This document shows positions 1 to 64,000 of a stretch of DNA of 64,000 nucleotides, one piece after another. Made by a program: the position numbers and the translations under genes. The notes beneath the pieces were generated by a model that saw only the letters and a list, made by a program, of their open reading frames with translations, searched no databases and was not told the origin of the DNA. Within the stretch, counting starts at the first letter, position 1. The number at the start of each line of letters is the position of its first letter. Source of the stretch: Mustelus asterias. Lineage: Eukaryota. The DNA lies in the NCBI RefSeq assembly GCF_964213995.1, contig NC_135803.1:66650001-66714000 (forward strand), read 5' to 3'.

Positions 1-340
1 TGATCCCCATCAGATGAATCTGTCAGCTGCTTATTTGCTTCTTTGTGAAACCATCTCAATTAGAGGTAGTTTCCAGTGCTGGCATATAGGGAGGGAAAAA
101 ATTGACACCGCTCCCCTGACCGCTCCGACCCTTCTCGGCTGTCAATTTCCCTCTAACTAGCAACAGATTTGCTCTCAATGGATTCCCCGCATCGCAGCCA
201 ATGTAAGGGGGTAGTCCATTCAGAAGTTGGGCAGGACGGTACGAGTTTGCCGCACACAGGAGTATTGACAACAAACGCTTTCAGCAGGGGAAAAGTGGGC
301 ACGGATCTCTATGCCCAAACTAGACAATTACTGTGCATCT

Positions 341-436
341 TCTTGGACATAAAGGGAATCAAGGGATATGGGGAGAGGGTGGAGCAGAGGCTGAAAATCA
401 GTCATAATCTTATGAAATAGTGGAGCAGATTCGAGC
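341..436 (+). mobile_element. CR1 LINE 3' end remnant
   Basis: Reads FLDIKGIKGYGE then a 3' UTR-like stretch, matching the C-terminus of the CR1 ORF at 58700 (FLIGKGIKGYGD). Confidence 0.7.
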
Positions 437-960
437 AGTTGTCATATGTGCTTTTAATCATGAAGTTTATTAAGCTCCTCTTCTCCCCTACCATCCCATA
501 ACTAAACTGAACTATCCAGTTTCAAAACTGAATAGTTAACTACTTGAGTCATAAGCACTAGTTACGCTTTGGGCTGCCATGCAGGTGCCAAGCTTATAAC
601 CTCCTTCATCCTCACACCCTGCCTCCACAAAGTGTATCAAGCCTCTGATGGGTGGGTCCAAAATCAGTCTAAAACCTTTTCAAAACTATTGCTGAATTGG
701 TTTGGATTCATGTACAAATAAATTACAAAATAATTTCATTAACTAAACTATGGGGGTCAAGTTTCCATGCTGGATGCAACTCGCAATCCAGGTACGAGTT
801 GCTCCCATTCTTTTTCCTAAAGTTTCTGTTCAAATGCAATTCTTCTCATATAAAATCTGCCAATCTATGTGGGACAGCATTTTAAATGTAATATTAAAAT
901 ATCTAGTTTAAAAAAACTGAGTGTACTCAGTGTAGTTTGATTAATATTGCTTTATTCTTT

Positions 961-1621
961 CATGTGACTGGCAAGGCCAGCATTTGTTATGTGGTTTGCT
1001 AGGCCATTTCAGAGGGCATTTAAGAGTCAACCATATTGCTGTGGGTCTGGAGTCACATGTAGGCCAGACTGGGTGAGGACGGCAGATTTCCTTCCCTGAA
1101 GGACATTAGTGAACCAATCATAGAATCCCTACAGTACAGAAAGAGGCCATTCAGCCCATCGAGTCTGCACCGACCACAATCCCACCCAGGCCCTACCCCC
1201 ATATCCCTACATATTTTACCCGCTAATCCCTCTAACCTACGCATCCCAGGAAACTAAGGGGCAATTTTAGCATGGCCAATCAACCTAACCCGCACATCTT
1301 TGGACTGTGGGAGGAAACCGGAGCACCCGGAGGAAACCCACGCAGACACGAGGAGAATATGCAAACTCCACACACACAGTGACCCAAGCCGGGAATCGAA
1401 CCCAGGTCCTTGGAGCTGTGAAGCAGCAGTGCTAACCACTGTGCTACTGTGCCACCCAGATGGGTTTTTATGACAAACAAGAATTGATTCATGGTCATCT
1501 TCAGTGAGACTAGCTTTATATTCCAGATTTATTAGGTGAATTCAAATTCCACCAGCTACCAGAGAGGGATTTGAACCTATGTCTCCAGAGCATTAGCCTG
1601 GGCCTCTAGATTACTAGGCCC
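961..1621 (-). mobile_element. tRNA-derived SINE (family B), split by an HE1 insertion
   Basis: Reverse complement of the intact copy at 50803-51156 (ctggttcactaa.gtccttcagggaaggaaatctgccgtcct); breaks at gaacca (1116) and resumes at ccagatggg (~1456). Confidence 0.85.
1117..1456 (-). mobile_element. HE1-type V-SINE, CR1-type tail
   Basis: tRNA head with A/B boxes (tggcacagtggttagc / ggttcgattcc), V-domain gtggagtttgca...ggtttcctccgggtgctccgg, tctatgat tail. Confidence 0.95.
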
Positions 1622-1630
1622 GCTCACACC

Positions 1631-1716
1631 GGTGGGATCTTCTGAGTTTCCAGGCAGCGAAAGGTGCATTTAAATGGGAAATCCCATTGACAATGACGGG
1701 ACCAGAAGACCCTGCC
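1631..1716. mobile_element. Short MITE-like inverted-repeat element
   Basis: Imperfect TIRs ggtgggatcttct ... agaagaccctgcc. Confidence 0.55.
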
Positions 1717-1763
1717 CCCACTCCGTCACTGTTTCCCCTGAAACTGAGTTGATCAGGGACCAC

Positions 1764-2098
1764 GGGGCGGCACGGTGGCACAGTGGTTAGCACTGCTGCC
1801 TCATAGCTCCAGGGACCCGGGTTTGATTCCCGGTTTGGGTCACTATCTGCGTGGAGTTTGCACATTCTCCCCATGTCTGCGTGGGTTTCCGTTGGGTGTT
1901 CCGGTTTCCTCCACAGTCCAAAGATGTGCGGGTCAGGTGCATTGGCCATGCTAAATTGCCCCTGAGTAGGGATGCATAGGTTAGAGGGATTAGCGGGTTA
2001 TATATGTGGAGTTACGGGGATAAGGCCTGGGTGGGATTGTGGTCGGTGAATATGGGCTGAATGGCCTCCTTCTGCACTGTAGGGTTTCTATGATTCTC
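1764..2098 (+). mobile_element. HE1-type V-SINE, CR1-type tail
   Basis: tRNA head, V-domain, gggctgaatggcctccttctgcactgtaggg tail. Confidence 0.95.
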
Positions 2099-3351
2099 TG
2101 ACTCTCCCCTTTAATAAATTCTATAGTCCTATCGCCTGGCTGAAAGAACTATTCTTCCAGCCCAAGAAATTCACAATTTGGGTGCTAAAGAACTCAACTT
2201 TGGCAGATCGTCACTATAATGCTGAGTCCTGTGGGTGCTGTGTAAATAAAATTTTCTCTTACGACCATATCACAATTTGTTTTCTCTATATAGTTGAGAT
2301 TTTTGAAATAATGTCATTTTGGACTTGGTTGCAACTGGAGAACAAAATAGCAAACGTTGAGATCAGCATTTGAACATCTGTAATGCATTTGAATCCAGGT
2401 GCACATTGCCATAATCTGCTCTGGTCTGATCTTAATGATTTTATCAATTGACAGCCTATGACTTTGGACAAGTGCTATGGTTGCACGCAGATACACACAC
2501 CAGTCATTACCAGCCTGGAATTAACTTAATTAGCATTATTCACAGGACCCTCAGTTCCAATCGGCTGTAAGGTTTGGACCAAGTCCAGGTTTATAGCCAT
2601 TGATGCGCGCTGGATTCAGGAGTCAATGCCAGCAAAAACATTGCTGGCTGTCATCCCTTCTCCAGCCTGCATGACACCACTTCTACATGGGTCACTTTTC
2701 CAGCTCTTTGTAACACTGTGCCCGATTGTTCATTCAGAGCTCGGTAAGCGGAGTGTGGGCCTCCTGCATTGATGCACACTTTCCCACCGACCGAAAAATG
2801 GCACCGGACAAAGAGCTTTGTAAATCGGCAAAAGGAAGGAATTCCAAATGGGGATAATTGCTCCGGCAGAGTCGCTTACAGCCAGGATTTGTGGTTCCCT
2901 CTAGATGGCCAATAACAAATACAAATAATGGCAGAATTAAAGCTTTTAAAAGGGGCTGTCAAGTGCTCAAAGCAGAGGCAACTGCTAATTTAAGGCCATT
3001 GAGTAAAGTTCGATGCTGTAGGCAGTTAGCACAGCAAGCTGCAATCTACTGCCTTTAATAAACGTAAATAAGGCTGATTGTTACTGGCACAGTGAATTTG
3101 CTTTGCTGCAGATTAGAGGCTCTGGGCTCGCAGATCAGCTAGTGAGCCGACACCAGTTCATAGAGAAACACTGTTCAAACCCTTCCGTGCAGAAAGATTC
3201 ATGCACAGTTGATGCTGCAGGTTAAGCTGTGTTACAGAGCTGGTGGAATTAGCTAATTCATCCGTCATTCTGTCAGACAGCAACATATCTCCCAGGGTGA
3301 GGGCGTGGGTGTTGGAAGAGGAATGGAAACTTAGTATGTGAATAAAACCAC

Positions 3352-3720
3352 GGGTGGCATGGTGGCAGTGGTTAGCACTGCTGCCTCACAGCGCCAGGGA
3401 CCCAGGTTCAATTCCGGCTTCGGGTGGCTGTCTTTGTGGAGTTTGAACATTCTCCTCGTGCCTGCGTGGGTTTCCCGCGGGTTCTCCGCTTTCCTCCCAC
3501 AGTCCAAAGATGTGCAGGTTCGGTGAATTGGCCATGCTGAATTGCCCCAGTGCCCAAAGATGTGTAGTTCAGGTGGATTAGCTATGGTAAATGCAGAGTT
3601 CCAGGGATAGGGCAGAGAGGAGAATCTGGGTGGGATGCTCTTTCGGAGGATCGGTGCAGACTCGATGGGCTGAATGGCCTCTTTTAGCACTGTAGGGATT
3701 CTATGATTCCATAAGATTCC
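3352..3720 (+). mobile_element. HE1-type V-SINE, CR1-type tail
   Basis: tRNA head, V-domain, tail ending ctatgattcc. Confidence 0.95.
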
Positions 3721-3829
3721 ACTGACAATGGAGCTGCATCCTTACATTGGTAAGTGCTGCTCATGGAGCTGTCAGTTGCACAGGAAGAGTGCAAGGAGGA
3801 ATCTGCAGTGGTAAAGGCCTAGTTACTGC

Positions 3830-4211
3830 CAGGGTGCCCATGCCCAGGGGGCACCACCCACCCACTGCCCGACCCCCTGGGGAGCCCTGATTGCCCCCCT
3901 TTCACTCTGGCGGGGTCTCCTGCTAGTTCCCCAAATGTGGGGAGCTACTCTAAACCCTGCCAGAGTGAAGTACTCCTGGTGGGGTGGGAAATGCTATCGG
4001 GCCCAGCAGGTTCCATACCGGGCCCGATAATCACATGTAAACTACATTTAAAATATATTTAAAACAGATTTAAATCACTTACCTCTCTTCCCACCAGTTT
4101 CCAGCGCACTCCCAACTGCGACTGTTCCCTGGCTCTGCAAAATGACTAACACGCGATTCTCCCGACGGACCCGCCAGAAAATATGCGGGTCGCAATGGGA
4201 GAATCACCCAC
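3830..4211. mobile_element. Fragment of GC-rich non-autonomous TIR element
   Basis: GC-rich tgccc motifs; ends ggagaatcaccc like other TIR elements in the window. Confidence 0.5.
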
Positions 4212-5618
4212 AACATTTCTAATTTCACTTGTCCTCTTGAGGCCGTGCTGTTCGGAGAGGTGACTATTTAGCACAACTGGAGCAGGCAACAAAAATACAT
4301 GCAAAATAGTTTTGTCCATTGATCGAGTGATCAGAGCCTCAATGTGGAGCAAAAATATGGTCACACCAATCACAAAGGCGCATTTGTTAATTTAAAAATG
4401 CTTCACTTTAAGCTGTAAAATCACCAGCTACACTTGTCATGCAGAGAGTATTCAAAGAGTATGGGTATAGGGCCACAATATTTATAGCCCAGATTCCCTC
4501 ACCCACAGTCTGCAGAGGGCAGCCCCTCGCTGAAAACATAAGATTGAAAGGGATATTAATTTGATGGTCAGCCATGATCAAAAGAAATGGCAGTTCAGGC
4601 TCAAAGGGCTGAATGGCCTTCTCCTGCTTCTAATTTCCATGTTTCTAAGCTTGGTCAATTTGCCCAAAGATGCACATTCACTACCCAGAACTATGACACC
4701 ATTGAGTGGTGAGAGTTTAGCACGACAATGACTGGATTCGTACGACATTGGTAAGAATTCAACTGTCTATAGGCAGGCACCAACACAGTGTTGCACCCAT
4801 CCTTAGCCTGCAGACGGTGCAGGATTAGGAAGACTAAATAGAAGATTAAAGTTGTGCCAGGCAATATAGTAGATCAAAGCAATTCATGAATCAAATCATG
4901 CAGTTTGCTAACCATTAGACAATGATGCAAAAATGACACGCGACTTCACAAAACACAAGTTGCTGGACAGAAACCCCACAATATTGCAGGCCAGTACTTG
5001 CAAAATGATAAAGGGACCATATGGGGCAATGCCAATATTGCATTCTAAACAATGCATGTCATATCAGAAGCCCTGCAACTCCTGTCAAAGCTGCTCTCTG
5101 CTCTGCTTTCGATTCCCATTAATAACAACTGCAAAAAGCTTTCATTGGTTTTGAACACCAAGTGCCGATGACAGTGAGTAAATTCAATTAATGGAGGCAC
5201 AATATCTGAAAGACTGAAGGAGCTGATTGTTAGCAGTTAGTCATTAACCAAGGTAATTGCAGAGAACATATCATTTCAACTTGAGTGTTGTTCATTTAGC
5301 TCCTCTGCTCAATCAGGCTCACACTCTCAAAACACACAAAAGCTCCTTTTCTTCAAAAAGAATTCCGCAGGGAAAGAAAAAAGTAATATGCTAATCATGA
5401 TTGTTCTGAAGTACTCAATTATTAAAGGCGTTCTAATGATAGGACGTCATTTCCACGTCGATGATTTAATCTTCTCACTCTTTTCCAAGATGCTGATGGC
5501 AATCTGAGCAACTGACTGGACAAAAGTTATTTGTGTGAGAAGGAAGAAATGCGTCTCTTAACAGACTCTTCTTGATGTTTTTCTTCCCAGGAAGGACTGT
5601 CACATGAAATTAGATATA

Positions 5619-5747
5619 GGCCAGAATTCTCCGATGCCCTGCCACTGCTGCCCGTGAGAACGGAGAACTTGGCACTCAGCCAAATCTCCATTCATTGCAG
5701 TGGGACCGGAGAAGCACAGCCACGGGCGAGGTTGGAGAATTCCAGCC
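5619..5747. mobile_element. MITE, PIF/Harbinger-like
   Basis: 14-bp TIRs ggccagaattctcc / ggagaattccagcc (12/14 match), flanked by ATA on both sides. Confidence 0.75.
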
Positions 5748-6756
5748 ATAAACTTTACTTCAAGTGGACTGAAGAATATAATCTTAAAAACTGCTGTTAG
5801 TGCACTCCAGGGATAAATGGGCAATCTAGGGTTGGCAACATACAAGGTGCAGCATACGAGGTGAGTCGGGAATGTTGAATATTCTTGCATTTAAGTCCTG
5901 CATTGTGCAAATTGCCACCTTATTCTCTCAGTTAGAAGCTACTGATGACTGAAGCACTGTTCTTGTACAGGTGAAATGGCTGTTGCAGATGAGCCAGGTT
6001 CTCACTCAGAAAGACGAGATTGTTTCTCCTGCCTTGCCGATGGCACATCCACCAAAATGAGGATGGTGTTCTGTACTGCCCAGCACTTGGCTTGTGGAGG
6101 AGAATGAACAAAAGCAGTTTATGACAGTCACATGCTATTGGGTGGCAGTGAAGACATCGGACTAGAAATTGGATTGTTCATGAACTGGCACATGATCCTG
6201 GTGCACATGGCAAGACCTTGGCAAACTGACCTGTCCATCCCATTTGAATGGTACCAACATTCTTGATGCCAGAGAAAGTTCACTGGTGGCAGGTGTGTAG
6301 TAAAACTAGCTGGTCAAGGGTCTGAGGAGGGGCAGGGTGAGACATTGAGGGGCAGGGGGTTGGTGCAGGGATGGTGCAGCAGGGAGGCAAGCTGTGGCTG
6401 ACAATGGGCTTATTGTCAAGTAAAGGGAGTAGCTGCCTTTCAGAAGGCTGACTCTGGTGGTCCCTTTAAGGAGTGGTCTGGCTAATAAGGGTCTGAGGAA
6501 AGGATTTTTGTGGCTTTTGCAACCTAAAGTGCCATTAAAGAGGACTGAATTTATCTTGATATAGATGATAATTTAAAATAAATTCTGTAAATACAACAAA
6601 GCAAAGTGGGAAGACGCTGATGATCTGTGCAGAGCAGTGATAAATTTAAGTCCTTATAAAGATGGATGTTGACATACTTTGAGACCATGGGGATCAGAAC
6701 ACACAGCACAATGGTTTAGCTGTAAACATATGCTTTTAAAACGTCTTTGGACGTCG

Positions 6757-7017
6757 GGAAAAAGATATAAAAGTCTGACGTCACGTACCAACCGACTCAA
6801 GAACAGCTCCTTTGCTGCTGCCACCAGGCATTTGAATGGACCTACCTTGCACTAAGTTGATCTTTCTCTACACCCTAGCTACGACGGTAACACCACATTC
6901 TCCACTCTCTCCTTTCCTTCTCTACAAACAGTATGCTTTGTCTGTATAGCGTGCAAGAAACAATACTTTTCACTGTATACAAATACATGTGACAATAATA
7001 AATCAAATCAAAATCAA
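6757..7017 (+). mobile_element. Rex1/Babar LINE 3' end
   Basis: KRYKSLTSRTNRLKNSSFAAATRHLN, 3' UTR shared with 16071-16438, (aaatc)n tail. Confidence 0.85.
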
Positions 7018-8152
7018 TAGCCTGAAAATAAAGCCCAAGGCTTTAATTTAATTGCCATTTCAAGTAAAAATAATTCATTTTTAAAAATTAACCATGTTTA
7101 AAATATGCAAAACAAATATTTTGTGTGTATGTGTACAAATTAACAGAATGTGACCTGTATTATTCAGCAGATAACCTATATGCAATAGTGGACTGATAGT
7201 TCACAGATTTGTTTTGTTCATCACCCATGTTAAATGCCAGCTGTGACTGCATTAAAAATTAATTGGAAATATGAAATACCAGCACAAAATAAAAGCCATC
7301 TGTCAGGCAACTGAAGCAAGCAGGGGACCATCTCGATGTGATATCAATGTGGAAAAGCTCCGTGAAGAGAGAGAGTAACATTCGCCTGAGATGTTACCAC
7401 CCACAAAGGCAGACCGATGCCATCTGACAGTTTGATTCCTATTCACCGTGTGTTCTTGGAAGGGTGACACAGTGCCATCAGAAACAGAAAGGTGGGGGGG
7501 GGGGGGATGGGGTAGGGAGGGAGAGGGAAGTAAAATCGGAACTCTTTTCAAGTTCAAACTCCTCTTGCTGTCTTTTTAATGCAGTAATAATGGTCTAAAC
7601 AATACCACCTGTTCCAGTCTTGAGAGCAAGACCTTTGAGGGCTTTGAGAGGGTGAAAGGCTGGATTCTTTCCTTAAACTGGAGCAGCAATTTCTGTAGGT
7701 CATCTGCAGGAAGATTCTCAATTACATCTTAGAGGCAGAAATACATCATTCAAATATTGCGTTTTATTGGAAAATATAATGCTTCATAAATTTCATTGCA
7801 AAACTTCTATAACTGCAAATCAAATAAAACTAAAGACATTTAGACAAAAAAGAGGTTCTCTTTAACTTACTGCTGAGCAAGTTCCTCATAAGGAAAATCT
7901 GAACTGCTTACGTTAGTTAATATAATGTTCAGGTTTGATTGGAGAGCTTTTAAAAAGTGGCATAATGAAGATGATCAATGCAATTTCCTGAGAAAATTCT
8001 CATCTCTCGTTACTGACTTCATTTATAGTCATGAGTTGAAAGCCTGGAACTCTCCTCGAGATGTGGAGATGCCGGCGTTGGACTGGGGTGAACACGGTAA
8101 GAAGTCCCACAACACCAGGTTAAAGTCTAACAGGTTTATTTGGTAGCAAATA

Positions 8153-8189
8153 CCATAAGCTTTCGGAGCACTGCTCCTTCGTCAGATGG
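8153..8189 (-). ncRNA. Minimal type-I hammerhead ribozyme motif (mirror copy)
   Basis: Exact reverse complement of 8236-8272. Confidence 0.75.
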
Positions 8190-8235
8190 AGTGGAAATGT
8201 GCTCTGTTTGCACTGTTTGAGAGCACATTTCCACT

Positions 8236-8272
8236 CCATCTGACGAAGGAGCAGTGCTCCGAAAGCTTATGG
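8236..8272 (+). ncRNA. Minimal type-I hammerhead ribozyme motif
   Basis: ccat-CUGACGA-a-ggagc(agu)gcucc-GAAA-gc-UU-augg: stem I ccat/atgg, stem II ggagc/gctcc, palindromic AAGCUU stem III. Confidence 0.78.
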
Positions 8273-8468
8273 TATTTGCTACCAAATAAACCTGTTGGAC
8301 TTTAACCTGGTGTTGTGACTCTCCTCGAGGCCAGCTTCAGCAAGCAGACTGCAGAGTTAAAGGTGGTGATGTGCCACCTCCTTCTCAGGGGCAACAGACA
8401 ACAGGCAATAAATACTAGCCTTACAACTGACACCTCTGTCTCCGGAACGAATAGTTCATAAACACAAT

Positions 8469-9590
8469 GTGTGGGATTTTCCCAACTTTTGTCAGAGTGT
8501 CAGGTTCAGACTGAAAGCCAGAGTGCATCTCTCCAGATGCACAGCCAAGGTTTTCACCCTGGATTTTCCGGCATTCAGTGCATAGGGAACCTGGGGGTTT
8601 GGTTTGCACCATCACTCTGGCAGGGCGGGGCCTGATAGAGCCGACAAGGCCTGCTCCATAGAGACTGGGATGACATCTTTAAAGGGCGGCTGAACCGCGC
8701 TAAAAATAAACTCATTCCCATGGACATTGAGGACCCCCACTCCCCGATAAGAATTGAGCCACTCCTGCTTACCCTCCCCAGGCATCAGGCAACCCACCAT
8801 CCTGAGGCACCTGGCATCCCCTGAAGCATCATGGCATTCCCCATCACCCTCCCCAGCATCTGGACAACCCATGCCCCAGAGCAACACCACCCCCCCATGA
8901 CATTGCGGCTATCCCTTCCCCCAAGCATCGGGATGACCACCCCCTTTCTCTATACCTCCCCCCCCCTCCACTAGCATTGGAGCACTCCCCACCCCCATCC
9001 CAACACCTCCCCCAGGCATCGGGGTAACCACTCCAAATGGTATCGAGGCAACCCACCCCCCCAGACATCAGACCCACCTACCCCCTCACAGCCATCAGAC
9101 CTACACCATTCCCTCTCCCCTCCCACACCCCACCACACCCCCCCCCCCCACCCCACCCCCCTGCTGCCAGTGCATCAGGACATACTTCCCTCCACCACGC
9201 CTAATATGAATCCTCCCAATGGGGCTCCCCAGATGGCCTGCCTGTGGCACTGCCCGGTTGGGAGGGGGCAGTGCCAGCACACTGTCTGGGCATATCCCTC
9301 ACCACCTGTGGGCTATACCTACCTGCGCACCCCAGAGTGGTCAAAACCAGAACTAAGATGCACCGGCGTGATGTCACGGTGGCTGGATGGGACAATACAA
9401 TGAAGGCTGAAGTAGCACTGTTAATTCCACAAATATTATTCAAATATATTATAAAATATGCTAATCAGGTACACGCCCTTCCTGCCAAGGGGGTCTGGGA
9501 AGATTGCATTTGGAAATCTCACCGGCGTAAATCCTGTTTTTGGCCTCTTACAAGGTTTAGTGGCCATTACGTGATTTGCACCCATGGCTA
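8469..9590. mobile_element. GC-rich non-autonomous TIR (Harbinger-like) element
   Basis: Starts gtgggattttccc (TIR type seen inverted at ~24935); central C-rich repetitive tract; ggcactgccc/gggcagtgcc motifs. Confidence 0.55.
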
Positions 9591-9827
9591 GCTCCCCCAA
9601 TTGATGAACCATCGCAATCCATAATGTTCTGAATTCCATGTGCTGCGTGTGGTCCTATCGCATCAGTTAGTGCATCAATATTCTGCATCACAGAATGGAA
9701 GGACAAAGCAGCCAGTTTGGAAGAGCCTGACCTACATGTTACTTTTCAGCAATGCAATTCAGGATATACATAGTGAAAGATGCCACTTTTACTGTCCAAT
9801 TAGCACAAAAAGGAGAACAAAGGGATT

Positions 9828-10120
9828 GGGTAGCGCGGTGGCGCAGTGGTTAGCACTGCTGCTTCACAGCACTAGGGACCCAGATTCGATTCCCGGCTTG
9901 GGTCACTGCCTGTGCGGAGTCTGCATGTTCACCCCACGTCTGCATGGCTTTCCTCCGGGTATTCCAGTTTCCTTTCACAGTCCAAAAGACGTGCTGGTTA
10001 GGTGCATTGGCTGATCTAAATTCTACCCGAACGGGCGCTGGAGTGTGGCGACTAGGAGATTTTCACAGTAACTTCATTGCAGTGTTAATGTAAAACTACT
10101 TGTGACACTAACAAATAAAA
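9828..10120 (+). mobile_element. V-SINE, alternative (Rex-like) tail
   Basis: HE1 head and V-domain, then ttttcacagtaacttcattgcagtgttaatgtaa...cttgtgacactaa tail. Confidence 0.93.
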
Positions 10121-11210
10121 GCAAATAAGGGACACATAAGAGAGTCAAAAGAGAAAGAACAGCAAGGTAGTTGTGATAAAATAATTGCTTGGGAAAGGGC
10201 ACATTTATCAGGAAGCAGTAATGAGTTGACACAAGGAGAAAGCACCCATTAATATTAAGATTGTTGTTGATGAAGTGGATTAGCAACATAACATGAAATC
10301 ATTGTGCCAATTATCATCGATGTAGTTTTTGACTGCTGCAGACTTGATATCTTATGATGGCAGAGACCTATTACTTCCTCTTGAAGAGAAATGGGTCAAA
10401 AACTGAGTCATCCCGTGCTGATAGTGTACTGTCGTGAGTGACTAGTGTAGATTAGCAAACATTTCAGAGCAGGTGATCAATGACCTGTTGCTTTAAGAAT
10501 GCCGGGCATTGCCACGGCCTGTCTAGCTGCTACAGGTAATCAACATGCTTTGTAAAAAAACAAAGAAAGAGAGAACAGGCTCAAACCAGCTATAGCGAGC
10601 ATGGAGTAGGATCTAACCTCCATAAGTTAAAGTTTATGCTATTCCTTCATTAATATGTCTCATAAATGGTAAAGTCCATGAGACGTTGCACCAGGGCTTC
10701 AACTACTGAGGGGCAGGTTGGATGGAAAATTGGTGCACTAAATCACTTCCAGAAGCAGCAAAATGTCAAATTCTGCACATAAATAAAAACATTTAACCTG
10801 AGAGGAGCAAAGACGGCTATAAATTCAGAACAGTTTGGAAATGAATGCAGTGATGCTGTGCAAACTGAATTAACACCAGGTCATGTGTTGAAAAATAATT
10901 TTTACCCGTCAACAAAGGTGCAAATTCCAAAAGATTTTCAGTACTCTAAAAGGGTTAATCTGCACTATTTAATTTTAGTGAAGTATTCCAATGACAAAAA
11001 AGTTGTTTTCAGTATTTATTTTCTTGCAGGTCACAGCTGTTGTGAGGAGCTTACCTTGGGCATTCTCTTTTTGTGGAATCTGATTGCACCTTAGCAAATG
11101 AAGATGTTGAAAGGGTCTGGCCTTCCATTATTTTTGCATCCAAAATATACATTTTTTAAACTGATTTATTCAATATTTATCAGAAAGTTCACAAATACTT
11201 ATGTTAATTT

Positions 11211-11530
11211 ATAGAATCCATAGAATCTCTACAGTGCAGAAGGAGGCCATTCGGCCTATCGAGTCTGCAATTACCACAATCCTACCCAGCTCCTATCCTC
11301 ATAGCCCCACATATTTACTCTGCTAATCCCCCCGACACTAAGTGGCAATTTAGCATGGCCAATCCACCTCATCCGCACATCTTTGGACTGTGGGAGGAAA
11401 CCGGAGCACCCGGAGTAAACCCACACAGACACGGGGAGAATGTGCAAACTCCACACTGGCAGTGACCCAAGCCGGGAATCGAACCTGGATCCCTGGCGCT
11501 GTGAGGCAGTGGTGCTAACCACTGTGCTGC
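11211..11530 (-). mobile_element. HE1-type V-SINE, CR1-type tail
   Basis: tRNA head, V-domain, atagaatc tail repeats. Confidence 0.95.
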
Positions 11531-11994
11531 AAAATATTGCAGTTTAACAAAAATTATTTTTCTGAAGTCAAGGATTCATACTGAGCATTGGTCCTCCATG
11601 CAGCATCAAGATATCTGGTTTCTTCTTCGGGTGATCTATCTTCAGTAACAGAATGGGAGAGGCCCAGATCCACCTGCGCAAGTGTAACAAAGTAGGATCC
11701 CCGTGCTCTCCATCCCAAACCGTGGTAATTTGAATGGTCAGGGGAGGTGCATCACGCTTGCAAGGGCATATCCACCTGGCTCATACTGCTCTGTTCCATC
11801 CAGCAGTGCTGGATCCTCCACTCAGGGTTGGCATGTGTTTCTGAGATATGTTGAGGGCAGCCAGCTTAGGTGAAATTTCCCAAGGAAGCTCAGGAATTCA
11901 CCCATAGTTAGTGTTGAAACATCGAGTCTGGGTGGAAGATCCACACTTTCCTTTCCTCCACCCCTCCATCATTGGAATTTGATTTTTTCATGGA

Positions 11995-12428
11995 ACGTTG
12001 CCCATCTCTAAGTGCCCTTGAGAAGGTAATGGTGAGCCACCTTCTTGAACTGCTGCAGTCCATTCACCCACAATGGTGTTAGGGAGGGAGTTCCAGGATT
12101 TTGACTCAATGACAATGAAAGAACAGTGATACAGTCGGAATTAAGGTAGGAATGCGACTTGGCAGGAACTTGCAAGTGCTGGTGCGCCCATGCATCTGCT
12201 GCCCTTGTCCTTCAGGGTGGTGGAGGTTGTGGATTTGGAAGGTGCTGTCGAAGGAGACTTGATGAGTTGTGGCAGTGCACCTTGTAGATGGTACACATTG
12301 TTGCCATTGTGCATCAATGGCAGAGGGAATGGATGTTGAAGTTGAGTGCAGCATTAGTCAAATGGGCTGTATTTTCCTGGATAGTTTTGAGCTTCTTGAG
12401 TGTTGTTGGAGTTGCACTCATCCAAGCC
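11995..12428 (-). mobile_element. CR1/L2-group LINE 3' portion
   Basis: Minus frame AWMSATPTTLKKL...TIYKVHCHNSSSLLRQHLPNPQP; homologous to 27225-27690. Confidence 0.8.
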
Positions 12429-13947
12429 TTGCAGCTAGTGGATAGACTTTGGCGGGGGGTTGGGGGGAACATTGAGGGTGCATTTAAAATGGGAGAAAAA
12501 ACAGCAGAAGCTGGTTCTGTCCCAAATGCCTGGCCCTCCTTGTGTGGAATTCTTGCTATCTGCTCTCTTCCTCTTCATTTAAAGAAAACTTCATATTTGT
12601 AGACCATTCAACATATCAAGTCAACTCCTTCACCCTAGGTAGGGATTCTAGGATCTTGATGGTCCCTACATGCATTATACAGGATTTATATCTGGAGTAA
12701 CAGTTACTTGATCTTCAAATCGGATTTTAGAATATCAAATTTAATCTTCCATGGGGATTTTGAAGACACACAATTAGAATTTTTTTGGTTAGATTTCCAA
12801 TCAGTCTTTAAACATATGCACCAACACTCTACATCCCAGCTCACAACCAGTATGTTATAGATGTTCTAGGTCAGAGAGTTTCTATACATTGCAGCCAATA
12901 GCTTTGGAGACCGGAGATACTGTTGTTTGCCTTTTGGTATGAGGCAATCACAGAAATAGACAGGTTAGGATTTCCAATTTATCCACAATCAGCTTCTGCA
13001 AATTTACAAGATGAATTTCCCCAGTGTTATTACACTGACCTATAGACTGTAACATTGGATCAAGACAGAAGGCTTTTCATTTTTCAAGGGAGATTGCTTT
13101 CCTTAGGCAATCACATTCTAAAGGCAACACTCACTGGCCTACAGCAGAATCCTGCCGAGTGGCTAGGCTGGGGAAAATGTGCAAATTGAATTTTGAAGTT
13201 GGCTTCAGGATATCTTATGATTTTGATGCATGCGTAAGCAGAATTGCCACTTTTTTTTAAAATGGCATTTTAAATGGAGTTCATCAGAGCAAATAGGATG
13301 GAATCCATTTTATATTTCAGGAGCAAAAATACAATGAGTCAATAAAAGGAACAGTAGACCTTAAATGTTTTACGCTGCTGTTACACCTTTGGATGCTCTT
13401 CACATCTCCCAGAACCTTACTAGATTTATGATCGATGTATTTTAGAATTAATAACGGTGGGCTGCCTGTTCTGCACTCGAGAATGCAGGTTGGCAGGCAC
13501 TTAACCTGCAGCCTTGCACTTCAGATTGGTTTGTCTATCCTCAATTACCAGATGCAGGCCAGGTAATCACCCTTTCTTCTTTGTCCAGCACTATTTGCCA
13601 CCATCCAGCCTCTACCTTATTAATGGCTTGAAAGAACCATCTGCTGGTCAGCGGAGGAGAATGCTAAACAAGGTTGGCAAGAATTCTCAGTTGGCGTTAG
13701 TACAATATGCAACAAACCTTGGGCTTACTTATAACTCCAAGTCAGAGACTGCCAGGCTTGGACCCCACTTCAAACAGTTCTGGTGAGTTGAGACCTGAAT
13801 TTGCAACACTGAGTTCCAGCTTGTTATCCTATAGGACGGTCAGGTTGGATGGGTATGGGTGTGGGTGTCCCCCCCTCCCTCCCAATCCTCGCATCCATCA
13901 GTTTGTGGGAACCTGAGAAACCAATCTAGCTTACAGAACTAACCATG

Positions 13948-14252
13948 GGGGTGGCACGGTAGCACAATGGTTAGCACTGCTGCCTCATAACGCCAGGGAC
14001 CCGGGTTCGATTCACGGCTTGGGTCACTGTCTGTGTGGAGTCTGCAAGTTATCCCCGTATCTGCGTGGGTTTCCACCGGGTGCTCCGGTTTCCTCCCACA
14101 GTCCAAAAAGACACGCTGGTTAGGTGCACTGGCCATACTAAATTCTCCCTCAGTGTACCCAAACAGGTGCCGGAATGTGGCGACCAGGGGATTTTCACAG
14201 CAATTTCATTGGAGTGTTAATGTAAACCTACTTGTGACAATAATAAATAAAC
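13948..14252 (+). mobile_element. V-SINE, alternative (Rex-like) tail
   Basis: HE1 head, V-domain, cttgtgacaataataaat end. Confidence 0.95.
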
Positions 14253-15151
14253 AAAAATAATTTTAAACCCTCATAGATGGTGTGACAATGGTTACAGTTA
14301 TGGAAGGAGCATTCACATCGATGGCTATTCGACCGCTAATTAGCTTGCAAATCCTTCCATTATTCCCAATGATTTTCTGAGGGAAGAGTACAAAGGCAAT
14401 AACAGACAGGAATAACTTGCCAGCAATCATAAGAGGGCTAGCTGTGCTTGCACAATGCATGCATGTTTTACTGCACTGTTTAACCAATGAAGCATGCTGC
14501 ATTACCAAATATACGCTCCCCACCCAAGGGGGAAAGGGAAGCTAAGTAACATGCTCATTTAAGAGAGCTAGGGGCTTTGTTAGCTGGTGAAATTTTGTGG
14601 ATTAGAGAATAAACAGTTGGCCTAAGGATAAAGTGGGATTGAGTTCATTTAAAACCTTCTGTAGCAGACAGGAGTTCTGAATAAATTCCCTTCCTGCGAG
14701 GCATTTAATTAATTTTGGCCATTCATTAAAAATAAATTTCATAATAAAATGCTTTTTGAAAATAAGAAAATCTGTATAAAATATCGTGTAAAAAAATTCT
14801 ATTCAGTAAAATGTAACCACATTACTGGTCAAGCGCAGATTTGTTTTCAACAATGATCCCAGAATTATACAGCATTTTGCTTCTCCTTCATAAGCACGAA
14901 TACAGCAGATTCTGAAAAATAGTTCCAGCACACTCTTCTCTCAGTCAATAAGCTTAACAGGCATGAATATTCTTTTGATTGGCATAAAGGACTATCACAA
15001 CTATATTATATTGCCACTTCTATCAAGAAGCAAGTTCACTATAATCACTTCTGAATTGTCAGAGTGTATTAAAGACAAATGCAAATAGTTTCAATGCAAA
15101 TAATTCTCATTCTAATACGCGCACCAGAGACATGTCGAGATCTAATATTAA

Positions 15152-15477
15152 AGAATCATAGAATCATAGAATCCCTACAGTGTAGAAGGAGGCCATTTGG
15201 CCCTTCGAGTCTGCACTGACCACAATCCTACCCAGACCCTATTCCTGTGACCCCTACCTACCCTACTAGTCCCCCTGACACTAAGAGGCAACTTACCATG
15301 CCCAATCAAACTAACCCACACATCTTTGGACTGTGGGAGGAAATCGGAGTACCAGGAGGAAACCCATGCAGACACGAGGAGAATGTGCAAACTCCACACA
15401 GACAGTCGCCCGAGGCCAGAATTGAACCAGGTCCCTGGAGCTGTGAGACAGCAGTGTTATCCACTGTGCCACAGTGC
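15152..15477 (-). mobile_element. HE1-type V-SINE, CR1-type tail
   Basis: (agaatcat)n tail, V-domain, tRNA head. Confidence 0.95.
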
Positions 15478-16070
15478 AGAAAAGTTGTGGAAAAGAGAAA
15501 CCTGTTGCCAAAGATTTTAATTTTACACCCGATTTAGGAAAGAATGCCAAATTCCAGATGATTACAACAATGTATACTTCAGGCGAAAAGGATGAGAATT
15601 GGTTGGCAAAGTTGACTCGGATTGACTGTGGTGTTGCCACAGAGAAAGCAACAGGGAATTATAGCCTTCCCAAACTCCTAAGTATTCAAAAAGGTAGAAG
15701 ACTTGAACATATTCCAGTTTGCATAGAACGCGTCCCTGCATATGGATTGATGCCACTTCTAGTATGGATAAATGAGCCATTTTACAAGCTTGACTGATAC
15801 TCTTAAATTGGTTGTTACTATAACTATGAGCACATTCACGATTGTTTAGCAAGTGCTGCCCAATCATGGAACTAACAGTAGACATTCATTTTGGGTTTTG
15901 CAAGTGCATACTAGTTGAGTATGGTCTGCCTATTACCACCAAAAAAATTTCAATACAAATAATTCTCATTTTAAATACAAGCACCTGAGCCATGTCATGA
16001 TCTATTATTAAGAAAGTTGCTTAAAAGAGAGGCATTTTGCCAAAGCTGTTTGATTCATCCCAGCAATTGG

Positions 16071-16438
16071 CTTATCCCACCCATTGACTCTGTCTACACT
16101 TCCCGCTGCCTCCGCAAAGCAGCCAGCATAATCAAGGACCCCACGCTCCCCGGGCACTCTCTCTTCCACCTTCTTCCGTCCAGAAAAAGATACAAAAATC
16201 TGGGGTCACGTATCAACTGACTTAAGAACAGCTTCTTCCCTGCTGCCATCAGACTTTTGAATGGACTTATCTTGCATTAAGTTGATCTTTCTCTCCACCC
16301 TAGCTATGATTGTAACACTACATTCTGCACTCTCTCGTTTCCTTCTCTATGAACGGTATGCTTTGTCTGTATAGCGCGCAAGAAACAATACTTTTCACTG
16401 TATGTTAATACATGTGACAATAATAAATCAAATCAAAT
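16071..16438 (+). mobile_element. Rex1/Babar LINE 3' end
   Basis: IDSVYTSRCLRKAASIIKDPTLPGHSLFHLLPSRKRYK...LKNSFFPAAIRLLN, the typical Rex1/Babar C-terminus; (aaatc)n tail. Confidence 0.9.
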
Positions 16439-17979
16439 CTCATTTCTATAAGTTTTTCCTGCCATCTCTGATATTTTCATCTTCACCATTCTGAAGACAA
16501 AATGTATCACTTGCACCTTGTCTCTGCTACCGAAATCTGTTCTTAATGGGCCTACCTTACCCTTCATTACATTTTCTTGCTGTACTTCCAAAAACATTAA
16601 CTGCTCTCCCATTATCATACTCCATTTTGCCTTTACCTCCTTGAACAATATAAAATCATTATTTGCAATGAGGAAACAATGAACCATTTGAATTAATAAC
16701 ACATCAGCAATTCAGTACACAAGGGCAATCATTCGAAGCTGTGATATCTCCAACCAGCATCCAGATGATTCATTTTCTTCAGGAGCTGAGAAATGTTGTA
16801 TGAAGATTATACTGCAACATTTAACAGACTGGCTGCTTGCCAGCTTGTGTTTTATTTAACCAGCTTCAGTTTTTTAAAAAAAAAGAGCTGTGAAAATATC
16901 AGCAGGTGGTAACCTGAGTAACTGCCCTTTTGCTATCTCCAACTGATTCACGCTGGTACAAAGTGTCCACATCCAGGTGGTGATGACAGAGCTTTTGATG
17001 ATTTGCCAGCAGTGCAGTGAGCTATTTTTATAAAACTACCCTGTTTGGCATCCCAAATGCCATTACACATTGGGTATCCCTTAAAGTTATAACAGGTTCA
17101 ATATGCCAGAAATTATTACTCACTTAGTAACCTAGAAACTATTCTGGCATTTATAAAATGGGATTAAAAAAGAGAATCAAAGGGTTTATAAATAAAGAAC
17201 CTTCGCATTGGCTTTGATTATTTTTACCATAAAGAATGCATTGTTTCACAATCTACTGGAATTAAATGCAACATCATATTTATTCAAATGTGAAATTGAA
17301 CAAGACTCAGGGCAAAGCTTTAACATTTTGCTGAGCCAGGAATGGGTGAGGCCAGGAATGTGCAGTTTATACAAAAGTCAGTGTTTTTCAGCAGACCGGG
17401 GAGTTTGAACTTTACAGCACACGTGTGACATAGCTGACAGGGTTACCTGGATGTCAGCCTGGTTGACAGGCTTGGCTTCCTGTGGGGTGAGGTATGCCTG
17501 AACAAATTGCAGAAGGATTTTGATCCAAGCCTGGACCTGGGCGGGTAGTTGAATTGACAGAGTCTGAACGGGGGAAAAGGATCTGAGCAGTCCCTGACCT
17601 GGGGATTCAATCCTGGAGGAATGAAGGGGATGGTGGGGAGAAGGGGGAGGAGTCTGATTCCTGACCCTGGGGTCTGGTTGGAGGTGGTGTGGGGTGTACC
17701 CTCCTGGGGTGGGTGAGGTGTCAGAGATCAGAGGTTTGAGGGATTGCAGACAGAGGAGGTGGTGTCCGATTCAGGGTATCGGTATGGCAAATACACTGGA
17801 TCCAGGAGTGACATGCAAAGGCACTTCCTCCATGATTTAGCAGACCTCACCTCCCTTTAGCTGTCGGATTTCTTGAGGGTACACATAGCCTCATTATAAA
17901 GCTTAAATTAGCGATTCACCTCTTGGGAGAGAGTTAGTCACCCACTCTCGCACCAACTTCATTAAAACGTGAGTGGCCT

Positions 17980-18258
17980 GGGGTGGCTCGGTGGCATAGT
18001 GCTTAGCACTGCTGACTCACGGCACCAGGGACCCAGGTTCGATTCCTGGCTTGGGTGACTGTGTGGAGTTTGCACATTCTCCCCGTGTCTGCGTGGGTTT
18101 CCTCCGGGTGCTCCGGTTTCCTCCCACAGTCTGAAAGACTTGCTGGTTAGGTGCATTGACCCGAACAGGCATCAAAGTATGGCGACTAGGGGAATTTCAC
18201 AGTAACTTCATTGCAGTGTAAAGTAAGCCTTACTTGTGACTAATAAATAACCTTTAAC
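17980..18258 (+). mobile_element. V-SINE, alternative tail
   Basis: HE1 head, V-domain, cacagtaacttcattgcagtg tail; lies inside a G-rich TIR-like element (~17500-18360). Confidence 0.93.
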
Positions 18259-20293
18259 TTTTAAACTGGAGGCGGGTTGGATCACAATTTAGAATTTTCA
18301 ACACTTTTGACCTCCCACCCAACCCAAATCTGCCTGTTTTAACGAGTAAAACTCCTGCCGCTATTGTCATGTTAACACCTTTAAATACGACTGCAAGGTT
18401 TTGATCACTGATTTCTCCTCCTACATCTAATTAGCACTAAACACTGACACCAACACCAAGATTAATGCCTCATTTGAAGTTTCAAATAAACTTCAGATCT
18501 CCATTTTACATCTGCTGAACTCAAACACTTTTCAAGAAATCAATCTGCATTCCGTGTGTTGACCTGAGACTCCAGACCACAGTCCCAGAAAGTTAGTGAA
18601 TATGCATTCTTGTTCTTGAATGTTTCCACTTGTTGGCATTAGATCTGGGACACAGGCCAGTTTAAACCTTCATCAGGCTCCAAAACGGAGTTCCACGTCG
18701 GTAATAATTAGGCATGGTCATCCCCTTTAGTTTTATTTCTAATTTCCGCTTGTCCAGCCTTGTGAAACTAACCTTAATATAAACAGTGTGACTTTACACA
18801 CTGCCAGAGATTGAACAGATGAATTTGGCACCTAATCCAATGTGAAAGGGAGTATAATAGGAAATGGCCTTAGTGACATGAAGGTGTCAGTATTTGATGA
18901 ATTTGCTGTCAAATGGCTTCTCAACTGGTGATTGCATTTTAACATCAAAATGCACAGATTCTGTAGTGCAATAGCACAGACTTATCCAAGAGCTCATATA
19001 ATTATAGTGACTTTAGGAACCCCCATATCATGAAAACCTCCAAACTCTGCCATTAATTCAGATGTATAACTTTTTGAGATCTGCACCATTTGTATCCAAT
19101 AATTCTCACTGGTGAAGTCTTGGAATAGCATTTAATATTTCAGTCAAATAATTGTTTAACAGTACACAAAAGCCAACCTCTGTGAGGAGTTAATTTTTTA
19201 TTGTCATGACAGATCCATATAACATCCTCTAATTGTTAACTGTGACCAAATTCCTGCCTTTGAAAAGCATTAAGGATTTTACAACCCTGAAGTTCCTTTT
19301 GTACCCAATTACAATCAGTGCTGTGCTAGAGGTCTCAAACATTATAATTTTGGCCAAATCTCTCTTTTTCCTCAACACTGACAGTAATCAGTGAGACATT
19401 GAACAGTCCAAAACAATTTTGCACTCTCTAGCATTCAATGCTGTAACAGATTTCTGATTGGAGACAATTGCAATGCCGATTAACCCTTTCCTGCTCAGAA
19501 GCACAAAAGATGCATAACGTTAGAGACCTGCTGGTGGATTACATCACCATATTTGACTGATAAGAAGTGATTCGCAGGCAGTCTTCTAACTCCTGATACA
19601 GAGCATTGGAATGCATGAGAATTGATTGAAATTGATTTTGTACACAACCCCATTTCCCATTGTGGATGACCCTTTGCCAAACAATTGGATAAAATGTTGA
19701 GACACTGCGCTTGGTAACAAAGATATATGAGATAAAGGTGCATAGTGTAAAGGGATGTTATGTATTGTCATGTGATTCAACATTGCATTATTACATTCGA
19801 CATTGTCAGTTGACATGCTTACATGACATGACATTATGTAACACAATGTATGTGGCACAACATTACAAGTTGCATATTGCCACCTAAACAAAAATATAAA
19901 AAGTACTTTTGGAAACATTTTACCTCAAAGGTGTACTAAAGGATTTTGAAAAATCGGCAATTGAAAAATTCGCGTCTGCTCGCATCAATCCAAATTTGTT
20001 CTACCTATTGTGGTACTGTAAGATAAAACTTCTGATGACATATAACGATAATTCACACAGTGTTAGGTGACATAAAGAGTGGAAGATTTTTGTTCTCCTC
20101 CATCACAGGAATTGTGGTGAGTGGGACAGTAAATGGAATGAACCAGGCCCACATCCTTAACTTTTTCATTTTCGGTGTCCAGCAGGGCACTGTGGAGGGA
20201 TCTCAATTATCCCAAATTGTGAAATTTGATATTGTACCTGATTTGTAAAATTAACACATTTTGGCACTGGAGATGGGCAGAGGTACTACCAGA

Positions 20294-20602
20294 GGGGATG
20301 GCATGAGTGGCACAGCGGTTAGCACTGCTGCCTCACAGCGCCAAGGACCCAGGTTCGATTCCCAGCTTGGGTCACTGTCTGCGTGGAGTTTACACGTTTT
20401 CCCTGTGTCTGCATGGGTTTCCTCCGGGTGCTCCGGTTTCCTCCCTCAGTCTGAAAGACGTGCTGGTTCGGCGTATTGGCCATGGTAAATTCTCCCTGAG
20501 TGTACCCAGACAGGCACCGGAGTGTGGCGATTCGAGGATTTTCACAGAACTTCATTGCAGTGTTAATGTAAGCATACTTGTGACTAATAAATAAACTTTA
20601 AA
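20294..20602 (+). mobile_element. V-SINE, alternative tail
   Basis: Same head, V-domain and tail as 17980-18258. Confidence 0.93.
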
Positions 20603-20911
20603 CTGAGTGTAGGGTAGCAATTGGTAGCTCAAGGGCACAGGGAATGCTTAAGGTTAAACATAACACTACTGTAGCAGGGCTTGTGACCTGACTAAGCATA
20701 CAACTAAAATCCTCGAGAGATAGAGAGAGAGAGAAGGGAAGGAACTGAAAGTTATGGTTTACGTCGGAAATGTCGGTGGGTGTAGAATAAATGTACTAAA
20801 TCTATAATGATTATTTGAGGTGATAGGAAAAACTTCAAACAAAGAAAGACTTTCATTGATATTGTGCTTATTGTAACCTTCGCACATCAACCGCACTTTG
20901 CAACCATTGAA

Positions 20912-20965
20912 TTTGGATGGGAGTTTCCGGTCTCACGGTGGGTGGAACCGGAAAATCTGTCCAAA
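20912..20965. repeat. Minimal palindromic MITE-like element
   Basis: tttggatgggagtttccggt ... accggaaaatctgtccaaa. Confidence 0.55.
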
Positions 20966-21051
20966 GTCACATGCAACAATAGAACTTGAGTGACACACAT
21001 GGTGGCATGTTAGGTGACATAATGCATGTAAAAGTGTTACATGACACACTA

Positions 21052-21268
21052 TAAATGTCACCATAGTCCCAGAGGACCATAGTGCTCTCCCCCTCAAAGG
21101 GGGACTGATTGGTGGTGATTTAACCTGAGGGTCTCACCTCAGGTCAGGGGCAAGGTTTGAGAAGGCGGGGCCTTCATGAATAACCTCAGCAGTACAGAAT
21201 TGAACCCACACTGTTGGCGTCGCTCTGCATCAGGAAATAGCCGTCAAGCCAACTGAGGTAACTGACCC
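21052..21268 (-). mobile_element. tRNA-derived SINE (family C)
   Basis: Minus strand starts gggtcagttacctcagttggc (A box) ... gggttcaattc (B box); body differs from HE1. Confidence 0.7.
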
Positions 21269-21376
21269 ATTGGCACATTGTAAAACACGTTATGTGACAT
21301 AATACAACATCTAAAGCAAAACTATTAGGAAAAAATAGCTTTGAGGACTGATATTTTTAAACATTCTTAAAATATG

Positions 21377-21645
21377 GATGGTACAGTGGCAAGCACTGCT
21401 GACTCACAGCGCCAGGGACCTGGCTTCAATTCCAGGCTTGGGCCACTGTCTGTGTGGAGTTTGCACGTTCTCCCCGTGTCTGCGTGGGTTTCCTCTGGGT
21501 GCTCCGGTTTCCTCCCACATTCTGAAAGACGTGCTGGTTAGGTGCATTAACCTGAACAGGTGCCGGAGTGTGGTGACTAGGGGAATTTCACAGTCACTTC
21601 ATTGCAGTCTTAATGTAAGTCTTAGGACTAAGAAATAAACTTTAG
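21377..21645 (+). mobile_element. V-SINE, alternative tail
   Basis: Same head, V-domain and tail as 17980-18258. Confidence 0.92.
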
Positions 21646-21784
21646 TTTAAAACATCAAAAAATCTTCAAGATCTCTTTATCTTTGGTGAAAAACCATTAC
21701 ATCCCCACTCTCCCCTTGTCTTCATCTTCATGCGCAGTACCATGAGAGACAAATATGTCTACGCACGCTTCCTGTATACGGTAT

Positions 21785-22803
21785 TTAACCATTTATTTTC
21801 TAAGTGCTGGGTGGGCTTGAAATTGGGAGAATTTCAGATCCGTCTTTTGGGCGTGTTTTTAGGCCTCCCCATATGTACTCTTGCTGTGAAATTCTGAGTG
21901 AGCCTGTTGCTCGCTGCAGAAGCTTGTGGGCGGGGCTTAACACATCCGAAAGCTTGCAAAGGGAGGTGGTGCACATGTGCAGGCCTCTGATTCTTCACAT
22001 GCGCATGAGCAGTAGCAGGGGTCTGACAGACAAAGAGGGAGTTGTCAGGCCGCTGCTAGTGCAGGCAGCCTGAAGCAGCTCCCCCCTCCTGCAATCACGG
22101 GGGCCCGCGGCCTGAGATACAGCCCCCGTCAACCCCCTCCCAGCTGCTCAGACCAATTGCGGACCCCCCCACCGATCACGACCCCACTGTCCTCCCTCCA
22201 CCAATCGCTGCAGAGTGGCAGCGGGCCCCCTCCCCCATTAGCCCTGCCCCCACTGGTCCCTCCCCATTAGCCCCACCCCACCGGCCTCACCCCCATTAGC
22301 CCCGCCCACTGGCACTGCCCAGTGGGCATTGCCCAGGTGTCAGACTGGCATTGCCCAGGTGCTAGCATGGCACTGTCAGTCTGGCACTGCCCAAGAGGAA
22401 AACTCCCCTCCTTGCCCTTGGCCTTCCAGGGGGTCCACAATGGCCTCCAGTTGCACCGATGAGGCCAAGGCAACTGCTCCCCATTCATGGGTGCATGCCT
22501 ATCCCGGCCAGCGAGAACGTTTCCCGGCAAGGTTATAAAGGAAGGTGGGGGGGGGGGGCAGCTCGGACAATTAAGCGCCTGCCTCACTAATGACATGTAA
22601 ATGCTTCTTTAAATAAATTTAAATATATTAACTTGCCTCTCATCCATTACCGGCGAGAGGCTGACCGCGCCAGAAATCGGGTGCTCGTAAAATGGCGCCG
22701 GTCGCGAAAACTGGCGCCAAACGCGATATTTGCTTTAGGCCCCACTTTATGACTGCGTTGTGCCCGAAAACACACACACCAGCAAACAAGGAGATTGGTC
22801 TCC
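21785..22803. mobile_element. GC-rich non-autonomous TIR element
   Basis: CpG-rich; internal ccccattagccc and ggcactgccc repeats; AT-rich tttaaat core as in 8469-9590 and 3830-4211. Confidence 0.55.
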
Positions 22804-22962
22804 AATGGACAAAATCTACTTCGTATCCATTTGCTCATTGTTACCTGGCATTTCTTTCTTATCCTCAATGTTTGTCAAGTAGTCAAAATTCTTTTCTAAT
22901 TCTGAAACAATAGCTGCTCAATATGTGGTTAGTTCTCTTCTAATTAACACATGTCTTTAATT

Positions 22963-23640
22963 TGGGCCTTAATTTTCAGGGTGGTGAGCGCTCAAGAGCG
23001 TTATCGTGTAACCCATCCCTGCCAACCCGGGCAGACCCACTGCCATTTCACACTCAACTGAGCAATGATTGGCAGCAGGAAGAACTTCTGTCCACCCTTG
23101 GAAGAAAATCCCACCTTGGAGAGCTGTCAGAGAATCAGATTGGCCAACTGCTCTCCAACGCCTCCAGGCACTACGCTGCAGTGGCCAGAAGCAGTACTGC
23201 AGCATTGTGCCTGAGCCCAAGCCCCAGGGTCGCATTTCAGGAAGTATTGGGGTCCCGGGAGTGGGAGGATAGGGATGCCTTGGGGGGCTTGGAGGGGACA
23301 ATCTCAGTGTTGGTGGGTGGGTCTAGTGGGAGAAGGAGGGCCAGAGATCCCAGGTCCCAGAGGGGAAGACACTCAAAACTGGAGGGGCCTTTCTATCCGG
23401 GTGCCTCCACCCGTCCTGCCCAAGATGGAGATGGAAATTTGTAACTTTTTCAGTTTCCCACCCTGCTCTGACTGACGCCTGTTGGCCTAAAAACCTACGC
23501 CCTCAACCTTGTAATTGTATCTGGGTCAGGGTAGGCGGAATCCTAGGGGGCATCACATCCATGCAATTTTGTGCACCCCTACCCCACCCCCCACTCCCAG
23601 TCTCGTAACATATTGGGGAGTTGGGGAGAGTAAAATTCTG
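22963..23640. mobile_element. GC-rich non-autonomous TIR element
   Basis: Begins gggccttaattttc and ends gtaaaattctg; G-rich core. Confidence 0.5.
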
Positions 23641-24559
23641 TTATTGGAATTGCTAGACAGATTTTCTACATTCTCCTATCAGGCTTACTGACGGTACAGC
23701 ATTAAAGCTGTGCTCGCAGTTATCTCAAAAATTGTAATAATGGCTTGCTTCAGGGTTGCAGATAGACATTGCTGGCTTCAGGGCCCCAGGATAGCAAAAA
23801 GTCAACCTTTAAAACTGATGCTTCATGGGGGAATAAGGTGAAACTTGGTTACATTGTAGTTAATTTTTAATAATAGTCATTGCAAGATTTATTGAATTAA
23901 TAATTCAGGAAATGTGAAGGCAGTTTTTGTAACCAAGGCAGTATTTCAAAAGGAGGACTGCATGGTTTTGCCCGCTGCAAGGTTTTGATACATATGTTGA
24001 GTTACTATGCAGAATTAAGGACTATTTCTTCCAATTTTTACAACATTTGACCCGCCTCCCATCTACATTGTTGATATCCAACAGCATGAGATGAGAAGCA
24101 ATAAGATGGAATGATTCAAGATCATCAGGAGATGGTCGCAAATTGCCAGACTTTTAATGAGAACAATTTTCACAGTTATTGTTATTTGAAGATTAGGAAT
24201 CATCTGTGAACAACCCTCTGATACCAAATTTACTTTTTATTTCTATATCTGCTTCAATCTATCACACACTGGGGAACTAAAAACAATCAAACCAAAGAAA
24301 TCTTGATAGTAACATCAGATTGGGGCCATACATTTTCTTCCAATGCCTTAAGTATGTTGCGCTGGGTAATCAATTAACAGAAATGAATGCAAACTATAAT
24401 CATACATTTCAAATCTGTGAATATGATCTTTCCTTTCAGTTGAAACATCGTTTTAGACATCCAGCTTATGGAAACATCTAAATCATCCCCCTTCCTCCCA
24501 CACCCCCGCTATTCCTCTTCCCCCCATCAGAAAATCCATTCACGTTGGCATGAGGACGG

Positions 24560-24948
24560 AACGACATGCGTCACAACTGGTTTCCCAAGATGTACACCTG
24601 GCAAGCAGGCCACCCTGAGGAGTTCAGGTGACTGCACACTCAGGGGGGAAGAGTGTTATGCCTGGACACTGCCCCCGCGGCACCATCCCCTAGCAGTGCC
24701 AGGGGGCAGTGTGTGGTGTGGAGGTGGGAGTTCAAGGGTGAACTCATTTGCTATGGTGCCTTTAAAAATGGCGCCACAATCCTCAGCTAACTAGGTTGCT
24801 GGCAGGGTGGGTGAATCACCCATCTTGAAGTTTTTTTTCAAAGTCCTGGCCTACATGACACAGAAAGCCACAATTACTGTCGATGGCTTCAAGTCCGCTT
24901 TTCCGTCCGACATCAGCTTTTGCCAATTTCTGGGAAAATCTCACCCGC
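24560..24948. mobile_element. GC-rich TIR element fragment
   Basis: Ends gggaaaatctcaccc, the reverse complement of the start type of 8469. Confidence 0.5.
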
Positions 24949-24949
24949 G

Positions 24950-26046
24950 GAATTTGCGTGGATGAAGGGATCAAATCCTTGGTAGCTAAATTTGCTGATG
25001 ACACCAAAATAGGTAGAAGTGTAAGTTGTCAAGAGCAGCTAGGGAATCTGCAAATGGATATAGTGAGTGGGAAAAAAATTGGTAGATCGAGCAGGTACAA
25101 TTTTGTCTTTTAAAAAGCATTTAGATAGGTACATGGGTAAAATGGGTAGAGAGGGATATGGGCCAAATGCAGGCAATTGGGATTAGCTTAAGGGTTTTTT
25201 TAAAAAAAGGGCGGCATGGACAAGTTGGGCCGAAGGGCCTGTTTCCGTGCTGTAAACCTCTATGACTCTATGACTCTAAAAGCAGCATACAATTGAAATG
25301 GAGAAAGATTGCAAAACTCATGGATACAGAGGGATCTGGGTATCCTGGAACATGAATCCCAAAGTCAGCATGCAGACACAGTCAGTGATTAGGAAGGCAA
25401 ATGGAACATTGGTGTTTATTGCAAGGGGAATGGAATATAGAAACAGGGAATTTTTACTGCAGCTGTACAGGGCCAGGCCACATCTGGAGTAGTGTGCACA
25501 GTTTTGGTCGCTTTATTTAAAATAGATAGAATTGCTTTTGAAGCAATTCCTGCAAAATGAAGGGGTTATCTTATGAAGAAAGGTTGACCAAGTTGGACCT
25601 CGACCCACTCAGTTTAGGAGAATGAGAGGTGACCTTACTGAAACATATAAGATCCTGAGTGGACTTGACAAGGTGGATATCTGAAGAATGTTTCCACTTA
25701 TGCACTTATGGGGCAGGCTAAGACCAGGGGACATAGTTTAAAAGTAAGAGATCTCCATTTTAAGGCAAAGATTAGAAGAATTTATATCTCCAAAAGGATG
25801 AAATTCTCTTCCCCAGAAAGCAGTGGAGGCTATCTTTAAATTTATTCAAGCTTCAAGGCAGAGTTAGACAAATATTTGTTAGGCAAGGGAATGAAGGATT
25901 ATCGGGGGAGGGGGGGGTTGCAGGGGGGTAGGCAGACAGGAAAGTGGAGCTGAGACCATAACCAGATCAATGTGGTCTTACTGAATGGTGTAGCAGGTTA
26001 GAAGGGCCAAATAGCCTACTCCTACCTCTATGTTCCTATATTTCTA
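24950..26046 (+). mobile_element. Decayed CR1 LINE (RT to 3' tail) with a nested CR1 3' end at ~25108-25280
   Basis: VAKFADDTKIG; VIRKANGTLVFIARGMEYRNREFLLQLYR; nested fragment ends (ctatgact)n. Confidence 0.9.
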
Positions 26047-26174
26047 ACTCACCTGATGAAGGAACAGCACTCCGAAAGCTCGTGATACCAAATAAACCTG
26101 TTGGACTTTAACCTGGTGTTGTGAGGCTTCTTACTGTGCCCACCTCAGTCCTACGCCAGCATCTCCACATCGTG
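26047..26174 (+). mobile_element. 128-bp PLE terminus with HHR and 12-bp TSD
   Basis: Direct repeat cctatatttcta at 26035-26046 and 26175-26186; ccaaataaacctgttggactttaacctggtgttgtg shared with 8061 and 59695. Confidence 0.9.
26049..26085 (+). ncRNA. Minimal type-I hammerhead ribozyme motif
   Basis: tcac-CUGAUGA-a-gga...ucc-GAAA-gc-UC-guga; stem I tcac/gtga; inner stem II mutated. Confidence 0.7.
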
Positions 26175-27224
26175 CCTATATTTCTATGGGAAAAGGGAAA
26201 GAAAAAATGAGAGGGAGTGTACTGGGAAAATGCATCCCTGGCATACAGGCAATTTGCTTTATTTCCTTGAACCATTAGTAGTGGCCTCTATAGACAGCCC
26301 ACAGAATTAGTTCCCTCCTACTCCATTGTGAATTCCAGGAGTCAAAACAGCAGCTCCTTGCTTCTACCAACATCAGGTAAAATGAGATACAAAATTGGGG
26401 AATGCTTGGAGGCCTATTATTGATAGATGGCACTAAGCTAAAGATTATTATATAAACATAAAAGCACAAAGCTGGCTATAAAATTATTTTAATGGGAAAT
26501 TGCTGAAATTCTTTAAGTTTAACTAATCTACTTTGGAAATTATGTATCAGCCATTTTCAGTTATTCAGAGTTGAGAGAATAAATGATTGCAATTTTTGGA
26601 AATTTGAATAAAATGACTTTTAATGTCAGTTAGGGAAGACAGATAATGCGGCATCTCTGTCTGTACATATTTGGTACCTTTACTGGCTGTCTGGAATATC
26701 CACTTATTTCTGAGAAAGTTTCAATAAACATGACAGGAGCAAGCAATTAGAGATAAGAGGAAAAGTACAATAAATGTCCCAAAATAAAAACAGATAATAA
26801 TAATGCTGTTTTTGTGGAATCTTGGAACAGGAGATGAATACGACACTAATCATTTTCTCCTATTACACTGACAGACTGAAAAATTTTGATGATGTCTGAC
26901 CCGCCACTTAAAGCATTGATAAATAAATCAATAGTTTAAAAGGAGTGGCTGCAGTGACAGACAAACTGAGAGAAAAACTCAAAACAGGAACATCATTGTG
27001 AGCTATGAGTGAGGTGTGACAGAGAGATCAGAGATCAGTCTTTAATTTATCATCCTTTTAGAAAATAAGTAGACTCAAGAGGCAGAACACTTAAAAAAAT
27101 TCTAAAGGATAGATTAGTCTCAGTAGACGAAAGCATCATTAAATCAATTTGTTTTAAATAAGTATAAGTAAATAATAAATAACCAGAGTAATTAATTCTC
27201 AATTAATTGGAAATCAGATCAACA

Positions 27225-27690
27225 AGTGCAGGAATATTGTCCACTTGCCTGGATGAGTGCAGTTCCAACAACACTCCAGAAGCTCAATACCACCCAGCAC
27301 CAAGTAACGCACTTGATTGGCACCCCATTCACCACCTTCAATATTCGCTTCCTCCACCACCGACGTACAGTAGCAGCTGCAAGGTGCACTGCAGTAACTC
27401 AACAAGGCTCCTTCAACAGCATCTTCCAAACCCACAACCATTATCACCTATACGGACAAGGATAGCAGATTGACGGGAACCCCACCACATGCAGGTTCCC
27501 TTCAAAACCATACATCATCCTGACTTGGAACTATATTGTCATTTCTTCACTGTCACTGGTCAAAATACTGGAACTCCCTCCGTAACAGCATTGTGGGTGT
27601 ATCTACACCACACGGAATGCAGCGGTTCACTACCAACTACTCAAGGGCAAGTAGGGATAGACATTAAATGTTGGCCTATCCACATTCAGT
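27225..27690 (+). mobile_element. CR1/L2-group LINE 3' portion
   Basis: EYCPLAWMSAVPTTLQKLNT...LHHRRTVAA; 3' end caagggcaagtagggatag...aaatgttggcc, shared with SINE family B. Confidence 0.8.
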
Positions 27691-27699
27691 AAAAGAATA

Positions 27700-28460
27700 C
27701 ATTTTTACAAAAGGTCAAATGTACTGGATTCCTGTGAGGATGAAGAAAAAGGACACAGGGAGGATGGTCAAACTGTTCACTGCCATGGAAGCAGCTCAAG
27801 GGGCCGTGGAGGAGAGCAATATAGAACGGTTGCAGTCAAAGGTGACTGATAATAAAGGGATAGATAACGTATTGTTATGAAGGGTGCTGTGCCTAGTTTG
27901 CAAAGGTAAGGGATATCTTGGAGAGGATGAGAAGGTAGGCATAAGATCCAACTGTCCTGATACGTATCTGGCCCAATGTCACAGGAGAGAAAAGGGCAGA
28001 GGCACTGACAAAGAATATCAGAAGTTACAAAATAAATTTTGAAAAGGGCCACATGGGAGAGTCAGCTTGGCATTATCGCCTAAGCCATGTATTAATTAGC
28101 ATCCAGATAAGCAGGTCAGAAAACGGATTGAAAGGTGCATGTTGGAAGGAAGGCATCAAATTCACAGGACACTGGCACGTTTAGGAGCAGGAAGAAGCAG
28201 TATTACTGAAATGAGCTCCATTTGAATTAGAGAGTGGCCCTGCATCCTAGCAGAACGGATATATAGGACTTTACACTAGAAAGGCGATGGCATGAACAGA
28301 AATCTGGTAAAAATAGCAAATGTTGGAAGTTAAAAGAAATAAGTAAGAGCAAAGATCAGATCAAGGAAAGGAAGAATGGTAAAGGAAATCATCAGGGAAT
28401 CTAGGATTGGTCAGAGTCAAGAGCCTGGGCATAAATTGCACTCAAAATTGCTCTAATTTT
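27700..28460 (+). mobile_element. Decayed CR1 ORF1 (SGNH esterase-like) region
   Basis: Frameshifted remnants resembling VVHIGTND...WCRREGFxFxGHW...GLHLN (gatccaactgtcctgatacgt...; tggaaggaaggcatcaaattcacaggacactgg; ctccatttgaat). Confidence 0.5.
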
Positions 28461-29091
28461 CCAAAGTGAATATCTGTGCTTTCCCCTAAACACAGATGTC
28501 ATCACAAATGTAAATTTTTCATGAACTAATATAATTGGGCAACATTTTAGAAATAGATTATTTATTTATTTTCACTTACCTTAAAAGTCGTTCCTTGATA
28601 TATTTAAGACTGGTATCCTGGGACTTTATGAATACAGCTGAAGTTAAGTTTCTCACAAAAGCTAAGCATTTTTAAAATGTGTCTAATCCATCACCAACTT
28701 TAGGAAACAAAAAATGAGTTTGAAAAATTATGCAGAACAATTTACTGACTTAATTAGTGTATACTACTCAGTTTATTAGTAAATTATTGTATTTGATATT
28801 CAAAGATTTTTAAATGTGCCTATTAGTGCCTTGATGCCACTCAAGAAGTTTTCAAAGGGCCGAATGCATATTCATTTGAGATGGGAGCATTGCCAGTTTT
28901 GTGGGCAAGGCCAGCTTCTAGCAGAGAGTATATTATTATATTGTTCAAAAAGGCTTAGGACCTATATTGTTATGTGCATGGATACATAAATATCAAAGAT
29001 GCCTCCTCACTCACTGTTGTACTACCATCTGTGTACTGATATAACAATGTCTCATTCCACAGCACATAGTGGGATCTGAAGATTACATTTA

Positions 29092-29218
29092 GGGTGGGGT
29101 TTTATGGCCTTGCTCATCCTGAAATCGTAAAATTCCACCCGAGTTCAACAGACCTCCCCATAGTTCGTCCCTCACCCAGTCTGATTCCCGTGGTGGGTGG
29201 GGCGGTAAAATCCTGGCC
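29092..29218. mobile_element. MITE, PIF/Harbinger-like
   Basis: TIRs gggtggggttttat / gtaaaatcctggcc, TTA on both sides; inverted homolog of 39324-39440. Confidence 0.8.
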
Positions 29219-30076
29219 TTAGTGCCAGCTCCAATATCTGTGTAAAACAGTGCAACTATTTCAAACTTCCAGGCACCACCAGAGACAACATGGTGGCAGC
29301 AGGTGTCTGTGAGTACAACCCAAACATTTAAAAATGATTTAATGTTGAATTAGACTGAAAAAAAGAAAAAAAAAACTGAGTGAAAGATGCAAAACGAAAT
29401 GACTGCTGTTACAGTAAGAAACACAGAGCACAAGCTCAGGATGAACTGGGTTGCTGACTATGCCCTAAAGGTCTGTGAGCATGTTAACAATTTCTTAATG
29501 AGACTGAGAAATGTAGTCAGTAAGTGTAAATCCAAGGAATGGATGAAAGGCTGGTAAATCAGCTCAGTTGGGATTCTGCACACCCGAATGTACAAAAAGC
29601 TCCTGACCGGACAGGATAACCCTGGCTGAAAGATCTGCCATCGGTTCAAAGTTTATAAAAACTCACAAGCAGTCAGTACCGATCTGATATCAAACGGTGT
29701 CATTTGGAATCGGTATTGATCGCAGACCATTGAGGCAGTCAGACCTTTGATTGCGGATTGTTGAAGCACTCGTAGCATGCTTGCGAATGTGATCATTCAT
29801 GTTCGAAAGTGATTAGACATCAAAGTGACTCAGAAGGATATCAGTGCAGCTTCCTGCCGCTTATGATGGGAAACATTAAACAAATCTCACTGCTAATTTT
29901 CAAAACTTTTCCCAAGAACTTCCCTCACCCATTCCATTTCAGCTGTCATTTTACCCTTCCTTCTGATCATTCTCTACTCACACAGGCTGCCAGGGCATAT
30001 GAAGAGTAGACAGGTGAAGACACTGATTGTCAAAATAGCTAGCCTTTAGTTAAATCAAAGGAAAGGCAACAAGGTT

Positions 30077-30223
30077 GGATGGACCATCTGAAGACCAGAG
30101 AAGTGTAGAAATTGGAGATAAATCTGATTAAATTTTCAAATTTCGGGCAAGAGAATGAAATGGTACTGACATTGTCATCAGTGTACTGGAAAAATAGGTA
30201 AGGCAGTAGTATCTGAACAAAGA
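30077..30223 (-). repeat. Inverted copy of PLE RT segment 32237-32383
   Basis: 147 bp, colinear; LLPYLFFQYTDDNVSTISFSCPKFENLI vs LLPYLFFQHTDDFVSAISFSCLKFENLI. Confidence 0.9.
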
Positions 30224-30485
30224 TAATCTGACAGCATCTGTGGAGAGAGAACAGAACTAACAGTTGAGTCTGGATCACCCTTCATCAGAACCTCACTGTC
30301 TTTCTCCTTTCACTAGTGGAGTTGTGTTTGCTCGCTTCCAATCCTTGAGCTCTGACAAAGGATCATGCAGAATCAAAACGTGAGCTCTCTTCTCTCTCCA
30401 CAGATGCTGTCAGACTGCTGAGATTTTCCAGCATTTTCTGCTCCTGTTTTTGTTTCAGATTCCAGCATCCACAGTAATTTGCTAT
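30224..30485. mobile_element. Inverted pair of PLE-type termini (second family) with decayed HHR motifs
   Basis: ctgacagcatctgtggagagaga (30228) mirrors tctctctccacagatgctgtcag (30391); gagct-CTGACAA...AAAAcg-tg-agctc at 30347-30387. Confidence 0.7.
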
Positions 30486-30683
30486 CACCTTGGGAACTGT
30501 TCTAGAAGCCAAGGAATTCTAGAAGATCAAAACCAATACACCCACCATTTCTGCACTTATCTCTTAAAACCCTAGTATATATGTCATCAGGCCCTGGATA
30601 CTTGAGGCTACTTAATCCTACTCATTTACTGAGACGCACTCTATTCCTCTTTGTAGTCAATTTAACCTGTTGAAGCTGATTTA

Positions 30684-30782
30684 TGATGTGGAAATGCCAG
30701 CGTTGGACTGGGGTAAACACAGTAAGGAGTCTAACAACACCAGGTTAAAGTCCAACAGGTTTATTTGGTAGCAAACGCCACT
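30684..30782 (-). mobile_element. 99-bp PLE terminus with 10-bp TSD
   Basis: Direct repeat agctgattta at 30674-30683 and 30783-30792; same terminus as 8061-8150. Confidence 0.9.
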
Positions 30783-31769
30783 AGCTGATTTACACAGAGG
30801 TTCAGCTAAACTTGAAGTGCAAATGCACTTTTTTGTATTCCTGCAAAGGAATGAAGGTATAAACCATCAACACAGGAAGTCTGTTAATGACATAATTTGC
30901 TGATAATTACCAATTGCAGTCTTCCCATCAGTTTAAAGTAAAAAATGCCACATTGATCTCAGAAAACAGGCAACCAGCAAGCAGATAAAGTACTCTCATC
31001 ATGTAGAAGGATGAATGCAATTAAACTGAATTAATTGACTTAATGGAATGTTTTGTGGCTTTTTTCTAAATGGTATTTTAATATTAACAAGTAGATTTGA
31101 ATTAGCAGACCCCCTTCTCCTGTCAATGTCAACTGTAGCTTAGTTGGCAGCATTCTCACCTCTAAGTCAGAAGGTTGTGGGTTGCAGGACTTGAGCATAA
31201 AATCTGCATTCCACTTGGACCCCTCCCTCTGGTCTTTTATCCTCTCTACATCTTTTCATTGGAACTGCTGGCCTGACATTAGCCATCCCAATTTTTCTAC
31301 ACGGCTCATTTACGCTAACCTACCTTCCCTTGAATATTCTCCCTAGCAAGGGAGAATCAATGATCAGGAAGGTTGATTTCCCAGGTTGAGATCAAGGCTC
31401 AGATCAAGCCCAAGACAAGGTGCAATGTCTTTCCTTGTCAGCTTGGATTTTGCATGTCTCTTTTGTGGTTGATCATGAATTGGATTCAATTTGAATTGAT
31501 TTTTGGAGCAAGCAAGGAGATGGATTCAGGTCTGCCTGCTCCTCTCTGTGCACTGGCTTTGTAACTTTAAGAAAGGAGTAAAAGATTTTTTAAAATAATG
31601 TTGCTAAACCCACTGACAATGGTAGCACAGTTGTTGTTTGGCAAGTTGGTCTCTATCTTGGGGAGATTGAACGTCAACCTCCAATATCTCCTCCTAGCTC
31701 CATAATTTCTCAGGCTGCCAATGTGGGGATTCCCAGACTGGAGACTCCCAATCTCCAACCTCATAGTAT

Positions 31770-33390
31770 CCCCGACTCCTCACAGATCACCTCTACCTCC
31801 ATCCTAAGATCCACAAACAGAACACTCTGGTAGGTGCCTTGTTTCAGCCTCTCACTCTCCAAGGAATGGAAATCTTTCTACCTTGGCTATTATTCTTTCT
31901 CTTGTCCAAACTCTTTCCACTGACATCCATGATTCTACCTATAACTCCGCCACTTTTCAGTTTCCTGATTCTAACCAACCATTTTTAACCATGTACATCC
32001 AATCTCTCCAAGTCTCCATCCCCACTTCAACAGCCTGAGGGCCTTCACTTCATCCTTGAATGGAGTATCAGCCAGTTCCCATCCATCATCATGATCATCC
32101 ACCTGGCCTGGTTGAACTTGTTGTCACTTTGAACACCTTCTCCTTTGACTCCACTCACTTTCTCCAAACAGGTGTTGCTGTGGGAATCCATATGTGTCCT
32201 GCTTATTCCGATCCTTTCATAGGATACATGAAACACTCTTTGTTCTGATACTACTGCCTTACCTATTTTTCCAGCACACTGATGACTTTGTCAGTGCCAT
32301 TTCATTCTCTTGCCTCAAATTTGAAAATTTAATCAGCTTTATCCCCAATTTCTATACCTCTCTGGTCTTCAGATGGTCCATCCTAGATTCTTCCTTTCCC
32401 CAACTTTTCCATCTCCCTTTCCAGGGATAAGCTGTCAACTAATATCTACTATAAGGTTACAATTTCCCAGCTACCTTGGTTACACTACTTCTATTCCATT
32501 TCCCTCAGGGTCTCGGTGTCACAGTCTCTTATGTTCTGCTGCCACCACATATGTAGAGAGTCATGATGTAGCCTTCAAGGAATCTGTCACTATGCTATCT
32601 ATGCTAAGCAAGGTATTGAGAACTATGAGGGTTCTCATGAAGTTTATTACTAGCAACAATGATATACACAGCTCTGCACAGGCTGGCCTAATGGTAGCAC
32701 AGTGGTCAGCACTATTGCCTCACAGTTCCAGGAACCTGGGTTTGATTTCTGGCTTGGGTCACTGTCTGTGTGGAGTCTGCACGTTCTCCCTGTGTCTGTA
32801 TGGGTTTCCTCCAGTTTCCTCCCACAATCCAAAGATGTGCTAGCTAGGTGCATTGGCCATGCTAAATTTTTCTTCAGTGTACTTGAATAGGTGCCGGAGT
32901 GTGGCGACTGGAGGATTTTAACAGTAACTTCATTGCAGTGTTAATGTATGCCTACTTGTAACACTAATAAATAAACTTTACATAGGTTGGTTACTTGACT
33001 ATATGCCTGACTCATAAGGTATACCTGGAGCCTTACTGATACAGAGTCACACACACTAGTAAACATCAGCAGTAGGAATCACAGCCAATAGTGAACATCT
33101 AACATGGAGGCTGTATCTTTTTTCCTCCAGCCTGATATATGGTGATGTTATTGTAATGTCAATATTCAGCTTCTTATAGGTATTGGTCTGATGATGCCAT
33201 CTTTCAGACCAACACTCCTGATGTGTCTTTTTTCATCAACCAAGAATTCTCTCCACTGGATTTGCCAGGGTGCTTGCCTGTGTACATCCGTATTTCCTGC
33301 ATTTCTGCTTTCAGCCCTCTCACTTCTCAGGATTCTCCTTGTCCTCACCCACCCCACCAGCCTCCACATTCAATGAACCAGTTGGTCCAT
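31770..33390 (+). pseudogene. Decayed Penelope-like reverse transcriptase, interrupted by a SINE and other DNA
   Basis: Remnants LYLHPKIHK, FLTMYIQSL, LVELVVTLNTFSFDSTHFLQ, GVAVGIHMCPAY, HTDD (from YIDD), LVLTHPTSLHIQ. Confidence 0.8.
32686..32980 (+). mobile_element. V-SINE, alternative tail
   Basis: HE1 head, V-domain, acagtaacttcattgcagtgttaatg tail. Confidence 0.92.
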
Positions 33391-33713
33391 TTGAACAAAC
33401 AACTTCCCGCCTCTGATGGACAATTTGGATTCTCTCTTTCAGTTTATTGACCTCATAAAGGGCCTGTGATAGCAATTTAAGTAAAGCGCTAATAAATTCC
33501 CCTCTCCTCTTTTCTCCATTTCCCTCTATTTGGCAACAACCTGGGGCTAAACCAGGTTACTTGCAACCTTGGTTTTGAATTTAAGCCCAAGATCCGTTTC
33601 CAGCCATGTGGAGTTGATGGGCTGAATGGTCTCCTTCGTGCCATACTTCACGTTCACTTTGTCATCTAGGCTGCCCGCTTCTAGCTCCAAGGCTGCTTGG
33701 CTCTACCTGAGCT

Positions 33714-34060
33714 TTGATTTGATTTATTATTGTCACAGTATACAGTGAAAAGTATTGTTTCTTGCGCACTATTCAGACAAAGCATACCGTTCATAGAAAA
33801 GGAAAGGAGAGCGTGCAGAATGCAGTGTTACGTTCATAGCTAAGGTGCAGAGAAAGATCAATTTAATGCAAGGTAGGTCCATTCAAAAGTCTGATGGCAA
33901 CAGGGAAGAAGCTGTTCTTGAGTTGGTTGGTATGCGACCTCAGACTTTTGTATCATTTTTCCGATGGAAGAAGGTGGAAGAGAGTATGTACAGGGTGCAT
34001 GGGTCCTTGATTATGCTGGCTGATTTTCCGAGGCAGTGGGAAGTGTAGACAGAGTCAATG
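33714..34060 (-). mobile_element. Rex1/Babar LINE 3' end
   Basis: Reverse complement of 16071-16438. Confidence 0.88.
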
Positions 34061-34450
34061 GATGTTGACACTAAAACCCTCATCCATGCCTTTGGTAATT
34101 TTGTACTTCACTATTCCAACACATTCCTAACTGGCCTCCCATCATCCCCTCCATTAACTTCAATCTATCCAAAATGCTGCCGCCCTGTCCTAACCCGAAC
34201 CAAATCTCATTCTGCCATCAGCCTGTCAAGGTCTAAACTCAGCAATTCCCTCCCAGCCTCTCCATTTATACCCCTCTCTTGACTCTTTTAAGGCACTTCT
34301 TAAAACTTACCTCTTTGACCAAGCATCTGATCATCTGCCCCAATATCTTGATATGATTCGGTGTGAAATTTTGTTTGATTACTCTCCAGTGAAACAGCTT
34401 TGGATGTTTGACTCTCACTAGATAAATGTAAGCTATTACTGTTGTTCATG
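34061..34450 (+). mobile_element. L2 LINE 3' remnant
   Basis: DTKTLIHAFGNFVLHYSNTFLTGLP resembles L2 ETLIHAFVTSRLDYSNxLLxGLP; cttaaaacttacctctttgaccaagc. Confidence 0.75.
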
Positions 34451-34819
34451 TCACATACTTTGTTCTGATACACATGTGAAATCTGCCAGCATGTATAAAT
34501 ACAAATTTCCACCTTTACAAAAAGCTAAGAGTGGTCTTGATTCATGGTTTGAAGTGTCAAATACAAACTGAGTCATCATTTTACTGTTGTGGCTTACAGT
34601 TACTTGAAATGAAGTGATTATTGCAGGCAGAAGTGTGTACAAAATTCTCAGTTACCCTGTGATCTCTGAAAATGTGGCCTCCAGCTGAGCTATTAATTCT
34701 CGTTCTGTGACTTCAATCCAGGTAATAGTAGCATTTCACATAGAAGGCCTCAGTATCATTGGGTTACTGAGGGAGAAGAAACAATCTACCAGGGTTCCCG
34801 TTTCTGCTGGAAACTATGG

Positions 34820-36490
34820 TGTCAATGTCTGATGAGGATTGTTGGAATAGGAGTGGGTCATTCAGGATCTCGAATCTGTTTTACCATTCAGTTAGACCAT
34901 GGCTGATTTATATGTCAACTCCATTTAACTGCCTTGATTCAGTAACCTTAAATACCCTTGCTTCACAAGTATCGAACTCTGTTTTGAAATGGTCGGTTCA
35001 CCAAGCCTCAACGTGCTTTTTGGGGGGAGAAGTATTGAGATTTACACTATTTGTCTTTGTACGAAGCATTTTCTGGCAATTCACCTGAATGACACCATTC
35101 TATTTTAAAGGCTTTACCTCCTTGTTCGGGAGCTATCCCCCACTAATCCCTCCCTATCACACCACGTCCAAAACCCCCCACCAGCATACCAACAGAAAAA
35201 AAACTTTTTTCTATCTTGTCTATTAAACACCTCAATTAAATCATCATTTAATCTCCAATATTCTATGAAATATGTATCTAGACTGACCACAGTACTCTAA
35301 ATGGGGTCGAACCAGACCTCTATTCAGCTGTAGCATGATTTCCACACTTTTTATTCTTGTCCTCTTTAGATAAAGGCTGATATTCCATTAACTGTTTCAA
35401 TTTAAGGAAAGTGAGAGCAAGGAAATCATGGAATTATAGACCTGTTAGTCGAACATCTGTTGTGGGAAAGTTACTGGTATCTGTAATTAAGGGCACAGTG
35501 ATTAGAGTGAACCAACATGGATTTGTAATGGCAAGATCATATCCAGCAAACCTAATTGAATTTTTTGAGGAAATAACTAAAGTAGCTAAGCAGAGGAACG
35601 TGTACTCCAGTGGCTTACAGGAACTTCCAGAAGATATTCTATAAATTTACACCCAGGAGACTATTATCTCAAATTAAATCTCATCAAATTAAATTACTTA
35701 CCTGGTTAGGTAGAAGAGGAGTAGGGACTATGTATTGAATTTAAAGGAAGTGAGGCTCACAAGGACCTGTGCAACAGCCTCAACTATTTATTTCATTTGT
35801 TAATGGCTCAGATAACCCATCAGGAAGTCACTTATTCACATTTGCTAATGAAGATTGGCATTGAGGACAAAAGCATCAAATTACAAAGAGATGCTGGTAA
35901 ATTAAGTGCTTGGACAAAACTGTTGGCCGTAAGATTATAAACCCGATGTACACAGAGCAGTAAAATGTAATAGTCAGCTGCAAAAAAGTGATTGAAAAGG
36001 ATAATAGAATATTAAGGCTGCATCTTACATGTCCCTACCAACCATGTTTCCAGTGTGGGGGTGGTCAGGAAAGTCAATAGGGCACGTGTCCACACCATCT
36101 TACATAGGAACATAGGAATTAGGAACAGAAGTAGGCAAATTCAGCCCTTCAAGCTTGTTCTGCCATTCAATCAGATCATGGCTGATCTCTGCCTGGTCTC
36201 AATCCAACTCCCCACCTGTTCCCCATATCGCCTTCTTTTAAAATCAAAAATGTATCTATCTCCTTCTTGAAACCATTCAACAATTCAGACTCCACCACAC
36301 TATGGGGCAGAAAGTTCCACAAATTCACCACCCTCTGTGAGAAGTAGTTGCTCCTCATCTCAGTTTTAAATCTACTGCCTCTCAACCTATACTTGTGACC
36401 TCTTGTTCGAGATTTCCCCATAAAAGGAAACATTCAGTTTACATTTACTTTATCAATCCCTTTTAAAATTTTATATCCCTCAATCAGATC
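34820..36490. mobile_element. Cluster of CR1 fragments (34820-35400 -, 35410-35940 +, 36105-36490 -)
   Basis: NYRPVSRTSVVGKLL, NQHGFV, NLIEFFEEIT (+); RTRGHKYRLRGSRFKTEMRSNYFSQRVVNLWN (-). Confidence 0.85.
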
Positions 36491-37489
36491 TTCTGCAGAT
36501 CCTCAAGCTCACCCCCATAAAATAGGGATATGGGCTGGTGCAAAAATCAGCAGCCCGTACGCCATATTGAAATAGATAATCAAAAGTCAATTAAGCTTAT
36601 AGCCGAGCCTGGTAATAGTCTGCCAGCTGCATAAAATGTCAGCAGTTGCACAGGAATGCCCAATTTTTAAAATAATCCCCTCAAAGAGTGGGAAGGAACG
36701 TGGGATGGGGTTTCACATTTCAGGGACTGCCCTTTCATGATTGTGGGGTGGCTTCCCCTAAAACAAAGCTTCCCCTTTCTTCCTACCTGCCGATAGCCTT
36801 AAACTGATCCCTGCCACCTAACTGCCTCTGTAATAAATTGAGGGTGACTTGATGTGGCTCAAAGTATAAAGGTAAAGGTTTTATTGCCAATGATAAATGG
36901 TTACTTGCAAACAGGGGTCTGACAGAACTAACCATGCAACTTCTTCACTCCTCCCTGACTCCAACTGAGGATCCTCCCCGACCTAGGATACACGCCCTTG
37001 CACCCAAGTGGCTTCTCACCTTGAGACTCCATAGGGTCCGGCCCAATCACGAGGCCCTTAGGGATTGCCTCCTTAAAGGGTCCACGCTGCCAGAGCCCTG
37101 TTCCCAGCCCCCCTCCCTGACCTGCGCAAACCTTCCCTGCCAAAGACACCGGACTCATCTGGCTCCAGGACCTATTGGGCCTTCTTCCCCCTCCTCTTGC
37201 AGTCCTGGCAACACCCACTAATGAGCTTTTGGTGTTGCCGGGATTGCATCCAATCAGATTGGCCGGCAGCTCCTGAGGGCAGGACTTCCTCCCTAGTGAG
37301 GGATGGAAATCTCACTCAGCCCTTGTTTAGCCCAACTGTAGCACATTGTGGCTGTAGCCCTTGTAGAGCAGGTTGTCTCCATAGCAACTTTGCTTCCATG
37401 GTGGTGTGCATCTGCCCCCTGCACCCCCTCCCCATACCCCATCCTACCCTGTAATATTCAGCCCTTAGTCTTTCCAACTAGACTCCTAA

Positions 37490-38780
37490 GGGGAGTGTTG
37501 CTACAGCTGTTCAATCCACATCTGGAGTACTGTGTTCCTTCTGGTCAGCAAACCTTGCAAATGATACATTGACCGAGGAAGGAGAAAGAATTCTGCAGGT
37601 TCACCAGAAGATAGGTAATGTGTCAAAGGATAGGTGATGAGGAACAAGTATATGGACGAGGCCTGAATTTCCTGGAATATGGAAAGGTGGGTGGTCATTG
37701 GATTGAGGTTATTAGGTTTTTGAAAGCAATTGCTAGGAAGGATAGTGTGATATATTCTCCACTGGTGGTGGGAGTCTAGGAGAAGGGGACATAACCTTAA
37801 AGCCTAGAGCCACGCTGTCCGAGAGAAAAGTTAAGAAACACTTCTTCATTAAATATGTGGAGAAGTATGGAAACCTCTCCCACAAAAATCAAAAGATGGA
37901 AGCTCAATTATTACTTTTGAATCCAAGAGCAAAAGAGTTTTGTTAGACAAGGGTATAAAAGGATCTGAAGCCATGGTAGCTGAATGGAGTTATGATACAG
38001 ATTAATCATAAGTTAATTGAATGGTAGAACAGGCCCAAGAGACTGAATAGCCTACTCTCATTTCTATGTTCATATGTTCTGATATACTTCTTGTACCAGT
38101 CCAATAGCTGTTCGAGAATTATGTACTTAGACACTTAAACGTCTCTGTTAATCCACAGTTCCTAGCTTCTCTCTATTTAAAAAATACATTGATCTATCTT
38201 AGGTCCATAGTGGATGACCTCATACTTTCCCACATTGACCTCAATTAACCACAGTTTTATCTACACACAATGTCCCTTTGCAACGTTTTGCTCCCATCTA
38301 CAATATTTACCATGCAACTAATTCAATGCCATTGGCAAACAGACGTAGAAGGCTTTCTATTTCTTTATTCTAGTCAATTATAAATATAATAGTCTGAGAC
38401 TCCAGTACAGATGCATCGACGACACCACTGAACATATCCTGACAATTCAAACACACACTTTACTGTGTGTCCTAGTTTTTAACCAATTGGTTGTCAATTC
38501 CATGCACTCTCACTCTATTAACGAGCTCTTATATGGAGCTTTATCACATGCCTTCTGCAAGCTCATATAAATAACATTCATAGACACTTCCTCATCTACC
38601 ACATTTATCATCTCCTCCAAAAAAATTCAACTCGCTTTGTTCGACATAACTTACCCTTAAATCCATGCTGCTTTCCTCTCATCAGCTTGCATTTATCCAA
38701 ATGTACAGTCACTCTATCCCTCACAACAGATTCTAGTAAATTCCCGACAACTGACAATAGACTGCCAAGCCTAGAATTCA
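37490..38780. mobile_element. Decayed CR1 fragments (37490-38075 +, ~38100-38780 -)
   Basis: PHLEYCV, RRRGHNLK, tatgttc tail on +; RT remnants on -. Confidence 0.7.
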
Positions 38781-38810
38781 TACTTTACAACAACTCTATT
38801 ATTTAAGAAG

Positions 38811-39095
38811 CGTAATGTGCCCTTAAGGGATAGCAGAATGCTATTGTAGGAAAAGGGTGTTCGGCAGATCAAAGACTAATGTGGGCCTGGGGAACAGTAC
38901 TGCCCAGGGTATGATGTGGAGAGTCACATGATAGTTGACAGTTTGTGGAGTAGAGTCCGGAAGAATTGGAGACAGCACCCATTGCATGGCAGTACCTCGG
39001 ATGTGTATAAGGTTATAGGTTACTAATAAACAGTTTCTGCTCAACCATACAGGCCTCCAGATTGCTTAGTGAGTGGCCATGCAATATTTACAACA
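38811..39095 (+). mobile_element. Gypsy-like 5' LTR followed by PBS-like tgatgtcaatgaaggatg (39096-39113)
   Basis: (c)gtaatgtgcccttaag start, AATAAA at 39025-39030, ends ...tttacaaca; Gag-like frame ~1 kb downstream. Confidence 0.65.
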
Positions 39096-39323
39096 TGATG
39101 TCAATGAAGGATGGACCCTGAAGTCCCAGAAAAGCTGAAGTAGGAACCCAGAATCTCCAAGCAGAAAGAAGTATAGAAACTGAAGCCTGACCTGAGCTCA
39201 GAGCACCAAAATTGAAGATATAGTTGGATATTGCCTAAATTAAAAGCTCCTTTAGAGATGTGGAGGCTGAAGGACTACACCAGGTCACAAGGGGATCCAG
39301 TGCCAGACCCGATCAAAGACAGA

Positions 39324-39440
39324 GGCCGGAATTTTACTGCCACGGGACTCAGAGCGGGCGAGGAGTGGACGATGGAAAGGTCCGTTGACCTTGGGTGGGA
39401 TTTTACGGTTTTGGGATGTGTGAGGCCGTAAAATCCCGCT
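39324..39440. mobile_element. MITE, PIF/Harbinger-like
   Basis: TIRs ggccggaattttac / gtaaaatcccgct; inverted homolog of 29092-29218. Confidence 0.8.
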
Positions 39441-39760
39441 GAGGGTCAAGGAACCTGGCCAGATTAACAAAAAGCTGAACAAAATTCAAAAAAGGGAGAA
39501 AAAAAAGGCTGTAAAAGAAGAAACACTGTGCAGATTAAAAGAAGATTCAGAGTGGATGCAGAGTCATGCAACTTGGCCAAATCATAAGAAGGGTGAGCAT
39601 AATGCAGAAAAAAGCTGGCTATCTTTTAAAATAGTCAGCAATCAGAATCAGCACATCATGGGCACTGCTGCAAGAAAGCTGTCCACAGCTATCACTTTAA
39701 CATGTGGTGCCTGAGCTAGGCTGAAGGGGAAAACAATGTTTTATAAACTGCAGGCAGAGT

Positions 39761-39963
39761 AAAATAAATCCCTTTCTGTTGAGTCCCACACTTGAAGAAG
39801 CAAGTGGCTATCCCAAAACAACATGTTTTTGTCATTTCCTGGAGCAATGATTACTTTGAATGAAAAAAAATCCCTTTCTGTTGAGTTCCACACTTGAAGA
39901 AGCAAGTGGCTATCCCAAAACAGCATGTTTTGTCATTTCCTGGAGCAATGATTACTTTGAATG
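39761..39963 (+). repeat. Tandem duplication, 2 x ~102 bp
   Basis: 39761-39862 and 39863-39963 differ by only a few bases. Confidence 0.95.
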
Positions 39964-40107
39964 GTTAGGCTTGCAATCACAGTGAGAGCCCACGAAAACT
40001 GACAAGCACGGAAAGAGCAGAAAGAGAAATAAAGTAAAAATGGGAGCTGGGGAGCCAGAAGAGAAAACAAATTTAATGAGGTGCTCAACCTTTACAAAGA
40101 AATGGCC

Positions 40108-40380
40108 ATGGATCAAAAATGCAACTTACCAGATCAGTTTAGCCTAATTGCCGGGGCAAACCTAATGAAAAATCGAGTATCCTGGAGAACAGGATTTTTA
40201 AACTACTGGAGAACATCAGGGGTCAGTACGAAATCAGAAGAGGTACAGATTAATACCATTTTATAATCGTTTAGTGAACTTGCTGGTGAAGTAATCCTAA
40301 TGCAGTACATTGGTGAGCCCTCAACCAGCCTAGATGAAATATGAACAGCCTTTGATGAATGTATTAATCTTCAAATTCAA
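40108..40380 (+). pseudogene. Gypsy/Ty3 Gag N-terminus, two in-frame stops
   Basis: MDQKCNLPDQF...SWRTGFLNYWRTSGVSTKSEEVQINTIL*SFSELAGEVI...LDEI*TAFDECINL resembles Gypsy Gag WxxRFxRxRxASGLxxKSEExQVNTLxY. Confidence 0.65.
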
Positions 40381-40539
40381 GATTATGTGGATTTTAAAAA
40401 GAGGCAGAGTAAACCCCAGCAAAGCAACACACCAAAAACACAAGGGCATCAAAGAGGCACAGAACTTTCCGGAGGTCTCAGTTATCTATCTTTTTGGGGA
40501 GCCCAAGACAGAAGTCCCAAATGATTTTATTTTTGAAGA

Positions 40540-43500
40540 CACAGACATGTTTCCAGAACTGTGCCAGCAGCTGATAATGCATGACAAGAAGAAAGCCCTG
40601 CAGCAGGCAGAGCAAGAAAGAGCAAAATTAAAATCAAAAAATGTTTACATCAAAGCTGAATTGCAACATTTGAAGCACAAAATTCAAGCTGAGTATATAG
40701 CTTTGAAAATGGAAGTCTTCAATGTACCAAGCTGTTCAAGACCTGAACAAACAAATTGCAGAGACAGCACAAAGGTATGAGGGGGAAATAATGACCTCAA
40801 TTCCACAGTTAGCAAATCAAATTGCGAGTCTGGAAAATTCAACCAGATGCACATCCAGGTACAACAACAAGCAGAAAAGGCACTCAAAGAGGTTAGGGCC
40901 CTGAAAAACTCTTTGAAGAAGCAATACATAGCTATGAGGAGCTAAAAAGGATGTTGAATACTGCTTGAGCAAAAGCAACATTGGAGCTATCACTAGCAAC
41001 AAAGCAGTGTACTGAAGTGCAGTGTGAGTTGGCAAGAGGTCAATCGATTGTCCTTCAAGATCAAATGCAAAACAAATATGCAACCCTTCAGTAGAATAAA
41101 CTCAAGAAGAGTGTTGAACTACAATAACACTGAAGGCCTAACAACTGAGCTTTGCAAAGAAAATGAAAACCTGTTGAAGGAACTTTACATACTGCAAGGA
41201 TCCTTAGATCAAAGTTTGTTCCCCAGGAAAATTATGAAGAGAGGCAAAATTAATTTGATGTTACTCTGAATGAACCGAAGAACCAGCAGCGTTCTATATT
41301 TCAGGAGGAAGCCAAGAGGTATAAGAATCAAGGCTGAAGAGCTGGAGAACCAGCTGAATGGGAAAGAGGAGGCATTGAAGCTGCCAAACTTTCCAAACTG
41401 TGAATAAGATGAGACTTCGCTGGAGACAGACCTGGCCAACAGTGAAACCAAAATGAAGGAGAAGGGCAAAGCTTTGCCACAGACTGAGAAAATCAAGAAC
41501 TTAGAATGTCAAGAAAGAGCTGAACAGTTGCAAGGAAATGTAAAAGTTCTTACAAAAGAACACGAAGAGTCTCAGAAACAATTAACAGAAGTAAAATTAC
41601 AGGATGTGAGCGTGAAAGATAGCACAGATGAATTAGGCTCTGCGAAGGAAAACTGGTCTATGTGGTGAACCAGCTTTCACCTATGAAAGAGGGGTTTGCT
41701 AGTGTTAAATGAGAACTGATGAGAACACTGAAGAATTACTCGAAGGAGGCTGACTGCTTGAAATAGGATTTATAATGTCTAAAAATAAATTCAACTAAGA
41801 TAGATCTAAAGTTTGATACAGATGAACATATAGATTAGGAGCAGGAGTAGGCCATTCAATTTCACCCCCCACCCCTGCCCCCCCAACCTCCCGAGCCTGC
41901 TCTGCCATTCAATAAGATGATGCCTGGTCTGATTGTAACTTCAACCCCACATTCCTGCCTACCCCTAATAACCTTTCATCCCCTTGTTAATCAAGAATCT
42001 ACCCAGCACTGCCTTAAAATATTCAAAGATTCTGCTTCACTGCCTTTTGAGGAAGAGAGTTCCAGAAACTCATGACCCTCAGAAAAAGAATTTCTCCTCA
42101 TCTCCTTCTTAAATATGCCACCCCTTATTTTTCAAACAGTGACCTCTAGTTCTACATTCTTCAACAAGAGGAAATATCCTTTCCATGTCCATCCTGTCAA
42201 TACCCCTCAGGATCTTAAAGGTATTGGTCAAGTTGCCTCTTCCACTTCTAAACTCTAGTGGATACTAATCTAACCTCTCTAACCTTTCCTCATGAGATGG
42301 ATCGCCCATTCCTGCTATTAGTCTAGGAAACTCTCCCTGAACTGCTTCTAATGTGGAGACCAATACTATACACAATACTCCAGATGTGGTATCATCAATG
42401 TCCTGTACAACTAAAGCATAACCTCCCTACTTTTGTAATCAATTCCCCTCTCAATAAATGGTAACAGTCCAATAGCTTTCCTAACTACTTGCTGTACCCA
42501 TATACTAGCCTTTAGTGATTCATGCAACAAGATGCCCCAGATCCATCTGCACCTCAGAGGTCTGCAATCCCCCATGATTTAGATAATAAGCTTCTTTTTT
42601 ATTCATCCTGCCAAAATAGACAATTTCACATTTGCCCACATTGTACTCTACCAGTTTCTGCCCACTCACTTAAACCTATGTCCCTTTGTATCTATTTGCA
42701 CCCTCTTCACAATGTAATCAGCAAATTTAGCAATCAGCACTGATCCCTGTGGCACACCACACCTCACATCCTACCAACCAGAAAAAGATCCATCTATGCC
42801 AACTCTGCTTACTGTTAGCTAGCCAACCTTCATTCCATGCCAATGTGTTACCCCCTCCTCCATGAGCTTGCAATAACCTTTGTAGTGGCATCTTAACAAT
42901 TGCCTTCTGGAAATCTAAGTACAGTTCGTCCACTGGTTCCCCTTTATCCACAGCATATATGATTCCTTCAAAGAACTGGTCAAAGAGATTGGTACACTCT
43001 TATGATGAACTTTAAGCATCAGAAGTCTTTTCCAGGCATTGTGAAAAAGGCCTGAAACAGGAGAAAGTATTGCTGATAGATCAGAAAAGTTGATTAAATG
43101 TTATATTAAAAGATCAATGAAATTTTTGAATTTTGATCCAATCTGAAGAACATGAAAGATGAGATGTGGAGAATGGAGGAGCCAATCCAGGCATTAAAAG
43201 TAGGAAAGGAAGATTGAAAGAGATCGACTATCTATCAAGTGATTTAGAAGAATCTAAGGAGCAGTTAGAAACTATGGAAGAAAGACTCCGAAAGGAGCTG
43301 AGACGCAGGTGAAATTGTTATAATTGTGTATAAGGATTTTACAGATGACTCTGAAACAATGACAATTGAACTCAGCAGAATAGTTGCTGAGTTGAAGAAA
43401 AAGGTTCATTGGCTTGAAAAAGTACCGGAAAATAAAAGAGAAAACAAATATTTGGCTGAAATTGTGCAATGTGTGAAATTGGAGGTTCCATATTTGAAAT

Positions 43501-43560
43501 GTTGTCATGACATCAACATGGTACATCGCACAGAAAAATAAATTCCAAATCCATTCTGGG
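40540..43560 (+). pseudogene. Decayed long coiled-coil reading frame inside the LTR element, split by CR1 41824-42977
   Basis: E/K/Q/L-rich heptad segments across frames: KKALQQAEQERAKLKSK, EEAKRYKNQAEELENQLNGKEEALK, RAEQLQGNVKVLTKEHEESQKQLTEVKL, ELSRIVAELKKKVHWLEK. Confidence 0.65.
41824..42977 (-). mobile_element. 5'-truncated decayed CR1 LINE
   Basis: DKGEPVDELYLDFQKA; 3' UTR ggagcaggagtaggccattc as at 58625. Confidence 0.9.
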
Positions 43561-44919
43561 AATAAATGGAGCACACATTCCCTTGGGAAGGAACAGGGCA
43601 AACCCACAGGAAGTGTGTCCTGCCTCAGAGCTGCCTGCCAACCAGAGGACTTGCAGCTCTCCAGTCCCAGTCATGCTGCTGGGGGCAGTGACTGCTGCCG
43701 GGACTGCAGGCAGCCCCTCAGAGGGGCAGAGGCCAGACTGCGAGGTAAGTGGGGCAGTCAGGCAGGCTCTAGAAGGGTGGTGGGGCCAACAAATGGGAGG
43801 TCAGGGAGAGCAGGAACTAGCAAGGATTGCGATTGCTTCTGGAGGTTGCGGGGGAAGGGGCGCTCCGTTTGGGTACAAGGTGTCTAAACAGGAAGGTTCC
43901 CTCCCGCCCATCCAGCCCTAGCGAGATCTCCACATGATGTTGACACCTAACCTGGTAAAATACCAGCAGCTGTGGGAGGAGGACCAAAATAGCTATTAAT
44001 TTGCCCTAGGGCGAGGTAATAAAACTCTGACCAATATGTTCCTTTCCTCCAATGGATTATCATGGCTGTCGAGTCATACAAACTTCTTTTGTACTAATAA
44101 GTACAATACGTAGAGTAAGGGTTCATTTTATCACATCACAATTTCGGACTTCACTCTTCTGGTGAAAGTGATTGATACACTCTTACGATTGACTGCTTGG
44201 TTGGATCGAAAAGCCATTCCTGTTGCATGATCTTTGCACAGAACGAGGAGGGAAATCATTCGAGAAGGGGTTAACCTGTGCCAGTCTCACGTCCAGGTAC
44301 CTGTTTATAAATAAATAAGCATTGCCGAGGCAAAGTCCCCCAGTCAGCAATGGCTTCAATATCGCATTCCTCAGCAGTACTGATCCCAAAGGACATGGCT
44401 GAAGCATTTTCACATTCCCTTCTGTCATAATCAATTTCAGATCGAGCTCCAGAATGACAGCAGAGACAGTACCTGTCAGCCAACAGTCTGCTGCCCTTAA
44501 TAACCTTTCAGCGGAAGGGACTTCTTTACACTTTCAGATTCCTATCACACTTTAGTCGGATGGGGAAATGGTGTCCAGAAAAATGTTTATATCTATTTTC
44601 CTTTGCAGCTAATTGTGCCAAAAGCGATATGGTAACTAAGACACAAACATATACCTGAAGTCCTTTTGTTCAATTCTACCTGTCCAAGATCATTACCTCT
44701 TCAACTAGCTCAAGGATCATCTATTCACACAATTCTTCTGGAGGTCAGAACAATATTAAAATTACATACAAGTTAAAACTATTTGACAACTTTTGTACCC
44801 TCCAATCAATTATTTCAGCAATAATTGCAGGTATGGCAAAGTAACAAGGCCAAAAAAATGGACGGTGGACTGGAGAAGAGCAATGCATGAACTAGTTAAA
44901 GCACCAACTTGTAGAAGTG

Positions 44920-45092
44920 GGCATAAAATACTGCAGATAGTGGAATCTAAAATGAAAAGAATAAATGCTGGAAATCGACAGCAGATTCTGATGCTAGGTC
45001 ACAGATTTGAAATGTTAACTCTGTTCCTCTCTCCATACATGCTGCCGGACATGTTTAGAATTTGGAGTACTTTGCAGTACTTTCTGTTTCTT
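44920..45092. mobile_element. Inverted PLE-type termini (second family) with decayed HHR
   Basis: aaaatactgcagat...atgctggaaat, then tt-CTGATGC-taggtcacagattt-GAAA-tg-TT-aactctg. Confidence 0.6.
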
Positions 45093-45315
45093 TTTCATCT
45101 AGTGGATCACAGCAGACTCACACATGATCTCTTCATTACTTCCAAATCATTAAATACATTAGAGCACAGCGCATCACTGATGGAGATGTCTTCTATGAAA
45201 TACATTTTCAACATGGCTACTGAAAAGTCACAATTCATACTCTTTTTGACAGGAGGCAGAGCAACAGAGATCATGAAGTATGCAAATAATTCAGAGAAAT
45301 ACCTTTTATGGTAGT

Positions 45316-45622
45316 TTTAGTTCATTTATTAGTGTCACAAGTAGGCTTACATTAACACTGCAATGAAGTTACTGTGAAAATCCCCTCGTCCCCATACTCC
45401 GGCACCTGCTCGGGTACCCTGAGGGAGAATTTAGCATGGCCAATGCACCTAACCAACACATCTTTCGGACTGTGGAAGGAAACCGGAGCACCTGGAGTAA
45501 ACCCACACAGACACGAGGAGAATGTGCAGACTCCGCACAGACAGTGACCCAAGCCGGGAATCGAACCCAGATCCCTGGGAGTGTGAGACAGCAGTGCTAA
45601 CCACTGTGCCACCTTGCCGCCC
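45316..45622 (-). mobile_element. V-SINE, alternative tail
   Basis: Full head, V-domain and tail. Confidence 0.95.
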
Positions 45623-45959
45623 AGATTGAGGATCTGGAACAGAAAATGTTTATTTTGTGTGTCAAAATATACTGTAAAGTATATTGCATATACTGTAAAG
45701 TGATACTAGTCTTTTTACCAATATTTATTCAGCCCAGGGAGCATAATAAAGTTAAGAAACACTATTACGGTCCTGTATTTCACAACCGTAAGCTATCTCA
45801 AAGCACTTTTTAGCCTTTGGAATATGTTTATTGAAGGATAGTCACTGTTGCTCTTTTGGTTTGTTCTGGGTTTAGTTGGGGATTGACAAATGCACTTTTG
45901 AACAATAGGCCCCTTCCAGTCATGTGTGCAAGAGTTTCATTTGCTGCCTTGTGTCTCAC

Positions 45960-47050
45960 ATGTTTCACATGAACACTGACAAAACCAAGCTCTTCTTCAC
46001 TACCATCTCTCTCAAACTCCTTTGTATCTGAATTGTCAAACTGTTTGTCTCGTGCTCAGTGCTGCTGGAGCATAAATATCTTCCAACTAGAAAGACCAAA
46101 GGTATTGTTTTCAACACTCACTCTAATTTTCAATCCTTTGCCAGTGACTGCCCTCCTATTCTCTGCCAACTCTTTCAGGCTGAAACAACTATTTGCCACC
46201 TTAGTGACATATTTAATTCCAAGGGGAGCTTCCAGCTATGTACCCATGCTGTCCCTATGACCTCCTATTTGCACCTCCGTAACATCACTTTACTCTGCCT
46301 TGCTTCAACTCACCTGATGCTGAAACCTTTATCCATTACTTTGTTAGCTCAAGACATGAAAATCCCAATGTCCTCCTGTTCAGCCTCCTATCTTGTAACC
46401 TCCTTGAAGTGCTCTCCTGGCCAACTTCTAATTTACACCAAGTCCCCTTTACCCATTGCACCCATGTTATGAACACTATGATGAATGATAATATTGAAAC
46501 AACGAACACTGAATCATCAACAGTTCTGAAGATCCAATTTCCATGATTGGCTCCATTTTGAATGAGAATGCGGATATTTTGTTGAAAATTAACCTTCTTG
46601 GCAAGATAGAACTTGCTACACTGACACACTGCTGAGCATCTTTAGAATTATCAACATGTTTTCAGATGTCTCCATGCCATGCCCCTTCCCATCTCTGTAA
46701 TTTTCTCTAGCCCTACAACACTCCTAGATACCTGTGTTTCTCCGTCCTGGCCTCCTGCACAACCCCAACTTTACTCACTCCACCATTGGTTGCTGGTTCT
46801 GTCTTCAGCTGCTGAGACCTTTGGTATTCTCGAAACATCTTCATTTCTCTGCCTCCCTTTCCTCCTTTAAGACACTCCTTAAGGTTCAACTCTTTGACCA
46901 AACGTTTGGTAATTTGTCCGAATATCCACTGTCCTTTCATGACTTGGCATCAACTTTTGTTTGAAGCCCTTCCCCCTTTGAAAGATTGTGGAATATTTTG
47001 CTACATTTGAAGGCAAGTCCCAGTTCTTATAATGCAAGAAATGCAGTAGT
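45960..47050 (+). mobile_element. Decayed L2 LINE fragments
   Basis: cacctccgtaacatc, gatgctgaaacc.ttatccat, cctcctttaagacactccttaa.....ctctttgaccaa. Confidence 0.7.
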
Positions 47051-47094
47051 AAATTTCCACACAACTGGGTCTCTGAATAACTAGACAATCATTC

Positions 47095-47290
47095 ATAAAT
47101 GATGTTGGTTGAGGGACAAATATTGGTTAGGGCACCAGGAAAACTCTTCTACTCAGTGCCACTTCCACTTGGGAAGACTCAATGCAGCACTGCCGCAGCA
47201 CCATATTGGATTTTGTGTTCAGGTCTCGTGACTTGGGTTTAAATTCACCAGCTTCTGACTAGGAGGCAACACCGCTGCTACAGAGCCAAG
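47095..47290 (-). mobile_element. Old tRNA/Deu-domain-type SINE remnant
   Basis: gatgttggttgagggacaaatattgg...caccagg; head cttctgactaggaggc, similar to 31135-31215 (+). Confidence 0.5.
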
Positions 47291-48230
47291 ATATGCACGA
47301 TGTAAAATATAACATTGGCACTGCTGTTGAGAGAGAGCGAGAGAGACAGAACCTGCAAAGAGAAATATTGCCCACAAGTGTTTTTTCCACTCAGTGCTAC
47401 ACTCTTCAGAACGAATCGCTTAGAGATAATAGATGGATGGTAATGACATACAATGTTGTGATTTAAACGACAGAATAAATCAAAAAAGTCAAGCTTGAGT
47501 AATTTACAAAGATCAGTGGAACTGAGTTTGAATTACAGCTGCAGATTAATTGGTTATTTTTTTTGTCGTACACAAATTCCTGTGGGATTTCTTTGCACAG
47601 AAAATGATAAAGACAATGTGAAGGGAAAAACAATGGTATTGGCACAAGGCCTGAAAACATGCTGCATCAAATGACTGGCAACACTGTAATGCAGCATCAC
47701 TTCAATCTACAAATGATGAGCAGAATGAAAGTTACATTCATATTCTGGAAAGAGATATGTACAACTAGGATGACCTGGCCTAACCTCATTGGGCGTTGTG
47801 ATCCCCTGCCCTCTCAGGCCATTGGCTAAAAGCCAGAGAACATTCGAAGAAGGGAAGGGGGTAAAAACAGCCATATTCAATACAAACACCTGCGAAGTCT
47901 CCACAAAACCAACTGTGACCTGGGACGACACAAGAGGGTGAGCGAGATCCATCTTCGTGCTAAGGGGACCCTGAGTTCATCTGTCACCATGAGTTCAGTG
48001 AATTGAATCCAACAGCCCAATCGCTTTCTCCAGACCGGGTAATAGCTATTTCTCAGGCAATTAGCCTAACTTGGGAAAAATTAACTTAATTTATTATGCA
48101 AGAATGGTTTCTTTAACCTGAGTGTTTTTAATAAAATTAAGTTTGAACCACAGTCCTTTGTCTGTCTCACAAAGGAAAAGCACTTGAGTAAATGTGTAAT
48201 AAACCAGCGGAAGCGTCTGTATAGAAGATT

Positions 48231-48395
48231 CCACATACAACATTTGGGTTTGGAGTCAAGTGTTGGCCAGAACAGATAGAGAAAGTAGATTTCCTTCCTT
48301 GAAGGACATAGGTGAACCAGATGAGTTTTTACAACAATTGATGATAGCTGGTTGCCATGGTCACTATTACCAAGACTGGCTTTATGTTCCAGATT
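48231..48395 (-). mobile_element. SINE family B remnant
   Basis: agatttccttccttgaaggacataggtgaaccagatg matches the junction sequence of 961-1621. Confidence 0.75.
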
Positions 48396-49094
48396 TAGAA
48401 CAATGTCAGTATCTACTCCTATTTTACTATTGAAAACGTATAATCAGTAGCCACTTCTAGGCTCAGCTTCTGAAGCCTCCTCTATGTCTACATCTACAAA
48501 ATACAGTTCATCCGCAGCATTGACACACATACCTTTTCCTATTTACATTCAGCTCGTGCACCCCGTTCTTGCTAATACCAGTGGCCTCCTTCTCCCACAG
48601 CCACATTTATTCTCAAGTAAGTGCTGTTGTTTATAGATCCTTCCACTGCACATTACTGCAGCTCCTCCACCCCTGCACCCCAACACACACTACCTGACTT
48701 TGTGACATTGGCATTCTGAGCATTACCATCACTTCATCATTAGCAGGTCATCACTATCCAACACTTTGGAAAACTCTGCACTCTCAATGCATCTCTTCCA
48801 CCGCACTCAAAACCTTCCTTTTGTCTGCCTCCATTAATTGCCTCCAAAACTTCTGCTTGTTGCCTCAAATCCTTGAGATAGAGAGTTTTGAACATTCTGC
48901 TAAATTAACGATATTACCCAAGTTAAAGTTGTCCTTTAATCTCAAATCTGTTCATGAAGATCCAGGCTTCTTGAAAATAGTTATTCTTTTTCTTCCCTAT
49001 ATTCCGTTGACTCTGTCCCTGCATCTTTCACCCCATGTTAAAGAGCAACAGCCCACCAGGATGAACAAGGCAAAAAAAAGAAGCACCTAAAAGA

Positions 49095-49470
49095 AACAAA
49101 ATACCACCGATGCTGGAATCTGAAACAAGATCAGAGGACGCTGGAAAAACTCAACAGGTCTGCCAGCATCTATTAGGAGAGAAACAGTTAACATTTCGAG
49201 TCTTTTGACTCTTCATCAGGACTGAAGGGAGATAAACTGCAACAAAAACAAGGGAAAAAAGACACTCGCTGGGGTTTTCTGCCTGCCAAATATTTAGTCA
49301 ATAAAAGCATAATGTTGCAGATGCTGGAAATCTGAAATAAAAAGAGCAAATGCTGGAAAATCGCAGCAGGTCTCGTGGCATTTGTGGAGAGAGAAACAGA
49401 GTTAATGTTTTGCATCCAATGACTTTTCTTCCAAAAAAAGAGGTCATTGAACTCAAAACATTAACAATGT
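49095..49470. mobile_element. Two PLE-type terminal units (second family); HHR motif on - at 49185-49224
   Basis: Minus: cagtc-CUGAUGA-a-gagtc(aaaa)gactc-GAAA-ug-UU-aactg; second unit 49305-49470 is partly palindromic. Confidence 0.7.
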
Positions 49471-50529
49471 TCAACAAATGTTTGTTCTAATTTGGTACAA
49501 TAAAAGTGTTAGAACGTTAAATCTTGTTGCGTTATTCCTTCCGTCAGTCGCTGGAAATTCATACCTCATTTTATTAGTTAACGACCTCTATGAGGATTGT
49601 AACACCAGCAACTGACAAAGGCCTTGTTTTGTGCATTGACATTCCTAATTTGGCACTTTCTAATTGGATTCCAATGCCGAGCGCACGGATCTGATCCCTT
49701 CTTCTTCACACACTTTAAACATCCCAGATTTAAAAATCATTTCTTAATCTGACACCTTATTATCTTCACAGTACCTGTGGAGTATTAGCATCCCTCACTT
49801 AGAGTGTGATAAATGTTTGGATCTAATCTACCAAGAAAGGTAATGAAGATGAAAAAATTGGAGTTAAATGTAATTAGATAGCATAGTGAGAAAGTTAATG
49901 CCCCAGATAGATAAGCTTCAGTGAGCCAAATGGCCATTCGCAGCTCAGTTTTTCTCATGTCTCTGACTATATTTGTGTACATCAGACATTATCAATTCCT
50001 GCAGCTCTGTAAGCACTGTAAACATAACATCCAATTCTCAACTGAACAAGGTGTACACTGCAGAATTTAGTCCAAAACATGTGGACTGATTACCACATAT
50101 CCAATAGAGTCCTTCATTGAAATTTTAAAAAGAGACCAGCGAGGTGTTATTGGAAATTGCCAGAGGGGAACGCTATCAACAAGGCAGCAATGCTGTTGGG
50201 TAAGAGCGAGACATTCAGGGTGAGGAAGCAGCATTGAGAGCAAGGGAGCCAGTTGAAAAATGAGGCAGCAATGGTGCAGGTGAAAGAGACAGGCTGAGGG
50301 CAAGGTCACAGCACTGTGTGAGAGAGGAACATTGCAGGTTGGCACGGTCACTGTGGGTTAGGGGAAAAAATGGGTAGAAAAGAGTCAGCGAGCAATTGCA
50401 TTGGTAAGACATGCATGCTGGAGTAAGCATTAAGAGAGTAACAATGTGGATGAGATTAAGCGAGTTATGGTGTGGGGTAAGACATCTGTGCCATGGGTGA
50501 GTGTTGATGGGGTTTTCGAGGTGGCCGGG

Positions 50530-51611
50530 TATCGCTGAAACTTCAGTCAATACAAAGACTCATGAAAGCTAGTGCCCCAGTTTAAAGACGTGTCTTTTAT
50601 TTGACCAGCGATCGCAGGAAGAAATCACCAAAGAGTTTTAGGCCTCTCCAGACATCAAGCAGCCTGACCTCTCCAATGAATTCTGACATATACAGTTCAA
50701 GATAGATCAATTATACATTTTTCTTATCAAATTCTCCCCCCTTTCATTAGCTTTGAATCAATCATCTTCAATATACCTAAATCATTAATAACACCTGTCA
50801 ATGGGGAGGCGATGGCCTAGTGGTATTATCGCAAGATTATTAATCCAGAAACTCAGCTAATGTTCTGGGGATCCGGGATCGAATCCCACCATGACAGGTG
50901 GTGGAATTTGAATTCAATAAAAATAATATCCGGAATTGAGAATCTACTGATGACCATGAAACCATTGTCGTTTGTTGGAAAAACCCATCTGGTTCACTAA
51001 GGTCCTTCAGGGAAGGAAATCTGCCGTCCTTACCTGGTCTGACCTACATGTGATTCCAGAGCCACAGCAATACGATTGACTCTCAACTGTCCTCGGGCAA
51101 CTAGGGATGGGCAATAAATGCTGGCCAGCCAGTGATGCCCACAATTGAATAAAAAATATATGCCTTAGCCAATTGCACCTTGCCCTCTGGCATAATGGTA
51201 TTTCATTAGTCCGTACAATCCAGACGTATCCTCCCCTTTTGGCTAACTCAGCCTCCTGTATCACTTAGCAACCAGATGCCTGGCCACTAAATTCAAAGTT
51301 AACATTCCCACAGGTTCCTCTCCAGGTCATTGCCAAACCATGATCCCGTATCCGGGCAAGTATCCATCTTATCTGGACAGTGAATAATTCTATTCATAAG
51401 CAGTCCTGAGAGCCTTACTGCTAGCAATTCCCGTAGATAAGAACCTGCACATTCTGAGATTTCATTGTTTCCTAAGAGTGTGGTTCTGTCTGAAAGTCCC
51501 CACACCGTCAGGTCTTGCAGCAACATGCTCTTGGCCAAAGTGCACAATCGCTTTATAAAAATACAGTTAACACATTTAAAATATCAAAATATGCATTTAA
51601 ATCATAATCAC
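50530..51611 (-). mobile_element. Possible solo ERV-like LTR interrupted by a SINE
   Basis: AATAAAA on - near 50596, non-coding, LTR-like layout; termini degenerate and no TSD confirmed. Confidence 0.4.
50803..51156 (+). mobile_element. tRNA-derived SINE (family B), full length
   Basis: A box tggcctagtgg, B box ggatcgaatcc, tail gggcaactagggatgggcaataaatgctggcc, A-rich end. Confidence 0.9.
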
Positions 51612-51982
51612 TTGTTTTAAATCTCTTACTGCATTCACGTGTGTGTAAACTATTCTCTGGTTAGCTTATAAGTCTGATTTAGGGTCATTCAACTTAATGC
51701 TGGTAGTTCTGTCAGTGTCTTAAATGCCTAAGTGTTTAAAATCTTCTTTAACTACTAGGATATTTCCTTTCCCCAACAGTAAGCATTACGGGAAGAACAG
51801 TGTGGGTAAGGGTATTGTGCAAATGCTGCCATTATGATGCAAATTTGGTTGCTAAGAATTAAGAGATTAAGTTGCGAACAAGATGGTTATTACAATGGAT
51901 AAGTGTTAAGGGATGAGCAATATGGTTGAATAAGCTGTGATGGTATGGTACTTATCCACAAGAGTTATACTTTTAATAGGAC

Positions 51983-52807
51983 ATTGGCCCATAACTTCCT
52001 GGTTCCCCAGCATCGCATTTGGAGGTCCCCTCATGATTCACTGGGGAATCCCTCGAGGAAGTTCCCAGATAAGAGTTTATCCGGCAATTGCCCTGAAATG
52101 CTCACTTCCCCTGGACAATTGCAGTGCATTGGGAACCATCCAACAAAATGATTTAAATTGCTAACTTTGGATGTTTCTGTCAGTTTTACCCTGCTAGTTA
52201 CTCTGAGAGAGAAGAAAAATCACTTTTAACTTCAGAGTAATTATATAAACACCCAGACTAGCCTCACGAGACACACTGCGCACACACTACATCCCAGAGG
52301 ATCCCCCCAACCCCTCATCTAGTCCGACACGACCCTCTCCCCCCAGCTCAACCCCACACCCCCACACCAGACCAACCCGATACCCCTACTCCCCTGACCT
52401 GACCCAATCCCCCTTACTTCCAACCTGACCCGACCTCCTCACCCAGCTCCAACCCCCTCCCAGTCTCCTGGGCTCCCACCTGCCCTCCCGCCCCCTCAAC
52501 AATTGTCTGAACCACATACCTTTGAAACATAGCTTCTCCCTTCAAACTGTCCTTTTAAACCGCCCATTTAAACATCTCCTTTACTCAGTGAATTTTGTAA
52601 AAATGTTCTTTTGTCCCCTGTGCCCCAGTTATTCCACACTGATGTAGCTGGCGTAGAGTGAGGTGGGTACACTTTTCTGCTACTTTCTCACCCAGTCCAG
52701 GTGAGGAAGGTTGGTCAAGGCAGGGGCTTTATAAGTTATGCAAGGTTAAGTCCAACCAGAGTGACAATCCCCCAGAGGTTTCCATTCTGAGGAAGTTAGG
52801 GGCCAAT
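51983..52807. mobile_element. Non-autonomous TIR element
   Basis: 18-bp TIRs attggcccataacttcct / aggaagttaggggccaat (17/18 match); C-rich core. Confidence 0.8.
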
Positions 52808-53409
52808 ATTTTCATGAACAAAAGAATTCTGTAAACATTCATTTTTATCTGGGAAAGAAAAAAACTGGGAAGTTCTTCAGTCATTTTCCTCCTCGATATA
52901 CCTGCAATAACTAACAGCTCCTAGGCAGGGTGATCATCACAAGCAAGCAAAACACCTTTGTCAACGTCTTCCCTTGTTCCGCAGTCAGAGACAACACTCA
53001 GCATCGCACTTGTGTCCCTATAATGTACAACAATCAAAGGTTGAGAGGAACATCCCTTATGTGTTCATGATCATCATAATAATAATAACATCCAAGTGAG
53101 AGCAGGCGTTGAAATAGCAGACGTGGAATCACTTAGACAGCGCAGCAAATACTGGACCTTGGTATCAGATCTTGATTGACCAATATACTTACCATTTCTG
53201 TTCTCGTTTCAGATTTCTCGGGGGCTAAACTGGATAATTCCACCCCCCACACCCCTATCACTTACTTACCAATCTCTATCAATCAGGACTTACATCCAAC
53301 ATTCATGTGCATCACCCTCACACACTGAGCAGTGCTGTAATTCTCATGCCAACATCCACACACTGCCAGCTATTCAACCATAAGAGCCACACTTCCCTCG
53401 CTCTTGCAG

Positions 53410-54041
53410 GACAAATCGACACAGAGCCAGAGGCAAAAGAAAATAACTGGATGGACACTGACTTGCCTATGTGTCCTATCCCCCATGGAGGAGATCGTGC
53501 TGATCATTATTAGAATACCCATTGCTGAGGAAATGGAAAGCAATGGGGCTGAAACCATCAACGGTGATGGTCGCCTCACACCTAATCCTCCTCCTCACAT
53601 CCCACTTCTCCCTCATCCCTACTCTCTTCTGATTTGCAAGTTGCAGATGGTGTAAGCATGGATCTCTTTCTTTCATAACCCCTTTCCACATCACAACTTT
53701 ACCTTTGTGCCTTCTCCCTTTCAGATATCCAAGAAGTGCAACCTGTCCAGGCAGTGGAGGAGCATCAAGTAGACAGTGATGATGAAGACACAGCACAGTC
53801 ATTTGATTTTACAGTCATATTCTGACCTGTGCGTCTCTTAGAGACTAGACTAGAGGCAGAATCTGCACTTGGTGTGACGCTAGGCATCATTAACCTGAAG
53901 CCAGGACAGGGGCTAAGGTTAGGACAGATGCCAACTTGCCAGAGGGCAAGGCTGATCATGTGCTCCGATGCAGAGGATTCAAATGATGACTCAAGGGGCA
54001 GCCTGCAAACCAACGCTGATGGGCACAGCAGAAATGCTTGA
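53410..54041 (+). pseudogene. Harbinger-type Myb/SANT accessory gene remnant, two exons
   Basis: ttgcag|DKSTQSQRQKKITGW...LSPMEEIVLIII (cf. KxxxNxRExxxTGGG...LxPxEExxL); phase-1 intron 53570-53724; acidic second exon with an internal stop. Confidence 0.55.
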
Positions 54042-54829
54042 CGGAATTGGAAACAAACCAGAAAACCTGCTTGCAACGTCAAAATACCCTTCACTTTGGC
54101 CTTTATGAGACAGGCAGGAGAAAGGGTGAGGCATACATATGGTGAAATGCACAGAGACCCTGGGGGCGGTGGAAAGGAGAAGTCACACTATTTTTAGCAG
54201 TCATTAATTCAACTACAGAAAATCTAATTGCTCTTTTAAATGTCACAAAACAAACGGGTAGCTGAAAGTGCATTTGGACTACTTATTGTACACACATTTT
54301 CACTCGGTTACTCAGACAGAATGACATGAATATTTTATAACGCTCTGCATTATTCACACAAGCTTACTTAGTTACTGCAGTGACATGTTAAATCACAGAG
54401 GAAACCGACAGAGAATGTGTCAGATTCCAACTTTAATTATTTTCTTCTCTTCTTCAGTTCAAACAATGGGTCAAAAGGACACTTTCTAAATCACATCTAA
54501 ACCAATCAGCAACTTCAGTTTCCGCACTGGACTTGTGTTCAGTTTGAAGAAGTTTCATAAGACTGCAGCAATTTGAGAAATACCACCGCAAGAAAGCGGA
54601 TATTGGGGGGTGGGGGGGATCGCCAGGCTGCAAGCTCCGATTGTGAATTGTGATAGCCCAGAGAATTGGGCATCAGCACAAAAACGGGTTTTGCACCAGG
54701 CGCCAAACTTGTCACGATGCTCCCAGCCCATCCAGCCGGCCCCGACTGGGTTCCTGCCCATAGCGGGCGGGAAAGTCAGTGCTTTAAATGTAATTCGTGG
54801 GCTTGAAGCCTGATTCAATAGCTCACGCT

Positions 54830-55645
54830 CATCTTCATGCCCTCCTTACAATCACAAAAGCAACCCTCCACCATCATCTTTTGCCTCCTATTAGCAAGCC
54901 AATTTTGGATCCAATTTGACAACTTGCCTTAGATCCCATGGGCTCTAACCTTTTGGACCAACCTTCCATGTGGGAGTTTGTCAAAGGTCTTACTGAAGTC
55001 CATGTAAACCATATCAATTGTGCTACCCTCGTCAATATCCTTCATTACCTTTTCAAAAAACTCTATTAAATGAGTTAGGAGCTCCCAGCAACAAATCTGT
55101 ACAACAATCCAGTTGTTGATTAATCCTGTCCCTCAGAATTATTTCCAATAATTTCCCTACCACTGACATCAGACTAACTGGCCTGTAATTACCTGACTTA
55201 TCCCTGCTGCCCTTCTTGAATAAAGCTACCACATTAACTATCCCCCAGTCATCCGGCACTTCACCTGTGGAAGATTAAATATCTCTGTCAGGGCTCCTGT
55301 AATCTCTTCCCTTGCCTCCCATAGTAGCCTGGGATACATCTCATCAGGCCCTGGGGGATTATGCACTTTTATGCCTGCTAAAACATTTAATACCTCCTCC
55401 CTGTTAATCTTAACATGCTCTAGAACTTCACCATCCCAAATGAAATCTCCAGCTACAATGTCATTCTTCTGCGTGAATACAGATGAAAAATATTAATTTA
55501 AGACTTCACTCACATCCTCTGGCTCCACGCACAGATTGCCCATTTGGCCCCACTCTTTCCCTAGTCATCCTCTTGCTCTTAATATGCTTATAAAATGCCT
55601 TGGAGTTTTTGTTAATCTTATCTGCCAATGATATTTTGTGGCCCT
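54830..55645 (-). mobile_element. Decayed CR1 ORF2 fragment
   Basis: PDDWGIVNVVALFKKGSRDKSGNYRPVSLMSVVGKLLE; LADKINKNSKAFYKHIKSKRMTRERVGP. Confidence 0.9.
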
Positions 55646-55928
55646 TGTATCTTTTTTTTATCCTATGTTGTGAATTGTACCAATTCAAGAAATATAGTAG
55701 TTATTATTTGTGCAAATGATTGTTCAATAACTAATACCTCCGGATGAGATAAGAGTTTAGTGGAAGTATATCAACCCATTTGGTTAGTGCGGAATGGAAC
55801 AACAACCAAATTAGGCTAGGTATGGAAGAATCAGTGTATGTAAAAACCACAGGGATAGGGTACTACCTAGTTATTCATCAACTAGGGTCCATAGATACAT
55901 TCAGGAATGGACAGAAAATGTGGAATTA

Positions 55929-56188
55929 GGGCGGCACGGTGGTTAGCACTGCTGTCTCACAGCACCAGGGACGCGGGTTCAAATCCAGCCTCGAGTCACT
56001 GTCTGTGTGGAGTTTGCACATTCTCCCTCTCTTTCCTCTGGGTGCTCTGGTTTGGCCATGCTAAATTGCGCCTTAGTGTCAGGGAGACTAATAGGGTAAA
56101 TACGTGGGGTTACGGGGCTTGAGTGGGATTGTTGGTTCAAACTCGATGGGCTGAATGGCCTCCTTCTGCACTGTAGGGATTCTATGAT
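55929..56188 (+). mobile_element. HE1-type V-SINE (internal deletion), CR1-type tail
   Basis: tRNA head, partial V-domain, tail. Confidence 0.9.
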
Positions 56189-58699
56189 CCTAGGTGCCCA
56201 AGCTGCCATGGTCAGGACGGTACCTTGTTCATGAGTAAGCAAATTAGTGGCAGCTAGAGTGTGGTTGGTCAGCGCCAGAAGGTAGGAGTGGACTGCAGCC
56301 ACCACATGTGGAGTGTCAAGGTGGCTGGCTGTCTCACCAAGGAGGGGACCATGCCGAGAGGAGACTGAGTACAGCATGATGTTCGCCAGGTCGACCTGCA
56401 GTTTCCAAGGCGGGTGCCAGGTGACTCCAGCTTTGAACAAGAGAAAGGCACAGTTTTTAATAAAATATTATTTTATTAAATGTATTTACGTATTATGTAC
56501 GTAAACTTGAAGAAAGAGCACCAAAACACAAGTTCACTCAAGGTACCATTTCTCTAATTTACTAACCCACTAGAAAAGGAATCTTTTAAGCAAGGAAGTC
56601 TGAGAACCACTGTGCTATCTAATCCTCATTGAAGACGTTAATTTAAACATGGAACAGTTGCTTTGCTGTGTCTCTTGCGCTTAATTCTTGAGATTTGTAC
56701 CTATTGCACTGTGGCTTCTGACATTTATACAATTTAATTTATTTTCAGATCGATTTTTGTGTTAATTCGAGAGAGTGGTATCCATTTGCCGAAGTAGAAC
56801 ACCTTTATGTTTCTAATAATATTAGTAGCATCATGAATGCTCAAGTCAAGTCTCTTACCAGCCAAGTGTAGTGCTAAGCTGCTTCGACACAAACAAAGTC
56901 TGTGTTTTCAGTTCAATCTCAATGTTGACAATGGGGCAGGATTCTGGGGTTTGGATCAGGAGACTGACATCAAGGTCAAATGGGGGTCACAACCCTGAAC
57001 TGAGTGGGGAGCAGTAAACCAGCAGTGATTTAGTCCGAATTAGGCCAAGAAAGCAGACCCGCTATATAACTAAGGATGACGAGCAGGCTCAAAGCTGTAC
57101 GGCCAATAGGAGATTCTTCTGTTCAGAAGGAATAGCAGCCTGTAGTTCAGGTGAGAGAGAGGGGGGGCACGTCCATCTCCAAGTGTCCTCTCTGCAACTT
57201 ATAGAAGATTATAGTTTTAAATTGCTCCACAACCAGACAATGATGACCTGTGGCCACAGTTGCAGCCAGGAACGCAGGGAGGACCTCAAAGTCTCCCTGG
57301 AATGCCATATACACCACCACCCCATCCCATCCCCCTCAAGCAGAACTCTGGCCTGCCACTAGGTGGCAGTAGCTGGCCAGTTCTTGATGCCTCAGGGTGG
57401 GGGAGGGGACTGCAGACTAACTGGAAAAAGTATGTACCTTAATTAGTTACCCATTGTTTGCAGGTAGGTAACCCTTCTGACCCCGATCCCACCTCCAGGA
57501 AAATAGCTTTGGGCAATGGCTGGGGCTGGCAAACTGGCATGCTGCCAGGTGGTGCAAATTTTTGAATGGTGTCTCGATGTGAGATTAACTTGTGCTGAAT
57601 TCTTATTCGTAGGTTTGTGCTGCTGACATCCTCTGACTCAGTGCTAGACAGCTGTAAGCTTTCCCACACAGCCTCTGACAGATCAGAGAGATAAGTTGCT
57701 GCCGATCACTCTAAATGGATTTGAACTCCAATCCCAGCGGAGAAAAGAGAAAGGAGCTATCTCGCAATGCCACCCAATGGCTTTTATCCTTGATAATAAT
57801 CCAAGAACAAAATAGAAAAGGAACCTTCTGCTTTGGAAATCCGTGAAACCAGAACAGAGACGTGTGACTACTAAAATATTTAAATTATGCAACATAAGAC
57901 TGAGGAAAGATTTCCTCTTCAACAGATTCACTTTAATTTATGTGAAAATCCAATCAGGTGCGACTTCCTTGCTAATGAGCGAGAGAAGAACGAGTCACAT
58001 ATGGACAGATTTTCACATGTATAGGCAAAACTTCAAGAACGTGTTATATTAAAAAAAGGTGTGAAATCTTAATGCCATAATTTCCTCGTAAAAGAGTATT
58101 GCATTATATTGCTGATATAGACTACACGGAGTGAAACTGGCAATATATTTGCTGTTCTTAGGAACCCAGCTTCAAATGTTTGTGCTTATTGTGAAGGACC
58201 CTGTAGGGGCTTTTTCAGAGGCTAAGTATTGAACTGAACTTCAGCTAATACAAAGACCCGGGACACAGTATCCTGCTGAAAGACATTTATTGACCAACGT
58301 ATGTTGGGAGAGAAGGATTGGGCGGTCCAACACTTCTCTGAAGTTACATCACAGTGGCAATACAATTATACATCTTCCAAAAGACATTTTACCCACCCTC
58401 TGGCCTATCCCAGTTGGAAGTGAACCAATCACCATTAGTACAGGTCAATCATTATTAGTAAATGTCATATACTTTGACCAATTTCAGATATTCTCTGACA
58501 GCATGGGAACAATAAATTCTAGCGGTTTCTGCCTGACTTTCCCATGGCCACCTGTTGCCTGTTCCAGACTCTCATATCTGGTTGAAGCCTTTGTCCATTC
58601 ATTAGTCATAAGAACATAAGAAATAGGAGCAGGAGTAGGCCATCTAGCCCCTCGAGCCTGCCCCGCCATTCAATAAGATCATGGCTGATCTGACGTGGA

Positions 58700-59694
58700 T
58701 CAGTACCACTTACCCGCCTGATCCCCATAACCCTTAATTCCCTTACCGATCAGGAATCCATCCATCCGCGCTTTAAACATATTCAGCGAGGTAGCCTCCA
58801 CCACCTCAGTGGGCAGAGAATTCCAGAGATTCACCACCCTCTGGGAGAAGAAGTTCCTCCTCAACTCTGTCTTAAACCGACCCCCCTTTATTTTGAGGCT
58901 GTGTCCTCTAGTTTTAACTTCCTTACTAAGTGGAAAGAATCTCTCCGCCTCCACCCTATCCAGCCCCCGCATTATCTTATAAGTCTCCATAAGATCCCCC
59001 CTCATCCTTCTAAACTCCAACGAGTACAAACCCAATCTCCTCAGCCTCTCCTCATAATCCAAACCCCTCATCTCCGGTATCAACCTGGTGAACCTTCTCT
59101 GCACTCCCTCCAATGCCAATATATCCTTCCTCATATAAGGGGACCAATACTGCACACAGTATTCCAGCTGCGGCCTCACCAATGCCCTGTACAGGTGCAT
59201 CAAGACATCCCTGCTTTTATATTCTATCCCCTTCGCAATATAGGCCAACATCCCATTTGCCTTCTTGATCACCTGTTGTACCTGCAGACTGGGCTTTTGC
59301 GTCTCATGCACAAGGACCCCCAGGTCCCTTTGCACGGTAGCATGTTTTAATTTGTTTCCATTGAGATAGTAATCCCATTTGTTATTATTTCCTCCAAAGT
59401 GTATAACCTCGCATTTATCAACGTTATACTCCATTTGCCATATCCTCGCCCACTCACTCAGCCTGTCCAAATCTCTCTGCAGATCTTCTCCGTCCTCCAC
59501 ACGATTCACTTTTCCACTTATCTTTGTGTCGTCTGCAAACTTCGTTACCCTACACTCCGTCCCCTCCTCCAGATCATCTATATAAATGGTAAATAGTTGC
59601 GGCCCGAGTACCGATCCCTGCGGCACGCCACTAGTTACCTTCCTCCAACCGGAAAAACACCCATTTATTCCGACTCTTTGCTTCCTGTCGGATA
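58700..59694 (-). CDS. CR1 ORF2 reverse transcriptase, C-terminal part
   Basis: SGVPQGSVLGPQLF, KFADDTK, RPQLEYCVQYWSP, FFSQRVVNLWNSLP. Confidence 0.95.
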
Positions 59695-59758
59695 ACACAG
59701 TAAGAAGTTTAACAACACCAGGTTAAAGTCCAACAGGTTTATTTGGTAGCAAAAGCCA

Positions 59759-59795
59759 CACAAGCTTTCGAGGCTCTGAGCCCCTTCTTCAGGTG
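59759..59795 (-). ncRNA. Minimal type-I hammerhead ribozyme motif
   Basis: cac-CUGAAGA-a-ggggcu(cag)agccuc-GAAA-gc-UU-gug. Confidence 0.78.
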
Positions 59796-60077
59796 AGTGG
59801 GAATTCTGTTCACAAACAGAACTTATAAGACACAGACTCAATTTACATGAATAATGGTTGGAATGCGAATACTTACAACTAATCCAGTCTTTAAGAAACA
59901 AAACAATGGGAGTGGAGAGAGCATCAAGACAGGCTAAAAAGATGTGTATTGTCTCCAGACAAGACAGCCAGTGAAACTCTGCAGGTCCACGCAACTGTGG
60001 GAGTTACAAATAGTGTGACATAAATTCTGATTCTAGGATCGCATGATAAAGACTCAGGAGGAAAAAAGCAGAAATAT

Positions 60078-60462
60078 TTATGTGAAATAGTGTGACATAA
60101 ACCCAATATCCCGGTTGAGGCCGTCCTTGTGTGTGCGGAACCTGGCTATCAGTTTCTGCTCCGCGACTCTGCGCTGTCGTGTGTCGCGAAGGCCGCCTTG
60201 GAGAACGCTTACCCGAATATCAGAGGCCGAATGCCCGTGACCGCTGAAGTGCTCCCCAACAGGAAGAGAACAGTCTTGCCTGGTGATTGTCGAGCGGTGT
60301 TCATTCATCCGTTGTCGCAGCGTCTGCATAGTTTCCCCAATGTACCATGCCTCGGGACATCCTTTCTTGCAGCGTATCAGGTAGACAACGTTGGCCGAGT
60401 TGCAAGAGTATGTACCGTGTACCTGGTGGATGGTGTTCTCACGTGAGATGATGGCATCTGTG
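60078..60462 (-). CDS. PLE GIY-YIG endonuclease domain (probably Neptune-type)
   Basis: SCNSANVVYLIRCKKGCPEAWYIGETMQTLRQRMNEHR...VGEHF...AEQKLI...GLNRDIG; no internal stops; the first ~9 codons of the listed ORF come from flanking CR1. Confidence 0.93.
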
Positions 60463-60655
60463 TCCTGTCGGATAGCCAGTCCCCAATCCACTTTAACACA
60501 CTACCCCCAACTCCGTGTGCCCTAATCTTCTTCAGTAGCCTTTTATGGGGCACCTTATCAAACGCCTTTTGGAAATCCAAAAACACCGCATCCACCGGTT
60601 CTCCTCCATCAACCGCCCTAGTCACATCTTCATAAAAATCCAACATGTTCGTCAT
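60463..60655 (-). CDS. CR1 ORF2 RT, part upstream of the PLE insertion
   Basis: TNMLDFYEDVT...VDAVFLDFQKAFDKVPHKRLL...WIGDWLSDR. Confidence 0.93.
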
Positions 60656-60776
60656 CTGAGTTCACTAGCTTTGCCCTCAGCTTATGAATTTTCTATTCAT
60701 AAGGATTGTCTAGAGTCCACATCAATAAGAGCTCTGCTTCTGTGAGTGTATTGTTTTAAAGAACGTGGTTCACTTT

Positions 60777-61116
60777 CATAGAATCGTAGAATCATAGAAT
60801 CTCCAGTGCAAAAGGAGGCCATTTGGCCCATCGAGCCTGCACCAACCATAATTTCACCCAGGTCCTATCCTATCCTCGTAACTCCACATATTTACCCTCC
60901 TAATCCCCCTGACATTAAAAGGCAATTTATCATGGCCAATCAACTGAACCCACACATATTCAGACTGTGGGAGGAAACCGGAGCACCCGGAGGAAACCCC
61001 CACGGACACAGAGAGAAACTGCAAACTCCTTACAAATAGTCACCTGAGGCCGAAATTGAACCCAGGTCCCAGGCATTCTGAGGCAGCAGTGCTAACCACT
61101 GTGCCACCGTGCCACC
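60777..61116 (-). mobile_element. HE1-type V-SINE, CR1-type tail
   Basis: (catagaat)n tail, V-domain, tRNA head. Confidence 0.95.
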
Positions 61117-61872
61117 ACTTTACTGGACTATTTTCCCATGATGCCTTAGAACTTTGTGCCATTAGTCAAGCTGCAACACACTTTTCAGAAAAAACATGTT
61201 TAAATTATTTAACTGTGGTTATATGTGTTTCCATGCAGACAATACCTCTGCAAAATAAATGTATAAGGCAGTCTATGATTCTTATCCTAAAGTAATCCAC
61301 TCTATTTTAATAGTCTTTGTTAGCGTTTTAAATCCTAGAGTATTTCAAATTCCTCTAACAGACCCCAAGGTTTAAGAGAATAAGAGAAGATACTTTAAGA
61401 AATAAATTAAAATAATTATCAGGAGGCACCAAGTTTTTGATGTTTGAATGACAGGAGAATGTGGGAATGAGCATAAGAAAGAAATCGGAGCATAAGTTGT
61501 AGGTAGAGAAAGAACGCTACAACAATGATTTAATAACAGTAATGGCAATAGTGGCTTTAAAATGGCTATTCTGGCTGAAAGCTACACATGCTGGGATTTT
61601 TTTAAGTAATTTCACAGGTTGTTCGAGCCATGTGATCAGTTTCTAGTTACATAATTGGCTGGATGACAGAGAATCTTCCGGAAGTGAGTGGAGAATTGTG
61701 GATAAAAAGACATGTGAGTTCTTTGTTTAGCAGTGATAACTCGAAGAGACCAACCATCGCAAGAAGACCTGTACTCAAAGAAGGAGAAGATAGATTCTAC
61801 ATCGAGGATATTTCTTGTTCAAGGTTTGCCGAAACTCAGTAGTATCTATTTTCAGTTAAATAGTTAAAGTTG

Positions 61873-64000
61873 ATAGAACATAGAACGTTACAGCACAGAA
61901 CAGGCCCTTCGGCCCACGATGTTGTGCCGAGCTTTATCTGAAACCAAGATCAAGCTATCCCACTCCCTATCATCCTGGTGTGCTCCATGTGCCTATCCAA
62001 TAACCGCTTAAATGTTCCTAAAGTGTCTGACTCCACTATCACTGCAGGCAGTCCATTCCACACCCCAACCACTCTCTGCGTAAAGAACCTACCTCTGATA
62101 TCCTTCCTGTATCTCCCACCACGAACCCTATAGTTATGATCCCTTGTAATAGCTCCATCCACCCGAGGAAATAGTCTTTGAACGTTCACTCTATCTATCC
62201 CCTTCATCATTTTATAAACCTCTATTAAGTCTCCCCTCAGCCTCCTCCGCTCCAGAGAGAACAGCCCTAGCTCCCTCAACCTTTCCTCATAAGACCTACC
62301 CTCCAAACCAGGCAGCATCCTGGTAAATCTCCTCTGCACTCTTTCCAGCGCTTCCACATCCTTCTTATAGTGAGGTGACCAGAACTGCACACAATATTCC
62401 AAATGTGGTCTCACCAAGGTCCTGTACAGTTGCAGCATAACCCCACGGCTCTTAAACTCCAACCCCCTGTTAATAAAAGCTAACACACTATAGGCCTTCT
62501 TCACAGCTCTGTCCACTTGAGTGGCAACCTTTAGAGATCTGTGGATATGAACCCCAAGATCTCTCTGTTCCTCCACAGTCTTCAGAACCCTACCATTGAC
62601 CCTGTAATCCACATTTAAATTAGTCCTACCAAAATGAATCACCTCACATTTATCAGGGTTAAACTCCATTTGCCATTTTTCAGCCCAGCTTTGCATCCTA
62701 TCTATGTCTCTTTGCAGCCTACAACAGCCCTCCACCTCATCCACTACTCCACCAATCTTGGTGTCATCAGCAAATTTACTGATCCACCCTTCAGCCCCCT
62801 CCTCTAAGTCATTAATAAAAATCACAAAGAGCAGAGGACCAAGCTCTGATCCCTGCGGCACTCCGCTAGCAACCTGCCTCCAATCCGAAAATTTTCCATC
62901 GACCACCACCCTCTGTCTTCGATCAGACAGCCAGTTACCTATCCAATCGGCCAACTTTCCCTCTATCCCACACCTCCTCACTTTCATCATAAGTCGACCA
63001 TGGGGGACCTTATCAAACGCCTTACTAAAATCCATGTATATGACATCAACTGCCCTACCTTCATTAACACACTTAGTTACCTCCTCAAAAAATTCTATCA
63101 AATTTGTGAGGCACGACTTGCCCTTCACGAATCCGTGCTGACTATCCCGGATTAATCCGCATCTTTCTAAATGGTCGTAAATCCCATCTCTAAGGACCTT
63201 TTCAATCAATTTACCAACCACCGAAGTAAGACTAACCGGTCTATAATTACCAGGGTCATTTCTATTCCCTTTCTTAAACAGAGGAACAACATTCGCCATT
63301 CTCCAGTCCTCTGGCACCATCCCCGTGGACAGCGAGGACCCAAAGATCAAAGCCAAAGGCTCTGCAATCTCATCCCTTGCCTCCCAAAGAATCCTAGGAT
63401 ACATTTAATCAGGCCCAGGGGACTTATCGACCTTCAGTTTATTCAAAACTGCCAGGACATCCTCCCTCTGAACATCTATTTCCTCCAACCTATTAGCCTG
63501 TAACACCTTCTCTTCCTCAAAAACATGGCCCCTCTCCTTGGTGAACACTGAAGAAAAGTATTCATTCATCACCTCGCCTATCTCTACTGACTCCATACAC
63601 AAGTTCCCACTACTGTCCTTGACCGGCCCTAACCTCACCCTGGTCATTCTTTTATTCCTCACATAAGAGTAAAAAGCCTTGGGGTTTTCCTTGATCCGAC
63701 CCGCCAAGGACTTCTCGTGTCCCCTCCTAGCTCTCCTAAGCCCCTTTTTCAACTCATTCCTTGCTAACTTGTAACCCTCAATCGAGCCATCTGAACCTTG
63801 TTTCCTCATCCCTACATAAGCTTCCCTCTTCCTTTTCACAAGACATTCCATCTCTTTCGTGAACCATGGTTCCCTCACTCGGCCATTTCCTCCCTGCCTG
63901 ACAGGGACATACCTATCAAGGACATCCAGTATTTGTTCCTTGAAAAAGTTCCACTTTTCATTAGTTCCTTTCTCTGACAGTTTCTGTTCCCAACTTATGC
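61873..64000 (-). mobile_element. Young CR1 LINE running off the window end
   Basis: (atagaac)n tail, 3' UTR and ORF2. Confidence 0.97.
61950..63998 (-). pseudogene. CR1 ORF2 (linker + RT) with one in-frame stop at 63405-63407
   Basis: One frame from the window end (ISWEQKLSEK...REPWFTK) to KSPGPD*MYPRIL, then NYRPVSL, QHGF, YMDFSKAFDKVPH, GVPQGS, FADDTK. Confidence 0.93.

Follow-up and report, generated by a model that had tools for sequence, protein, structure and literature searches.

Complex insertions of endonuclease-bearing (EN+) Penelope-like elements (PLEs) are described, in the passages of PMC3846280 and PMC8557442 that deal with their structure, as having a tail of 30-40 bp and target-site duplications (TSDs) of 8-10 bp. 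The one-sided tail is described there and also in parts of PMC11167929. For the minimal hammerhead ribozymes of PLEs, sections of PMC4209133 report that their self-cleavage is weak and requires a dimer, that evidence for cleavage in vivo is lacking, and that dual motifs on opposite strands lie about 100-700 bp apart and are ascribed to truncated PLEs; these sections name no cartilaginous fish among the hosts. In a lizard, according to the passages of PMC11167929 on its biochemistry, the PLE protein, a predicted dimer, cuts and extends both target strands, two adjacent reverse transcriptase (RT) start sites bound the tail, and the hammerhead is not needed for insertion. Architecture, tail and opposite-strand hammerhead pairs of the kind analysed here are already published. 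The literature covered, from which most subscription journals were absent, yielded no account of a comparable shark PLE, of PLE twin priming or of 5' ends that coincide with the hammerhead cut. The end statistics reported below bear on how inverted ends and tails arise in PLEs and on whether minimal hammerheads cleave in vivo.

The window, by which we mean the whole 64,000-nucleotide stretch of Mustelus asterias DNA analysed here, carries a short palindromic insertion of PLE sequence at 8049-8329. Element positions are numbered from +1, which is window 8205 on the minus strand, counting outward, so that position p is window 8206-p; on this scale the predicted ribozyme cut lies at +49|+50 and the ORF ATG of coding copies at +147-149. 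The features of the locus are as follows.

8061-8317, 257 bases: short inverted PLE unit, between the 12-bp TSD copies
8044-8047, plus strand: left half of the target motif, CTGG, outside the TSD
8049-8060, plus strand: left TSD copy, 12 bp, a direct repeat found as one copy at the empty site of organism B
8061-8205, minus strand: long arm, PLE pLTR +1 to +145, by identity with the pLTR of coding copies
8061-8096, minus strand: equivalent of the "tail", element +110 to +145, flanked by the two outer ends most often found in the family
8153-8189, minus strand: minimal type I hammerhead, core from 8185, predicted cut between 8157 and 8156
8203-8205, plus strand: central-junction microhomology TCT, 3 nt, by comparison with natural copies L007, L015 and L002
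8206-8219, plus strand: spacer, 14 nt of upstream sequence from the element itself (-13 to 0), in the same sense as the short arm
8220-8317, plus strand: short arm, PLE pLTR +1 to +98, by identity with the coding-copy pLTR
8236-8272, plus strand: minimal type I hammerhead, core from 8240, predicted cut between 8268 and 8269
8318-8329, plus strand: right TSD copy, 12 bp, a perfect direct repeat, also by comparison with the empty site of organism B
8331-8334, plus strand: right half of the target motif, CCAG, read from the sequence

The original prediction of 98-nt arms matching at 97/98 positions around a 14-nt spacer, with a hammerhead on each strand and a 12-bp TSD, was confirmed in every part from the sequence. 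The complementary arms, 8108-8205 and 8220-8317, are 98 nt each and 99% complementary, with 14 nt between them, and the sole mismatch, T8128 against G8297, is indeed a G-U pair on the plus strand, as had been claimed. The predicted fold of 8061-8317 has an energy of -201.9 kcal/mol (z -28), which none of 200 shuffles equalled. The unit is nevertheless asymmetric, as 8061-8107 represents 47 extra element bases on the left side only, 8097-8107 being, like the tail equivalent 8061-8096, without a partner in the right arm. The long arm stops 2 nt short of the position of the ORF ATG in coding copies, the window copy is without an ORF, and the spacer consists of upstream element sequence and not of filler. 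The long open frames of the window are repeat-derived or unassigned and revealed no host gene, and a bacterial promoter scan, whose model is irrelevant to this genome, found nothing.

Both hammerheads have the core CUGACGA...GAAA, starting at 8240 on the plus and 8185 on the minus strand, a 4-bp helix I, a 5-bp helix II, an extra A after A9 and no helix III; core boxes, helices I and II and the palindromic 15-16 region of a minimal type I hammerhead are thus all present. Among 180 motifs, helix I pairs 1-4 are kept in 173, 173, 176 and 166, and a compensatory change from U-A to C-G occurs in 17. A search of Rfam returned no hammerhead family at E<=1 in the locus, and the Rfam miRNA hairpin models that it did return were rejected as generic hairpin matches below their gathering scores. 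It had been proposed that a transcript from either strand would have to choose between the long hairpin and the hammerhead fold. Such a choice is not supported: in the whole element the hammerhead is predicted to cost 67.9 kcal/mol on either strand, compared with some 4 kcal/mol for one arm by itself, and the head-to-head layout means that on either strand the complementary arm is transcribed first and the ribozyme arm second. From this layout, a read-through transcript would offer no kinetic window for the hammerhead either. In the parent element the ribozyme likely serves to cut tandem transcripts, as a dimer or with the help of a protein; one study has reportedly addressed dimer cleavage of PLE hammerheads. 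Elsewhere in the window, at 49219 and upstream on the minus strand, there is a hammerhead-like motif with a perfect 5-bp helix II and unrelated flanks, possibly part of a different PLE family.

The 24-nt hammerhead core has 27,065 exact matches in the 3.68-Gb genome. Copies that run past +146 enter the ORF, whose start pattern has 195 matches, and five long copies that were fetched revealed a unit of about 3 kb; all five are broken, none having an intact ORF. RVT_1 or GIY-YIG was matched in 6 of 12 frames of the long copies, RVT_1 above the cut-off in L144 and L142 and GIY-YIG above it in L144 and just below it in L143, and in L143-L146 the pLTR flanks the ORF on both sides, at its start and at its 3' end. 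The arms of the locus show identity with this pLTR, in support of the PLE pseudo-LTR origin proposed for them, and we assign the locus on this basis to the non-coding pLTR end of an RT + GIY-YIG Penelope-like family. The long copies also have a CX4CxxC linker and the CCHH residues of the EN; Neptune/Nematis elements are defined in the relevant part of PMC8557442 by a CX2-5CxxC linker between RT and EN and by CCHH in the EN, a definition that the parent fits by these motifs. At the 5' ends of three of the five long copies (L142, L143 and L145) a piece of the pLTR recurs in inverted orientation, with its end at +109 to +116, which is the layout of the short insertion in the window.

Several other copies deserve a description. 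Three older pLTR relatives, 81-88% identical, are found in the window at 26050-26170, 30686-30786 and 59694-59819. Two of them bear different hammerhead variants, and the one at 59694-59819 adjoins a GIY-YIG-like open frame (60081-60500, minus strand), making it a longer truncated copy. L142 contains a 380-bp insertion of another repeat between its RT and endonuclease regions (3365-3744). Short head-to-tail repeats of the pLTR and ORF start occur at L121:1728-2087, L042:1381-1823 and L048:1268-1946; L121 and L042 have two units, both of which include the hammerhead, and so come near to what is in practice called a non-LTR retrozyme, and in L048 there are five 155-bp units without hammerhead.

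The insertion could be dated by its empty site. In contigs of the related organism B (X3 record 9 and X7 record 16, from two studies), 8048 runs straight into 8318 with one copy of the repeat, the X3 flanks showing 10 differences in about 650 aligned letters. X1 and X2, from organism A, carry the left junction with zero differences but could represent the source sample, and runs X8, X9 and X10 gave no coverage of the unique flanks. The empty site shows that the TSD is genuine and that the insertion postdates the split between organisms A and B; since organism B holds this site with a single TSD copy, the proposal of one recent insertion event is upheld.

A DNA search for the unit, in which 40 of 2177 candidates were scored, returned full-length palindromes throughout the genome, and each of 28 distinct palindrome loci that were examined had its own flanks. 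For a census we took the first 100 of the 27,065 core matches, which cover the first 10.3 Mb of C1, dropping 8 duplicate loci and leaving out one nested fragment pair in L055. This yielded 38 inverted pairs, whose lengths ran from 164 to 1465 bp and did not exceed 340 bp in 24 cases, and the inner reach of longer inverted copies was -1249 to -2355: short palindromes grade by length into full-length copies. The 8 pairs of short palindromes among these first 100 core matches correspond by extrapolation to roughly 2,000 genome-wide. The 40-nt junction of the window copy, in contrast, occurs once in 3.68 Gb, and junctions are distinct in 63 of 66 cases, with three junctions common to pairs of loci. 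Copies sharing spacer and junction with the window copy had been expected if a family existed, and a junction unique to the locus had been taken as the mark of a one-off. The genome-wide search found the window junction at this locus alone, and uniqueness turns out not to separate these options, as the architecture itself recurs thousands of times.

These junctions bear on whether such copies multiply as a unit, in the manner of a retrozyme-like or ambisense family whose hammerheads would cleave a palindromic RNA that then inserts again, perhaps after forming a circle. About 2,000 short palindromes (by the rough extrapolation above) whose sizes bunch at 225-340 bp would suit such propagation, retrozymes derive from PLE pLTRs according to the part of 10.64898/2026.07.22.740005 on their origin, and the commonest shared junction, a symmetric one that was seen twice, has 6 copies when counted genome-wide. 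These six copies, however, sit on microhomology, differ in their outer ends and are split 3:3 between loop-II variants, a pattern that would suit repeated use of a microhomology better than descent. With private junctions, no tandem unit, a hammerhead fold predicted to be strongly disfavoured and lengths that grade into full-length copies, we regard propagation as a unit as very improbable and, for this locus, as largely refuted. Of the two origins first proposed, a truncated inverted PLE or a retrozyme-like family, the former therefore stands, and the locus is likely one of about two thousand stumps, each built afresh on landing. At the centres of L019, L025, L028 and L030 (about 1600-1670) the junction fillers are short stuttered copies of neighbouring element sequence, which suggest repeated template slippage by RT or end-joining repair.

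The outer ends follow a strict rule. A TSD was called for 58 of 70 inverted pairs (12 had no TSD call), and in all 58 TSD-bounded pairs one outer end is long (+141-154) and the other short (+57-118, mostly +105-113); within the unbiased census alone the rule holds in 31/31. Outer ends cluster at about +109 and +146 and most solo copies end at +109-113, the short end of the window copy (+98) being off the main cluster. Such a rule, which the locus obeys, bears on a two-stage origin in which a solo pLTR would have landed first and been made palindromic later, by a replication template switch or by a second insertion. Solo copies are common, and PLEs can insert next to each other, as noted in a passage of PMC6765202. 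A single perfect TSD nevertheless brackets both arms, the empty site is without either arm, and each arm contains sequence absent from the other; together with the long/short rule in 58/58, these observations make a later local rearrangement highly improbable.

We also compared the two arms of each locus. Minority letters of one arm were found again in the partner arm in 68 of 127 cases, against a mean of 19 (maximum 34) in 1000 shuffles. This sharing did not arise by later homogenisation, because private changes are one-armed in 45 of 48 cases, and the sequences indicate that both arms of a locus come from one source. Their inner ends correlate as well (Spearman 0.78, n=38), the long arm reaching further inward in 17 of 38 pairs and the short arm in 10, with 11 ties.

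One source for both arms raises the possibility of fold-back, in which a single cDNA or antisense template primes itself and is copied back, the second arm being trimmed near +109 by the endonuclease or by a template jump. Shared subfamily variants, correlated inner ends and the 11 of 38 pairs with near-equal inner ends would all follow; passages of PMC3846280 prefer self-priming for head-to-head palindromic junctions, and the part of PMC8557442 on tails ascribes them to EN-mediated resolution. A copied long cDNA cannot, however, produce a short arm that reaches further inward, as it does in 10/38 pairs and here. At this locus the spacer lies on the short arm's side and is joined over TCT, which means that neither arm is a plain copy of the other. 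Moreover, the end at +109-113 acts as a priming site of its own, as most solo copies end there.

The target sequence provides a further argument against fold-back. The window locus reads CTGG-N-TSD-N-CCAG. Among the 58 TSD-bounded insertions, CTG is found to the left of the TSD in 40 (20/290 control flanks), CAG to the right in 35 (26/290 control flanks) and both in 24 (2/290 controls), and the TSD measures 12-14 bp in 44. The insertion target is two-fold symmetric, CTG..CAG. We observed in addition that L055, L074 and L093, and likewise L008 and L077, represent the same target in other dispersed repeats hit independently, with different insert lengths, in line with a sequence-preferring endonuclease. 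Fold-back is on balance unlikely, and it is possible mainly if centres flip after insertion.

We thus consider, with a probability of roughly 0.7, that the locus is an inverted insertion of the hammerhead end of an EN+ PLE, recent, non-coding and 5'-truncated, which likely arose in a single step: reverse transcription started from both strands of a staggered target cut, and the resulting short cDNAs were united head to head. A dimeric element protein would cut both target strands 12-14 bp apart; of the two 3' ends, one would start synthesis at about +146 and its counterpart at about +109 (+98 at this locus), with a single RNA probably serving both as template. Both cDNAs would stop early, at +1 and -13, after which their ends would anneal over 3 nt and host repair would fill in. 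The symmetric target, the long/short end rule, the private junctions, the shared subfamily variants, the length continuum and the biochemistry of the lizard PLE (PMC11167929) all speak for twin priming, which we infer from end products. On the other side, the long arm reaches further more often than the short one (17 vs 10 of 38), ties with tiny loops suit fold-back, census lengths are bunched, with 24/38 not above 340 bp, three junctions are each common to a pair of loci, and the start sites of the lizard element fall within the ORF instead of ahead of it. Flipping of the centre between the inverted arms after insertion could erase polarity.

Traces of ribozyme cutting were looked for in the 5' ends of sister copies. 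In a set of core-less arms (2,162 matches), the first matching base was +50 in 594, +51 in 384, a count inflated by TGG microhomology with the antisense arm, and +52 in 111. The first 100 listed of each class were corrected by hand: 48 of the +50 class possibly belong to another subfamily that starts further up, and 22 of the +51 class were intact cores with a one-base loss. After this correction about 310 (+50) and 300 (+51) remained, compared with about 107 (+52), which amounts to an approximately 3-fold excess of starts at the predicted ribozyme cut in sister copies. In 30 fetched loci, whose inverted neighbours were read by eye from the upstream sequence, 14 of 21 truncations between +44 and +53, classed by eye, fall at +50/+51 (binomial p 4.5e-6 vs uniform), and all five solo copies with a TSD start there. 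This peak is suggestive of ribozyme cutting, with an RT pause as the alternative. Starts at the cut concern a small minority of copies, to which the window copy does not belong: its inner ends were rejected as cut marks, lying 49 and 63 nt upstream of the cut. In two other palindromes (G000:C3:125728077-125728131 and C3:130628271-130628323) both arms begin directly after the predicted cut.

With somewhat less than even odds, we tentatively suggest that the stumps record both activities, namely a dimeric protein priming both strands of a symmetric target from two start sites on one RNA, and hammerhead cutting in the germ line. Dual-strand priming at two start sites would explain the inverted copy and the one-sided tail; germ-line cutting is proposed because no fewer than 600 arms start at one of the two bases that directly follow the predicted cut. 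Taken by itself, the locus is ordinary, a young and probably dead insertion. It likely cannot move on, because it has no ORF and no daughter and its read-through transcript is predicted to form a 98-bp hairpin with the ribozyme off. Its value is that, within a large series, it is the cleanest example and has an empty site. Where they are transcribed, the near-perfect short hairpins, roughly two thousand in number, may in addition give rise to double-stranded RNA.

When compared with known systems, the locus differs from ambisense viroid-like RNAs, which as described have ribozymes in both polarities, each able to fold in its own strand of a replicating circle; folding on both strands is here opposed by the predicted 67.9 kcal/mol penalty. 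With animal non-LTR retrozymes, as presented in parts of PMC7229834 and 10.64898/2026.07.22.740005, it shares a small, non-coding, PLE-related sequence, a type I hammerhead and a long TSD. Those elements, in contrast, are head-to-tail tandem units with same-strand hammerheads and a circular RNA; here there is a single head-to-head pair with one hammerhead per strand, and the unit does not propagate with its junction, which is private (1 occurrence in 3.68 Gb, 63/66 distinct). The ribozymes agree with the minimal hammerheads of PMC4209133, as far as its structural sections describe them, in the 4-bp helix I, the unpaired base after A9, G10.1-C11.1, the palindromic 15-16 region and the absence of helix III, and differ from them in the 5-bp helix II and in position 17, which is U here (among 180 motifs, U in 105 and A in 58). 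Poseidon of Anolis (PAc), in the corresponding passages of PMC11167929, has in common with this family two adjacent RT start sites bounding the tail and the cutting and extension of both strands. Its start sites lie, however, 111-118 nt into the ORF, compared with ends just before the ATG here; its target is AT-rich; the linker found here is of Neptune/Nematis type; and for PAc no reads at the hammerhead cut are reported in these passages, whereas genomic 5' ends peak there in the present family. The complex insertions of EN+ PLEs differ in that our arms are reduced to the pLTR only, with a very high copy number, a TSD of 12-14 instead of 8-10 bp and the symmetric CTG..CAG target, of which the passages in PMC3846280 and PMC8557442 make no mention. 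With these insertions, as those same passages portray them, the locus nevertheless shares the head-to-head inverted pLTR, the palindromic junction, the one-sided tail, the TSD and the heavy 5' truncation.
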